64,000 nt of DNA, from the NCBI GenBank assembly GCA_965235115.1, contig OZ249447.1:21452001-21516000 (forward strand), given 5' to 3'. The translations under genes were made by a program, and so were the position numbers. This DNA is from Laetmonice hystrix. Its lineage: Eukaryota. How positions within the stretch are numbered: the first letter of the stretch is position 1; every line of letters starts with the position of its first letter. This document shows, piece by piece, positions 1-64,000 of this stretch. The notes beneath the pieces are model-generated. The model had not been told where the DNA came from. It was given only the letters and a program-made list of their open reading frames with translations, and searched no databases.

Positions 1-237
1 CGGTCATCGATGGGCTACTCGACCCTGCGTCCACTGGACATCGTGGTCAGTGACCAGCCGGCCGGGGGGCAGGACCAGTACAGCCTGGTAAAGTCCGTCT
101 TCCGCCGGCCTAGCTATCCCTGGGGCCCGTCCTTCCCCAAGGCGGGGACCAGGCGGTTTAGCGTCATCGATTCAAGAAGATCCAGCCTGAAGGACGCTCT
201 CAATGACAGCGTGATTGATATTCTGCCTATGTGTGGG
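1..237 (+). CDS. Probable internal coding exon of an unidentified gene entering from the left edge
   Basis: Frame 1 is open throughout and 60 of 79 codons end in G/C (hand count). The donor is uncertain (phase-0 GTGACG at 238 is one of several). Confidence 0.45.
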
Positions 238-258
238 GTGACGAGGTGGGGCGGGGAC

Positions 259-900
259 GTCGAGCCTCGCTACATGGTCGGGTCGGCGGTCTGACCACAA
301 ACTGGACAATCTCTGACAATGTTTTGTTTCAATGTTAAGTCTCACTACATGGTCGGGTCGGCGGTCTGACCACAAACTGGAAATCTATGACGAGGTTTTG
401 TTTCAATGTCACTTTCCAGAACATAAATTTTGCTGACTTTTGGTGTAGTAGTGACGTCGAGTCTCACTACATGGTCGGGTCGGCCGTCTGGCCACAAACT
501 GGACAATCTCTGACAATGTTTTGTTTCAATGTCGAGTCTCACTACATGGTCGGGTCGGCGGTCTGACCACAAACTGGACAATCTGTGACGAGGTTTTGTT
601 TCAATGTCACTTTCCAGAACATAAATTTTGCTGACTTTTGGTGGAGCAGTGACGTTGAGTCTCACTATAATGGTCTGGTCGGGTCGGCGGTCTGACACAA
701 ACTGGACAATCAGTGACGAGTCTTTGTTTCAATGTCACTTTCCAGAACATATATTTTGCCGGCTTTTGGTGGAGCAGTGACGTCGAGTCTCACTACATGG
801 TCGGGTCGGCCGTCTGGCCACAAACTGGACAATCTGTGACAATGTTTTGTTTCAATGTCACTTTCCGGAAAATATATTTTGCTGTGTAGTAGTGACAGTC
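259..900. repeat. Compound tandem repeat of ~75-bp (A) and ~48-bp (B) modules, order AAB-AAB-AB-AB
   Basis: A starts at 259, 334, 456, 531, 654, 782; B starts at 408, 606, 734, 857. Confidence 0.9.
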
Positions 901-988
901 CTAACTTTCCTCCTGGGATGTATGGAGGCCTATACTGTCGAGCCGGTTTACGTGACACATGCATGGTGTGACATTGTGAGTCAGCCAG

Positions 989-1100
989 CCCCAGCCCCAA
1001 TCAGACAAGGCCTACGAGGCCCAGTAACCCCAGCCCCAATCAGACAAGGCCTACGAGGTCCGACGCCCCAGCCCCTGTCAGACGAAGGCCTGCCAGGCCC
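989..1100. repeat. ~39-bp tandem repeat x3 (CCCCAGCCCCAATCAGACAAGGCC...)
   Basis: Units start at 989, 1028, 1066. Confidence 0.85.
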
Positions 1101-1643
1101 GGCCTCTTCATTAGCCCCCAACTTTGGATCCGAAAGAAATGGCTAATTGCAATTCGCTGTATATTTTAAAAATCAAACTGATTTTTGGCTGCGAGTCTGC
1201 CTGGCAAGTTGGGCTTTTTTTTTGGGGGGGGGGGGTGAATGGTTAACATTTAGTATAGAGTTAGTTGTCTAGCGGCGTATAAACTTCCAAAGTGTTGCGG
1301 AGATAAATGAAAGAAATACCCCCCCCCCCCCCTCCGCTATGGGCCTGATGAGAACTTATAGATTCGGTCGGTTCAGTAGGCTCTACAATGTCCTTGATTC
1401 GGTCGGTTCAGTAGGCTCTTCAATGTCCTATCAACGGGAAACAAAACCTAGAACCACCACATCTTAATCGTAAATGTACATCGTAAAATGGCACTTTGAT
1501 CAAATGAAAGTACTAGTGGAACGTCCATCTCATGAAAACATTTTATTCTGGTCTCAACATAGGTCATATTACATGTACATGAAAAAAGGGTTTGCTTGTT
1601 TTATAGCAAATTCGACATAGCCGCTGTTGACGGTTTTCTGAAG

Positions 1644-1750
1644 CTAAGTGCCTCGAGGGTACAACATTATGTCTACGGGGGCTGCCAGACCATGCGGCCT
1701 GCTTCAAGGTCTGACTACGACTGTATCTGCAAGAGGCCTTGCCCCAAACG
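1644..1750 (+). CDS. Candidate exon of the same unidentified gene (LSASRVQHYVYGGCQ...DCICKRPCPK)
   Basis: TTTTCTGAAG acceptor, ACG|GTACGT donor, GC3-rich Cys-rich frame in AT-rich flanks. Confidence 0.35.
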
Positions 1751-3216
1751 GTACGTTTTACTTATATAATGATACCGCACTGGCTATCATGAACAGATTC
1801 GGTAATATACAGCTTCAGATCGTTTCATCCCATTTCGATACAAAATCTCCCAAGCAAACATTCAACAAATTATAAACATGAATAGAAAAGGATGAACATC
1901 GATACCTCACAGACGAAACAATGTACAAACACTGGACAACAGAACTCGTTAGTGACCATTCTGGCCGCATGAGGCCGCATCGTCGGCAAACCGCAAACCA
2001 GATGCGGGGAGTCAAAAGCATGGTTAGGATGCCGGAAATGACTATAAGGATACCATACATACAATCTGAATGATTTCTGTCTAAAGTGGAGAAATCGTCT
2101 ACCTCATGAGAAATATTATAGTAAGGCCTTCCGTGCAGTAGAGCGACGAGTCTCTCTCCCTCTCGCACACATTCCTAATGGGTCACGACTTATGAATGTA
2201 CATTGACTTTCATCCTGTGTCCTTACGGTTACAAAATGCCCTTGTGTGATTACAATACGCAGTTATAGTCATTTACATCACTGCTTGGAATTACTGTAGC
2301 CCATTGTATTATATGTAGCCTAATCTTATGATAACCCGCCTGAATGATTTTCTAATCAAACAACTTAAGTCACGCCAAATCAATTTTCGCCAAACGCAGT
2401 TCTGGAATAGAAGATCTTCCCTCGCTTTATCCCTGTTTTACCCTTCTGATGGAAGTATCCTTGTGCGATACCACCATTCTAGATACCGTATTACGTCTTA
2501 CATATCATCTCAATGGGCTAACACATATTATACAGGTTCGGTATATCGCACTACATCGGAAATGGTATGATAGCAAAGATGAGGCAAAACAGTATACCAT
2601 ATAACCATGCCATATTAGAGTATAGGATTTCGTGGCCTTAGAAATGGTGGGGTTCAAATACGCTTTGGCCATCAAATGTACATTTATTATCTTCCTCTAC
2701 ACATTCTCGTGGCTTCCTATAATATATACCGAACTTGAGAGATGACGTTCGTTGAAAAAGGATAAGTTTGGATCTATTTATAGGTTTATCATACCAACAT
2801 CATACGCGTCATAGTCTCAGCATGATCCAAAAATACAGGACAATATACGTGCTTAATCTGCTTTACGAATGATAATAATATATACATTCCGATCATCCCT
2901 AACAGATAGCTACCATTTCTTTCATATTGATAGACCTGGTCGCTCTTGGAGTGGTTTGTTTGGCGACTTTTAATTAGTAAAACTAAAAGGACTTCAGCCC
3001 TGTTATACGATTGCGTCAATGAAACGATTCGACGTAAGGCCCTAACACGTCCAACAAAATCATGAGAAAACTGTGCTCAAAACACCTGTCCATGCAAAAT
3101 GGCAACGGCCCTGGCTAAAAATACTCTACTTTACTAAAATATACAACTACTCGAATATATTTTGCATATATACACATCATGTCAACAAAACCCATTTCAC
3201 CCGTTATCGGTATCAG

Positions 3217-3346
3217 GTAAGCTCAGGCCGAGTGGGCGGCCTTTGTCGACTCTGGCAAAGCATGTCCACGGGACTGTTGTAAAACGAATCGTTGAGTCGG
3301 AGGGTAACGTTCTGTACCGGAGAACCATGCATTACACCGCCGGCTG
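3217..3346 (+). CDS. Candidate exon of the same unidentified gene (KLRPSGRPLSTLAKHVHGTVVKRIVESEGNVLYRRTMHYTAG)
   Basis: TATCAG acceptor, CTG|GTAAGC donor, single open frame. Confidence 0.35.
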
Positions 3347-3366
3347 GTAAGCTGGTAAATGAGAGC

Positions 3367-3632
3367 TGGAGACCCGGACAACCCAGCACCGGATGGACCA
3401 GTTGGTGGTTGGCGCCATGTGTCAGCTGGAGAACCGGTCAAAACCAGCACCAGTTGGTGGTTGGCGCCACGTGTAAGCTGGGGAACCGGTCAAAACCAGC
3501 ACCAGTTGGTGGTTGGCGCCACGTGTAAGCTGGGGAACCGGTCAAAACCAGCACCAGTTGGTGGTTGGCGCCACGTGTAAGCTGGAGAACCGGTCAAAAC
3601 CAGCACCAGTTGGTAGCTGGCGCCACGTGTAA
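3367..3632. repeat. 52-bp minisatellite, 4 copies plus 1 degenerate
   Basis: Units at 3425, 3477, 3529, 3581; each contains CCACGTG. Confidence 0.92.
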
Positions 3633-4249
3633 GAGGGATGAATCTGAAGTTAACGTCCGGTTAGCTGTAGTATTTCATTTGGGGTAGACCCTTCTATTTT
3701 ATCCAAACCAACATAAAAAAGACGCCATACACTCCCGAATGTTTTTATAATTGATTCTTGTTTAAGGCATGAGAGCGTCACCTTTAAAGCTGTATATCAC
3801 TGAAAGGCATCACCCTACAAAAGTTTCTTTGCTAAGTTTGTTGACCTATTTTCGCATGAGAAAAGTCACATAGTTCCACATTGTTCTCCAACCTACCAGG
3901 TACGCTTCCATATATACCTCTTACGGATCAGTATTGCCATGGGATCAAAGTTCCTCCAATAAATATAAAATATTTGTCAACACCTAAAACTGTCTAATTT
4001 ATAATAACACGAGCCTATGATGTCCAAGTTAATGACTAGTTTCATATTGCCTGGCATAAAAATTGCTTTGTGCATTGTTGTCAGACGTAAGGTTCCGGTC
4101 AAAACGTCATGCTATTGGTTATGATAACCACTCGAACCCAATGATAATAGTACACTCTGTTTGTACACTTTGATACGATGATCTGATACTAAACTATTCC
4201 GAAACCAATATAATAACGTACTGGGCCTGAAAATGTATATTCCTCGGTT

Positions 4250-5111
4250 TATATCGGGTGGATAAAAAAAAACGCCCCGAACTTTAAACTCCAATATTTC
4301 AAAAAGTATTGATTGTAATTGAATGAAATTTTTCTTACTATCACTTCATGATGTTGTCTCTTAGTTGTTAATGTTACAACTCAATAGCTTGGATAATATT
4401 TCCGTAGCGCTAAAAACAAAAATCATTGTACAAAAGCGCAATGCCGGGCTAAAGCGAGTGGTAGTCGCACCAGAGTCCCTGGCCTCACACTAGAGTAGGT
4501 GGTCAATCGGTCCCCCGTTTTCACTTCTTACTGCTCTCAGTCTCTTTTTCCATGAGCCAATGCACTTCCTGATCTCAGATAGGGAAATATCTTCCCAACA
4601 TTGGGAAATATGCAACGATCTGAATGTGTTGCTAAACGTGATAATGATACGATTTCCCTTGAACTTCTGGTTACAGTCATATCGTCCTAATGTTGCAGTT
4701 TCTCTGTAGGGTTTGGCACATTAAACATCTGTTTTTCTCTAGAAGTACTAGGAATAGCACATAATTTATTATATCTAGTGGTCCACAACATTATACATAT
4801 TGTAAAACATGCAAAAACTAAATATTGAAAATGTTTTTACCCAAGGTACAACGCGGTGCATCAAACAGGTATCAAATTGGACACCTGGCAGCTGCATGGT
4901 ATTTGACCTAATTCCGGCATTGCGTTTTTAGACACTGATTTTTGTTTTTAGCGCCACAGGATTAATATCAAAACTATTGAGCTGAAACTTTAACATACCA
5001 GAGATAATATCATGAAGTAATATTAAGAGAAATTTTATTGAAGCATAATGCATAGTTTTTGAGATAATAAAGTTTAAAGTTCGGGGCGTTTTTTTTTATC
5101 CACCCGATATA
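4250..5111. mobile_element. Non-autonomous DNA transposon (MITE/foldback) with ~200-bp imperfect terminal inverted repeats, TA-flanked
   Basis: 4251-4290 is the exact reverse complement of 5071-5110; weaker complementarity continues to about 4448/4914; TATA at both ends; no transposase ORF. Confidence 0.85.
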
Positions 5112-6917
5112 TGCATTAAGGCAAGGATAGACGCCGGAAGTATGTATTACGTCGAAATGGTTTGGAGACTGTATAACCTAGATTCCCGTTTCCCGGACAG
5201 GTCCCAAATTCTACACCGCCTACTGTGTGCGGCGTATTAACAGTAAATCACCTATAAATGTAATCCGCGCTATTTAGAATTAGAATGTCACACAAATCTG
5301 AAGGCAATATTTGACTTCATCAGACAATGCAGCGCACACACACCCTGGGACGGGAGGATACGCACCACACGCACGCATACTGGACAAGGCTAAAAGCAGA
5401 CCTTATCTCAGAGGGGGAAGCTTGTATAAATGTATGGGACTATCAAAATCGACAACATGGAGTCAATACATCCATGTCACAGGGGGCTACTCCAACGGTA
5501 CAATCATCGTCACAAAAAAAGAAAAGAAAAAAAAAAGATAGCACATGTGCTTCTCAAAAGACGTCATGTCTGAATCGAGTTGTTTTCTTGGTACAATGAA
5601 AAGTCAAGGTTAAATGTATCTAGTCGCCAAAACTAAAATAATCCTGAGACTGCACAGCACGATGGACTATACCTTCGTCCGCCGTCGGCGACAGAGGAAA
5701 AGAAGTTGGTGGATCAGGAGCCTTTACTTGGGTTGAAACCAGAGTCGGAAACCTTGGAAGGGAACCTCAACTGAGCAGGAAACCTGCCAAGGACCCCAGC
5801 CCACCCAGACCACGTGTTCTCAGCCCTATCAACACGTGGTTGGTCACACCCAGGCATGAAGTGGCTCAGTTCGGGTCTGTTACCCGTTTTCTAACCTCAG
5901 GTATATAGAAATATCATAACATAAATGTATAATGGGTACACGGTGAATATACAACGAAGCAACATACTATTGCCTTCAATATTTAGTCTTAATCATAATT
6001 TATCTTAAACGTACTTAATCATCTTAATCGTAATCATTTATCTTCTTAAACATACTCATTTATCTTAACCCAAAGACTGTAGACCTTTCTAAAACAGATT
6101 ATCATCAGATATTTGTTGGAGAGCGATCAGCTTAGAACCGAAAGACATAATTTTCAGAAGTGTTTTGTTAATGACGGGACATGCTACATTTCCTAAATCT
6201 TAGCTCTTGTACCTCAGACCATCAGTGAGCTGCTAAATATACAGAAAACTAATTTTTCAAGAAACCTTTTAAACTGATCAATATTTCAAATGTTCTTTGT
6301 TTCTGGCCTATTCAATTATTCGACTGTACGCGTGTATGATGCTTAGTCAGGCGGTACTCACATACTTTTGGTTTAAGTAAAAAATAAAAATTAGTAACAG
6401 TTACACAATCTTATTGTGACCTAAAAAAGTCGCGGTGATTCTTCCTCATACAGTGTCACTACAGCACCCAATTTCTTCATCATTTTACAAATGTTGAAGC
6501 TATTTGTTAACTAATTTAAAGTTCGACAATTGCAGGACATCCTCTGTAAATGCACGCTCCCCTCTTGTTCCACTCGCCCAAGATGCTGAAAAAAATGTTG
6601 ACTAGTACAATGTTAGGTTATTCAAATATACAAATGCGTGAATCTCTTTTTTTTTCTAAGTGGTAATGACTTGGGACGCACGTCTGGGCAGACTACATGA
6701 ACTACAATCTACTGTTGTAGTCACACTAAATAGTACCGGTAGATCCAAACCTAGTCAGCAGGTGTCTCTTTGAGTCTGTACTCTAGTCATCATCACCATA
6801 ATAATAAATATCACATAACGCAGTTCACCAAGCGACAGTCTCTGTTCTACTGCTGTCGGCAGTGGTTAGCCTTAGTCCCGGGACGAGTACCACCGTTATA
6901 CAATGTCCTCTCTACTT

Positions 6918-7821
6918 ACAGACAGACACTGGTCTGTCCTATTACCACTGGCCTGTCCTATTACCATCAGTAGACAGACACTGGTCTGTCCTATTACCAT
7001 CAGTAGACAGACGCTGGCCTGTCCTATTACCATCAGTAGACAGACGCTGGCCTGTCCTATTGCCATCAGCAGACAGACGCTGGCCTGTCCTATTACCATC
7101 AGTAGACAGACGCTGGCCTGTCCTATTACCATCAGCAGACAGACGCTGGCCTGTCCTATTACCATCAGCAGACAGACGCTGGCCTCTCCTATTACCATCA
7201 GTAGACAGACACTGGCCTGTCCTATTACCATCAGTAGACAGACACCGGCCTGTCCTATTACCATCAGTAGACAGACACCGGCCTGTCCTATTACCATCAG
7301 TAGACAGACACTGGCCTGTCCTATTACCATCAGTAGACAGACACCGGCCTGTCCTATTACCACCAGTAGACAGACACCGGCCTGTCCTATTACCATCAGT
7401 AGACAGACGCTGGCCTGTCCTATTACCATCAGCAGACAGACGCTGGCCTGTCCTATTACCATCAGTAGACAGACACCGGCCTGTCCTATTACCATCAGTA
7501 GACAGACGCTGGCCTGTCCTATTACCATCAGCAGACAAACGCTGGCCTGTCCTATTGCCATCACCAGACAGACGCTGGCCTGTCCTATTACCATCAGTAG
7601 ACAGACACCGGCCTGTCCTATTACCATCAGTAGACAGACGCTGGCCTGTCCTATTACCATCAGTAGACAGACGCTGGCCTGTCCTATTACCATCAGTAGA
7701 CAGACGCTGGCCTGTCCTATTGCCATCATCAGACAGACACTGACCTGTCCTATTACCTTCAGCAGACACTGGTCTGTCCTATTACCACCAGTAGACAGAC
7801 ACTGGCCTTTCTTATTACCAG
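6918..7821. repeat. 33-bp minisatellite, ~27 copies (TGGCCTGTCCTATTACCATCAGTAGACAGACGC)
   Basis: Direct inspection; source of the 275-333 aa repetitive ORFs. Confidence 0.97.
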
Positions 7822-8590
7822 GCTGTCTTCGCTCCGGCACAACATTCGAGGACATTTTCCAACGCGCGACCTTCATCTCCGACCTTATGTAAGGCAATGA
7901 TTTTGTTAGGATTTCTTGTTACTGGCAGGGGTCGAATGGGGGCCAGTTAGGCTGCACCACTGTTCATGTGACGGCACACCCATGCAGCGGGCCACACCTC
8001 CGGACACCTTCTGCTCTTTGATGTACATGTATGTACAATGACAAATGATACACTTAGACTCTAAGTTAGAGGCTAACAGCTACGGACCATCGCCATGTCC
8101 AGCCTTAATCAAACGGTGGTGTACTCTGTGAGGTCTCATATGATAACTGGATTTCTGAGCCAACATATATGAACTGATAAACTTTCCTTTCCATTTCCCC
8201 GGCTGCGCACAAAACAGGCACTCTGAAATACACCAAACCTGTTATTGTACTTTTTGTCAATGTGTACTTATATGTAAGTAACAGTGGCAAGAATGGCATC
8301 CTGGTCAGGACCGTTTGGATGACAAGGCAGGTCAACGGTGGGCCCTCTGTGACCTCGCTATCTCCATCACCAGATCTCAATAAACGTTGTGTCCTTCTAC
8401 AACAAAGCACCATGTTTTTTTTTATAAAGCATTAATTCCCTAAGCAGACAACAGAGTGTGAACATATATATATATTACGTCCTTATGCGTCTCACATATA
8501 ATACACAGCTCCACATAAATTAATGCCATTACGATCTGGTAGAGGTTGCTACGGTGAACGCTGAGTCGCTTCAGCACCATGATGAATGGG

Positions 8591-8604
8591 GCGCCCCCTG
8601 GTGT
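8591..8604 (-). promoter_or_regulatory. CTCF-consensus motif ACACCAGGGGGCGC in the PTP 3' UTR
   Basis: Sequence match only. Confidence 0.45.
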
Positions 8605-8632
8605 TAGTTCCTTACACCATCAAGGCCTCAGC

Positions 8633-8803
8633 TCACATTGTAGTTTCTGCCCTCTGGATTTTATTGAGCGAGTTTTCGGTGAAGTTTGTGGGCATGGTAG
8701 CGGGATAATTTGCACAGTTGGAAATGCCGGAATCTCGATCTCCAGCTGGCGTTGAATCTTCACACACACTCTCCAAGGCCTTGTATAACATATGGTAGTC
8801 TTC
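8633..8803 (-). CDS. PTP99A: PTP terminal coding exon 27 ([12 protein letters not shown]...RAETTM*)
   Basis: TTTGCAG acceptor; D2 end helix; TGA at 8635-8633; class I PDZ-type end E-T-T-M. Confidence 0.9.
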   Translation of the reverse strand, partial: EDYHMLYKALESVCEDSTPAGDRDSGISNCANYPATMPTNFTENSLNKIQRAETTM

Positions 8804-11800
8804 CTGCAAAAAGTAAAAAAATAACCTTCAATAAACCGTTCCTTGTGAAAACATGACCTTCAATAAACCGTTCCTTGTGAAAACATTAACCTTCAATAAA
8901 CCGTTCCTTGTGAAAACATAACCTTCAATAAACCGTTCCTTGTGAAAACATAACCTTCAATAAACCGTTCCTTGTGAAAACATAACCTTCAATAAACCGT
9001 TCCTTGTGAAAACATAACCTTCAATAAACCGTTCCTTGTGAAAACATAACCTTCAATAAACCGTTCCTTGTGAAAACATAACCTTCAATAAACCGTTCCT
9101 TGTGAAAACATAACCTTCAATAAACCGCTCCTTGTGAAAACAATCTCATTTTCTTTGATTACTACGAGACGATCCATCACCGTGTCACTCGCCATACTCC
9201 CCTTACTCCCTTTATTTGACTTTCTCAATAAAATACGAAATTTGACTTTAGAATAAAAGGGCTGTTTTAGTGAACCTGTTTAGGGATGATTCCTGGCCGC
9301 TTGAGGTGGTAGAGCTTGACGACCATGTAGACATCAGCACTGGCCTCGTGATGAAGCTGGTCGTTCAATGTGGACAGGGCGCAGAAGATTCCTGCCTCGG
9401 TGCCACCAAATCTACAACATCGGCAGAAACAGACAGAGGTCACAACCGGCGGGCATGTTCACACATTCCTGGACATTCGGCGTCAACACTTGGCGAAACA
9501 ACCAACGGCTACGTCTGGGTCGCTTGGCAACCCCTTGCGGGAAAAAATGTGAAATTATCTGTAACCAGGAATAATATACAGTTTTAATTTTAAGTTTTTA
9601 TATTTTTCTTAAACTTCGTAGTTTTCATATTTTTATTGATCGTTATTAGTGCAACAGTTGTACAAACTAGCACATTTTTTTTTATAATCTGTTTTAATTT
9701 TAGCAGAAGAGAACCATTCAGAATCATGGATCAGTAGCCTGGATAACGTACTGACTACATGAGCTATGATTGACTTGACCCATTATGTCCCTGAATGAAA
9801 TTACTAAGGACGTAGGTCGGAACATTGGTTAAGTCCACCAATAGTACAGTACTCGTTCACATCTCATACATGCAGAATGAAATTCTACAGTTAGTAACTT
9901 CAAGCACACGTGCATAAATGTCTTCTGCATAATTTTACCATCAGCTAGCTATAGTCCCTAATAGCCTCTTCAGGAAGCTTCCTATCCCTCATATACTTCT
10001 GTCAATACTGCCACACTCTGTTATTATAAGATATTAATTATCACTAAAATCTCTCAATTGCACGATAAAACAAAAGCAGGTTACCCCAACATGATAATAT
10101 TTCACGACAGTATGTAATTCTCACGCCGATTGTCCATATGGTTTCGATGGATCCTGGTTCATCGCCGACTTATGAGCAAAGAACGGTATGATACACTAAA
10201 CCACAAAAATCTCACCAAAATTAGCAAACCGGACTCCCCCTACACAACACTGGCATTTGTTGACCATCCTTAACTCCATTTTATCCGTTTAAGATCTAAC
10301 AGATATAGGTTCTATCTCATATTTCTACGGCACGCAACTTATGAACACAGACAATAAGGAAGCGGAAAATTATTAAATTAGATGTTTGGTAATTACCTAA
10401 GTATAATCAGATATATTTAGTGGTAGATCCAAAAAAAATCCGACTAGTACCATGCCCAAGGTTCCCACGCTCACCTGACCCTGAACTGATACGTTCAAGG
10501 TCATCCTCAGACAAATCAACACCATTTCCTTCAAAAATCAACGAATTTTCAACATGAAAGGACCCCCTTTTGTTTTCCATCCTAAAAAATTAATTCAGGC
10601 CCTTTAAGAAACGGTTTCTTATGTTCAAGGACTTTCAAAGATTTGACCTTTTAATATAATTACGTTTACACGCTTCTGCTAACTTTGAAGGTGCGTGGGA
10701 ACCGTGCATGCGGTAACTCGGAGCTAGCTACACATCATTCATTTGTGACGGGTAGTCTGAACACTTAGAACAACAAGTCGCCAGAGAATGAGGCGAAACA
10801 ATGAACAACTCTTCAGTGTTAGGCAAACAGTAGAAACAAAGAGACTGTATCTAATGGAACGCTGACAATGGTGACGTCATGTGGAAAGCTTAACGTGTAT
10901 GTTTACACTGTAGCAGTAGTATTGATGGAGTTATAATGTAACATACATCTACCTGCACAAAAGGACATACATGTAGTACTGTTTACAAAAGTAGTAAAGC
11001 GTACAAATTGTGGTGTCTTTGAAATGGCGCCAGAGTTCTAGCCGTAAGGTTGTTATCTATTACTAGCCAAGATAACTTCCGAAATGCATATGCAGGTTTG
11101 GTATTTATTTCTTCTCTTTTCTTAAGGGGGGGGGGGTTGTTTTGAACTTCTGAAATTACATTACCACAAACTTGAAACTTCGCTTAATTACCATATATCA
11201 TTTTCTGTGCAACGGTGAGAACCCTGGGCCTGACATACACTGAACCCCCCATGTAAAATACACTAAAAATGTAAGAAAAAGTTTATTTCCCCGATCATAA
11301 AACTGCATCATGACAATGTGACACTCTGCAAAGCAAACCTAATACAAGAGAAGACAAACAGAGAGAAAAGGTGTTTTGTATTCTCATTAACAGCGACGAG
11401 TGAGCCTTTTGGTGGTGCCTGGCCGGCGTAGAAAGAGTAGGCTCCTAGAGTCAGCAATCTTGGCGGCCATTTTACCTGTGTGATGTGGGAGAGTGGATCT
11501 TGGATGCGGGTGAGGCTGGAGGCTCCATGTGGGGCACCCGCATCATCTGGCTGTGTAAGGTCGTCAGGGCACAGAAGATGCCCGCCTCTCGCCCCCCAAA
11601 CCTGGTGGTCAAGCAACACATCGTCCATGATCGGTGGTTAGTTGGACGGCAGCACCAACGGCGACGGTAGGAAACAACGCTAGACGCGTCCTTCTACGTG
11701 CAGCTGTTGGTTCCCGGGCCCTTATGTTAGAACACTGCCCTCACCCAGCTAACCATCTACACTACCGGTCAGTGCTGCTACGATCGTAATTAATGGGTCA

Positions 11801-14800
11801 GTTGTGTTTTGTACGTGCCAGTATTTGCTGCTGTGTTAGACCTCTGGCCCAGCTTTCTACTGTTAGTAGTCCTATCCTAACTCCCTACTTATGAGACTCT
11901 GGGAAAAAAAGACTTGATCGACTGAAGTCTATGGTTGTGCTATTCAGGTCTTTAGGGCATGCAACTCCTCCGTCATGACAAGACCAGACACGCTGGCTCC
12001 TTACATAGACTTGAAGGGTTCATTCTGTAATAATGTACTCTTCGAAACCCTTCACCTAGATCCTTGTGCACAAATGATATTCGCTCTAGACTACAGACGT
12101 ACCGCCGTCCTCTTACTTTGTATGAATTATTCTCTTTATGTGTGAAGGTAGTCATGTCATCTAGTACTGAAAACTTAATTGCTAGGGTAACAGTATACCA
12201 TCCACCACTCATTCCAGTAACCTTACTACAGAACCCAGCCACCCAAGCTGTTAGATGTTTGAGGTGTGAGAAAAATGCTCCTTCCAGCGTTAACAACATT
12301 TGAGGGGTTTTACATTTTAACTTTACATATAACTATCTTAAGTAAACTGACCTAATAAAAGACAATCTGCATTAATTCATTACATTATACGGCTGAGACT
12401 TAGGCCAAGATTAAAGGTTTGTGAACCTACTTTTTTAATGACCACAACTACCCGTACGCTGCACAGCTTGAATTAAAGTTAAACGTGATAGAAATTTAAG
12501 TCCAAACTACCCTCAGTGTGATTGCATATACCAATACCTCACATGCAAACCGTGCCGTTTTGACCACGTGTTCTGGACCCCTCCTCAGAAACCTACTACA
12601 ACCATGAATACTTTGTAAATCTTGTCCCAGCACCGCTTTGCCAGCTTTTTGCTATCATCCAGACAGACCACAGACCTGTCAATCACGGTACCAAGCCCCT
12701 CCCACAGTACCCCGACCGCACGCGCCACCTGGCGGCGAACACGGGCAGCCAGTTGTACCGCACGCGCCACCTGGCGGCCGGTTGTTGTACCGGTAGGTGG
12801 AGACACTCACTTGTCGACGACGATGATTGGGCCCTCCACCTCCTTGTTCTCCTGGTGCCACGACTTCACCGTCTGAATGAGCTCGAACGCTGTCGATAGG
12901 GGCGTGCAGCTGTCCGGCCAGTACGACGTCGATATCATCCGGGTCGTGCACTCATAATCGTCCTGCAAATATACACCTTCACATTCACTGGACTGTCTTC
13001 AGGCTGCTCTTTGGTCAGTTAATAAAGAGTTGACCAGAGAATAAAGTGTCGGTTTTTACTGCGGCAGCTTCAGGGGGTGAAAAATATCTGCTTTACCTGG
13101 GTGGATTCGAGCAGGAAGTCTCGACAGATGTGACTGGGCCGCTCCTCCAGCTCGGTGAAGGTGACCTTGAAGTTACCACAGTCCATGGTCTGTCCCAGCG
13201 TCGGCCAGAACTCCATGTACTCCTGTTGTCATACAAACATGTCAACAACCAAATATTCAAACAAACTCCTTTTTTACAGACAAGCTGACCTGAAAAAATG
13301 TTATCCTGCAATTGCATTACCTGAAAAGGCAACTTGTCCTGTTTGAAAGGAAAACAATCTTACTGATCTCAAGCCTTTCCCAGAGTTTTTTTTCGTAATT
13401 TTGTGCAAAAGAAAAAGCGTCACGATAGAGTGTGATGTTTTTGAAGGCAATCCACAGAAGTCTTTCATTGCCTAGTGTTCATAGTACTAGTCAACTAGTC
13501 AGCACAAATATATCAAAATCAGGATACGCCTAATGTAAAAGTATCCTCTAAAGTGAAAGGCACTAGTAAAACATTATGTATGTAACAAAGTGTGACTGTG
13601 AATTGCATTAAACACTAAGAAAACAGGATTTGTACATGTCAGTACAGTTGTACCTTCAAGCAATCTGCTTTTTGATTTCAAGATTAACTATGTACTAAAG
13701 ATTAGACCATCCACAAGACCTGTTCTTGTGAGCGCCAAGCGCCAATATTTCCAAGAAATATGTGCATATAAGAAGTCCTTCCTGAAAATCCAATAACCTC
13801 CAGGCACTTCAACCTGTGTTTTATGGTAAATATGGAATCAGTTTTGAATGACAGAAGTTATAGATGTTTGTATATGAAAGAACAAATAATTACTGAATAG
13901 GTAAGTAGGAAAAATAAAAGTGAATTCAAATAGACAGCCGCCACCGGGAATACAATACTAAAACAGGACGGGGGTGGAACTAACACTGTTACAGGTACCG
14001 ACTAGACTGGTGGAGACAACTCTTGGAGAAAGATCAAGTTTACCCGGTACTTTCATTGCACTGTGTGTCACCTTAACAAGACCAGGTTTGGTTTGCTGAT
14101 GTTATTCTAGCATTCAGACTGATACAACTACCGTAACACAAACAAACAGAAAACAAGCACACAAATGAAAACCTCATGTATGGCTCCGTCAGGGGAAGGG
14201 TTGACATTTACTCTCGTCAGCTCTCGGATCAAAAAGAGACTTTTAATGATGAATGAAAACTAAGTGACAACATGAATAACAACCAACAAAAAAAGAGAAA
14301 GTAGTCAAATTCTATTTCTACCATAAGAGTAGATCTTAAAGGCAAGGCTTGCAGTGTGATGTTTATCCTAATAATGCTGATGCCATAACTGACAAGAAAT
14401 AACCTTACACTGAATAGGTGAAGTCAGAAAGGAAACTTCAGTAAGGCAAGCCTTGATGGTTAGGCAACCTTATGTTACACTAGGCCAAGACAAGGTTATT
14501 CCATATACAACATGTAGCTTTAATGCTACTTTCGAAGTTGGTCTTACAGCTCACTTAAAACTCAATACTTCGTACTTTCCCCATCCAATTTCTTTGGGCC
14601 ATGTAGTTTGTGCATTAAGATGCTGCTTCTGAATACATAACTTATATGTGCTATTGTCCGGAGGGTGTGTCAGAAAGGGTGTCAGAAATATACAGCCCAG
14701 TGCAAACAATAGTTTGGTGAAGAATCAAATAAACGTCTCATTGGGGTCAAAATTGACAGAAGGGTCTCAAATTAAGCGAACAGGAACCTTGTAATAAATC

Positions 14801-17800
14801 CTTTAGTTTGTCTAAGGCTTCAAGGGAACCAAATAATCTAGAGAAATATTATTGATTCAAGGAATCCTCTGTTGTAGGATATGCATACTTTGGATCTGAT
14901 ACAGGAAACCATACATAGGAAAGCAAGCCTTAAAAGTGACAAGGAGTCTGGTACAACTGCGGAGGCTGCAAGGTCTGGGGTGGTGCAGTGGTGGGTGATG
15001 GTTATGGTGCCATGGGTTATGGTGCCATAGGACAAACACGCTCAGGTCGGTGCTGCATTTGGCAGTTCCATAACAAATACTGTTGACTTTATAATTTCCA
15101 ATACTCTAACAATTTCATATTGCTGCATAAAACTGATCTAGTCTTAGACCATTTACCGTAGTAACGCTCAGGCTTGAGCAAGATATATCGGTTAAATTAA
15201 GAGATACAAATTTAGACTTTTATTGAGCAAGATTTTCAGGGGTATATTTTTTGATGGTACTGTTTTGAAACCTACACGGACATGCCAACAGCAGTCCCCA
15301 CCTGACCGTGCCTTTATGGGAAGAGTTTGGTGTGTGTGGGTGAGCTGCACATGTGGCTTAACAACACTGACAAAGTGTCGATGTAGTTATCATTTACATG
15401 TTTGTCTGTGTCAAGTTGCCAGCCCACCTCGGCGTCGGTCTGTGAGAGTAGTACAATGGTCATTGAGTTGCGATCCCACACCATGCGCCAGAAGTCGGTC
15501 ACCGTCGACTTTAGCGGGTGCTGTGTCACTATATACTCCTCATTTCGGTTGTAACCCTGAAAATGTGGAAACAAATTTCCTTGAAAATCAAATTGGCAAA
15601 ACCACTTTTCTGGTCGGCTGTTTCAGTACTAGACCATATTTGATCTACACTAGTGTATCATATATATTGATTGTGTAACTTCATGTTAGATATTTTAACT
15701 GACACGTCACTTCATTGTGCACTTGCTTCATCAGGTCAACACAGAATTGGCATGAGTGAAATTACCTGCAGGAAGGATGCATTGATGTAGTCTGAGCCTT
15801 CCTCCCCCGGCTGGGCTGGTAACCGTACCCGGGCCAGTTCAACTGGAGCAATCAAACCAAGTCATGTGGGAGTAGTCAGACACAATAACTGGCAATATAT
15901 GGTGCTCAGACACAATAACCGAAAATGTAAGGGTGCTCAGACACAATGACAGACAATTTAAGGGTGCTCAGACACAATAACTAGCAATGTAATGGTGCTC
16001 AGACACAATAACGGGCAATGTAATGGTGCTCAGACACAATAACAGACAATGTAATGGCGCTCAGACACAATAACTAGCAATGTAATGGCGCTCAGACACA
16101 ATGACAGACAATGTAATGGTGCTCAGACACAATAACAGACAATGTAATGGCGCTCAGACACAATGACAGACAATGTAATGGCGCTCAGACACAATAACTA
16201 GCAATGTAATGGCGCTCAGACACAATAACTAGCAATGTAATGGCGCTCAGACACAATGACAGACAATGTAATGGCGCTCAGACACAATAACTAGCAATGT
16301 AATGGCGCTCAGACACAATGACAGACAATGTAATGGCGCTCAGACACAATAACTAGCAATGTAATGGCGCTCAGACACAATGACAGACAATGTAATGGTG
16401 CTCAGACACAATAACAGACAATGTAATGGCGCTCAGACACAATGACAGACAATTTAAGGGTGCTCAGACACAATAACTAGCAATGTAAGGGTGCTCAGAC
16501 ACAATGACAGACAATTTAAGGGTGCTCAGACACAATAACTAGCAATGTAAGGGTGCTCAGACACAATGACAGACAATTTAAGGGTGCTCAGACACAATAA
16601 CTAGCAATGTAATGGCGCTCAGACACAATAACGGGCAATGTAATGGTGCTCAGACACAATAACGGGCAATGTAATGGCGCTCAGACACAATAACGGGCAA
16701 TGTAATGGTGCTCAGACACAATGACAGACAATGTAATGGTGCTCAGACACAATAACAGACAATGTAATGGCGCTCAGACACAATGACAGACAATTTAAGG
16801 GTGCTCAGACACAATAACTAGCAATGTAAGGGTGCTCAGACACAATGACAGACAATTTAAGGGTGCTCAGACACAATAACTAGCAATGTAAGGGTGCTCA
16901 GACACAATGACAGACAATTTAAGGGTGCTCAGACACAATAACTAGCAATGTAATGGCGCTCAGACACAATAACGGGCAATGTAATGGTGCTCAGACACAA
17001 TGACAGACAATGTACCGGTAATGGTGCTCACACACAATGACAGGCAATGTACCGGTAATGGTGCTCACACACAATGACAGGCAATGTACCGGTAATGGTG
17101 CTCACACACAATGACAGACAATGTACCGGTAATGGTACTGACACACAATAACTAGCTATGTAATATCACTGACAGAGACAATTCTGTGGTTGAGAAGTAG
17201 TTGGTTGACAGAGGTAAACCATGATGTTGGCGAATCTCACCTGGCAGTATCTGTTTGGACCTGTTCTTCATGAGATTCACAGGTAACATGGCCGACGTGA
17301 GGTGGAAGTCACGCGGTTCAAAGGACGTCACCAACTGAAACGGAGAGCACAGTTTACATAAGCAATGGAAAATACAAGCCATTTACAGGTTATTTCCAGA
17401 CATCACCTTACAACTCACCCACCCACTTCCTCCCTCTGTCACTGACCTTGAACTGTTTCTCCATGAAGGTGACCTTGTCCGAGTCCTCCAGCAGCAAGTC
17501 CTCCACGTACTTGGCAATGTTACAGTCCTTTACCTCCGTCTCACCCCCACTCTGAATGTACTCCAGCAGGGCATCGTGGATAAAGATATACTGGTCCTGT
17601 TCCAACATCAAACAAACTATCAACCTCTGTATCAACACCATCAACTCTTACTCCAAACAATGTTCAATTATCCATGCCATAATGGGTATATGCACCCAAC
17701 TATTTCTAGAAAGATTTGAGATAAACCTACCCAGATAATGATTCGACAAGGTATGATTGGAAGAAGGTCTGGGCTCAGTTTTTTTTAAATTTAAGATTTT

Positions 17801-20800
17801 GTTTAAACTTTCTGATTGGGTGGTGTGCTTATAGCAGTCAAAGAGAAGCACAAGAAAAACCAGGCCCTTGTAACATGACAAAGTTGTGCTGACCTCTGTT
17901 TGGACTAGGTAATTGCGCTGGTTCCGGATGTGAGACAAGAACCCATATACATTCAGCGTGTTTTTATCTTTGATTTGTCGCATCATGCTGTCGAGCACAA
18001 TGTAGGTGCCTGTCCGCCCGACTCCCGCACTGGAACGACACATCAATATACAATCTCATAATACAAATCATTAACTGTGGTACGACTTCCAAAGGTATAT
18101 GAAGATCAAAGGAAGGCTTAAAAAATAGACTATGTAGGAAAAAATAAAAAGGTAGAACAGTTAGACCCTCTAGTGCTATAACAATATTACCGGTATACCT
18201 GTAATACCATTATAGCATTTTAACAGTATTAAATCAAAGCAGGTCAAGAAATTCACTAAGATAAAGTTGACGTTGAATGGACCCGCAGGCTGATAGTTGT
18301 GGGGCCTCACCTGCAGTGTATGATGATGGGCCCAGCGGTCTCGCCAGACGCTGCCGCCGACTTGCGCACATACATGAGTACAGGCAGGGTGAAGTCAGGC
18401 ACGCCGTGGTCAGGCCAGTCGGTATAATGGTACTGAAACACCACCCGCTCTGTGGCTCCCTTCTGTAACCAGGTAACACAGAAATAAAACCTATCATTAT
18501 ATGTAGGCCACTCTGTCAACTCATACTATAACCTTATGGGAATCGAAAAGGAAATTAACTATCTAGTATTATTTACATCATTAAATACCGGTATACATGG
18601 TGTATATTATAAAAAAAAAGTCTGAAGAAAAATTCAACCATTTTGATACTTTGTGAAGCATTGATGGTAAGAAAGGCAAATAAAAAAAAAGTAGTGAACA
18701 TTTCAAAACACATCTGGGCGAGTTCCTTTTCAGCATGCAGAACAAGCAGAGATGATGACGTCTGACTCTTTACATTAGAGAGAGCGTGTGCACTTATTAG
18801 GATCACAAAGCTTTACTGGGGTAGTCTTCTTAACAAGAAAAATATGTTAGTTTAGAATGGTTGCTGTGTATCCAAAAAGAAGCTTTCAAAACGCTGTGTA
18901 TTTAATGTATACATGTACTGGAGTCAGGTAACTTGTAGTCAGACCCCTCTTTTCTCAGGAAAATAATTTACAGCCTCACTCTCATGAAACTGACAGACGC
19001 TGGGTCAGAGGTAAAGCTACGGAATATGATCCTACAACTGTGGAGACATACTTCCAGGTATCAAACCATTTTAAAAGCCCAAACACGGTGAAACCTCAAG
19101 TCCTGTACCCCGACTTGTAGTAATTCCTAGAACTTCAAGGAGTGGGTTTCTGGTAGTTTTTTTTTTTATATTTATCTCATCTACCGGTAATCATCTTGGG
19201 ATTACGCGGATGATTACAGGTAGAGGAGTTTGAATGGTTAGGCTGGGCAGGGTGGGAAATCTCGATGTTGTCATGGTAACCATACCTGAATAGGGGCTGT
19301 CCCTAAAAGCCTCTCCCCGGCTGCTTTCTGCAACAGTTCCCAACATAAGGCAAAGCAATAAATAAAAATCTACTGATGAGTTTGAGATATCATTTAGTAA
19401 CTGTCCGCTCTGGACGGATTGAAATTTAGTAATCTTCTGACCGATCACAATTAGTTTTAAGGTGCATGCTTGAATCATTTGGGTTAACCTTGATCTTTAC
19501 AATGAAGCTTGCTTACTACCGTTTGAATACAGCGTGCTCTCTTTTCTATGATCTCATCATTTCTATGCTCTTATTCCACAAGGAGGTATTTTCATTCTCA
19601 ACGCATCCAGTATATGATTGTAGTAGTTTCAATTCAAGACATTTAGGTCTGTTTTCATCCAACTTCTTAAGGAAATAAGACTACATTATTGCTGGGTCTG
19701 AATCTCACGAGAAGGACCCGTCCTTGGGTGAACTAACGATTTGCTAAAGACTTGTCTTACGGCATCACTAAATATCTTCTTTATTATGTACCGATAACAA
19801 AAAAAATAAATGACAGTTCTAAATCATAAAATATATATTTTATGATTTGATACATCTTTCTGCAAGAATAATATATTTTAAAAACTCCTAGGTTATCACA
19901 GAATTATGCTTTTTCACGTTTCTAGAGTTATCTCATAATTATCTGAACTACGGTACATTTAATCAACCTCCTTCTCAGCGATTCATTTTGCCACCAAAGT
20001 ATACTAGGGCTTGTGTAACAACTACCCTTACAATGTTCTGTGGCCAATTTTAGAGGCACTGAGTAATGGTAATGCAGACCTTTACACATTCCTAAACAGA
20101 GTAGCAACAAAGTTTTACCGTATAAGCAAACCAAGTACAAGAGAATAACCTTAAGAATTAACTTACGATAAGAAAATTAAACATATCTTTTCCTTTTTGC
20201 ACCCACAATGCGCGTATTTCAGACGATAACTTGCAAACTTAACAGTAGAGGATTTTTCAGTGCTTTGAATTGCCACTTACGTACTACTATAGATCTAGGG
20301 CTGAACTTGATCATTTATTTACAGGACTTCAAAGGTAAGAAAGCAGCCATTACAAGTGAACGGAAGTAAATATTTCCTATATCATTCCTGAATGTTTACT
20401 AATCCATTAGTCAGTTTACAATCGTTTTACCCAATAACATTGCCCAGTAATTTTTTTAATGCCAAGATTACAGTACCAGGATTTCATTCCATTCAGATTA
20501 CAGTCTGCTCCACCAATACTAATTTTGACCCTCTCAAAGTCTACAACATGCCAGTGTGTCGGTACCGTGTTATCACTTGAAGGATCCTCGTAAGTCTATT
20601 ATGCAGCTATTCTGATATTTCATATGGTTGTCACAACTCAGAGCCAAGCATGTCCCACAGTCACTAATGATCGGAGAGGAAGTGAAGTATATGTCAGAAA
20701 TAATCACTCAATAATAACGACTGAGATATACACCCAACATAGCCTGCTTTGTGGGGGCTGTTTCTTCTTCCAAAAGATATCCCAAACCATGCAACTCTGG

Positions 20801-23800
20801 CATGAATTAAACCTACTTATTTCATCTCATACATGTTCCTTGCTCTTAATTTTACAATCGCTCAGGATCCATTATCCATGTCATGTTATCTATGTCATAA
20901 AAACTATTTGATGAAGAATTTTCAGTCATTGCTGGGGAGACAGGTGGAATGGTGTTCTTCAACTTTACCATGCGAAGCAAACACTTTAACAGAGATGCCA
21001 ACACTGTATGAATAAATGACATGAAGTTTATGTTATCATCATACAGTTTTCTAATGCTATTTAATTACTATGTACACCATCGATGGGTCCTTTATAAAGG
21101 GTTAATTTGTGTAGTTTTGTTTATGTAAAAAAAAAAATTGGTATAAAAATATATTAAATATTTAAATAAAAGTAATAGTATAAACAAAAGTAAAATAATC
21201 ATTATTTAGAGTGATAAAGCTATCAAATTCGGTTATTAAACCCTCCCTTCACCATTGACCTAATTTAACCGTTTTTCCTTTTTCTTAATAAATAACAAAA
21301 TCAGTGTCTCAAGATGTAACTTGTGTAATGCATGGGAGGATTTCTCTTAAACTGTCGTTGGCATCTCTTCCATACAAAGCATGCTCTTATCGGTAATATT
21401 TATAATGGATTAATGAAAGGGTTTCAAGCTTTAGGCTACAAACCCGCGATCGCCTAAAGGTGCTCTTTCTGCGAATACTGCTAAACTGTTATGGGGGTAA
21501 CCAAAATCAAAGGAATTCAAAATTAGGAAACTCAAAATAGGGATATTTTTTAAAAATACCTTCCTGGAGACATTTCAGAGCTTTCATCAGTCTGTTCTAC
21601 CCAAAAGATATAACTGATAATAAACTTTCGATTTTTCCACCCTCTACAAAACAAAATTAACATTTTTTTCCTCCGGAAGATATTTTTTAAAGAAATGTAT
21701 TAGTAACAAGAAAAAGTGCATGGAGAAAGATATTAAGGTACCTGGTAAGACTAATCATTTAAACTCGAGTCTTAGCTTTCCGTTATGACGAGAGGAAATC
21801 ATCAAAGGTGGAATAAAGCTACGGGCCAACTTTCAAAAGCCATCTTTATGCAGGAGGTTCAGCACTTATAAACTCTTATTTGATTCATTTCGGCTATGGT
21901 GACGTGTTCATTTTCTAGATGTGCGTTAGGGGTCAAAAAAACGTGGACTGCCATCTAGTGGTCCTTATGAGACTCATGAACTCACATAATACCGGTATTT
22001 GCGTTTCCTACATGTTCTCAAAAACTGAAAATATATCAGACTTTCCATTTCTTCTATGGAGGAAGTTGAAATAACAAAAATCTCGAGTTATTAGAGGTCT
22101 CTGCGGGTCGCTCAAAATGTATGCAACATTTAGAAGACATATAATTGGCTCAGACCAGTTATATTGACTGGGGCCATTAAATCTCTGTGTGAAACCGAAT
22201 CTACAGGCACCGAGGAACACAAAACCAATCTCTACAACAGCAACTGCTATGAAAAATAAAATTTAGTGAAATTAAAGAAAGAAAGGGGGGAAAATGTAAA
22301 GAACATAAGTACCATATAAATCATACTAAAATGTAAAAAAAAATGTAAAAAAAAAAATTGTCGATCAAACGATGGTGAGGGAGTTACCACATAGAATCAC
22401 CAACAGATGGGTGCACCTTTTCTCTCTCCCTAGTCTCACGGCTATATCTACTCACCCGCTTTGATTTGGCATTCTTTACTGTGAAGACGCGCACTGAGTA
22501 GTGAGCCATTTTATAAGTATTCAGTATTTTGACCGTCAGCTGGCCATATGTTTGTTCCCCTTCGTTTGGCCAATACTGGTCACATTTTCTCTGCAATGAT
22601 AAATATGGACATAATATTACATAATTTCCGACACTTGCGTTTTTTGGTTATTTGGCACTTTGTGTTGGGCTTCAAAAACGTTGTAGCAATAAAACACATA
22701 ATTTCATTATGGTTAAGGCTCAGTATAACAACAATCAGATTTTAAGGTTGGCAGTAGCAATCATCAACATCTGGGGCCAGTTTCTCAGTCGTTGGGCAAG
22801 TCGCTTGCCTTAATTAGGCCATGAATCGACTGTACAACTGCTTGCAAGAAAACGGTCAGGCAAGGAGGGTGATATTTTGGGGTTTCAAATGTGACAAAGA
22901 AACCGGCCCCAGGTCTACACTATAAGAGTGGAGGCAGACACTAAGTTGTGAACGTACCCGTCCCCGCTCCGTGAGGTTTGTAATCATACAGATGACCTGC
23001 GTGTTCTGCTCCCACACCTGCCTCCAGAAGTCACTGAAGGTGGCTGGTAGAGGGCCCTGGGTGGCAATGTAAGCCTTGGGTTTGTGGTAGCCCTATAACC
23101 AGAATAAATTATTACCACGGATACATACCGATACTATGTCAGGCACTGATGAACGCTAGTGGTCAGTAGATGGCTAGGTCGGCTTTCCGAGAACCGATGC
23201 AAGGGACTCGTGTGACGAATGCCATAATTCTTTGTGTAAATCAATCCAGCCATCTTTACATTCCATGAAGCTGGAAGCTTTAATAGTTCCTTTTCATGGA
23301 CCTTTCTAGCAGTAAAACAGACCAAAGTCTAAGACTGCAGACCTAAGTAAGGTGATAAGGAATACTAAAGCAACCACCAAGTAATACATTGCCTCAAACT
23401 CTAAAGATAATAATAGAATGACTTTGAAAGGTTACACTTCTAGAACGAAAGTCAGCATAAAAAAGGAAAGTAGCCATTGTGATACATGTACTTTGAACTT
23501 ACATCCACATAATTGGCATTGATATAATCTACTTGTCTTGGCTTCCCCTGAATAGGTTTTAACATCACCCGACTATGGTCATCTGTAAAAAAAAGATTTC
23601 TGGTTATCAAGTGACAAAGAAAATACATTTTCTAGGTCCATTTGATATAGATATACATGTGTACGAGGTATTAAACTCCATAATATGAGTAGTTACCAAA
23701 AATTCTAATTAACAATGAATTATGATGTTTCAACAACAACAGATCAGTCATAATTTATAAAGCGTCTGCTAACATCAACTCGATTTTTAGACAAATGTAT

Positions 23801-26800
23801 TGAGGACAGTTAAAATCTGATATTGATGAATTGAAGTTGAGTACTCACAGGCTATGATGTTGGTGTATCGATTTTTGTGTTTGTTCTCTGGATCAGCTGA
23901 GTGCTCAAAGGTAATATCTGCCCTGACTTTACGATTTATCTCCTGGACACAAACACAAATAATCAAATTACTCTAAGTCACGGTAATTTGGCAGAATTTG
24001 GATTTGGCGTTTTTTTTATTTGGTGTTTACACATTATCCTTCAGTACATCATCTATGTTCCCGTATAACAACTTAATGAGGCAATATCATCATTTCAGTT
24101 AACGTATGTTTATAGCTGTGTATTCTAAAATAATTCCCCGTACTTCATTCATTACATTAGCCAGGGTTTCCTGCAGGATGTCACCTTTTCAGGGGGACTT
24201 CAAGCATTTTGGGGGTAATGCCTTGGCACAGGCTTTTTGGAAATAATAAATAAAGCAAAAAGACTTTGGGGGGAACGGATTTTTTTCTGGGGGCGGGGGG
24301 GGGGGCTCCCCCAAAAACAGCCCTGCAGGAAACCGTTTTATCTGTTTCGATTTCACTACCTCATATTCCTGAGAGAACCCCAGGTCAGTGTTTGCGTGGA
24401 GAGCGGTCACGTGCTGCGCCCAGTCCTCAACTTTGATTGGTTCGTGCTCAGTGTCATCTGTTGGACAAAGATCACAACACTGCTCAATTTGTGTGATTCT
24501 AGCTATTTTAAGCCTCTCACTGTGTTGACCAATGTATCAATAGCTTATACGACTCTTTTCTCTCTGCGGTTTAAACAACTATTACATCACACTGTTATGT
24601 AATATCTTGAGTAGGGTTTGAATAAACAGCTGCACGTTACTCGTTAGGAAACGTTGGTGAAGATTGATTCAAACAAAATTGTTCACATTGAACAAATTTG
24701 AAGTATGACATGTTGACCATGATTATAGACATTTTTTTCTTTCCTCTACATTTGTCTATGCAATATTTGGACTTTTAATGTCTTGTAAACTGTACTCCTA
24801 TTTAGAATTCTGACTGTACTTTAGGGTCTATCATTTCGTGACAATCCTGGGTTTAATGTATACTACTGTACACATCTGTGCTCTTAGGACATGTACATCT
24901 AGTTAGTATCTGTGGTACCAGAAAGTTTGTTATATATTAAATGTGGCTACATATGCACAACATCAGGGTAATCTATGCACAACGTCAGGGTAATCAAGGC
25001 ACAACATTCACATTATTCACAACCTACAAACACGAGCAAGTTATCTTGGATTAAGTTATAACCTGGGCCCGGTTTCAGAAAGGTTAGCATGATCTTAAGT
25101 TAAGCTCTGCTTAGCCTTTTAGGACCCCTGATTGGCTGGTCCTCTGCTGCTTAGCTTCAACCAGCCAATCAGGGGTCCTAAAAGGCTAAGCAGAGCTTAA
25201 CTTAAGATCATGCTAACCTTTCTTAAACCGGGCCCAGGACCAACAGTTCTGTGGAATATGGACGGAGAGCAAAAAGAGAGGTTGTCAACAAGTCATGCAG
25301 TGCGGCATCCACCCCGCCAGGGGGCAGCACCCCCAGCATCAGGACCCCAGGTCCACCCTAGCCCTGCAAGAGCATGAATCTCTGAGATCCTAGTCTACCC
25401 CAACGGGTGCTCATGTTGTTGGCCTTTGAACATAGCTAGAGTGGATGGCCCGTCAGTTCTGTCAGCCCTCCCCATACGGCCCGACTGGGCAGCAACTCAA
25501 GGTACGGGGTTATGGATCTGACACATTGTTACCAGTGCAGTGGTGTGCGGACTGGTAAGCTTACTGCCACAATCTTTAACACTACTCTACTCGAAGAAAT
25601 ACGGGTTCACAGTAGGGCAAAGGAATTGAAGAAAAAAACTATGGACAGAAAGAAATTTCAGATTATGAGATAGGTAACTGTTTGTGTCTTTTTGTGATAA
25701 GAATCTAATTAACACTTGAAAACTCCAGCTTTGAAAGAAAGACACATAAACAGGCGAAAATGCACACATCCATTCTAAGTCAAATTCTCAGCATTTTGTA
25801 CTTGAATGAAGCACTGCCGACTTGCATACAATCGAAACAGAGAGTGAGAGAAATAAGTGCTAAATGCTACACGATCAAAGTAAAAATACAGAAGTAGGTA
25901 ATCTGGTTTCATGCCAACCTGATTCTTCTGAACAAACTGTGAAACATTAATGCCAGGGAAAAGTATATGAATACCGAAGCAACCCTCTTGAGACAGCAGC
26001 ACCTTTAACATTTGCAATAATAATTGCTTGGTCACGCCCAAATAATCCTTGTCCATTTGGAAGGCGTGACTGATACGACCAAAATAACTTTCTACTTGTC
26101 TTTTTACTATAAGTCCAAAGTAAAACGAAGTTTTGGTCTTCTTTCATCTGTCATCTCATAACAGAATGACGCAAAATATATAGACAATGTTCAAAACACT
26201 TAATGAATTCCAACTCAATTCAATAACACATAAGGTTCATTTATATACAATTAGCATCCTTTCAGCTGTCTCATATTCAACATGTACTTTCAAACATTTC
26301 TACCTATCATGCAGACTATAGATTGCACTCTCTAAGGGAGCAGGAGAAGAAAAATAACACTAGCTTTATATATTCTTTATGCAAATAAGAAATATTCAAG
26401 ATATCTAATTTTTTTATGGACTATACAAACCCCCTTTATGGATTTTGATGGGATTTTTTTTTTTTTTTGGCATATTTTCTCAAGCCAAGTATTTCTCTGC
26501 ATACATATGGGAGCATACCGAGTAGTTCAGGAGCAGAGCGTAAAGTCTCGAAACATGACAAAACATGAGAAATAATGACAAGTTATGTACGGGCTCACAA
26601 AGACAAGCAGGACGGCAAGACAGTTTGATTCTGCTTATAAAACATCACAACACACAACGTCAAAATGCACGGAACGCTCACACTAAACGGGACCTCATAA
26701 AACCAGGGCCGCAGTATTGCAGCCGCTATAGGGGGGCGGGATGGGGAAACAAAAACATGTCACGTTTGAAAATACTGACAACGACTTACTCTTCTCTAGA

Positions 26801-28716
26801 ACAGGTCGCTTGACTGCTGTATGGGGGGGAAATAAAGGCACGTACATACATTTATTGTTGTCAACTTAGATTCACCTCTGGTTGAATGGAGGACAGGGGA
26901 TACCACCAGGGACAGGGGACAGAAGCATACACCAGCACACGGAGCCACTAGGAAGCCGAGTTGTGTGGTGCACAGTGATGATGATGTTTTTCATAGCATG
27001 TGAGATATTACCGGTACTAGTTGGAGCAATGTGCCTTTTACATACACCCCTGCTGTTAAGAAGCAGCAGAATCTTGAGCGTTGTAACCATGAGTTTATTT
27101 CTGACTGTATGTTATGATTGTAATGTTACAAACACGAGTTGTTCTTAGTTTCACTGTGATCTTCAATCTGTGAGTTAGGCGAGTTAAAGTGCTACAGACA
27201 TCACATAGGCACCTTTACTGATCTAGATAGATCACTGCGAGTTGTAGACGTGTCCGGGATAGGTTTTTCTGATAAATTCTCTCAGAAAGTAACACTTGTA
27301 AAAAGATTGACAAAAGGAATCACGCGACACATCGCTGTCTTGCTCTCCACTGCTCTTGACCGAAAACCGGAAGGGATGTGTGCACGGGAATTGGTCATTT
27401 TGATCACGGATTCACATTTACAGAACAGCTCACGTTTACAGAACAACGACAAATCACAAGTCTTATCTGGTACAAAATTCATGTTAATTGTGATGTCTGT
27501 AGCACTTTAACACAATGGCGTCCAACTGCCCCCTCCCCTCCCAAACCTGTGTAGGTACTCTTGTCTCCACTTCCATTCTAACAACTCACCGTAACTCTCA
27601 GGATGCACGGCTCCATTATCAGTTGTGTTACTCGAGTCCGGGATAGCAGTGAAAAGATAGCTTTGCGTCATGTATCTCCTGCAAGAGAATGCCACATACA
27701 TGAACAATGCATTGAAGCTACACAACTTGCAAGTTTACAGAAAATGCCATATACGTGAACTATGCATTAAAACTACACAACTTGCAAGTTTATAGAAAAT
27801 GCCACATACATGAACTAATCATTGAAACTACACAACTTGCAAGTTTACAACAATGCTGAATTTATTTTATTTATTTATTTAGTTTATTTAATTCCCATAA
27901 GTACCCGTATGACCCACTTCCGTATCTTTTAAGTCTTTTACTTGCTATTTGTTTACTAATCCACTAACTGCTCTCACTAGTTTAGCTTCCCTTACCTGAA
28001 TACAAAACATATGAGGAGGGCAATGATGAGGATGAGGGCAGTGACCACAATGCCTGCAACAACTCCAGTTGTCAGTGAGGAGCTTCGGCTGTTGGGGTCA
28101 GACATGGTTGTATCCGGACCTGGAGGGTAGCAATCATTCATTAACGTCTGCAATTCTACCATCATCCCAAACCATCAGTACTCAGTTCATAATTAAGATC
28201 TTTCTTACGCTTAAGCCTTCTGATTCGCTGGTCTTAATCAGACCAGCCAATCAGAAGTATTAAGCTTAAGCTTACAAATATCATCAATCTCTCTATGTAT
28301 AATAATACAGAAAAAAATATTTTAAAAGTTAAAACATCTTTCAGTTGTGCCCGTCATGAAGGAGCAGATGCACACCGGTAGAATTAAATACAGAAACTAT
28401 ATAACTTTGAAACAACGGTCACGTATTCAACAGAAATCAATTGATAATGTGCATTACCAGAAATGGCAACCTTTTTAAAGCTCTTAAATATGTTGAATGT
28501 TTCTAATTGTTTTACACAGTTGAAAGACAAACAGTCCATGGATTTATGTTTATGTGTTTGGTCATATATACTAAAATCAATTCAATCAATAATTGGTCCA
28601 TGTCATGTGACGTCATAATACAGACGACTTTCAAATACCCTCAGAATTTCACACCAATTCTCTGGTGTGCTGCAAAACCTTCCCGTTTCTAACAACACAA
28701 CTGTGTGATGATGATA

Positions 28717-28753
<37 letters not shown>

Positions 28754-31700
28754 CATACTCATCAACCTGTCTCACCTTGGAGATCAATCTCCTTAGGCTC
28801 CGAGTAGACCCCTGTGTAGTACTGCTCGGAGAAAAGGCTCTTTGTTTCTCCTGCCACTTTGACCTGGTAGATGGTGTTGGGCCTGAGGTCCCTGATCTCC
28901 ACCTGGAAAGTAGGTGATGTAACGCCCTGCCGGGGGTGCGAGCACCAGGGGCAACGCCTGTTAACAACGGTCTGACAACTGCACCCAACACTGCCACGGG
29001 TTTCGGGACGGTTTGGACACTAACATCTAAGACTTACACTGACCTACTCATACGGTGATATGTATAGCTCTAAGACCAGTGTGTGATGAGAGCTGATGGC
29101 ATGGCACCCACATAATACTTACCATAATGGCAACACGCCTCACTTCTTAATTGTCTGCAGTTGTCAAGCTTTTCCATGAATTCTATGTATCTAATGGTAG
29201 ATTGCAACTAAAATTTTGTTTTGTAGTTTCATTTCCACTGCAATCAGTGTGGCCTATAAATGGCCATAATCTTGAAATTCTAAGAATGATATTACATAAA
29301 TTGAAAACTTGGTGGATCCTTGCTGGTTTCCAAATTAGCTGGAAATGTGCCATGGCATTCAGGGACTCTTCATCAAACACTGAATATCTAAACTAACCCC
29401 GCATGCTGCGGCCACATCTTACCAGAATCTTGGAAACGGGTGAATTGTAAGCCACAGAAACATGCATGGCACTTAGGCGATTAGCAAGATTAAATAACAA
29501 AAAAAAGTTGGCATAACAGACCGGAGGGTTTCAAATGTTAAGTCATATTATCTTTAAAAAGGAAGCACCGGTTTATTATCGGCAATATAGGTAGAATGCT
29601 ACTTTTGTTAGCTATAGTTGATTCTCTGTTTTGTAGCCACACCTTAAAATTGGTGTAAGGAGTACCGGTAAGGTGGAGCCAATGTGACCTTATAAAAAAA
29701 GTAAAGGTAAAAACTAGAGGTTTGGATAACTGAAATTCAAAATGCATCCTCTACTCGAGGTGTGGCTAAAAACAGAGATATTTAAGGCAATAACAAAATA
29801 TTCTAGTGGAACCACTAGATTAATTTTTTTCAGAAGCCAAACACTTAAAATTTTCGCAAAACTGGCTCAATACTTCATAAATTTCCAATGGTCTTTACTC
29901 CAACATTAAATAAGTTCTCGGTTCAAATCATTTTGTTTAAAAAATAATAAATATAAAAAAATAAACTAATGGGAACGTTTCAGGAAATCAATGTCAAGTT
30001 GTCAAACCACCAGTGCTCATCATATTTGTATTTGCACAGTGAACAGTGTTTGAGATCAGCGAGCTGTGAAGGCAGTGCACGTGCCCAGGTGCGGTGAGCC
30101 GGTGGCCGTGCACTCAGCAAGCCCCAACTCCCATGACCAGAATCCAGCGCCAGCATAGAAAGGCAGGCAGGCAGCCCGCCAGCTCTCCAATAAAATGGCT
30201 GTCAAACTGAAGAAACGCAAGCTGGATAAAAAGCATAACTACGCTAAAGATTATTGTTATTTTATGAAGGCATAGAGTATTTCGTAAGATGCACTAAGTC
30301 AAACTGGGCCCTTTCCTCAACACTGGTCTTCCTCTAAACTGTTCCACTGGATACCCCTTTCAAGTTGAATTTTAACCGGAAGAACTGAGGACGTCGTAGA
30401 GAAGCAGTTCTCAGACCTTGTGTTGAGCGTTTCAAACAGTCAATGTCCTTGGGCCATGCATCATGTATACCGAGTGCCTCCTATTCTAGTGTGTTCAGAG
30501 TACGGTAGTTACCTACCCAGGCAGGAATGGGGACTTCCTTCATGATATTATAATATTTCATTCCCCAAAAGCTGCTGGCCTTTTGAAACCCAATCACACA
30601 AGCGAGCTGCCACTTTAACCCCAAAGTAAAATGTACCGGTACCCATGATCCAGCAATTTTGTTCCACAAATGTTCCTGTGTTTCTGGCAGGTACTCCACT
30701 CCATTTATGATTTTTTGGGGGTCAAAAAGTACCGGGGTACCGGTATTTTCTAATACAATGGAAAGGTTTTTTGCCTAAAATTTCATTTTGTAATCATGTA
30801 AGGAAATATGTGAAACACATAGTGCCCATATCCTCGCCTGGGTAAACTGAAGAGCCATCTGGTGAATGGTAGGAAGACCATGAAAGTTTCTCTTCTAAAT
30901 GAATATCTTTCCTTGCAAAGCTTTAGCTTGGTCTTCCATTAAATTCTCAAAGGCTTTTGTAAATAACCCAAAAAATTATGGTCGTTATTCTGAGATTGAT
31001 CCCCACTGACGTAAACCAGATGCCTTATACTGCTGCACCCCTCACCAGATGGGTCATGTTAAAGGTGCAACTAAAAATAAATCAGTGCATGCATTGTTGT
31101 CTTGTGAGCTATGATTCAGAAAAGAATTAGCTATATTTTATAAAAATAAAAAATAAAAAAAGAATTAACAAGCTTTGCCCCCATTGGCAGAAATCTTTAA
31201 TACATTTGACTGTTTTTGTTTTTCGTTTAGATAACAATTTTCTTTTATGAAAGGCTCTTGTAGATGATTTGCCAATGGGGACAGAGAGCAATGATTTTTC
31301 AAGTTTTTTCTGGTAAAGTGAAGCATACCCACTTTTTGAGCTTGATTCTAGAGTATCTACTAAGACCATTAACTTAACTTTTGATTATTACTTAAAACCT
31401 AATAATCCTCCATAAAATCTTAAATTGTACCTGAACTATGCACCATATCCACCCATCTTTTAAATAATTCTAGGATTGCATGCTATACATGAATATCTAA
31501 CTAAATTCTACATTGATCTTTTAACTACAGCATCACTCATCATTATATGCAATTATCATCAACCAAATAAATACCATTTAAACATCAATTTATCAATCGT
31601 ATCAATACAGAAAACGGCCACATCAAGGGTTACACAAATATACTGGCTCATTAAGACAACATTGTTCTATTACAAAATTAATGAACTTATTAATGTTTCA

Positions 31701-34700
31701 CCCATATACGGAGTCACTTTGTTAAAGCATTAGTCCATAAATCAAACAAAACTACATGCTAGCCAGAAGCTGGGAACTCTGTCAAATCATTTAGAAAATA
31801 ATTCTAAAGGCTACACTTCCTTTTTCAGCAGCCTGGTAGTTTGTTAGTTTTAAAGAACACAAAACTGGAAAAGGGATAAGGAGGGACGCCACAAAACGAG
31901 ACAGTCTACACACTGATGTTCTTTTCTTGCACTATGTCTCAGAGACATAGATGGGGGGGATGGGGGGGGGGGTTGTCAACTTCCACTGTGCAGTTTGTCA
32001 TCAGACCAGTTGTGACTCTGTTCAAAAGGGTCGTAAGTCAAAGGGGATATACATACTTCCTGGTGGGTTTGCTGGATATCGCTGCTCAAGAAGGTGAGGT
32101 CGTGGGCGAATCCAAAATCAGAGTTTTGTGGCTTGTACTGGATGTGGTACTGGTCAATTTGTCGGTACACCTCAGTTGGTTTCAGCCATTCTATTTTCAT
32201 GCAATCTGCAGACACTTTAGTCAGGTTCGTGATGGTGGGAGCACTCGGACCTAGATCAAGAAAAACATGTTCATATTTTTATAGGTTCATCTTCTCGTTA
32301 GAAATGCATTAGTTTGACATTCTTCCTTTGCAAGGCATTTATCATTTTCAAAACTGTGTATTCCCTCTAAAGAAATTAGTTTGTATCACCTTTGACATCT
32401 GTTAGGGCAGGAGTGGCCGGATGGCTTGTTTCACCATAGCCGCGCGACGTCCGTGCTGCTAACCACAAAATGTACTCTGTATACGGCTCTGCAAGAAAGA
32501 AAACCAAAGACATAAACACCTGACTCCTTGTCAAACTTTCCCTCAAGTAAATGAAAGATCTACATGAGGTGGCCTGAAGAGAAGGCTCTAATAAATTGAC
32601 CCCACAGTTTCATGGTTACCTCTAAAGGACTTTGTTACTCGATCCGGAGAAGACTGCGATCTATCGGAGTAAAGTCAATTAAGCTTTTCCCCCTTCAAAA
32701 TACTCACCAAACCTCAATATATTGCTCGGACCTACCTAGGTTTGTAATGTTGTAATTGTTCTCATTGCCAAGTGTGACGTTCCACTCCCTATCGTCATGT
32801 TTCCAGTAGAGTGAGTACCCAAGAAGGATCCCGTTCGGTTCGGCCGGCGCCTCCCACACCACATGCAGGGATGTTGAAGTGTACTGGGGTATGTGCAGAA
32901 TTCTGGGCCTCCCTGGTACTGGCCGGCGCAAAATAACAAATAAATAGTCATTAAAAACCTCATGGTCTTCTCTAAAATTAATATAAACATAAGAGATTCT
33001 GAGGGGAAATTCTAATAATCTAATAACAAAACGATTGCAAATTGTTATCAGCAACTTTGAGAGCTGGATTATACTATAAAAATTTATATACCTACTGTTA
33101 CTTGTTTTTAGTGGAATTTTGTATATCGACTAGTCTTTTAACATCTGTGTCTTTCCTCCCACAACTAACATCAAGATGTAGCTGGTCATTACTTACCTCC
33201 CTCCTCAGTTTTCACTGCTCGCTCAACAGCTGGGCCTTCCCCAACCTCATTGAAAACTTTGATACTTATAAGATAAACTGTGTATGGCTTCAATTTGGTA
33301 AAGTTGTAACTCTGGAGGGCAGAAACAAAACAACATTTATCAGTTCTACTACGCCTTAGTACTTTCAGATGTATCCCAAACTTTACATGGTAAAGTTGTG
33401 GAATAAGCGATCATTAGGAAGCATCACCTGTTTGATCCAACTCTTGGCACATCTCGACAAAAAAATAATTCATCTGACCTTTCCTTGTCAACTTTGTAAA
33501 CTCACTCTTCACTCCCCTTAACCACATATCACGGGTAGCATAAAGGGTGCTGTCCATTTTTCCATGTTCTTCACGATATATCATCAATCATCATGCATTT
33601 TAATTTTTTAAGTCGATATTATGTATCATCAAAATTACTGGCAACAGTTACCCATGAGCAGCTGAAGTCTTTTTTTCCATTCTTACATATTGACACAAAC
33701 ATAAACTGAACAACTTGAGTGCTGTGACCTTAGTGCAGTGGACAATAATATCAAAAGTACATGGTACTTGTAAATAACCCTTATTTGATAATGGTGCGAT
33801 TATTGGGGGAAATCCTAACTGCAAGACGGCATGCTGGGAGAGGAAAACATAAGTGGGTAGAAAGCTTTACTGATAACATGGAAACTGTTGCTGGCCAAAG
33901 ATGTGTTTCCTAGCGACATGGTGTTTAATAAACGTTCGACAAAAAGCAATAATGAGAGAACACCTGGTTCCTGGACGACTGTATTCTGATCCTCGTGAAA
34001 TGCACAAACATTTATCTGTGAAACCATTCTTTCATACCGCTCAAACGCACAAATACACCATGAGCCATTACCAAACCCCATTGGACCCTACCCCTTCCTG
34101 GCCAAATGGCCATCGCCATGTTAGTACTTATACTTAATATGCATGCCTTCTTAGACGAATGAGGACCATTTCAAAAACTGCAACAGGGTATTTTTGGTAC
34201 TGTCACTGTTAGTGAAACGACCCCTTGGACTGCAAAAGTCCAAACTCTCTCATCTTCAGGCAGACCTTCACCTCCTAAAGTGGTTAGGTTTTAGTATGTA
34301 AACTTAGAGCCGGGGTGTAAATAATATTCATAATGTAATCACACCACCCTTCTCCTCATGGTGACTTACTACCCACGACCTGTCTGCCAATGATCCTGAG
34401 TCTCCTTCCGTTAGTGTCAATACCCTTAATTTCATTAAACCTGATTGTTGGCTTTTCTATCAAACATCATTAATCTTTCACTCCTTATTAATAAAATAAC
34501 TAACCGGCACCAATTATTGGCCCTTCTTACCCACCAACATACAACTTAAAATCTGTTTAAATACATGTACTGGTAAGCACTGGGTGTTGTAGAGAGAGGC
34601 ACAGCATAGCATAGCCGCTTTGGGGATTTTCTGGTAAATACTCTTAACTGTACTTACACAGGGAGTGTCACCAGTTGTATCTATACAATACACTGATGAG

Positions 34701-37700
34701 AGTTTCTTCACATGAACATCTTCACTTTTCTGAATACAATACCACAGACACGTTGTGACCAAACGATTCACAACTATAGACATCGTTTGTTAACATCCAA
34801 TCAGTTATCAGTCAATTCATTGTTGTATGCTTTAGATGTGGGCAGCTTATCTACTAAAATAACATTTTAAAAAATTTAATATCATTGGACATGAAACAAT
34901 ACGATGTGCCTGGAAACTGAATTTTCCATCATTGCTCTCAGCACTCTACCCTAATCACACATGAAGAAACGTTATTTCCCCTGCTAATCTATTTACAAAC
35001 AAGATCTTTGCTTTTTCCAACCCAGATGTACATACAATGTATTTCAAATGAAGTTGACCACCTCTGAGATAGAAGAATGGATGCATGGCTCCTGACAAAA
35101 CCTCTGTAGAGACGGCCTAAGTTGGCAGAATCTTGTGCTGTCTGCCAACTGTGCTCAGTACTGCACTGATTCAGACATTCATGTCGTTTCACTTTTAGGA
35201 CTATCAATTCATTCCCAAACAATGTAACAACTGGCTGATGGCTGGGTCATATGTCTGCTCTAACAGCCTTGAAACCCTGGGAGCCCAGTGTAAACACCAC
35301 TCGACTCACAACAGGGCACGGATATGTCAACTTTTCTAGCTATCTATGAATGATGCAATAAAAGCAAGGTCAGCATGACTCTTTTATCATAATAACATAG
35401 CTCTGTGTTTGTATTTATAAGTCAAATCAGAACGAGGGCTTCACACCAATACTTCACACAAAGAAAATCATATTCTGGGTATTTTCTGACAAGCCAAAAT
35501 ATCTTTTTATCTTTTGCACCCATTTTTCTTGGTACCCACACCTAAGTCAAAAATACCGTTATGTGAACAGAAGGAAATCACACTTTCCCCCAACTGCACC
35601 ATATTTGTTCTACAAACCACTATTCAGATATATAAAGAATAACGACTTTCTTCCAGGGGATTAAAGGAAGAGAACTTACTGTCAGGTTGGGGTTATAGTC
35701 GACCATGACCCAGTTTGCGCTCTCCTGGTCAGTGATTTTCACGAGGTATCCCTTTAATGCCCCATTCAGTGTATGCTGATGTGGCGGTTTGAACTCAACG
35801 TATATGGCTGTGCTAGAGTTCTCGAATCGAATGATCCGAGGCTTGGCAGCTTTACTTGGAGCTAAATAAAACATGAAAAGGTTCAGAATCACCGGACTGT
35901 CAAAGGACACACGATTCTCAAGATCACTTAAAAGAGAAACGGCGACAAACTGATTGAATGGGGAGCATAAATGGATTGATGCCAGATAACCTGAAATGTA
36001 TAGCGCAGGGTGTTAGCAAGACAATAAACACCGATTTATTTGATGGTAGTATTCCACAAGGATATCCTGTCATCTTTTGCTAATAAGGCTGAATCCGTTT
36101 TTCTTGGGAGTTCATGACGATATCATTGATGATCCCCTTGTAACCAAGGCAACTGCCTCCCAACTTTTTCCTTCAACATTCTGTGGCTAATCACGGAGTA
36201 CCTTAAGCAGCATCATTAAATGCTGGCACAGAAATCAAGGTTAATAGCGTTCCTGCTGGCACCTTTGAAGGAACATTCAAGTTGGCTCCACCTTAAAGAA
36301 ATTAACACACAGATGTTTATCTGATTCACTCTAACCCTCTCCTATTTTCTTCAATTAACAAATATCTTTCAAACCAGGATGCTTATTTATTATCATTTCA
36401 AACATCCCTGAAAATTGTTATGATTAAATTTCATTTATGTATGAATACAGATTTATTACGATTACTGGTAAGTACGGATTACTTCCTGAAAATACCAACT
36501 GTGTAAGGACAAAGTCGCTTCAGTTGTTGCTCATATCACGATATCCTGAAGAGACAGATCTAAAACACTGCCATTTGATGATGATATCCACCAAAACATT
36601 ATCATTCTACATGAGATCCGAAGTGTTCGAAGTCTATCTCATCCTAGATAATCGAAAACAAGACTATTCAGATGTAATGATTGTTTCAGATAAATAAAGG
36701 ATTTTTTTTTAAATGAAAAATTTAAAAAAATTAAATATTAAATTAAATATTTAAACAATTAGCACTGCTGACGGGGTTACTTTGCATACACTAGTCCTAT
36801 ACGCTCCTATTCCTTGTATTTGGCACCCAACAAAGTACTTTTAGTCTTTGGCTGCTGCAGGAACGTACATGGCAATGTGACCGACACAGGAGGTCTAAAA
36901 GCTAGTGGTGTTGATCCTATCAATATTTAATTTGATTGTGTCTGGTTAGGAGACTGTATCATGTCCATATATACAGACCGTGTGGGAAGACAGGAGAATC
37001 GACAATGACTTCATGAAGGTCAGCCTCCAAAAGCATTCAGGATTTTTTTGGGGGCCACAGGACAACTTCACTTTAAGATGAACTTGACGACTGCTTATAC
37101 TGAAAAACTAGCCTCAACCTCAGCTATGCCTTAAACAGTGTCTGTGTAACGTACCTGCTTCCTGAGTTGTTTTGGGTTGAGAGAGGTCACTCGGAGCACT
37201 CTCTCCGACGTCGTTGACGGCAGTGACGTACACCTGGTACGTCGTGTAGGGCTGTAGGCCGAGTATTGTAGTGATGTTGTCCGACGGTTTCACGTTGGCA
37301 GCATTCTCTGCTTGATGGTCTTCAATTCTGAGAGATAACAGACCAATGAGAATTCAGTAGAAGCCAACATGTCATCTCTTTAATAACCCATGTTTTGATT
37401 TATCCTGGTCATCCGGTCGTAAATTCTCCCTAACTGACGAGTTATCATGTACGATCTTGTATCTTTTACCAATTCCTTCTCTTATCATTGCCCTTGATAC
37501 AACCTTCTGTGAATGGTCACTCACAATTATTGTCAATTATCAAACATAAACTGAAGGAATTGGCAAATACCAATAAATATGTAACACGTCTGTCTGCCCT
37601 ATAGCTACAGTAGGTCAAAGTGAGAATGTATCATACTGTAATATCTGACTACCGACATTAGCTATATCCGTTCAAGTTACGTTCACTTCATAAATAAATA

Positions 37701-40700
37701 AACTGCCCTCTCTTGACATTTTTATGGATAAATTAATTAGGCGCCTGCTTTCAAAAACTTCAAAACACCGGGTTGAAAGGCCAGTCGTTGCTGATCAATA
37801 TTTACTGCCAAAATCTAAGTGAATCTACGTGGCAGTTTGTGCAGTCGTAGTGGACCAGGACACAAAGCAGGACCTTGCCATCACGTTATATGGCACAGAC
37901 CTCTGACCTACGACATGGAACCTATAGCAGCACACACTGTGAAAACGATGGTTGATTTCCATATACTGTCCAATTTCATTAACTCACTGTGCAATCCATT
38001 AGATCCATTAATATCCACATAGACCATCGTCTCATTTCAGTACGACTGAACCGGTTTAGCTGAGTAGACATAGCATTGACACTATCACCGGTATCCTAGT
38101 TAGTTTCCATGGCAATAATCCACTGGACTGTGCTGCATCTGATAGGACGGCAGCCTTGTGAAAAAAAATACCAGGAAGGCTAAAAGGCCGTCTTCAACTA
38201 GCGGGTCCGACTGTTTAGCTACTGTGAACTTGAGTGAAGCCCACCAATACTGTCAACATTGAGGGTGTTGTGTTGAAGGTCTCTTCAGGGGGCGGGGGCA
38301 GAGGCCGGCAACAGTATGTTCAGTTATACTATAAGGATGATGACGGCATACCTCCTTCTACATTCATACGTCTGGAACTAGGAAACTTTATAAGATTAAT
38401 GACATCTAATACCAACATCCCGCTTGTAATCTCTCAACATATTATATATTGTGCAAACAGCAGACTGGCCTCCACTTGCTAAAACTGGTCTGTCAGTACC
38501 AGATAATATAGATAACTCATCATTCCATGGCTGGAAGAAGAGGAGAGAGGACTGACAATACCATGAAGCCATCAGACAAAAGTTGACTACGCAACCTCAG
38601 GAACTGTTAGTCAGTTAACCCAGAACTATGAACCAGTACCATCACAAAACACTTGACCACCAGCTACTACAGGCCGCTTTCTTCAGATCTGGTAGGTCAA
38701 AACGATACATAAATGCTTTCATTAACGTTTACTTCCACATTCTGTGGTTTGCTGTTTTTCTTTATGAATGCATGAGGTGTCCTGGTTGATTGTTACGCCG
38801 TTTGATTGAGTGTCAATGCTCCATGCAGTTAATTGTACAACCACACTCACAGAATCGGGCCACGCTTTCTGGCCCCCAGTCAAGAATAATAGAATGGGTA
38901 TTCTTGCCCCAGTACTCTGAACCTGGGTTACCAAGGTTATTCATACGTCTGCTGTGTCTGTGTCTGGCCTCTTCATTTAATTTCAACAATACACAGAAAT
39001 TGTTGAGGGGCTGCAGACAGGTTTATTTTTACTTCATTATCAGATCATCATCACTAGACAGGAAATGAATGAGACTGACTGCTCTTATCATGACCACCAC
39101 TCAAAGGCAGGCAAGAAAACAGGCGATTTGGGACCCAAATTTCCATAATCTTGAAAGTTAATCTACACATGTACTTGTTAAATTCACGTCTGAGAAGGAT
39201 GTAGCCACAACATGGATACACAATTACCACAAATTTGTAGCACTGATAACTGTCATTTGTGTAGTAGAGACTTTTTAAAATGCAACACGATTGGAAACAT
39301 GCCCATGGAAAATCAATATGGTACTTAATAAAAGCTCTTTTCAGTGATTGATACATGCACTATAACTGATATTGATACATGCACCATAACTGATATTGAT
39401 ACATGCACCATAAGGAAAGGTTTGTTGTATTTGTGATACATACTGCGTGTAGATCTTGTATTCAGTGATGGGACTGTTGTTATCCTGGTAGCTGTAGGGC
39501 CACTCCACCTTCATGGAGTATGAACCCGTTATGGTGACCACGGGCTTCCCCTCGGGCCTCGCTGGGCGGCCTGAAAGTACAATAAAGTTCTGACGTTAAA
39601 AACCACAACATCCTTGGCCCATCTGTTATCTATAGGAATATAACTATGGACATGTTAGTATGGATCGAAGAAAGAACCCATGAGTTTGTTTTTTTGTTTT
39701 TTGTGCGGGTTTTGTGTGTTTTTTGGGGGGTTATTTCATCTTCTTCTAACCATCACAGAACTAATCTGGGGCATTTAGATGATTTGTCCTCTCATTCCAA
39801 GCCATCCAAACATTTGATCCAAAAAGAATTTTATAGAGTCCATGTGTGCTTTACTTATGTTGTGGTCACTGATCCTATTATGATTTGGTACACAGTCAGT
39901 GACCTACTATGTCAACAATGTCTCAGGACACACGCATTATTGTCGTCTAATAGGCCAATAACAGGATATAATACCGGGTAATTGCCTCCTGTGTTTTTTC
40001 CATGAGGAGAAATAGTATGAAAAAATACAAAACAGAGAGATCATTTGGTTGGTTAGTGTGGATACTTCCCCTTTCCCTGTTTTATCTTGAAAAGTAAATC
40101 GAAGTATTCTTTTACACAGTCACACTGTTCTGAGCAATATCATTCAACGAACAAGTTTACATTTTGGCTGGTCTGGCTGGTGCACTGGTCCTTTGTTGTC
40201 AGCTTCCTACCCAGCAAGTTTTTATTTCAGTGCCAAGAAGACAACATCGGCTTTACTTCACCATATTCCTGAGGATCTAAGAGACACATATTATTACATG
40301 TCAACCGAGGGAAATTTCTCTTGGCTTCCACAAAGACAGAAATCTAGAGAGACCAACGTAAAACAGGACGGCTAAACACAAATATTCGGCACATTTACTC
40401 TAACATTTCCTGATCCTTGTCGGCAGTGTCAAATACATTCACAGCTGAGATCCCAAATGAACGCTGCCTCTAAATGAAGTCATCCTGCTGCCTGCCATCT
40501 CCCCCCCCCCCCGCCCCCACTGCCGGCCACAGTATACTATAGAATCTCCCTGCTGACAGCCTATGGCTGGCTGGCAGATGAAGCCGACCTTTATTAGGCT
40601 GGCTGTGACCCGGCTGGCCTGCCTGCCACGGCGGGCTGCAGCCAGCGGGGTCCGGCCGGCAGTGACCTCGGTTAAGTCCGGTGACATGTGTCCCGCGGGA

Positions 40701-43700
40701 TGTCAGGCTAGGGCTGTCAACTGTCAAGTCACGTCAATGACTGCCTGGATCCCGCCCATCTTAACACCCACATGCCGGGCACGCTCATTGTACAGCAGAG
40801 CTCCAACAGCCGGCAACGGCTACGGTTTCTAACAATCTTTGGTAACTTTGGGAATTCAATGGTTTAAATACCCACATACTGTGATCTGTCTCATCCTTAT
40901 TATCCTGCCTTAGCCTCTCCCCTGATTGACACCCTACCCCTCACCTCATTAGTCCTTGGCTTTAGTCCGGCACGTTTAAATGAAAACTAAGTGTTTTTGT
41001 GCCTCTGAGAACAAGATATGGTGCCTTAATTTTACTTTTTTGCTTCGTCATCCCTGGGCGTATTGATTGATACATTTATTCGGAACCGCAACTATATGTT
41101 GATTCTTCCGTTATTAAATAATAAACACCATTCTGTTTTGTATTTCTCCACCCTTTACAGTATGTATGTTGGGTGAGTGGGGCCTGAAGAGTCACCATGA
41201 TCCTGACTGACATGAGGACAAAATGTAAGCCTGCTGTTTCTCTGTGTGACACTCTCTTCAGTATACAATCCGTATCCCGCAGCGAGACTTCTATTTTCTA
41301 GTATGTACATGTGACCTTTTCTCTAGACTGCCATCCTGATTTGATTCTATCTCCTTTCATACTGTATCTTCCTGATTCTATCTCCTTTCAAGTTTCATAC
41401 TGTATCTTCCTGATTCTATCTCCTTTCATATTGTATCTTCCTGATTCTATCTCCTTTCATACTGTATCTGGATGATTCTATCTCCTTTCATACTGTATCT
41501 TCACGATTCTATCTCCTTTCATACTGTATCTTCCTGACTCTATCTCCTTTCATACTGTATCTGGATGATTCTATCTCCTTTCATACTGTATCTTCACGAT
41601 TCTATCTCCTTTCATACTGTACCTTCCTGCTGAAAGACACCTTTTTTTGTTCAAGGACCAGTGACGTTCGTTAAGGTGGTCATCTCATCTTCAAAACTTC
41701 CAACTACATGTATCTCACTCATCTATTAAACTGTCATAGTTGTATAGTAATAACCTAGACATATTCCCGGACATCCTCCCTGTTTCCTAACCGGGGCAGA
41801 GAGAGAGAGAGTGGAATGCCGCCAGGTCCTCTCTATTATGATATATGGAGAGTGCAGACAATGCTTGGCACACGTGGACCGACTCGAGCTATATTCTATC
41901 ACGACACCTATTACGACCATCAGGGGATGCCTGTAATTCCTAGCTTGCGTGCCCCCAACAATTGCCTCTCAATCACATGTTTACATTTCCACCGACAAGC
42001 ACATGTTGAAGGCGTCAATGTGCGTGCCACTGACATTTCCTCGTCACTTGCGGGGAATCATCTGCACCTGTGTTTATACTGCTGCGTGCCTGGCATGAAC
42101 ACCCATGTTGCGCCCTGTTCACGGGCGCCATGCCTGGGTTGTTCCGGGCGCGGTGGGCGCAGACCGTGGACCGACGCCGAACTGGACGCCGACCGACCGG
42201 CCAGGTACCACTGGCGAGGTGACATGTCCGGTCTCAACTGATAAAGTCATGTCCTTGATGTGACCGTTGTGAGGTGTGGAGTGTGACAACTGATGCAGTG
42301 TGACCACTGATGGAGCGCACTCCCCCGGTTTCAAGAAAGTGGTTAAGTTAACTAATAAAGTTTGTTCAGATGAATTTGAACCATAGATTTAACCAATCTG
42401 GAAACGGAGAATTAACCAATCTTGGTTAAAGTCAGAGTTAACCATGATTTTAACCTACTCAGTCTTGAATCCGGGGCCTGGGCTCCAACCGGGCCATTTG
42501 TCCCATACACAAGCATGAGATGTGGCTCTCTGCAATGTTGACCACACCATGATCAAAAGGCCATTTCCCGTTGGGTTCACCCTCCCATCATACCCCCCGC
42601 CCCCCTCCAGCCTCCGCAACGTCCCCAATGGCTGATCCTAACCAACCTACCGAGTATGAGTTCATAACGCTGGCTACACTCACTGGCCATCAACATACTT
42701 AACCCATCAACCCAGCAATCAGCCTAGCCATCAGCCCACCAAACTAGATCCCTCATCCTGCCAAGTGCGAGCCATTCCCCCTGCTTACAATTCCGCCGAT
42801 AGCTGCTGTCAGAATTATCATCGCCAATATGACAGACCAATATTGCGCTGGATCCTGCATCCGTGGCGACCAATGCCGCATATTTATCTACACAATACAA
42901 GCCGGGGTAGATTTGACGACGTAGTTCCACAGTACTTCATCATTCGAAGGACTACTTCACGTCCTCCTACACGTCAACCTTAGATATATGTATGTATGTA
43001 CATGTATGTATGTGGTCACTCAAGGTTATAAATTAATGTCAGGCTTGATATGCTGATACCCCAACAACTACGCCCTTTAATGACTTAAGAGTCCAGCATG
43101 CAACGAATAGGTTTGTATCGTCCAAAATATACCTGAAGGTGTTTAAACCATTCTCTGGTAAAAAAAAGAAAGGTCAAAAATAATGTTTGGGAAGGAAACC
43201 TGATAATGGTCCATGGTTATACAGAACGCCGATCATGGCCAGCTTCGCCTTCTTGAGGATCCCACTGGTGCCCGTGGGTGTAGAACGAATAACACTTTCT
43301 TTACCTATTAACATATTTTAATTTATTGCTATTAAATTAATTAAAACCGACAGTCAGTCATCATCATTATCATCATCATCATTACCCCCATTATCACCTG
43401 ACTGTTACCCGTTTACCTCCTAGGATCCCTATCTGGAAACAGATTCATTACAATGGGTGGGGCCCTTAACCTTCTAAAACCAGACATATTACACCATCGG
43501 GTTGGTCTGTCCCATACTTAGTACTTAAGGCATTCAAGGAATGGGGTCTCTTGTTTCTCTAACATTCTACAACTGGGCACAGAAAATCACCCCTCCGGTC
43601 TAGCATACTTCTCTATATTCTGCATGTTATTTCGGCCTAGGTTCAATATTCTGTTCACTTCCTGTTGAAGCTTTACACATCGGGCTGACTACGTTCATGG

Positions 43701-46700
43701 CCAAATGTTCCAGAAAATAATCTTGCTCTGGTAATGTCCAGGTGAAGGTCATAAGTCAATATTGGTTATACGGTAGGATCCTAACAACATAATCATCTGT
43801 GATAGGAATTGTGCTAATAGCACCTCACTGGGTGAGGCATGTAAAGGCGAAACCGAGTGCCCTCTGTGTGGTACTCTGTGACCGCAATGTTCTCTCTGAC
43901 CCGGCTCTAGACCCACACAGAGCACAGGAGAAAGTTCAGACTCTGAACTGTTGCTCAACCCGGCTCTAGATCCGCACAGGAGAAAGTCTGGACTCTGAAC
44001 TGTTCCTCAACCCGGCTCTAGACCCACACTGAGAACAGGGGAAAGTCTGGACTCTAAACTGTTCCTCAACCCGGCTCTAGACCCACACTGAGAACAGGAG
44101 AAAGTCCAGACTATGAACTGTTCCTCAACCCGGCTCTAGACCCACACTGAGAACACAAGAAAGTCCAGACTATGAACTGTTGCTCAACTCGGCTCTAGAC
44201 CCACACAGAGCACAGGAGAAAGTCTGAACTCTGAACTGTTGCTCAACTCTGCTCTAAACCCACACAGAGCACAGGAGAAAGTCGGGACTCTGAACTGTTC
44301 CTCAACCAGACTCTGAACTGTTCCTCAACCCGGCTCTAGACTGGTCCACACAGAGCACAGGAGAAAGTCCAGACTCTGAACTGTTCCTCAACTCGGCTCT
44401 TGACCCACACAGAGCACAGGAGAAAGTCCGGACTCTGAATTGTTCCTCAACCCGGCTCTAAACCCACACAGGAGAAAGTCTGGACTCTGAAGTGTTCCTC
44501 AACCCGGCTCTAGACCGGTCCACACAGAGCACAGGAGAAAGTCCGGACTCTAAACTGTTCCTCAACCAGTTCTATCTGTATGCATACATTTTAGGCTCAG
44601 TTAGATCAAGAAACGGCGAACACTACAGGGGAAAGAGCGGGGCAGTTTATCAACTGCGGCTTTTGAACCCTTTTTCCTGACCAGATTTCCTTGTTGGACC
44701 CCCCCCCCCAACTCCACACTCCAACCCCCAAGATCCCTCGACAGACAGCCACCCTGCTGTCACCTAACACACGGACTCTACTGAACGGATCCTCTGTCAA
44801 TTTAAAGTCTTCTGTTATCGAAATAAAAGCTTCGCCTATAAGACTAATCTCTTGCTCAAACTTCTTTCACAAAGCCTTAAACAACTAGATAAAGGTCTGA
44901 CCTTTTTTCCTACTTTGTATTTCTATATGGAAAAAAGTTGTGGCAGTGTCATTTGCAATTTCACATTGTTTTTATACCTCCCGTATGTACTTTCTCTGAG
45001 ACGAAAACATCTACTCAATATGACAGGATGAAAACGTTATTTGTATACATGTCGAAGATGCACTTTATCACATTCAGTCTTATTTTAGGAGACGTGAACT
45101 TTAGATCATCGATTCAGGTTTTTAATCTGTAACAACCCGTAGACGTGTTAAATGTCAAGTGTGTGCTCCAAAATACTACAGGCATAATTTACGTCTTACA
45201 TAAAGGTTAGAAGCTTTTAAGTGCCAAGAGCGGTGCTACACAACTTTCCTTTGAAGATTAATTGGCAGTTTGGTATTACCAGAGCTAGCATAATGCCACC
45301 AACGTTCAGCCGACACTGAAACTATGCCAATCATGTTATTTTATACTCTGTACTGCATAACCTGGTGCACCTCTTGAGCTTGGCTGAAAAATTGTGAGCT
45401 AAATGTCCAAATGCTGTGAACTATTGTGGTGTTGGAAAACGGATGTTAGTTGGGATCGATACAGCACGGGGCTGATGTAATGGAGTTCCCGGTCTGGTAA
45501 AACAGCCAAGGCGGCCGGTGTTCGGATTGGCTGACATTTAGGTGAGCTTGGTATGCACCTTGCTGCGTACCAGCCCCTTCCGAGGCTTCATGAGAGGAGC
45601 TATGTTACCAACGGTCTGTCCTACATTAAATGGAACCATGGTGGGAGATATGGAACCTTGGAATGAGGCAGTGGGGGGTACACCTCTTAACGCCCTCACT
45701 AACACCCGTGCCCACATACCTTGTGTTTGCCCAATGAGGATTCTTCCAGTGAATCAAATGGTACACTAAGTATAGAAAGACCCAAATGGTTTTAACCCTG
45801 CCACTGGACTAGCATAACAGCAAACCAATGGGCACATGGAAACTCCTATGGTAAATCATTATGGTAAATCTCATGTTTCGATATATGCGACATAACGCTG
45901 AGGCCATGATAGAAACATTTTGTTCTCCCATAATTCTTCAAGTAAAATAAAACCGAAATTCTAATGTTTCGAGGAGCAATCCTCATACTCTTATTTTCAG
46001 TAGGATTTTTCATTGGCACAGAAGATCCCATAAGATATCCCTCGACCCTCTTCGGCCCCAGGCGGTCTGTGAAGATTGTTAGGGCTAATTAATGAGACTC
46101 TATTCCAAGCGATGAGGAAGCAGTGACTGAAGATTAACGAACGGTTCCCATAGCTATCTAAGGACTGCATCACCGGGCTTACCATCAACGACACTTAATA
46201 GATCAGCCACCGCTCAAGGTAAAAAAAGAGGAAGCTGCTTTGACTGAGAGGCAAATACTGCCAATAAACACAGCCACGACCGGTTCAGACAAAGTCACTC
46301 AACGGGGTCTAATTTGCTGCTGGACTTTTAGAATTCATACTGCAACAGTTTTGTCTGAAAGAAATGTCAAACAATTCCCTCTAAACATTTTAAGTTATGC
46401 AGGGCTCAGCAGGTCCTCGCCGATACAGAGGTGTCGGGGTCATTTTTTTTTATTTGCGGCTGAAACCTAATGAAACCATTCTCATGGGTCAAAATTACTT
46501 CGACAGATTCATGAGTCAAATGCCTTACTATCATCCGTGGATCTAAAGTACCGGGTAATAGATTCAGAAGGAAGGCAAAGCAATCTCAGCAGCTGGAAGT
46601 TTTATGCTTTTCAAGATGGAATGTGTCGGTCTGATCTCTTTTTTCACTCTTCCTTATCTTTGCCTCAATGCATAAATGAGTCATGAGTATTCTGACGAAA

Positions 46701-49700
46701 AGAGAATCTTTTGTCGACATCGATCGGCTTGGGTGGGTTCAACTTATTCAGTTTCGTGGAGGTGATGGTTCTGCTGTACATTAGACAAATCTCGGTGTCC
46801 CTGAACAGTGCATTCACTGGGGACCAGGTTCCATACGACACACATGAAACACTGTGTTTCAGACTGCACTGCCCACATTATCGTATCCAGTGTCTTATCC
46901 GTCTGGGTTTGGATTCCAGCTACAGTTTCTCGCTAGCTAGAAATCGCGACTGAGAGCGACTTGACTACTTGAGCCATGATGTTACAAGGGCTCCAGTTCA
47001 GAATATTTCGATTCGCTCCTAAAGCAGCAAATGCTATATTCCTCGTGTTCTCGCGTATACAACCTAATCCGATGAGGCGGATAAACATATAGGAGATCAG
47101 GTCACCTGTAGCTGAAGCCTTTCTTCATCTTCATCACTAATCTGATTACTCCCTCTACAGCCAGGCTGTAACCATGGTAACCACTAATGGCACATTTAAA
47201 GAACCTATTTCAGGAGACATCTCGTCTTCTGGGCCACCGGCTAGATGCTGTCTCTTTTAACTCCCAAAACGTGACAATACTCACCTGTACTCTGACAAAC
47301 TGACAGAGATAAATGGTGAGCTCTCTCTATACTCTATCTACCCGACTCTGCACCACTCAACAATGGTGGGGTTCAGCATAGTTCACTCAAACTTAATTTA
47401 AGCTCTCTTTTCACACAGTTTTATGATGTTACCTGAAAATAAATTATTACGAAAAATATTATCTACTGGTAGGCCTATTTCCCTCACCTTTTCGTCAAAT
47501 CACTTCTCAGTGCCTTAGTTACATTTTAAGCACTATTGAACTACAAATGTTGTATACTGCATGATCCCAGAAACAGAATTTACGCAGCACATTGTACTGA
47601 ATATCTTAAATACAATGGGATTCTGCTTAGCATATTTCAATTTACAGAAGCAGAGAATGGTGCAAAAGTGGCACCTTGACATAATACATGTAGGCTTATT
47701 CTGATATTACATTTTGACATACCAGTATATGCGTATTATATCAACAACCAAGCACTTTATTTGGACCATCTCCAAGCAACTGAAGAGAGTTTAAGATTAC
47801 GTAAGACATCCCACTTACAATTATGTCCTGTTTTTTTTAACAGGACATTCAGCCTACTTCCTCTGGAGGTGAAAAAAGCTTACGTGGTATTAAATCATAA
47901 GATTATAATCGTCCTTTGACAATATCCATGGCCAACTCTGTGGCAGGTCGGAGCAATCAGTCGTATTCTTGCTTATAATGAAAATAGATCCCGACTCCCC
48001 AGGAGTGATTAACCTTTTATCATGAAATCTCAACTCAATCACAGAGTTGCCACGGGTGCAAAATCTTAATCCTGTTGGCTGATACTCTGAAAGCCCATGG
48101 GATGGTTTTAGACTTGATTAATGGTATACTTGTAGAATAGATGCCATCTTTCCATATTGAGAGAAACCAGTCCGTGACTAGCAGTTAAAACAACGATCTG
48201 CAGGTGCCTTCAGGGAATATAATACCGGTAGTCTATGTAATATCCATACACAGTATCCGGATCAGCCAGGACGCCCAACCAAATCGTACTTTTATTCTGA
48301 TACTAACCGTACTACCTGTAAAAGACCAATCATGTACCTCAACGGCGACTCATTCACCAATAACACATCTCTACAGAATTTTAGAACTAGTCCTCACTGG
48401 ATATGTATGAAAGTTTACAAAGTCCTGTGACAGAGATTTTAGGCGTTATGCAAAGCTTGGTCTTAAAACAAGTTTCCTCTGAGGTTACCAAATGTTACTT
48501 TAAGTTTTTTGCAGGTGTAACAAAAAATAAGGGCCTGACCTGAAATCAAAGTTAACATCAAGAGTGGACTCAACCTCTGCCCTAGACATTATTGTCAGAA
48601 GTCCTGACTTCAATTTTGAATGCCCATCGCAAACATTTTCCGGAATCTCCTTATTAACACGGCTTCCCCACCATTTATTTAAAACAATCAACTTGTTCCA
48701 AAGAAGATTTATAAGTGACCTAAAACATTAGCTCTGTCTGTTGTCAGGGGCAAGCTGTCATTGAAAGGTAACAAATTCGTTTTCCAAAACGATTAATCTT
48801 GATACAATTTCTTTTAACATGAGCTTACTGTATCATACATCATTCAAAAAAAACCTCCAGAAGTGGTATTTTATATAGAGACGACGGATGGCTGAGCTCT
48901 CTGACTGAAGACCAGTTAAGGGTCATACACCCGTACACCATACGTATGTGAGTTGAACACCGCGTTCCCCTGAGCACGAGTACTCTGACCTTCCAATTCT
49001 CTGTCATATGTAACTATGACAGTGCCGCAGGGATCTTGGCAGGCTCCACTGTAATCACTGCTGTGTGAGGGCAGGTCCCCCTCCCCTCAAGGGAGTTTCA
49101 CCTACTCGTGTGCGTCTATTCGGCACAGGATGTGCTTCTATCTGATTCCATAGATCTATGTATCTAAGTACTACTATTATGTGGTGACCACATATATTAT
49201 GTGGTATAGTACTATACCACAAAAATTTTCATATTAACCCCTCCGTATCTGTTTCTCAACACGTTACGTTATTGCAGTAATTTAGTTTTTAACCAAATTT
49301 TCCCATGCCATTCTTCCAACCTCTTGAGGTGAATCGACTTTTTAATGTTTGTAAAAGTTGTACTGTAGCACTAACAATTTCATCAATCTGCATTCGAGAA
49401 CTTACAAATAGGAAACTGTAAAAAAGGATGCAGGTCTGCAACATCATTTTATTAATCACATTAATAAGCTTTGCACCATCATGATACATTTACACCGAAT
49501 ACAATGTGTGGCCGTGACATTTTGACTGAGTGTGTTCACAGCTCAGTAAATAAGCACACTTCAAGCGTGCTCCAGTTAAAAATTTCTATGTTAACTCCAA
49601 TAATAGTGTAGTGAAACCAAATCCGAACTCACAAACTTTCATCTTTGTAAGTATTCTGGTTGGTCAATTATATTTGTGGCTGACAGCAAAACGTGTGAGG

Positions 49701-52700
49701 TGTTCAGCCTGAACTAGTTTACTGGCAGAGGAGGGCAACGAGCACTGTCATCTAAATACTGTTGCTAACAATAGAATGTGGAGCAAAGCTGACAAGTACA
49801 TCATCTTTTCATCCCTCCTTTGTGACATGAATGTTCACTCCTGACCTTGTAGTACTTATTGGAAGGCTACCCTGTTTCCCCCTCACATGAGCATTCATCC
49901 ATGTCTCTGGTCGGTACCCCTACTCACGTACTAGGTAGTTAGGTACATGTACATGGAACCTTATGCCATGGTAACGCATATAAAACATCGTGACTAGTAT
50001 CTGAATAAAAGATTGTGTTCTGAAACAATCTTGCATCAACTACCGGTAATTAGTCCTAAATTATGCGGGGACAGGTGGCTGAAAACAATGGAAAAAAAAA
50101 CTAAAAAAAAAAACCTTGTAGAATCAGCACCTGTCTCAAGAATGGCCAGAGGGATAGCAGTACTTAGCACACCCCATGATCTAAGCAGTATATGTTACAA
50201 GTATGGCCCAGTTGAGTAAACCCCTGGAATTGACGTGACATAGAGTAATTTTGGTGAAGGAAGAACTTTAGTTTGCAGATTGGTGTAAATTGATATAAGA
50301 GATCTATGAAAAACGACTGATGCAAAATGGCTGTCCTGGTTGGAGGGATGCCACAGATTAACCCAAGTGTCATTCCACAAGACAAGAATCCTGGACTGCT
50401 CAGCATGCCTGGCAGCAGTCTACAGGGCCAACCTGCTCCCATTTCGGCCAGTGTGAACGGCCACTCGGTATCCCCTAGGTGTACGACCCATAAAACTTGC
50501 ATCAAACTGCATCATAAAACGCCCTGGCTGTGGCCTTTGTGCCAAGTGGCGTGGCTCATCACAGACCCTATCCCTCTGCATCTCCGTTGGCTGCAGTGTC
50601 TTCTGCCAGCTCACTGACAGCATCACAGGACTGATCAATAGAGCTGCCAACACGCCAGGTCCACCTACTCTCCATAGGACATGATACAGACACTGAATCT
50701 GCCTACAAACACTTCCACAGTGGATTTACATGAGAAGAGTTACTTAATGAAATTCATTGCAAATTTGTACTCTCTTTTTTTTTCTTATGTTCAACCGATT
50801 TTAACAGTCAATTTTGGTAACAAGACCAAGGAAAAAAAATTAAAGGCCCTGAATTAGATCCTAACTTCCAGAACAGTGCCCGATTGGAACTTTAGACCTG
50901 ATACAGTTTGAAAGGCTGGTGCATTCCCCTAATAATTTCTAAACCTGATGACAGGCTGATGTTAGTGTTGGTGTTTCAGACTAAGCCATCTCCCAAGAGT
51001 ACTTAAGTTAGACAAGTTTGTATTGCTCTAATGGTGTGTGATGGTGGTCTGCATCATTCGTCCGAATTAGGCTACTTGCTGCAACGGTTAAACAGGCAAC
51101 ATCATGCCACACACAGAGCATAACTTAAGGTAAAAAAAACAGGAAACGTGAACAAGATATGGTAGATACCCAATGAAGATGGCAATGACAATGTGGGGCT
51201 TGCTGAGATCCTTCTACTAGGCAGGTGAGACTTTGAACGTTTGGTCTGTACAGGTGCGCATCACGTGACACCAGGGAATTCCGTTCCTAGTCGCAGTTCA
51301 AATGGTGTGCAAGAACAGGTTGACGGGCATGACCAACGAATTTATGTTAATTATGTCCAATACACATTCTCAGGGGTGGAAATTGGGATAAAATCACCTA
51401 CTAGCCAGAAGGGCTAGGCAAGTAGAAATTAACTAGCCCTGGACTAGCCAGCAGGGCGAGTTCAGGTGAAGGGTTACTTGCCCTCGACGTGACCGCTGCA
51501 CAGCTATTCAAACAGAAATCTATGCAGTAGCAGGTTCTGCCTTCACTAGAAGGTCTGGAATTGTCTGGAGAACTTAGAACCTACTGAACATTCTAAGTTC
51601 TCTGCCTCTTAGTGTTAACCTGCCAAATACATGTACATTATGGTACCCGGTAGTATCATCATGACTGCCATTGTGGGGGACAGGCGACTGCAGGAAAAAT
51701 ATCACTCGCCCGTTCATTGTAGACAAATCGCCTGCAGGGCAACCTGAATGGTCAGACAAAGTCGCCCAACACAGGTTTAACTTGCTACGAGCGAGCATTA
51801 TTTTCTACCTCTGCATTCTGGGGCCACTCAAGGCAATCACAACTTATGAGACTCTTTTAGTAATTCACACCATGCATGCCCCCCAGATGGGTAAATGGAT
51901 GAGGCACATCCACTAGTTGGAATGGCATTTACTGCGACCTGGACTAGGGACAATTTACTTGGCTTATATGACAATCAAAAAAGATATCTCAAAATTACAA
52001 CTATGCTGCAGTCTAAGCACCTCACAGTCCCAGGGCTCGAAAAATACGGTTGCTAACTCGCATTTGGTAAGAGAAATTAAACCGTTGGCAAATAAAATTA
52101 TGTCTGATGACACTGGATGAGTCTGCTGGCAAGTAGATTTCATTGACTGGACACTTACTGGCTCCGAGATCAAAATCAAATTTTCAAGCCCTGCCTCTCT
52201 CAAAGTAGTTAACATAGATTTTTAAAGATAATGGTTAAAATCTTACATCTGGGTTCAACATTTGGCAACAGTGACTGAGCTGCTGTCGCATGCAATGACA
52301 GAAAACTGCACAATGGTAGTCAGTGCTCATCTCAATACAATTTTACCTGTTTACAATCCTGCAGTGAACAGTTCAGTGAAAAGCTATAGAACTCACTCCA
52401 ACTCATGGGCCACACTCTCAGATCTTCATCCACTGGTGATATGTTGATCAATGTGTGAGATGAGATCTTTCTAGATGAGCATGGGACTCTGCATTTATTA
52501 TGGTTTGGAGAGCAAGACAGTGCCAGACTTGGACGAATCCACTCATAAAACAATTTGTCCAACCCCGAGTGCTCATAGAAATTGAGAAACATGGTAGGAG
52601 CACACTGACTTATAAATTGACATCAACAACCCAACAGCTGGTGGCAACAGGCAACAGTTTGGCCTGTAGATGGTCTTTTTTGGCCTCAGTATCAAATATT

Positions 52701-53366
52701 TCATCCAAACATAGACAAATATTCAAAGAGTATGTACTTACAAAAGTTCATGAATCAAAAAAGGGCTTACCTTTGACAGTGACCTTGGTAATATCTTGAA
52801 AGAGTCTCACTTCTTCATCTGTTTCATTATTACTGCTGTTTGTATAGCCAATACACGAATAGGTACCACTGTCTGACAAATCTGACGATCCTATGTGTAA
52901 TGCAAAGCTGTCGGAATGGAAAACAATCCGATTTGAATCGCTGCTCTCCTTGGATGAATGCGAATGGTGCCCATCTTTCTCCCACCTGACCAGGGTAAGA
53001 TTGCCAAGTTTCCATTCAACAGTTGACAGGTTTTCCTTTGACACTGCAGTCATGCAGTGAATGACAATCTTGTGTCCTTCTGTTTGAGTCACAGGCTCAT
53101 TTTTCCGTAAAGACGGTTCTGAAATTAAAAGTAATGGATAAGTTACTCTAAGAAGACTACACAGGTGTGTATACTTGCTTATTTTAAAAGATTATGTAGG
53201 CTTTTGGGGTAAACTTTAACTTTTTGGGGTAAACTTTAACTTAAACTTTAACTTAACTTTCTTTTAATAGACCTGTAGCTACAAATAAATAACATATCTT
53301 ACCTGGATGGCTTGATGTAAACACCAGATGCATGATCAGGAGGGACGTCAACACTTTCCCCACCAT
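8633..53366 (-). CDS. PTP99A: Receptor-type tyrosine-protein phosphatase, PTP99A/PTPRG-like (R5): SP-Ig-4xFN3-TM-D1-D2; 27 coding exons, 1229 aa
   Basis: 27 GT-AG exons join with consistent phases into one 3690-nt ORF. D1 motifs: [53 protein letters not shown]2 has Asp for the catalytic Cys (VVDKFGG), as in R5-type PTPs. The ALTDVKGPSAP FN3 linker and FN3-rich ectodomain are PTP99A-like. Orthology is from recognition, not a search. Confidence 0.93.
8823..9142. repeat. 32-bp minisatellite x10 (AACCTTCAATAAACCGTTCCTTGTGAAAACAT) in the last PTP intron
   Basis: Period 32, near-identical copies. Confidence 0.97.
9276..9411 (-). CDS. PTP99A: PTP exon 26, D2 ([15 protein letters not shown]...KRPGIIPKQ)
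   Basis: 136 nt, phase 2-0, same size as D1 exon 19. Confidence 0.92.
10460..10703. mobile_element. Possible decayed MITE
   Basis: GGTTCCCACGC(T)CACC at 10460-10475 is inverted at 10690-10703; no clear TSD. Confidence 0.35.
11476..11601 (-). CDS. PTP99A: Duplicated alternative D2 exon 26b ([19 protein letters not shown]...)
   Basis: First 18 codons are paralogous to exon 26. CCACCAG acceptor and CAG|GTAAAA donor; 126 nt, phase 2-2; no stop. Usage not shown. Confidence 0.65.
12722..12777 (-). promoter_or_regulatory. Two tandem CTCF-consensus motifs (CCGCCAGGTGGCGC), 42 bp apart
   Basis: Exact copies at 12722-12735 and 12764-12777; sequence match only. Confidence 0.55.
12811..12962 (-). CDS. 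PTP99A: PTP exon 25, D2 (DDYE...WPD...GPIIVVDK)
   Basis: Asp replaces the catalytic Cys; phase 0-2; GTGAGT donor. Confidence 0.93.
13097..13222 (-). CDS. PTP99A: PTP exon 24, D2 (EFWP...RDFLLESTQ)
   Basis: 126 nt, phase 0-0. Confidence 0.93.
15428..15556 (-). CDS. PTP99A: PTP exon 23, D2 (YIVTQHPL...DFWRMVWD)
   Basis: Conserved motif; phase 0-0. Confidence 0.94.
15766..15842 (-). CDS. PTP99A: PTP exon 22, D2 ([11 protein letters not shown])
   Basis: Conserved motif; phase 1-0. Confidence 0.94.
15876..17157. repeat. 31-bp minisatellite, ~40 copies (CTCAGACACAATAACTAGCAATGTAATGGCG) with alternating variants; last units 37 bp
   Basis: Fills most of PTP intron 15843-17240. Confidence 0.97.
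17241..17334 (-). CDS. PTP99A: PTP exon 21, D2 ([12 protein letters not shown])
   Basis: KNR motif; phase 0-1. Confidence 0.93.
17447..17596 (-). CDS. PTP99A: PTP exon 20, end of D1 and linker ([12 protein letters not shown])
   Basis: Conserved motif; 150 nt, phase 0-0. Confidence 0.93.
17894..18029 (-). CDS. PTP99A: PTP exon 19, D1 (SAGVGRTG...QRNYLVQTE)
   Basis: P-loop and Q-loop; phase 2-0. Confidence 0.95.
18311..18462 (-). CDS. PTP99A: PTP exon 18, D1 (WPDHGVP...IIHC)
   Basis: WPD loop and catalytic Cys; phase 0-2. Confidence 0.95.
19286..19327 (-). CDS. PTP99A: Candidate 42-nt in-frame cassette exon in D1 ([14 protein letters not shown])
   Basis: TTGCAG acceptor, CAG|GTATGG donor, phase 0-0 in a phase-0 intron. 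Confidence 0.45.
21948..21961 (-). promoter_or_regulatory. CTCF-consensus motif CCACTAGATGGCAG
   Basis: Sequence match only. Confidence 0.5.
22456..22590 (-). CDS. PTP99A: PTP exon 17, D1 (RKCDQYWP)
   Basis: Conserved motif; 135 nt, phase 0-0. Confidence 0.95.
22958..23092 (-). CDS. PTP99A: PTP exon 16, D1 (YIATQGP...DFWRQVWEQ)
   Basis: Conserved motifs; 135 nt, phase 0-0. Confidence 0.95.
23503..23582 (-). CDS. PTP99A: PTP exon 15, D1 (YDHSRV...DYINANYVD)
   Basis: Conserved motifs; phase 1-0. Confidence 0.95.
23849..23942 (-). CDS. PTP99A: PTP exon 14, D1 ([11 protein letters not shown])
   Basis: KNRY motif; phase 0-1. Confidence 0.95.
24360..24457 (-). CDS. PTP99A: PTP exon 13, wedge region ([14 protein letters not shown])
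   Basis: Typical RPTP FxxEYE wedge; phase 1-0. Confidence 0.92.
25062..25238. mobile_element. 177-bp palindromic MITE-like element (79-bp arms, 1 mismatch, 19-nt loop)
   Basis: 25062-25140 is the reverse complement of 25160-25238. Confidence 0.85.
25314..25327 (+). promoter_or_regulatory. CTCF-consensus motif CCGCCAGGGGGCAG
   Basis: Core match, with TGCAG starting 18 bp upstream (possible upstream module). Confidence 0.55.
27590..27678 (-). CDS. PTP99A: PTP exon 12, juxtamembrane
   Basis: TTGCAG acceptor, GTGAGT donor, phase 2-1. Confidence 0.85.
27688..27850. repeat. 55-bp tandem repeat x3
   Basis: GCCA(C/T)ATAC starts at 27691, 27746, 27801. Confidence 0.85.
27996..28119 (-). CDS. PTP99A: PTP exon 11, transmembrane helix ([23 protein letters not shown])
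   Basis: Long hydrophobic run followed by RR; phase 1-2; GTAAGG donor. Confidence 0.93.
28706..28753. repeat. (ATG)n microsatellite, ~16 units
   Basis: Direct inspection; about 22 nt inside the intron after PTP exon 10. Confidence 0.95.
28776..28902 (-). CDS. PTP99A: PTP exon 10, FN3-4 second half ([18 protein letters not shown])
   Basis: Phase 0-1; FN3 consensus. Confidence 0.92.
32057..32250 (-). CDS. PTP99A: PTP exon 9, FN3-4 first half ([10 protein letters not shown]...IEWLKP)
   Basis: Phase 1-0; GTATGT donor. Confidence 0.92.
32390..32488 (-). CDS. PTP99A: PTP exon 8, FN3-3 second half ([19 protein letters not shown]...TDVK)
   Basis: 99 nt, phase 1-1, canonical sites. Confidence 0.92.
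32736..32918 (-). CDS. PTP99A: PTP exon 7, FN3-3 first half (VPGRP...[14 protein letters not shown])
   Basis: FN3 consensus; phase 1-1; TAG|GTAGGT donor. Confidence 0.92.
   Translation of the reverse strand, partial: YQGGPEFCTYPSTLQHPCMWCGRRRPNRTGSFLGTHSTGNMTIGSGTSHLAMRTITTLQT
33197..33311 (-). CDS. PTP99A: PTP exon 6, FN3-2 second half (TKLKPYTVY...NEVGEGP)
   Basis: FN3 consensus; phase 0-1; GTAAGT donor. Confidence 0.93.
35680..35861 (-). CDS. PTP99A: PTP exon 5, FN3-2 first half (APSKAAKP...NGALKGY)
   Basis: TTTAG acceptor, GTAAGT donor, phase 1-0. Confidence 0.92.
37155..37327 (-). CDS. PTP99A: PTP exon 4, FN3-1 second half ([22 protein letters not shown])
   Basis: FN3 consensus; phase 2-1; canonical splice sites. 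Confidence 0.93.
39347..39413. repeat. 24-bp tandem repeat x~3
   Basis: ATTGATACATGCACCATAACTGAT. Confidence 0.85.
39444..39570 (-). CDS. PTP99A: PTP exon 3, FN3-1 first half ([10 protein letters not shown]...YKIYTQ)
   Basis: TTTCAG acceptor, GTATGT donor, phase 1-2. Confidence 0.9.
41342..41629. repeat. 31-bp minisatellite x~9 (TGATTCTATCTCCTTTCATACTGTATCTTCC)
   Basis: Period 31. Confidence 0.95.
42323..42476. mobile_element. Short MITE with CCCCGG(T/A)TTCAAGA terminal inverted repeats, related to the 25062 element
   Basis: Left CCCCGGTTTCAAGA versus reverse complement of right end CCCCGGATTCAAGA. Confidence 0.65.
43900..44566. repeat. ~59-bp minisatellite x~11-12 with internal indels
   Basis: CCCGGCTCTAGACCCACACAGAGCACAGGAGAAAGTCCAGACTCTGAACTGTTCCTCAA. 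Confidence 0.95.
52771..53118 (-). CDS. PTP99A: PTP exon 2, V-type Ig domain
   Basis: IHC...VEW...DSGTYSC; TTTCAG acceptor, AAG|GTAAGC donor; 348 nt, phase 1-1. Confidence 0.92.
53303..53366 (-). CDS. PTP99A: PTP coding exon 1, signal peptide [21 protein letters not shown]
   Basis: ATG, hydrophobic core, CAG|GTAAGA phase-1 donor matching the Ig exon. Confidence 0.85.
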
Positions 53367-54160
53367 CTTGAAAATCCTACTGCACAGTTAACGCTGTGCT
53401 TGGTTAGTACTTTTCACACAAGTCTAAATACTGTAATTCGAACAGCTCATGGCATAATTCACGCATCAAAGACAAATGCCCGTCCAACCCTGGAGCTTCC
53501 ATCTTAAATGAATGCACCAACTTCACTCTTGGTCTACTTTAGTTTGTCGTTCAAGAAGTTGATATGTTACGTACTGTTTTTCTTTACATGTCGCTAATGC
53601 ACAAGTGCAAAGAAAGGGTATAAAAGCCGACATTCCAGAATGATCTCTCCAAAGTCACTAACACAAACACTGCCGTGTCTGAGAGATTTTGGTGAAGCAA
53701 TTACATTGAATGCGTCACGAGGTACAACCATGTTGTAGGTCCTGGTCGCACTATATGTGGATGTCATACAATGTCAGCCAACAGGTTTGTCTCCATGGAT
53801 GACACCCTCGGGGGCTAACTGACCCTCAGCTCTGAAGCCTGAAGTGCTCTTAGCGGCACTACTGTGTACTGGGTCTAGTACTAAAATGATGCTCTATGAC
53901 GATGAGTACTCAGCAGGACTTGAATAGCACCGCTGCATAGTCTGGTTTTTCATGTAAAAATCTGAATTAATATTTAACAGATAATCTTGGCTTCTTCACA
54001 GGAGACTCCTCAATGCCGTATTATCATAAATCCCGGCGTACAATCCCGATTGTCCCAGTCCTTTCTGAGCCGCCCGTCGTGAGCCGTCGACCAGACACTC
54101 AGACAGCGCCTGGCTGGGAGTGGCACTAACGCCCCGCCGCCAGCCACCGCCTCCTCGTAC

Positions 54161-54260
54161 CTTGACTAACCGATCAGCCACACCGCCTCACAACGCCCAA
54201 CGCTGCACTGTTCCAGTGGCCCTTTGAACTCCCGCTCCACCAAGTCTCCATTCCATCACC
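54161..54260 (-). other. Probable non-coding first exon of the PTP gene (5' limit unknown)
   Basis: CpG-rich segment ending in an AAG|GTACGA donor; acceptor-like AGs just upstream of the ATG at 53366. Confidence 0.4.
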
Positions 54261-54559
54261 TAAAACACGTGTGTAGTATGTCCAATCTCAAGTAAAAAAA
54301 GGTTTTAATTAGCTGTGCATCACTGAACTGTCAAATTTCTCCCTGGCTTGGGCCTGGCTTGGCTTCGTTGGGGTTTCGTTGGTACACCTGCAGAATCGGC
54401 CTACTTTCGTATCCTATTATTCGTAGTCACTTGCACCCGGGGATTTCTTGGGAAACTTACTAGATATATGAGCGATTTCTCCATATTGCTGGTGTAAGTC
54501 CTGGAAGGTAGGAGGTGTTTCAAATATCAAAAGACGCTTTTTTGTGCTGGGTTACTCTC

Positions 54560-54865
54560 TCCCGATCTCCCTTTCTTCCATGATCCCCTACCCTCATTAT
54601 GATGTAGCCCGGTTGCCGGAAGTAGCTGATGTACTTTTACGACATCTTTTCAGATCAAAATTTATCTCCAAAATGCTCTGTTAATAATTTGTATGTATTA
54701 ATTGGCTACAGTAGAATAGATCCTATTTCTATTGTCTCTATAGTTTTAATGACGTCGTATACAGAACCGCTTTATTATCTTTAGTTCAAATATTTATCGT
54801 CAGGTGTCACTAAAATCAATTCACCTAGCGGCAAGGGCCGACAACATTAATTTCAATATGGCTGC
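54560..54865. promoter_or_regulatory. Divergent promoter region between the PTP gene and TSR2
   Basis: Head-to-head genes; ETS-type CCGGAAGT at 54616-54623; YY1-type AATATGGC overlapping the TSR2 ATG. Confidence 0.55.
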
Positions 54866-54929
54866 GCCCATGGAAGACACGTTTTCTCTGGCTGTAAAAC
54901 GGGTTCTTGACAGTTGGACAGTTTTACAG
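54858..54929 (+). CDS. TSR2: TSR2 exon 1 ([24 protein letters not shown])
   Basis: ATG; CAG|GTGAAT donor, phase 0. Confidence 0.9.
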
Positions 54930-57760
54930 GTGAATTTTGACGTTTACGGTACAGTTTTAATGTCCGTAATGGTACCTCTTACTAGTCCAGGGGCCTAAGC
55001 CAGATCTCTAAGTTCAGATCTCTCAGTTCAGATCTCTCAGTCAAGTAGTAAAGTACATGTAGTTGTGGTTGCATGCCGCATGCCGCATGTCACATGCGTC
55101 AGTTCGTTGAATCTGACTGAACTGAAGTTTTTGCAATGGTTATTTTGCCGGCATTCCCGGTTCGAAACAATATGTTTGGGTTAGGGTTAGTGTTAGTTTA
55201 GTCCCAAATTGGTTGTTAATAAAGCGGTAATTATATAATCTGCTATTTTGCCGGAAGACATCTAATAAAATAGGAATCCAGTAATATGATTTGGGTGCTA
55301 CCCAGGGGCGAGCGCAGTTTTATTTAGCCTAGCTACTACAGTTTTGTTTCAGCTTTCCATAGCCGTATAGTCATTGATAATAATACGCCGGCCCGGGTGT
55401 CTGCCAAGTCAGGCCAAAGAATCTAGAGAAAACGTCAGCGCTGGGAGTAACAGGTCACTTAGCAACGCCCATTGTCGTCTTATGACGACCATGGTTATAT
55501 TGTTACGTCACAGTAGACTTTGGAATAAGCAAGTGTTGATATTGTGACGTCACAGTAGAAATCAACAGATCGGGTTCTAAATCCACTCTAGCAGGCTACG
55601 TTTTCCACCATTTTCACTTCGGTCAAGCGGCCGTAAACGGGAGCGATTGGCCGTTACGTTTCCGACAGGCGATTTGACGTGAATAGTAGGTAGAATCAAA
55701 TGGAAAAATCACTAAATGTTTGGAATCTGTTTATAGAAGTGGCAGATAAGGAAGCGGTTTGTAGATTCCCATGCGTTTGGGAAATTTATATTTCGATGCA
55801 GTGCAATTTAAGCCAATCAGATTGCTCCGATTTTGCCGGCTCCGTAATACCACCAAAACCTCCACAGATTTCCATATCCGATCGTTGCACGGTATGCAGC
55901 TCTCCTTGGGTATAGAGCTCGCTTTGCGAGCCGCTTCGCGGCTCGCTTGCGCTCGCTATAAGTAGCCTATTGCAGCCACATGACCCATCCATATCATGCC
56001 GGCAAAATAAGTAATGCCAGTTATTTTGGAGAATAATTAATCTGCACAATTTTTCCAAAATTAAAATATTATCTCTATTAGCCTACTAAGGCCCAATACA
56101 GAAATAGATTTTTTTAAATCTACTATTACGTACACATTATGTAAGAAGAAGAGAGAGAGAAATTCCTACTCTATGTCTACTATGACTATGATCATCCTGA
56201 GTACGTAATAGCCTTACCTATGTACATGTACACAATAGCAAATTAGAAAATATAAAAATTAGCATGTCCCCTCTGGGTCTTTATACATCAGCATGTATTA
56301 TTATATTTGCTATTTTCTTCATGATGACAGCTCGCCGTGCAGCATGGGTTTGGTGGGATTGATAGTGCAGCAAAAGCGGAGTGGATGGCCCAAGCTGTTG
56401 TCCAGTGGTTATCCGACAATGGTCAGCAAACACAAGATTTTTATGTCTTTCTGTTCTGACTGCCAACTCCTTTCCATAATTTCAAAGAAGCTTCATTTGA
56501 ATTTTCAGACATTTCATTCAAATTCCTTACACTAACATAAGTCATAAGTAAATGGAAGTTGAATGCTAAAGGAAAGCTGCAAAAGCAGTGTGCCTGAAAT
56601 AAACCTACCGGTAACCCTTTTTTTCCATCATTGCAGCAAATGTAGAACTTTATGAGGTGGAAGACTTTTTAGCTGATATCTTAGACGCAGAGTTCAATAC
56701 AGTTGCTGATGATGGGAGCCTACCAGAGGTAAGTTCAAGTACGGTACCTTTTCCAAGGTAACACTTCTGCACAACTTTCAGAACGGCATGATTCATATCA
56801 TAAAATAAAAGTTATTGTATACAGATGACTTACGTCCTGCAAGTATGGTACCTCCTGCAAACTGCCAAATTGGTAGAGCAGTGCCTGGATATTTTATTTG
56901 ACAATTGATATAGAAGGGATCATTGTGGTACTCATGAGTATATACAAATACTATCTCATTCTCCTACAATTGACAATGAAAGCGTGCCAAGTAGGCTACT
57001 AATGGACTCCTCAAATTTTTTTCATATGCAGGTAGCAAAGAAGGTCTGCGAATATTATCAGATGTGTAAAAATGGTAGGCTGGCTGATGTCAGGGAAGCA
57101 ATCAGTAGGTTGCCCAGAGCTGATGTATCAAGCTCAGTAGCTCATCGACAGGAAGAAGAGGAAGAGGATGACGAGGAAGAGGATGAAGTAAGTCTAAGTC
57201 AGATGCTGTGCTCATAATTAATTGTGAGTTTTGATAATGATGTAATATTGAAAAGAAAATATTCATGAACTGAAGAGATTTTTGAAAATATTCAAGACAC
57301 GATATTGTAACCTTAAATTGTAGATTCCTCCAGGAGCAGTTCCATTACAACTTCACGATGGCCAGGCATCATCACGAAGCACAAAAGAATCAGGTCAGAC
57401 TTTTGGCATATTTACATTCCAATTTGTATGCACATGCCAAAACAAAGTGGTATCGAAGAAATTTAGATGAAAGTTGTGGAGTCAACTTTGATAAACAGTG
57501 CTTCACCAAACTTCAGAAATTTAATATTGTTTGTTGTATTTGTGTGTGGAAGGAGTGGGATGGAAACTTGGGAGTTGACCAAGACGTGGATCTTAAGTAA
57601 ATCTAAAGTTTCAAGTCAAACTTGTATTGCTTACAGCACCATCGTAGTAATGTTAATTCTGTGATATTGTGAACATGCTTTCTTTGCTGCAGAAGAAACA
57701 CCTATGGACATGGAAGAGGATGATGGTTGGACGGTAGTCAGAAAGGTGAAGAAGAAATAA
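54858..57760 (+). CDS. TSR2: Pre-rRNA-processing protein TSR2 homolog; 6 exons, 182 aa
   Basis: Exons 54858-54929, 56331-56421, 56637-56728, 57032-57187, 57324-57393 and 57693-57760 join in phase (549 nt). Motifs: [15 protein letters not shown]...[14 protein letters not shown], acidic tract, C-terminal DDGWTVV. Confidence 0.93.
56331..56421 (+). CDS. TSR2: TSR2 exon 2 (LAVQHGFGG...WLSDN)
   Basis: Phase 0-1. Confidence 0.92.
56637..56728 (+). CDS. TSR2: TSR2 exon 3 (EVEDFL...[13 protein letters not shown])
   Basis: Phase 1-0; GTAAGT donor. Confidence 0.93.
57032..57187 (+). CDS. TSR2: TSR2 exon 4, with acidic tract
   Basis: Phase 0-0; GTAAGT donor. Confidence 0.9.
57324..57393 (+). CDS. TSR2: TSR2 exon 5, low-conservation linker
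   Basis: Phase 0-1, needed to reach exon 6 in frame. Confidence 0.8.
57693..57760 (+). CDS. TSR2: TSR2 exon 6 ([13 protein letters not shown])
   Basis: Conserved DDGW motif; TAA at 57758-57760. Confidence 0.92.
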
Positions 57761-57829
57761 TGCGACACATGATTCCATCCTTTGTGCAATATTATCAGCG
57801 TCTTCTGGATATATCTGGATTGTAAATAC

Positions 57830-57835
57830 AATAAA
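57830..57835 (+). terminator. Probable TSR2 polyadenylation signal AATAAA
   Basis: First AATAAA, about 70 nt after the stop. Confidence 0.55.
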
Positions 57836-58533
57836 TGTATTAAAAAGCCATTATCACAAGCGCCTGGGAAATACTGCTAATATAATGTCAATTGTGATCC
57901 TGTTTGAAATCCAGCGACCAGAATCAGCAGTCCCATCTCAAAGTGAGGGTTTTTATCAGGACCACATACCAACCCAGGCTACATGCCTATTCCTCACTAT
58001 CCACCTGGAAACTTTGGTTACATTCGATCTATTTAATGTCCATTCATATTGTTTCCAGTTCCTACCGCACTTGGTCAATTTAGGTATTAAGAATAACACA
58101 TGGTATTTTTAGTTCTCTAGATATTTTTCATCTAGACGTTTTCTGACGCAATGCATGGCAGAAACACAAATGTATTGAGCAAAGGAATGTCATTGGGCCA
58201 TGTTTGACTATGCCTTCTTTTTAAGTTATCCCAGAACAAATTGGGAACGTCTTCTGAAGATATCATATTTGATTGTTCATTTATGTAAGCTGCATTATTG
58301 ATTAATCTGGTCTTATACCAATCAGCTGGACATATTAATTATTACTTATAAATAAAAGTGTAAATAAAGTACTGTAATGACTGTTCTTTATAAAAGGTCT
58401 AGATTGAATTCCCCCTGTTTTCTCACAGATGCAAAATATAAAGTTTACCAGATGTGACTCTTAAACCAATGCCAAGATTCAAGTAAACCGTGTTTGCAAG
58501 CACACGACCGCATCGAGCCCATCCAGTCCTTTT

Positions 58534-58547
58534 GCGCCACCTGGTGT
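58534..58547 (-). promoter_or_regulatory. CTCF-consensus motif ACACCAGGTGGCGC between TSR2 and SLC41
   Basis: Sequence match only. Confidence 0.45.
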
Positions 58548-59072
58548 ATTTGTATGGAATTAACATAAACTTTCCGAACATCTGCGCCATCTATCGGATA
58601 TTTACCAAATTTATGACCTCCCCTCGCGACCTCGACTTCAGGCTAGCAGAAAAATATTTTTTTCTTTGCCTTTGGCCTCTAGAAATACTTAATTGAATCG
58701 ATGATATTTTATTCGTTTATACTGCTATATAAACTATGCCATAAATTACGAAGTCGGCGTTATCTATCAAAAAGTTTATTGTTGACCTGACCCATTTATG
58801 GGGTCACCGACATGACTACAGGAAGTGACAAGTAGGCACGATCAGTTCGCTGTCCACGTACACGGCAGATCAAAACATGATCAAGTGAATGAAATAGAAT
58901 CAAATGGACAAAATTTTAACGAGTATAAGCTTTTGATTTGACCCACTGTCCTAGGAAAAGCGAGAGGTGCCTGTCTGCCGCGTAAGCAGCTAAGCTTGAG
59001 CCGGATTGTTGTCGGCAAAGTGGCCGCAGGCGGGGCCGACCACGTAGACAGAAAGACCGGGTTCGAGCAGAG

Positions 59073-59091
59073 ATGAAAATGACCACCCAAG
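59073..59091 (+). CDS. SLC41A1: Probable SLC41 first coding mini-exon (MKMTTQ)
   Basis: ATG then AAG|GTAACC phase-1 donor in a CpG-rich segment; splices in frame to 60814. Confidence 0.5.
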
Positions 59092-60382
59092 GTAACCAAC
59101 AGAGTGTATGGGAGAGCGTCTATATTTAACTGCACTGCAGGTTGATGGGTACCAAAGGGTGGGGCCCAGGGTGCTGGGTATGTGTGCTGCTGCTGCCTGC
59201 TGCTGATGTAATGTAATGTATGTCGGTGATGTGTATTGGGCTGCTCAGGCTCAGTCAAGGCACCAGCACAGGCGCAGCTCGCAGTCCGGGCTGGCCCACT
59301 TTGCCTTTGGCATTGGCCTTTGGCTTTGCCTTGCCAGGCTACACAGCAGCAGGAGCAGACTAAGAACCGAGTGTGGGAGGCAACGTCTCACATACCGTAC
59401 GGCATCACTGTTGGCACACTCACTCACTCACCAGGTCCAAGGGAATAAGGCGGACAACTCAAGGAAACTCAATTCTAGTGCTACCTCTGTGATGGACTAA
59501 TCTTCCTCACCTTGGATGTACGCTTACTCATATATGGTATTATAAGTCAAAATCTGTGCTAGAGAATCGTCAGAGAAAGAATCCTAGGAGGCTACAAGCG
59601 CCACATCATGATAATGAGGAGTCAGGCATAGTATACAGAGACAGACGTGAAGATTTCCTTTGCATTGATATTGCTAAAATTTTCTGTTTGCACTTGGATG
59701 TTTTGTAGCTACAATCAGTGGCAGTACACTGTCACTGCATGGAAGCGGTAAACATTGTTTCTCAGTCTCTCAATCTCTGCAAGTGATTAGATCAAATCAG
59801 ATGGTTGCATCAGTCTTCCATTCCAACCATCTTGATGTGTTGGCAAATATCTGGGCAATTATCATTTCCTTTTATTTATAGTCACTTCAAAGTATAAACT
59901 TATGCTGTGAGCTGACTCTAATTAAAAGGAAATTATAGAAGTCTGTAATTGTACTGGCCATCTAAATTTAACCATTAAACCTCTTGAGAACAACCCATTT
60001 CTGTTCATCTGTTTGCTGCATATTTAAGTTTACTGCAAAAATACCAATTCAGTCTGATTGAGAATATCTTTCGATAAACTGACATTTCAGTTGCTGTCGG
60101 ATTGCCAAAATAGCATGCCAATTTTCCTATTCACAATAAAGTTAAACGTAATTTACCCCCCCCCCCCCCCCCTACATTCATCCGTGTGAATTCATGCTTG
60201 TGGTCAGGGTGCCCGTCTGAACCTAGGACTGCTCCCCCCCCCCTGCAGTTTTAGGGTACATATGGCCCTGTCCTGGCAACCCTAGGGGCTGATAATAGAA
60301 TTTATATCAGTTTACTATCATACACACAGATCTTTTCCCAAAAAGATATTCACCTCACTATGTAGGAGGTTCAGTTTATGTT

Positions 60383-60480
60383 TGGAGAAATGCTAAAACT
60401 ATCAGAGACTGACCAATGAGCACCAGTTGATGGAGAAATGATAAAACTATCAGAGACTGACCAATGAGCACCAGTTGATG
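60383..60480. repeat. 48-bp direct duplication
   Basis: Copies start at 60383 and 60431. Confidence 0.9.
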
Positions 60481-60813
60481 AAATCAAGATGTCCCTATTT
60501 GAAGATGATACGTGCACACAGACAGATTACATTCTCATTAGATAGTCTTATCTTGAGTGAACCTATTGTTATCTCACAAATTTTCAGTGGCAGTTGAAGC
60601 AAAATTGTGTCAATGTGACAGGATGTTTACAGCATAGGCTGAATCTGTAGCTATTAGATTAGCTCGAGGCTTTCCTTTTGAAATCTTCTACAATCTATGT
60701 CATCAGAAGTGACTTTGGATGTAGTGGTTGATAATTTTGATGGTACTGATACCGTGCCCTTTATATATTTCAGTGCCCTTCGATTCTCCATCCTTTTCTC
60801 TCCTTTTCCTGAG

Positions 60814-61298
60814 GAGACGAGACGACTGCTTTGTTAACTGGCAAATCTGCAGCAATGTCGAATGTTTCGGAAGGCAGCACTGAACTGCGACACAGGAAAA
60901 TGGTGCCGCAAGCCACCCAGGATTTTCCCTTGGGCCCAATTGAGGCAAACCAAAGACAGAATCACCTGATGACAGCGTCCAAAGATTCTCCGGCCCTAAC
61001 AGAAGTGACTAGCCATGCAAGCGCAGGCTCCCAGTATGAAAAGATGTTTGAAAAAAGTGGGACAACAGATGGGGTGTTGGATGAAGGCAACAGACTCACG
61101 CAGCCCCTTTTAGCTGAGGAGTCAGACAGTGGAGGAGTTTCTGATGATACTTCGGGCTTGCGGGGAGAAACGGAACCAAAAACTGCTGTTAAAGTGCCCG
61201 AGGAAGCATCATGGCAGATTGCCTTACAGATCTTCTTCCCTTACATCATTGCTGGCCTTGGCATGGTGGCTGCTGGTATTGTGCTAGATATTGTACAG
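60814..61298 (+). CDS. SLC41A1: SLC41 family (MgtE-like) Mg2+ transporter, large 5' coding exon; gene continues beyond the window
   Basis: EASWQIALQIFFPYIIAGLGMVAAGIVLDIVQ|GTAAGT matches the first TM region of SLC41 proteins. In-frame ATG at 60855. The paralog (A1/A2/A3) cannot be resolved. Confidence 0.88.
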
Positions 61299-62522
61299 GT
61301 AAGTCAGTGTTAATGTTTGGTATATTGAATGTTATTGTCACTAATAGAATCTTAACACATACAACTGTAACCAAAAAAGGAAATCTATAGATCTTGTTTG
61401 CTCTAAAAGTGGGAATTCCTTCTCATTGAATTGTTACCTGGGGATTTGGAAAAGATTTGTATCGCAGTAAAATGGAATGAAGTATTCCAGTTGTTGTTAG
61501 ATGTTATATCAAATTTCCCCTCTCAATTGTGACTGGACTTTTGTTCTAAACTGTCGGGGTCAATGTATTATGGTAATGCATCAGATATGGTACACGTAGT
61601 TGAATGCATATTTCTGATAGGTCTAGATTTCACAAGATATGATGGCTAGATTTCACAAGATATGATGGCTATCTACTGTCCTTGCCTGAGATTTAACAAT
61701 GGCATGGTGACTTTGTATTGTGAATGCAAACATATTTATAAATGTAAAGTGGGGGTTTAGAATATGACCTACTTTAAGTGATTGCTGATAGTATACCGCT
61801 ATCATATTGATCCCATGTAGACACATGGCATGATGGTACAAGTTGTACCACAGAAAGAAACACTACTGGTAAGGGTGAAATATGATCAGACATACAGTCA
61901 AACCATTACAACCCCTCCCTCCCCACACATCATACCACCTGTATAGCCCTCTGTCCAGTCATCAGAAGAATTGGATTCTGTTCTCCTGTCTTTGACTTCT
62001 TTGGAAACTCTCACTTTCCCAATTATGTCCAAAATAGTTTAGGTCAGAGATAGCTAGTTTGTGAGTGAGTTATTATGACAGCCACATTCGCAGGGGTAGG
62101 GGTTGAAGCTTGAGCTATTGTTTGCAGAATGCTAAAACATATTTTTTCAGAGGCATCTAGACGACTGCATTGACGCATATTGCTTAAACCCGACTTTGTT
62201 ATATGCTTGTGTATACATTGTATATTTGAGTGTGTGGCATGTAAATCATTATTCACTTACCGTAGCCTGTACACCTAACATAATCTTCCTTTTCTCTTAT
62301 ACATGTGTAACATGTGTACGGCACCTCTGATAATTGGAAATTATGTCATTACCTTCAATACTGTTCATGGGAATATATCTATTGCCTGAATAAAATAATG
62401 AGCATGAATACGAAGGTTATAACATTCGGAATGGTCCATAGGAGTAAATGTGTAGTACCTTTTATGGCTACTACACTGCCTACGTGTCTGAGGCAAAAAC
62501 GCGCACTGGGAGCGTCGTTATT

Positions 62523-62596
62523 AGACTGGTTCCCGATCCCGCCGCTAGGTGGCTAGACTATGGTCTAGCACCTAGCGGCGGGATCGGAACCAGTCT
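62523..62596. mobile_element. 74-bp near-perfect palindrome (miniature foldback element)
   Basis: 62523-62558 pairs with 62563-62596 apart from two unpaired bases; 4-nt loop. Confidence 0.7.
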
Positions 62597-64000
62597 GCTG
62601 AGGAACATGAGCGACCCTGATTATCATCTAAGGCCCCGTAGGGCAGGCACTGGTGCTGACAGTGACACCTAGGTGTCAGGAGACAAATATATAATGGGGA
62701 AACATAGTACAATGTACATCTATCAAGAAAGATATAAATGACGTGGCGGGGTTATATGGACCTTGAAGGACACAGGTTGTAGATGTACCGGTGGGCACTA
62801 TCACAATCCAGACAGGTGCTCTGCTACAGTACACACACCCAAACTGTGAAAGACATTGACTCCATCCCCAAAAAGATTAAACAAAAGATTTTGAAATAAA
62901 ATTTCGCGAAATAAATTAATTTTACTAGCATTAGACTAAATACTAGTTAGACCCAGCAAGTCTTTAAACCAAACTGATGGGCGTGGTCTTGTGTCCAACA
63001 AATTCCGGTGATCATCAGTGAGAGACATGCATTGTGTAAAACAATGAAAGTTCCTCCACCTCCCATTATAAGGCCTGTCATGAAAGTATATGTGTAACAG
63101 TTAATGTTTGAGAGACACTGAAGAACACGTGATTTGTAAGTGTATGAAAAGCGAAATGGAATTTTTCAAGATAATGTGATATTTAACCATACTCTACTTT
63201 TACTAATACGATGGTCTAGAATTAATTACAGCATATGGTTATCATACTTGTGCCAAAGAAAACACAGTATTTCCAGTATTTGTTAATCGCATCAACCTAA
63301 TTTTGAGCTGATGGATAGTTCCGGATTCAAAACAATGTGTTTAACAATAATACAATCAATGCCAAAAAGAAAGACCAGACCAACCCTGTTATTGATCTAT
63401 AGCAATATGCTTGTCAATTTCCCAAGCAGTATGGCCAGTACTGATTTCTGGACAGGGCGTAAAACCTATTCGCCCACTCATTGGATCAGAGAATTATAAT
63501 GTTAGGATGACAGACACTGTCGGCGATTGTTGACGGCATCCTTTCATTGATGTGCACAGACAGAAGGTAAAAAAACAACAACATCCAGAACAATGGTGAA
63601 GGATCGTTGTACATACACAGTCATCTTAGTCGGAACATTCCTTATTAGGCCGGCCAATCGTTTTCCTCACTCATGTACGTGTCCCCAGAATTTCCAAAGG
63701 GTGGGTCGAATTTAGCTTCGGGACGCCGGTGTATTATGTGAGTGAGCTGCAAATAAGAATTTCTCAACAAAACAGGCCTGAAACGTGACACAGTAGACGG
63801 GGGAAGGTTATGTTTGGCTGTACCGGTAACTGAAGACGTGATACACGCCATATTTGATCCTCTTTGATAGTATCCCAAGGATTATCTTTGCCCGTCTATT
63901 GAGATTGCCACACAAGTCATATTGATACGGCGTCGGCTTTTGTACTGTTTCCATGGAGAGCAAGCCAGGAAAGTTCCACAGTTTCATTATTCAGCACTCA

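What the first reader, a model, noticed from the sequence alone, without database searches (positions are those of the whole stretch)
11476..11601. Hidden duplicate of the D2 pseudo-active-site exon (26b)
Seen: 2 kb upstream of exon 26 is a second exon with intact splice sites, reading [19 protein letters not shown] against [19 protein letters not shown]. The differences include synonymous third positions, a sign of past protein-level selection. The 3' half diverges into [22 protein letters not shown] (Pro/Ser-rich). It is 126 nt, phase 2-2, whereas exon 26 is 136 nt, phase 2-0. Three readings: (a) a cassette adding 42 aa, giving two copies of the D2 P-loop helix; (b) a mutually exclusive exon that shifts the last exon into its second open frame; (c) a former 136-nt twin with a 10-nt deletion, since the shifted 3' half aligns L, P and Q with exon 26 when anchored at the donor. 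Established: D2 domains of receptor PTPs are mostly inactive and regulate D1 and binding partners. I know of no described duplicated D2 exon in R5/PTP99A genes, but could not search. This is the best candidate for an undescribed system here.
Basis: partly seen in the sequence, partly recalled or inferred. Interest (0 to 1): 0.8.

Follow-up and report, generated by a model that had tools for sequence, protein, structure and literature searches.

The report
Partial intronic copy of phosphatase exon
A worm receptor tyrosine phosphatase gene carries, inside one intron, an old partial copy of the next exon that still looks like a usable in-frame exon, but no RNA data exist and nine related animals lack it, so it is an unproven candidate, not a new system.

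Summary
On the minus strand, 11476-11601 is an open 126-nt unit between an AG and CAG|GTAAAA. It lies 2,064 nt upstream of the 136-nt exon 26 (9276-9411). The first 19 codons match exon 26 at 14/19 residues and 40/57 bases, and 10 of the 17 base differences are at third codon positions. Exon 26 is its best non-self match in the 627-Mb genome, and there is no other copy. The homology ends at codon 19: the 3' half and both intron flanks are not significantly similar.

The substitution pattern resembles true orthologue comparisons (pN 0.17-0.18, pS about 0.7). A model that is neutral since birth fits poorly (p about 0.005-0.03). The splice sites fall within the range of the gene's real exons. DNA contigs confirm the sequence, with no indel.

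No RNA run is available. Nine relatives (56-80% identical in exon 25, including Owenia, Lingula and Tubulanus) have a single exon 26 and nothing like 26b. The mutually exclusive reading fails on length and phase.

I put about 50% on an unused or decaying relic and about 30% on a rarely used in-frame 42-aa cassette. It is a new member of a known kind, intronic tandem exon duplicates.

The parts
12811..12962 (-). Exon 25 of the phosphatase gene (D2 domain; ends ..GPIIVVD plus AA of a Lys codon); phase 0 to 2
   Evidence: Sequence. Junctions fitted against the Owenia orthologue. Pfam Y_phosphatase profile positions 133-175.
11602..11603 (-). AG acceptor dinucleotide in front of 26b; the tract before it has 11 pyrimidines in 20 but only 6 T
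   Evidence: Pyrimidine content is within the range of 12 fitted acceptors of this gene (8-15 of 20). T content is the lowest of them.
11544..11601 (-). Homologous 5' segment of 26b: one phase base plus 19 codons (pseudo-P-loop and helix alpha-4 copy), 14/19 residues and 40/57 bases identical to exon 26, no indel
11476..11543 (-). Non-homologous 3' segment of 26b: open Pro/Ser-rich reading frame of 22 codons plus two bases, ending CAG before the donor
   Evidence: no significant similarity to the 3' half of exon 26; translation.
11474..11475 (-). GT donor of 26b (CAG|GTAAAA); if it is not used, the frame reads Arg then TAA
   Evidence: comparison with the gene's other donors.
9276..9411 (-). 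Exon 26, the constitutive parent exon (136 nt, phase 2 to 0); carries two synonymous variants in the sampled individual
   Evidence: Y_phosphatase profile 179-220; variants at 9345 and 9393, both third positions.
8636..8803 (-). Coding part of the last exon (helix alpha-6 and C-terminal tail, with stop); also open for 60 codons in the frame that 26b would impose if exon 26 were skipped
11449..11883 (.). G+C-rich (about 54%) stretch around 26b without any variant between the two haplotypes, in an intron that otherwise differs at roughly 1 site in 100

Best explanation
26b is a real but partial tandem duplicate of exon 26. An old duplication, confined to this worm's lineage, placed a copy of the exon's acceptor side and first 19 codons (pseudo-P-loop and helix alpha-4 of the inactive D2 domain) into what is now a 3.4-kb intron. 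That copy is joined to unrelated sequence that happens to stay open and end at a good donor. My most likely reading is that it is not part of the working mRNA today. It would be a relic, either a former alternative exon that has lost its 3' half to indels, or a copy that was never used. In that case the main product joins exon 25 directly to exon 26, as in every relative examined. Shown: the homology, its limits, its uniqueness in the genome, the exon geometry, and its absence from nine relatives. Inferred: that it is silent now.
For: Homology covers only about 58 nt. The 3' half and both flanks are at noise level. Length and exit phase differ from the parent exon (126 against 136 nt). Used in place of exon 26 it would shift the frame. 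Used together with exon 26 it would put a second copy of a buried core helix into a compact PTP fold; this second point rests on general knowledge of the PTP fold, not on a tool. Its acceptor has the lowest T content of 13 compared. Nine relatives have one exon 26 and no 26b-like sequence in a much shorter intron of 95-1,965 nt, or no intron at all. They are L011, L012/L013, L014/L015, L016, L017, L018, Tubulanus L019, Owenia L020 and Lingula L021. All orthologous proteins and mRNA-like contigs read ..VVD-K/R-xGG.. straight into exon 26. Published surveys find thousands of unannotated intronic exon copies, of which only some are expressed (PMC9013439).
Against: The first 19 codons differ from exon 26 mostly at third positions (5, 2 and 10 differences by codon position). 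pN is 0.17-0.18 and pS about 0.7 (0.17/0.71 over the 19 codons; 0.18/0.73 over the 18 codons compared with orthologues). This is the same pattern as exon 26 against its true orthologues. A simulation with 26b neutral since birth reaches the observed pattern in at most 0.5-3% of runs. There is no indel in the homologous part. The frame is open over all 42 codons, AG and a strong donor are present, the length is a multiple of three, and there is no variant in or around it in the sampled individual. The residues kept (GG, IFCAL, TL, Q) are those conserved across orthologues. Three of the five changed positions are ones that vary freely among orthologues; the other two (D17S, L19M) fall at moderately conserved positions. 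All the relatives examined are distant, so absence from them says little about recent function.
Confidence: 0.5

Rival explanations
1. 26b is a working optional cassette exon. When spliced 25-26b-26 it adds 42 residues in frame. Its own pseudo-P-loop and helix (Arg in place of Thr in the loop, four surface changes on the helix) follow the exon-25 strand and pack into D2. The Pro/Ser-rich tail and the original copy are then displaced as a loop, giving a D2 variant with altered regulatory or partner-binding behaviour, probably in a minor or tissue-restricted isoform.
For: Frame-preserving length, open frame, AG acceptor and CAG|GTAAAA donor comparable to the gene's real sites. Third-position bias and pN/pS like true orthologues, with the neutral model disfavoured. 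Core-facing residues are retained and three of the five replacements fall at positions that vary among orthologues. No variants in a 435-nt stretch around it. The similarity stops at the acceptor rather than running into the intron.
Against: No RNA evidence of any kind. Absent from nine relatives. A duplicated buried helix inside a PTP domain is structurally awkward (inference from the known fold; not modelled here). The selection test rests on 19 codons and is exposed to ascertainment bias across a large scan.
Confidence: 0.3
2. 26b is an alternative terminal exon. Exon 25 splices to 26b, the donor is not used, translation stops two codons later (Arg, TAA), and the transcript is polyadenylated inside the intron. 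The result is a receptor with a truncated D2 ending in a Ser-Pro-containing tail.
For: Read-through of the donor gives an immediate stop. AATAAA lies about 190 nt downstream on the coding strand, at 11282-11287.
Against: AATAAA is frequent in these A+T-rich introns: 122 matches on both strands of the window, against about 69 expected by chance. A D2 lacking helices alpha-5 and alpha-6 is unlikely to fold, which makes constraint on the helix copy hard to explain. No RNA evidence.
Confidence: 0.07
3. 26b is a mutually exclusive partner of exon 26. A 25-26b-27 product reads the last exon in its second open frame and ends in a different 61-residue tail.
For: The shifted frame of the last exon is open for 60 codons. 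The two exons are tandem paralogues.
Against: Length and exit phase differ, so this is not a like-for-like swap. The product would lack helices alpha-5 and alpha-6. No complementary intronic boxes were found. An open second frame of this length has roughly a 5-10% chance expectation (my estimate from stop-codon frequency).
Confidence: 0.04
4. The resemblance is a chance match and there is no homology.
For: At the DNA level alone, one of 200 shuffles reached the same local score in a 1.3 x 1.35 kb search space.
Against: It is the best non-self protein hit in 627 Mb, and it lies 2 kb away on the same strand, in register with an acceptor. It is detected independently with the Owenia protein. Random placement of 17 substitutions gives 14 or more identities in 0.04% of trials.
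Confidence: 0.02

Closest known systems
Unannotated intronic tandem exon duplicates (Letunic et al. 2002 as cited in, and Ivanov and Pervouchine 2022, PMC9013439)
   Same: An exon-like copy of a neighbouring exon sits in the adjacent intron, on the same strand, with splice-site dinucleotides. It was found by similarity, not by annotation.
   Different: Only the 5' 58 nt are homologous, and length and exit phase differ from the parent. The copy is restricted to one lineage and there are no expression data.
Mutually exclusive exon pairs made by tandem duplication (for example SCN-alpha exon 5a/5b, PMC12772994; ATE1 7a/7b, PMC7797038; titles and abstracts seen)
   Same: Tandem paralogous exons that encode the same structural element of a domain.
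   Different: Those pairs have equal length and phase, are conserved over long distances, and often have competing RNA structures. Here the lengths are 126 and 136 nt, the copy is absent from nine relatives, and no complementary boxes were found.
PTP99A-like receptor tyrosine phosphatases of lophotrochozoans (Owenia CAH1784819.1, Lingula XP_013379533.1 named tyrosine-protein phosphatase 99A, Tubulanus XP_074645008.1)
   Same: The host gene is their orthologue. It has Ig plus fibronectin repeats, two phosphatase domains, a D2 with Asp in place of the catalytic Cys (..VVDKFGG..), and the same intron position between exons 25 and 26.
   Different: Those genes have a short intron there (95-360 nt) and a single exon 26. 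This genome has a 3.4-kb intron holding 26b.

Membership tests
Tandem exon duplicate | Significant similarity to a neighbouring exon of the same gene, on the same strand, in the adjoining intron | tested here: met
   Exon 26 is the best non-self hit of 26b genome-wide and lies 2,064 nt away. 14/19 residues match.
Tandem exon duplicate | Copy not explained by a repeat family, a paralogous gene or a retro-copied mRNA | tested here: met
   The DNA is unique in the genome. Other phosphatase genes match at only 26-39%. The sequence upstream of 26b does not resemble the end of exon 25 (p 0.18).
Mutually exclusive exon pair | Same length modulo 3 and same entry and exit phase, so that either exon alone keeps the frame | tested here: not met
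   126 nt phase 2-2 against 136 nt phase 2-0. 26b alone shifts the last exon.
Mutually exclusive exon pair | Competing intronic RNA base-pairing (selector and docking sequences) | tested here: inconclusive
   Only three short, imperfect inverted repeats lie in the two introns, and none flanks 26b. Without close relatives no covariation test is possible.
Mutually exclusive exon pair | One and only one of the pair is present in mature mRNA | not testable with these tools
   No RNA run holds this gene.
Cassette (optional) coding exon | Length divisible by three, no in-frame stop, AG and GT in place | tested here: met
   126 nt, 42 codons including the junction codons, AG|G and CAG|GTAAAA. Site quality is within the range of 12 fitted junctions.
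Cassette (optional) coding exon | Inclusion seen in transcripts | not testable with these tools
   Two run searches returned only DNA contigs of one sample. The protein databases hold no product containing 26b.
Cassette (optional) coding exon | Conservation of the exon in related species | tested here: not met
   Absent from nine relatives, which are 56-80% identical in exon 25. All are distant, so this is weak evidence.
Cassette (optional) coding exon | Signature of purifying selection on the encoded peptide | tested here: inconclusive
   pN 0.17, pS 0.71, differences 5, 2 and 10 by codon position. The neutral model is reached in 0.5-3% of simulations. The test rests on only 19 codons and is subject to ascertainment bias.
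PTP99A-like / R5-like receptor phosphatase (host gene) | Two tandem PTP domains with Asp replacing the catalytic Cys in D2 | tested here: met
   D1 has the ..SAGVGRTG.. motif near 18000. D2 reads ..IIVVDKFGGTEAG... Exons 25 and 26 match the Pfam Y_phosphatase profile, below the cut-off because they are fragments.
PTP99A-like / R5-like receptor phosphatase (host gene) | Orthology to proteins named PTP99A | tested here: met
   The best full-length hits are Owenia, Lingula (one isoform named phosphatase 99A) and Tubulanus proteins, colinear with the window.
PTP99A-like / R5-like receptor phosphatase (host gene) | Carbonic-anhydrase-like ectodomain of vertebrate R5 (PTPRG/PTPRZ) | not tested
   The ORFs show Ig and fibronectin-like segments. 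I did not search for a carbonic-anhydrase domain.

The most novel reading that the evidence does not exclude
26b is a translated, lineage-specific exon that lets this worm's PTP99A-like receptor swap the pseudo-P-loop and core helix of its inactive D2 domain. The 26b copy (Arg-containing loop, altered helix surface) would pack into the fold. The original copy and a Ser-Pro-rich linker would be extruded as a 42-residue loop. This would be a protein-level alternative of a buried element, achieved with a cassette exon and not with a mutually exclusive pair.
Probability: 0.25. Interest if true: 0.55.

Novelty: new member of a known kind. Interest (0 to 1): 0.3.

Why it matters
If 26b is used, it would be an unusual way to vary a pseudo-phosphatase domain, by duplicating and replacing its core loop and helix. 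It would give a direct handle on what the D2 pseudo-active site does in receptor phosphatases. If it is a relic, it is one more case of the common fate of tandem exon duplicates. It would also be a useful caution: 19 codons with a coding-like substitution pattern and intact splice signals do not prove an exon.

Tried and rejected
- **RNA evidence.** Two searches for sequencing runs (the 4.4-kb region, and the last exon with its 3' end) returned only three DNA contig sets from one sample. Junction counting was therefore impossible.
- **Reads.** Reads were laid on those DNA sets. It confirms the 26b sequence without indel, so the 10-nt length difference is not an assembly slip in that sample.
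- **Protein databases.** The 26b reading frame found nothing. An exon-25 profile search found no relative closer than 80%. Two further searches added nothing.
- **Metagenome scan.** The exon-25 scan gave two more distant loci, both with a single exon 26.
- **Retro-copy origin.** Rejected: the sequence upstream of 26b does not resemble exon 25.
- **Origin from a paralogous gene or a repeat.** Rejected.
- **Homology of the intron flanks.** Not significant.
- **Homology of the 3' halves.** Not significant at protein level and only a hint at DNA level.
- **Known RNA families.** None found.
- **Selector-type RNA pairing.** Nothing convincing.
- **Internal promoter or CpG island.** CpG content is unremarkable.
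- **Structure prediction of the cassette isoform.** Not run, because a spliced protein has no reference and I did not type long sequences.

Full report
**Anatomy**

The window carries a receptor tyrosine phosphatase gene on the minus strand. It has Ig and fibronectin-like exons, a transmembrane segment near 28100, an active D1 domain and an inactive D2 domain. I fitted the junctions of the phosphatase part against the Owenia orthologue.
- Exon 25 is 12962-12811. It ends ..GPIIVVD plus two bases of a Lys codon.
- Exon 26 is 9411-9276, 136 nt, phase 2 to 0.
- The last exon starts at 8803 and stops at 8636.
- 26b is 11601-11476, 126 nt. It lies between ..ccaccAG and GTaaaa, and is open throughout.

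A 25-26b-26 product stays in frame and gains 42 residues. A 25-26b-27 product shifts the last exon into a second frame that is open for 60 codons. Reading through the 26b donor gives Arg and then a stop.

**Is the resemblance real?**

Yes. The first 19 codons match exon 26 at 14 of 19 residues and 40 of 57 bases, with no gap. In a six-frame search of the 627-Mb genome, exon 26 is the best non-self match of 26b. It lies 2 kb away on the same strand and starts at the same offset from an acceptor. The next hits are other phosphatase genes at 39% or less. The DNA around 26b is single-copy. The Owenia protein also detects 26b independently.

**Limits of the homology**

The similarity is confined to about 58 nt.
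- The upstream and downstream intron flanks are not significantly alike (p 0.11 and 0.32).
- The 3' half of 26b does not resemble the 3' half of exon 26 in any reading frame (p 0.25-0.58).
- A DNA alignment anchored at both ends gives only a hint (z 1.2-1.7, p 0.06-0.13), and it needs several gaps.
- The sequence upstream of 26b does not resemble the end of exon 25, so a copy derived from spliced mRNA is unlikely.

26b is therefore one of two things. It may be a partial duplicate fused to unrelated sequence. Or it may be a full twin whose 3' half has been scrambled by indels. I cannot tell these apart.

**Selection signature**

The 17 base differences fall 5, 2 and 10 on codon positions 1, 2 and 3. 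By Nei-Gojobori counting, pN is 0.17 and pS is 0.71.

I simulated a model in which 26b drifts neutrally from birth while exon 26 accepts only silent changes. The observed combination then appears in at most 2.8% of runs (position counts) or 0.5% of runs (identity plus third-position differences), at any branch length.

26b is no closer to its own exon 26 (69% of bases, 13/18 residues) than to the orthologous exon of a distant relative, L011 (67%, 13/18). Exon 26 itself is 56-72% identical to its orthologues. Those comparisons show the same pN range (0.11-0.24) and saturated pS.

The residues 26b keeps are those conserved in all orthologues: GG, FCAL, TL and Q. Three of its five replacements fall at positions that vary freely among orthologues.

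This looks like a stretch that was translated and constrained for a long time. However, it rests on 19 codons, and it was picked out of a very large scan because it looked this way.

**Splice sites and composition**

The donor CAG|GTAAAA is as good as several constitutive donors of this gene, and better than the donor of exon 26 (CAG|GTTCAC). The acceptor tract has 11 pyrimidines in 20, inside the range of 8-15 seen in 12 fitted acceptors, but its T content is the lowest. 26b lies in a G+C-rich stretch (54-60%) that extends about 280 nt upstream of it into the intron. CpG content is unremarkable.

**Reads**

No RNA run holds this gene. Three DNA contig sets from one sample confirm 26b base for base, with no indel, so the 126-nt length is real in that sample. 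Between the two haplotypes there is no variant from 11449 to 11883, although the surrounding intron differs at roughly one site in a hundred. Exon 26 carries two third-position variants, which I worked out to be synonymous. The variant-free stretch is suggestive but weak evidence.

**Relatives**

An exon-25 search of 1.8 billion representative proteins found no sequence from this species. The nearest hits were 56-80% identical. Named orthologues come from Owenia fusiformis, Lingula anatina (one isoform named phosphatase 99A) and Tubulanus polymorphus. I examined the DNA of nine relatives.
- L011: intron of about 320 nt.
- L012/L013: intron of about 1,965 nt.
- L014/L015: exons 25 and 26 are contiguous, with no intron.
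- L016: intron of about 1,550 nt.
- L017: intron of about 770 nt.
- L018: intron of about 450 nt.
- Tubulanus L019: about 95 nt. Owenia L020: about 270 nt. Lingula L021: about 360 nt.

Each has exactly one exon 26 and nothing like 26b. The orthologous proteins and the mRNA-like contigs P0012 and P0042 join exon 25 directly to exon 26. The intron position is therefore ancient. Its 3.4-kb size and 26b are peculiar to this lineage. All of these relatives are distant, so recent function is not excluded.

**Weighing**
- Against a working exon: the partial homology; the unequal length and phase; the structural cost of a second copy of a buried helix inside a PTP fold (my inference from the known fold, not modelled); absence from relatives; and the published finding that most intronic exon copies are not detectably expressed (PMC9013439).
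- For a working exon: the coding-like substitution pattern; no indel in the homologous part; an open frame; intact and reasonable splice sites; a frame-preserving length; and no variants.

I put about 50% on a relic that is silent now, whether it was once used or never used. I put about 30% on an optional in-frame cassette, about 7% on an alternative terminal exon, about 4% on frame-shifting mutually exclusive use, and about 2% on chance. The mutually exclusive reading fails its defining test. The cassette reading passes the sequence tests but lacks RNA and conservation.

**Comparison and novelty**

This is a new member of a known kind: an unannotated tandem exon duplicate lying in an intron. 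My searches surfaced no report of a duplicated D2 exon in this phosphatase family, but those searches are limited. I did not test that note. That finding is on other DNA.

Noticed in passing
window 8822-9206: A 32-nt unit is repeated about twelve times head to tail in the intron between exon 26 and the last exon. Several copies are identical.
   Followed up: no
window 6900-7920: A long minisatellite lies downstream of the gene's stop. It stays open in two minus-strand frames for 278-340 codons, with a repeating peptide pattern. It lies in or after the likely 3' untranslated region.
   Followed up: no
window 12715-12778: A perfect 22-nt direct repeat, 42 nt apart, lies in the G+C-rich start of the intron just after exon 25.
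   Followed up: no
window 10562-10659: All three DNA contig sets contain a form that skips 96 nt here. This is probably a heterozygous deletion in the intron between 26b and exon 26.
   Followed up: no
L016:10909-10997: In one relative, the last nine or so codons of exon 26 (HLKRPGVLP-like) recur twice more, in other frames, just inside the following intron. Small tandem duplications at this exon are therefore not unique to the window's species.
   Followed up: partly
L014:91-378 and L015:62-349: The closest relative found (80% identical in exon 25, from ocean metagenome contigs) has exons 25 and 26 contiguous in DNA. The otherwise ancient phase-2 intron has been lost there.
   Followed up: partly
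L011:991-1230: In this relative, exons 24 and 25 are one continuous reading frame, so that intron is missing. Its exon 26 carries the same Arg (GGREAG) as 26b.
   Followed up: partly
window 11449-11883: A 435-nt stretch with no difference between the two haplotypes covers 26b and 280 nt of G+C-rich intron upstream of it, with variants immediately on both sides. It could be a constrained intronic element unrelated to coding.
   Followed up: partly
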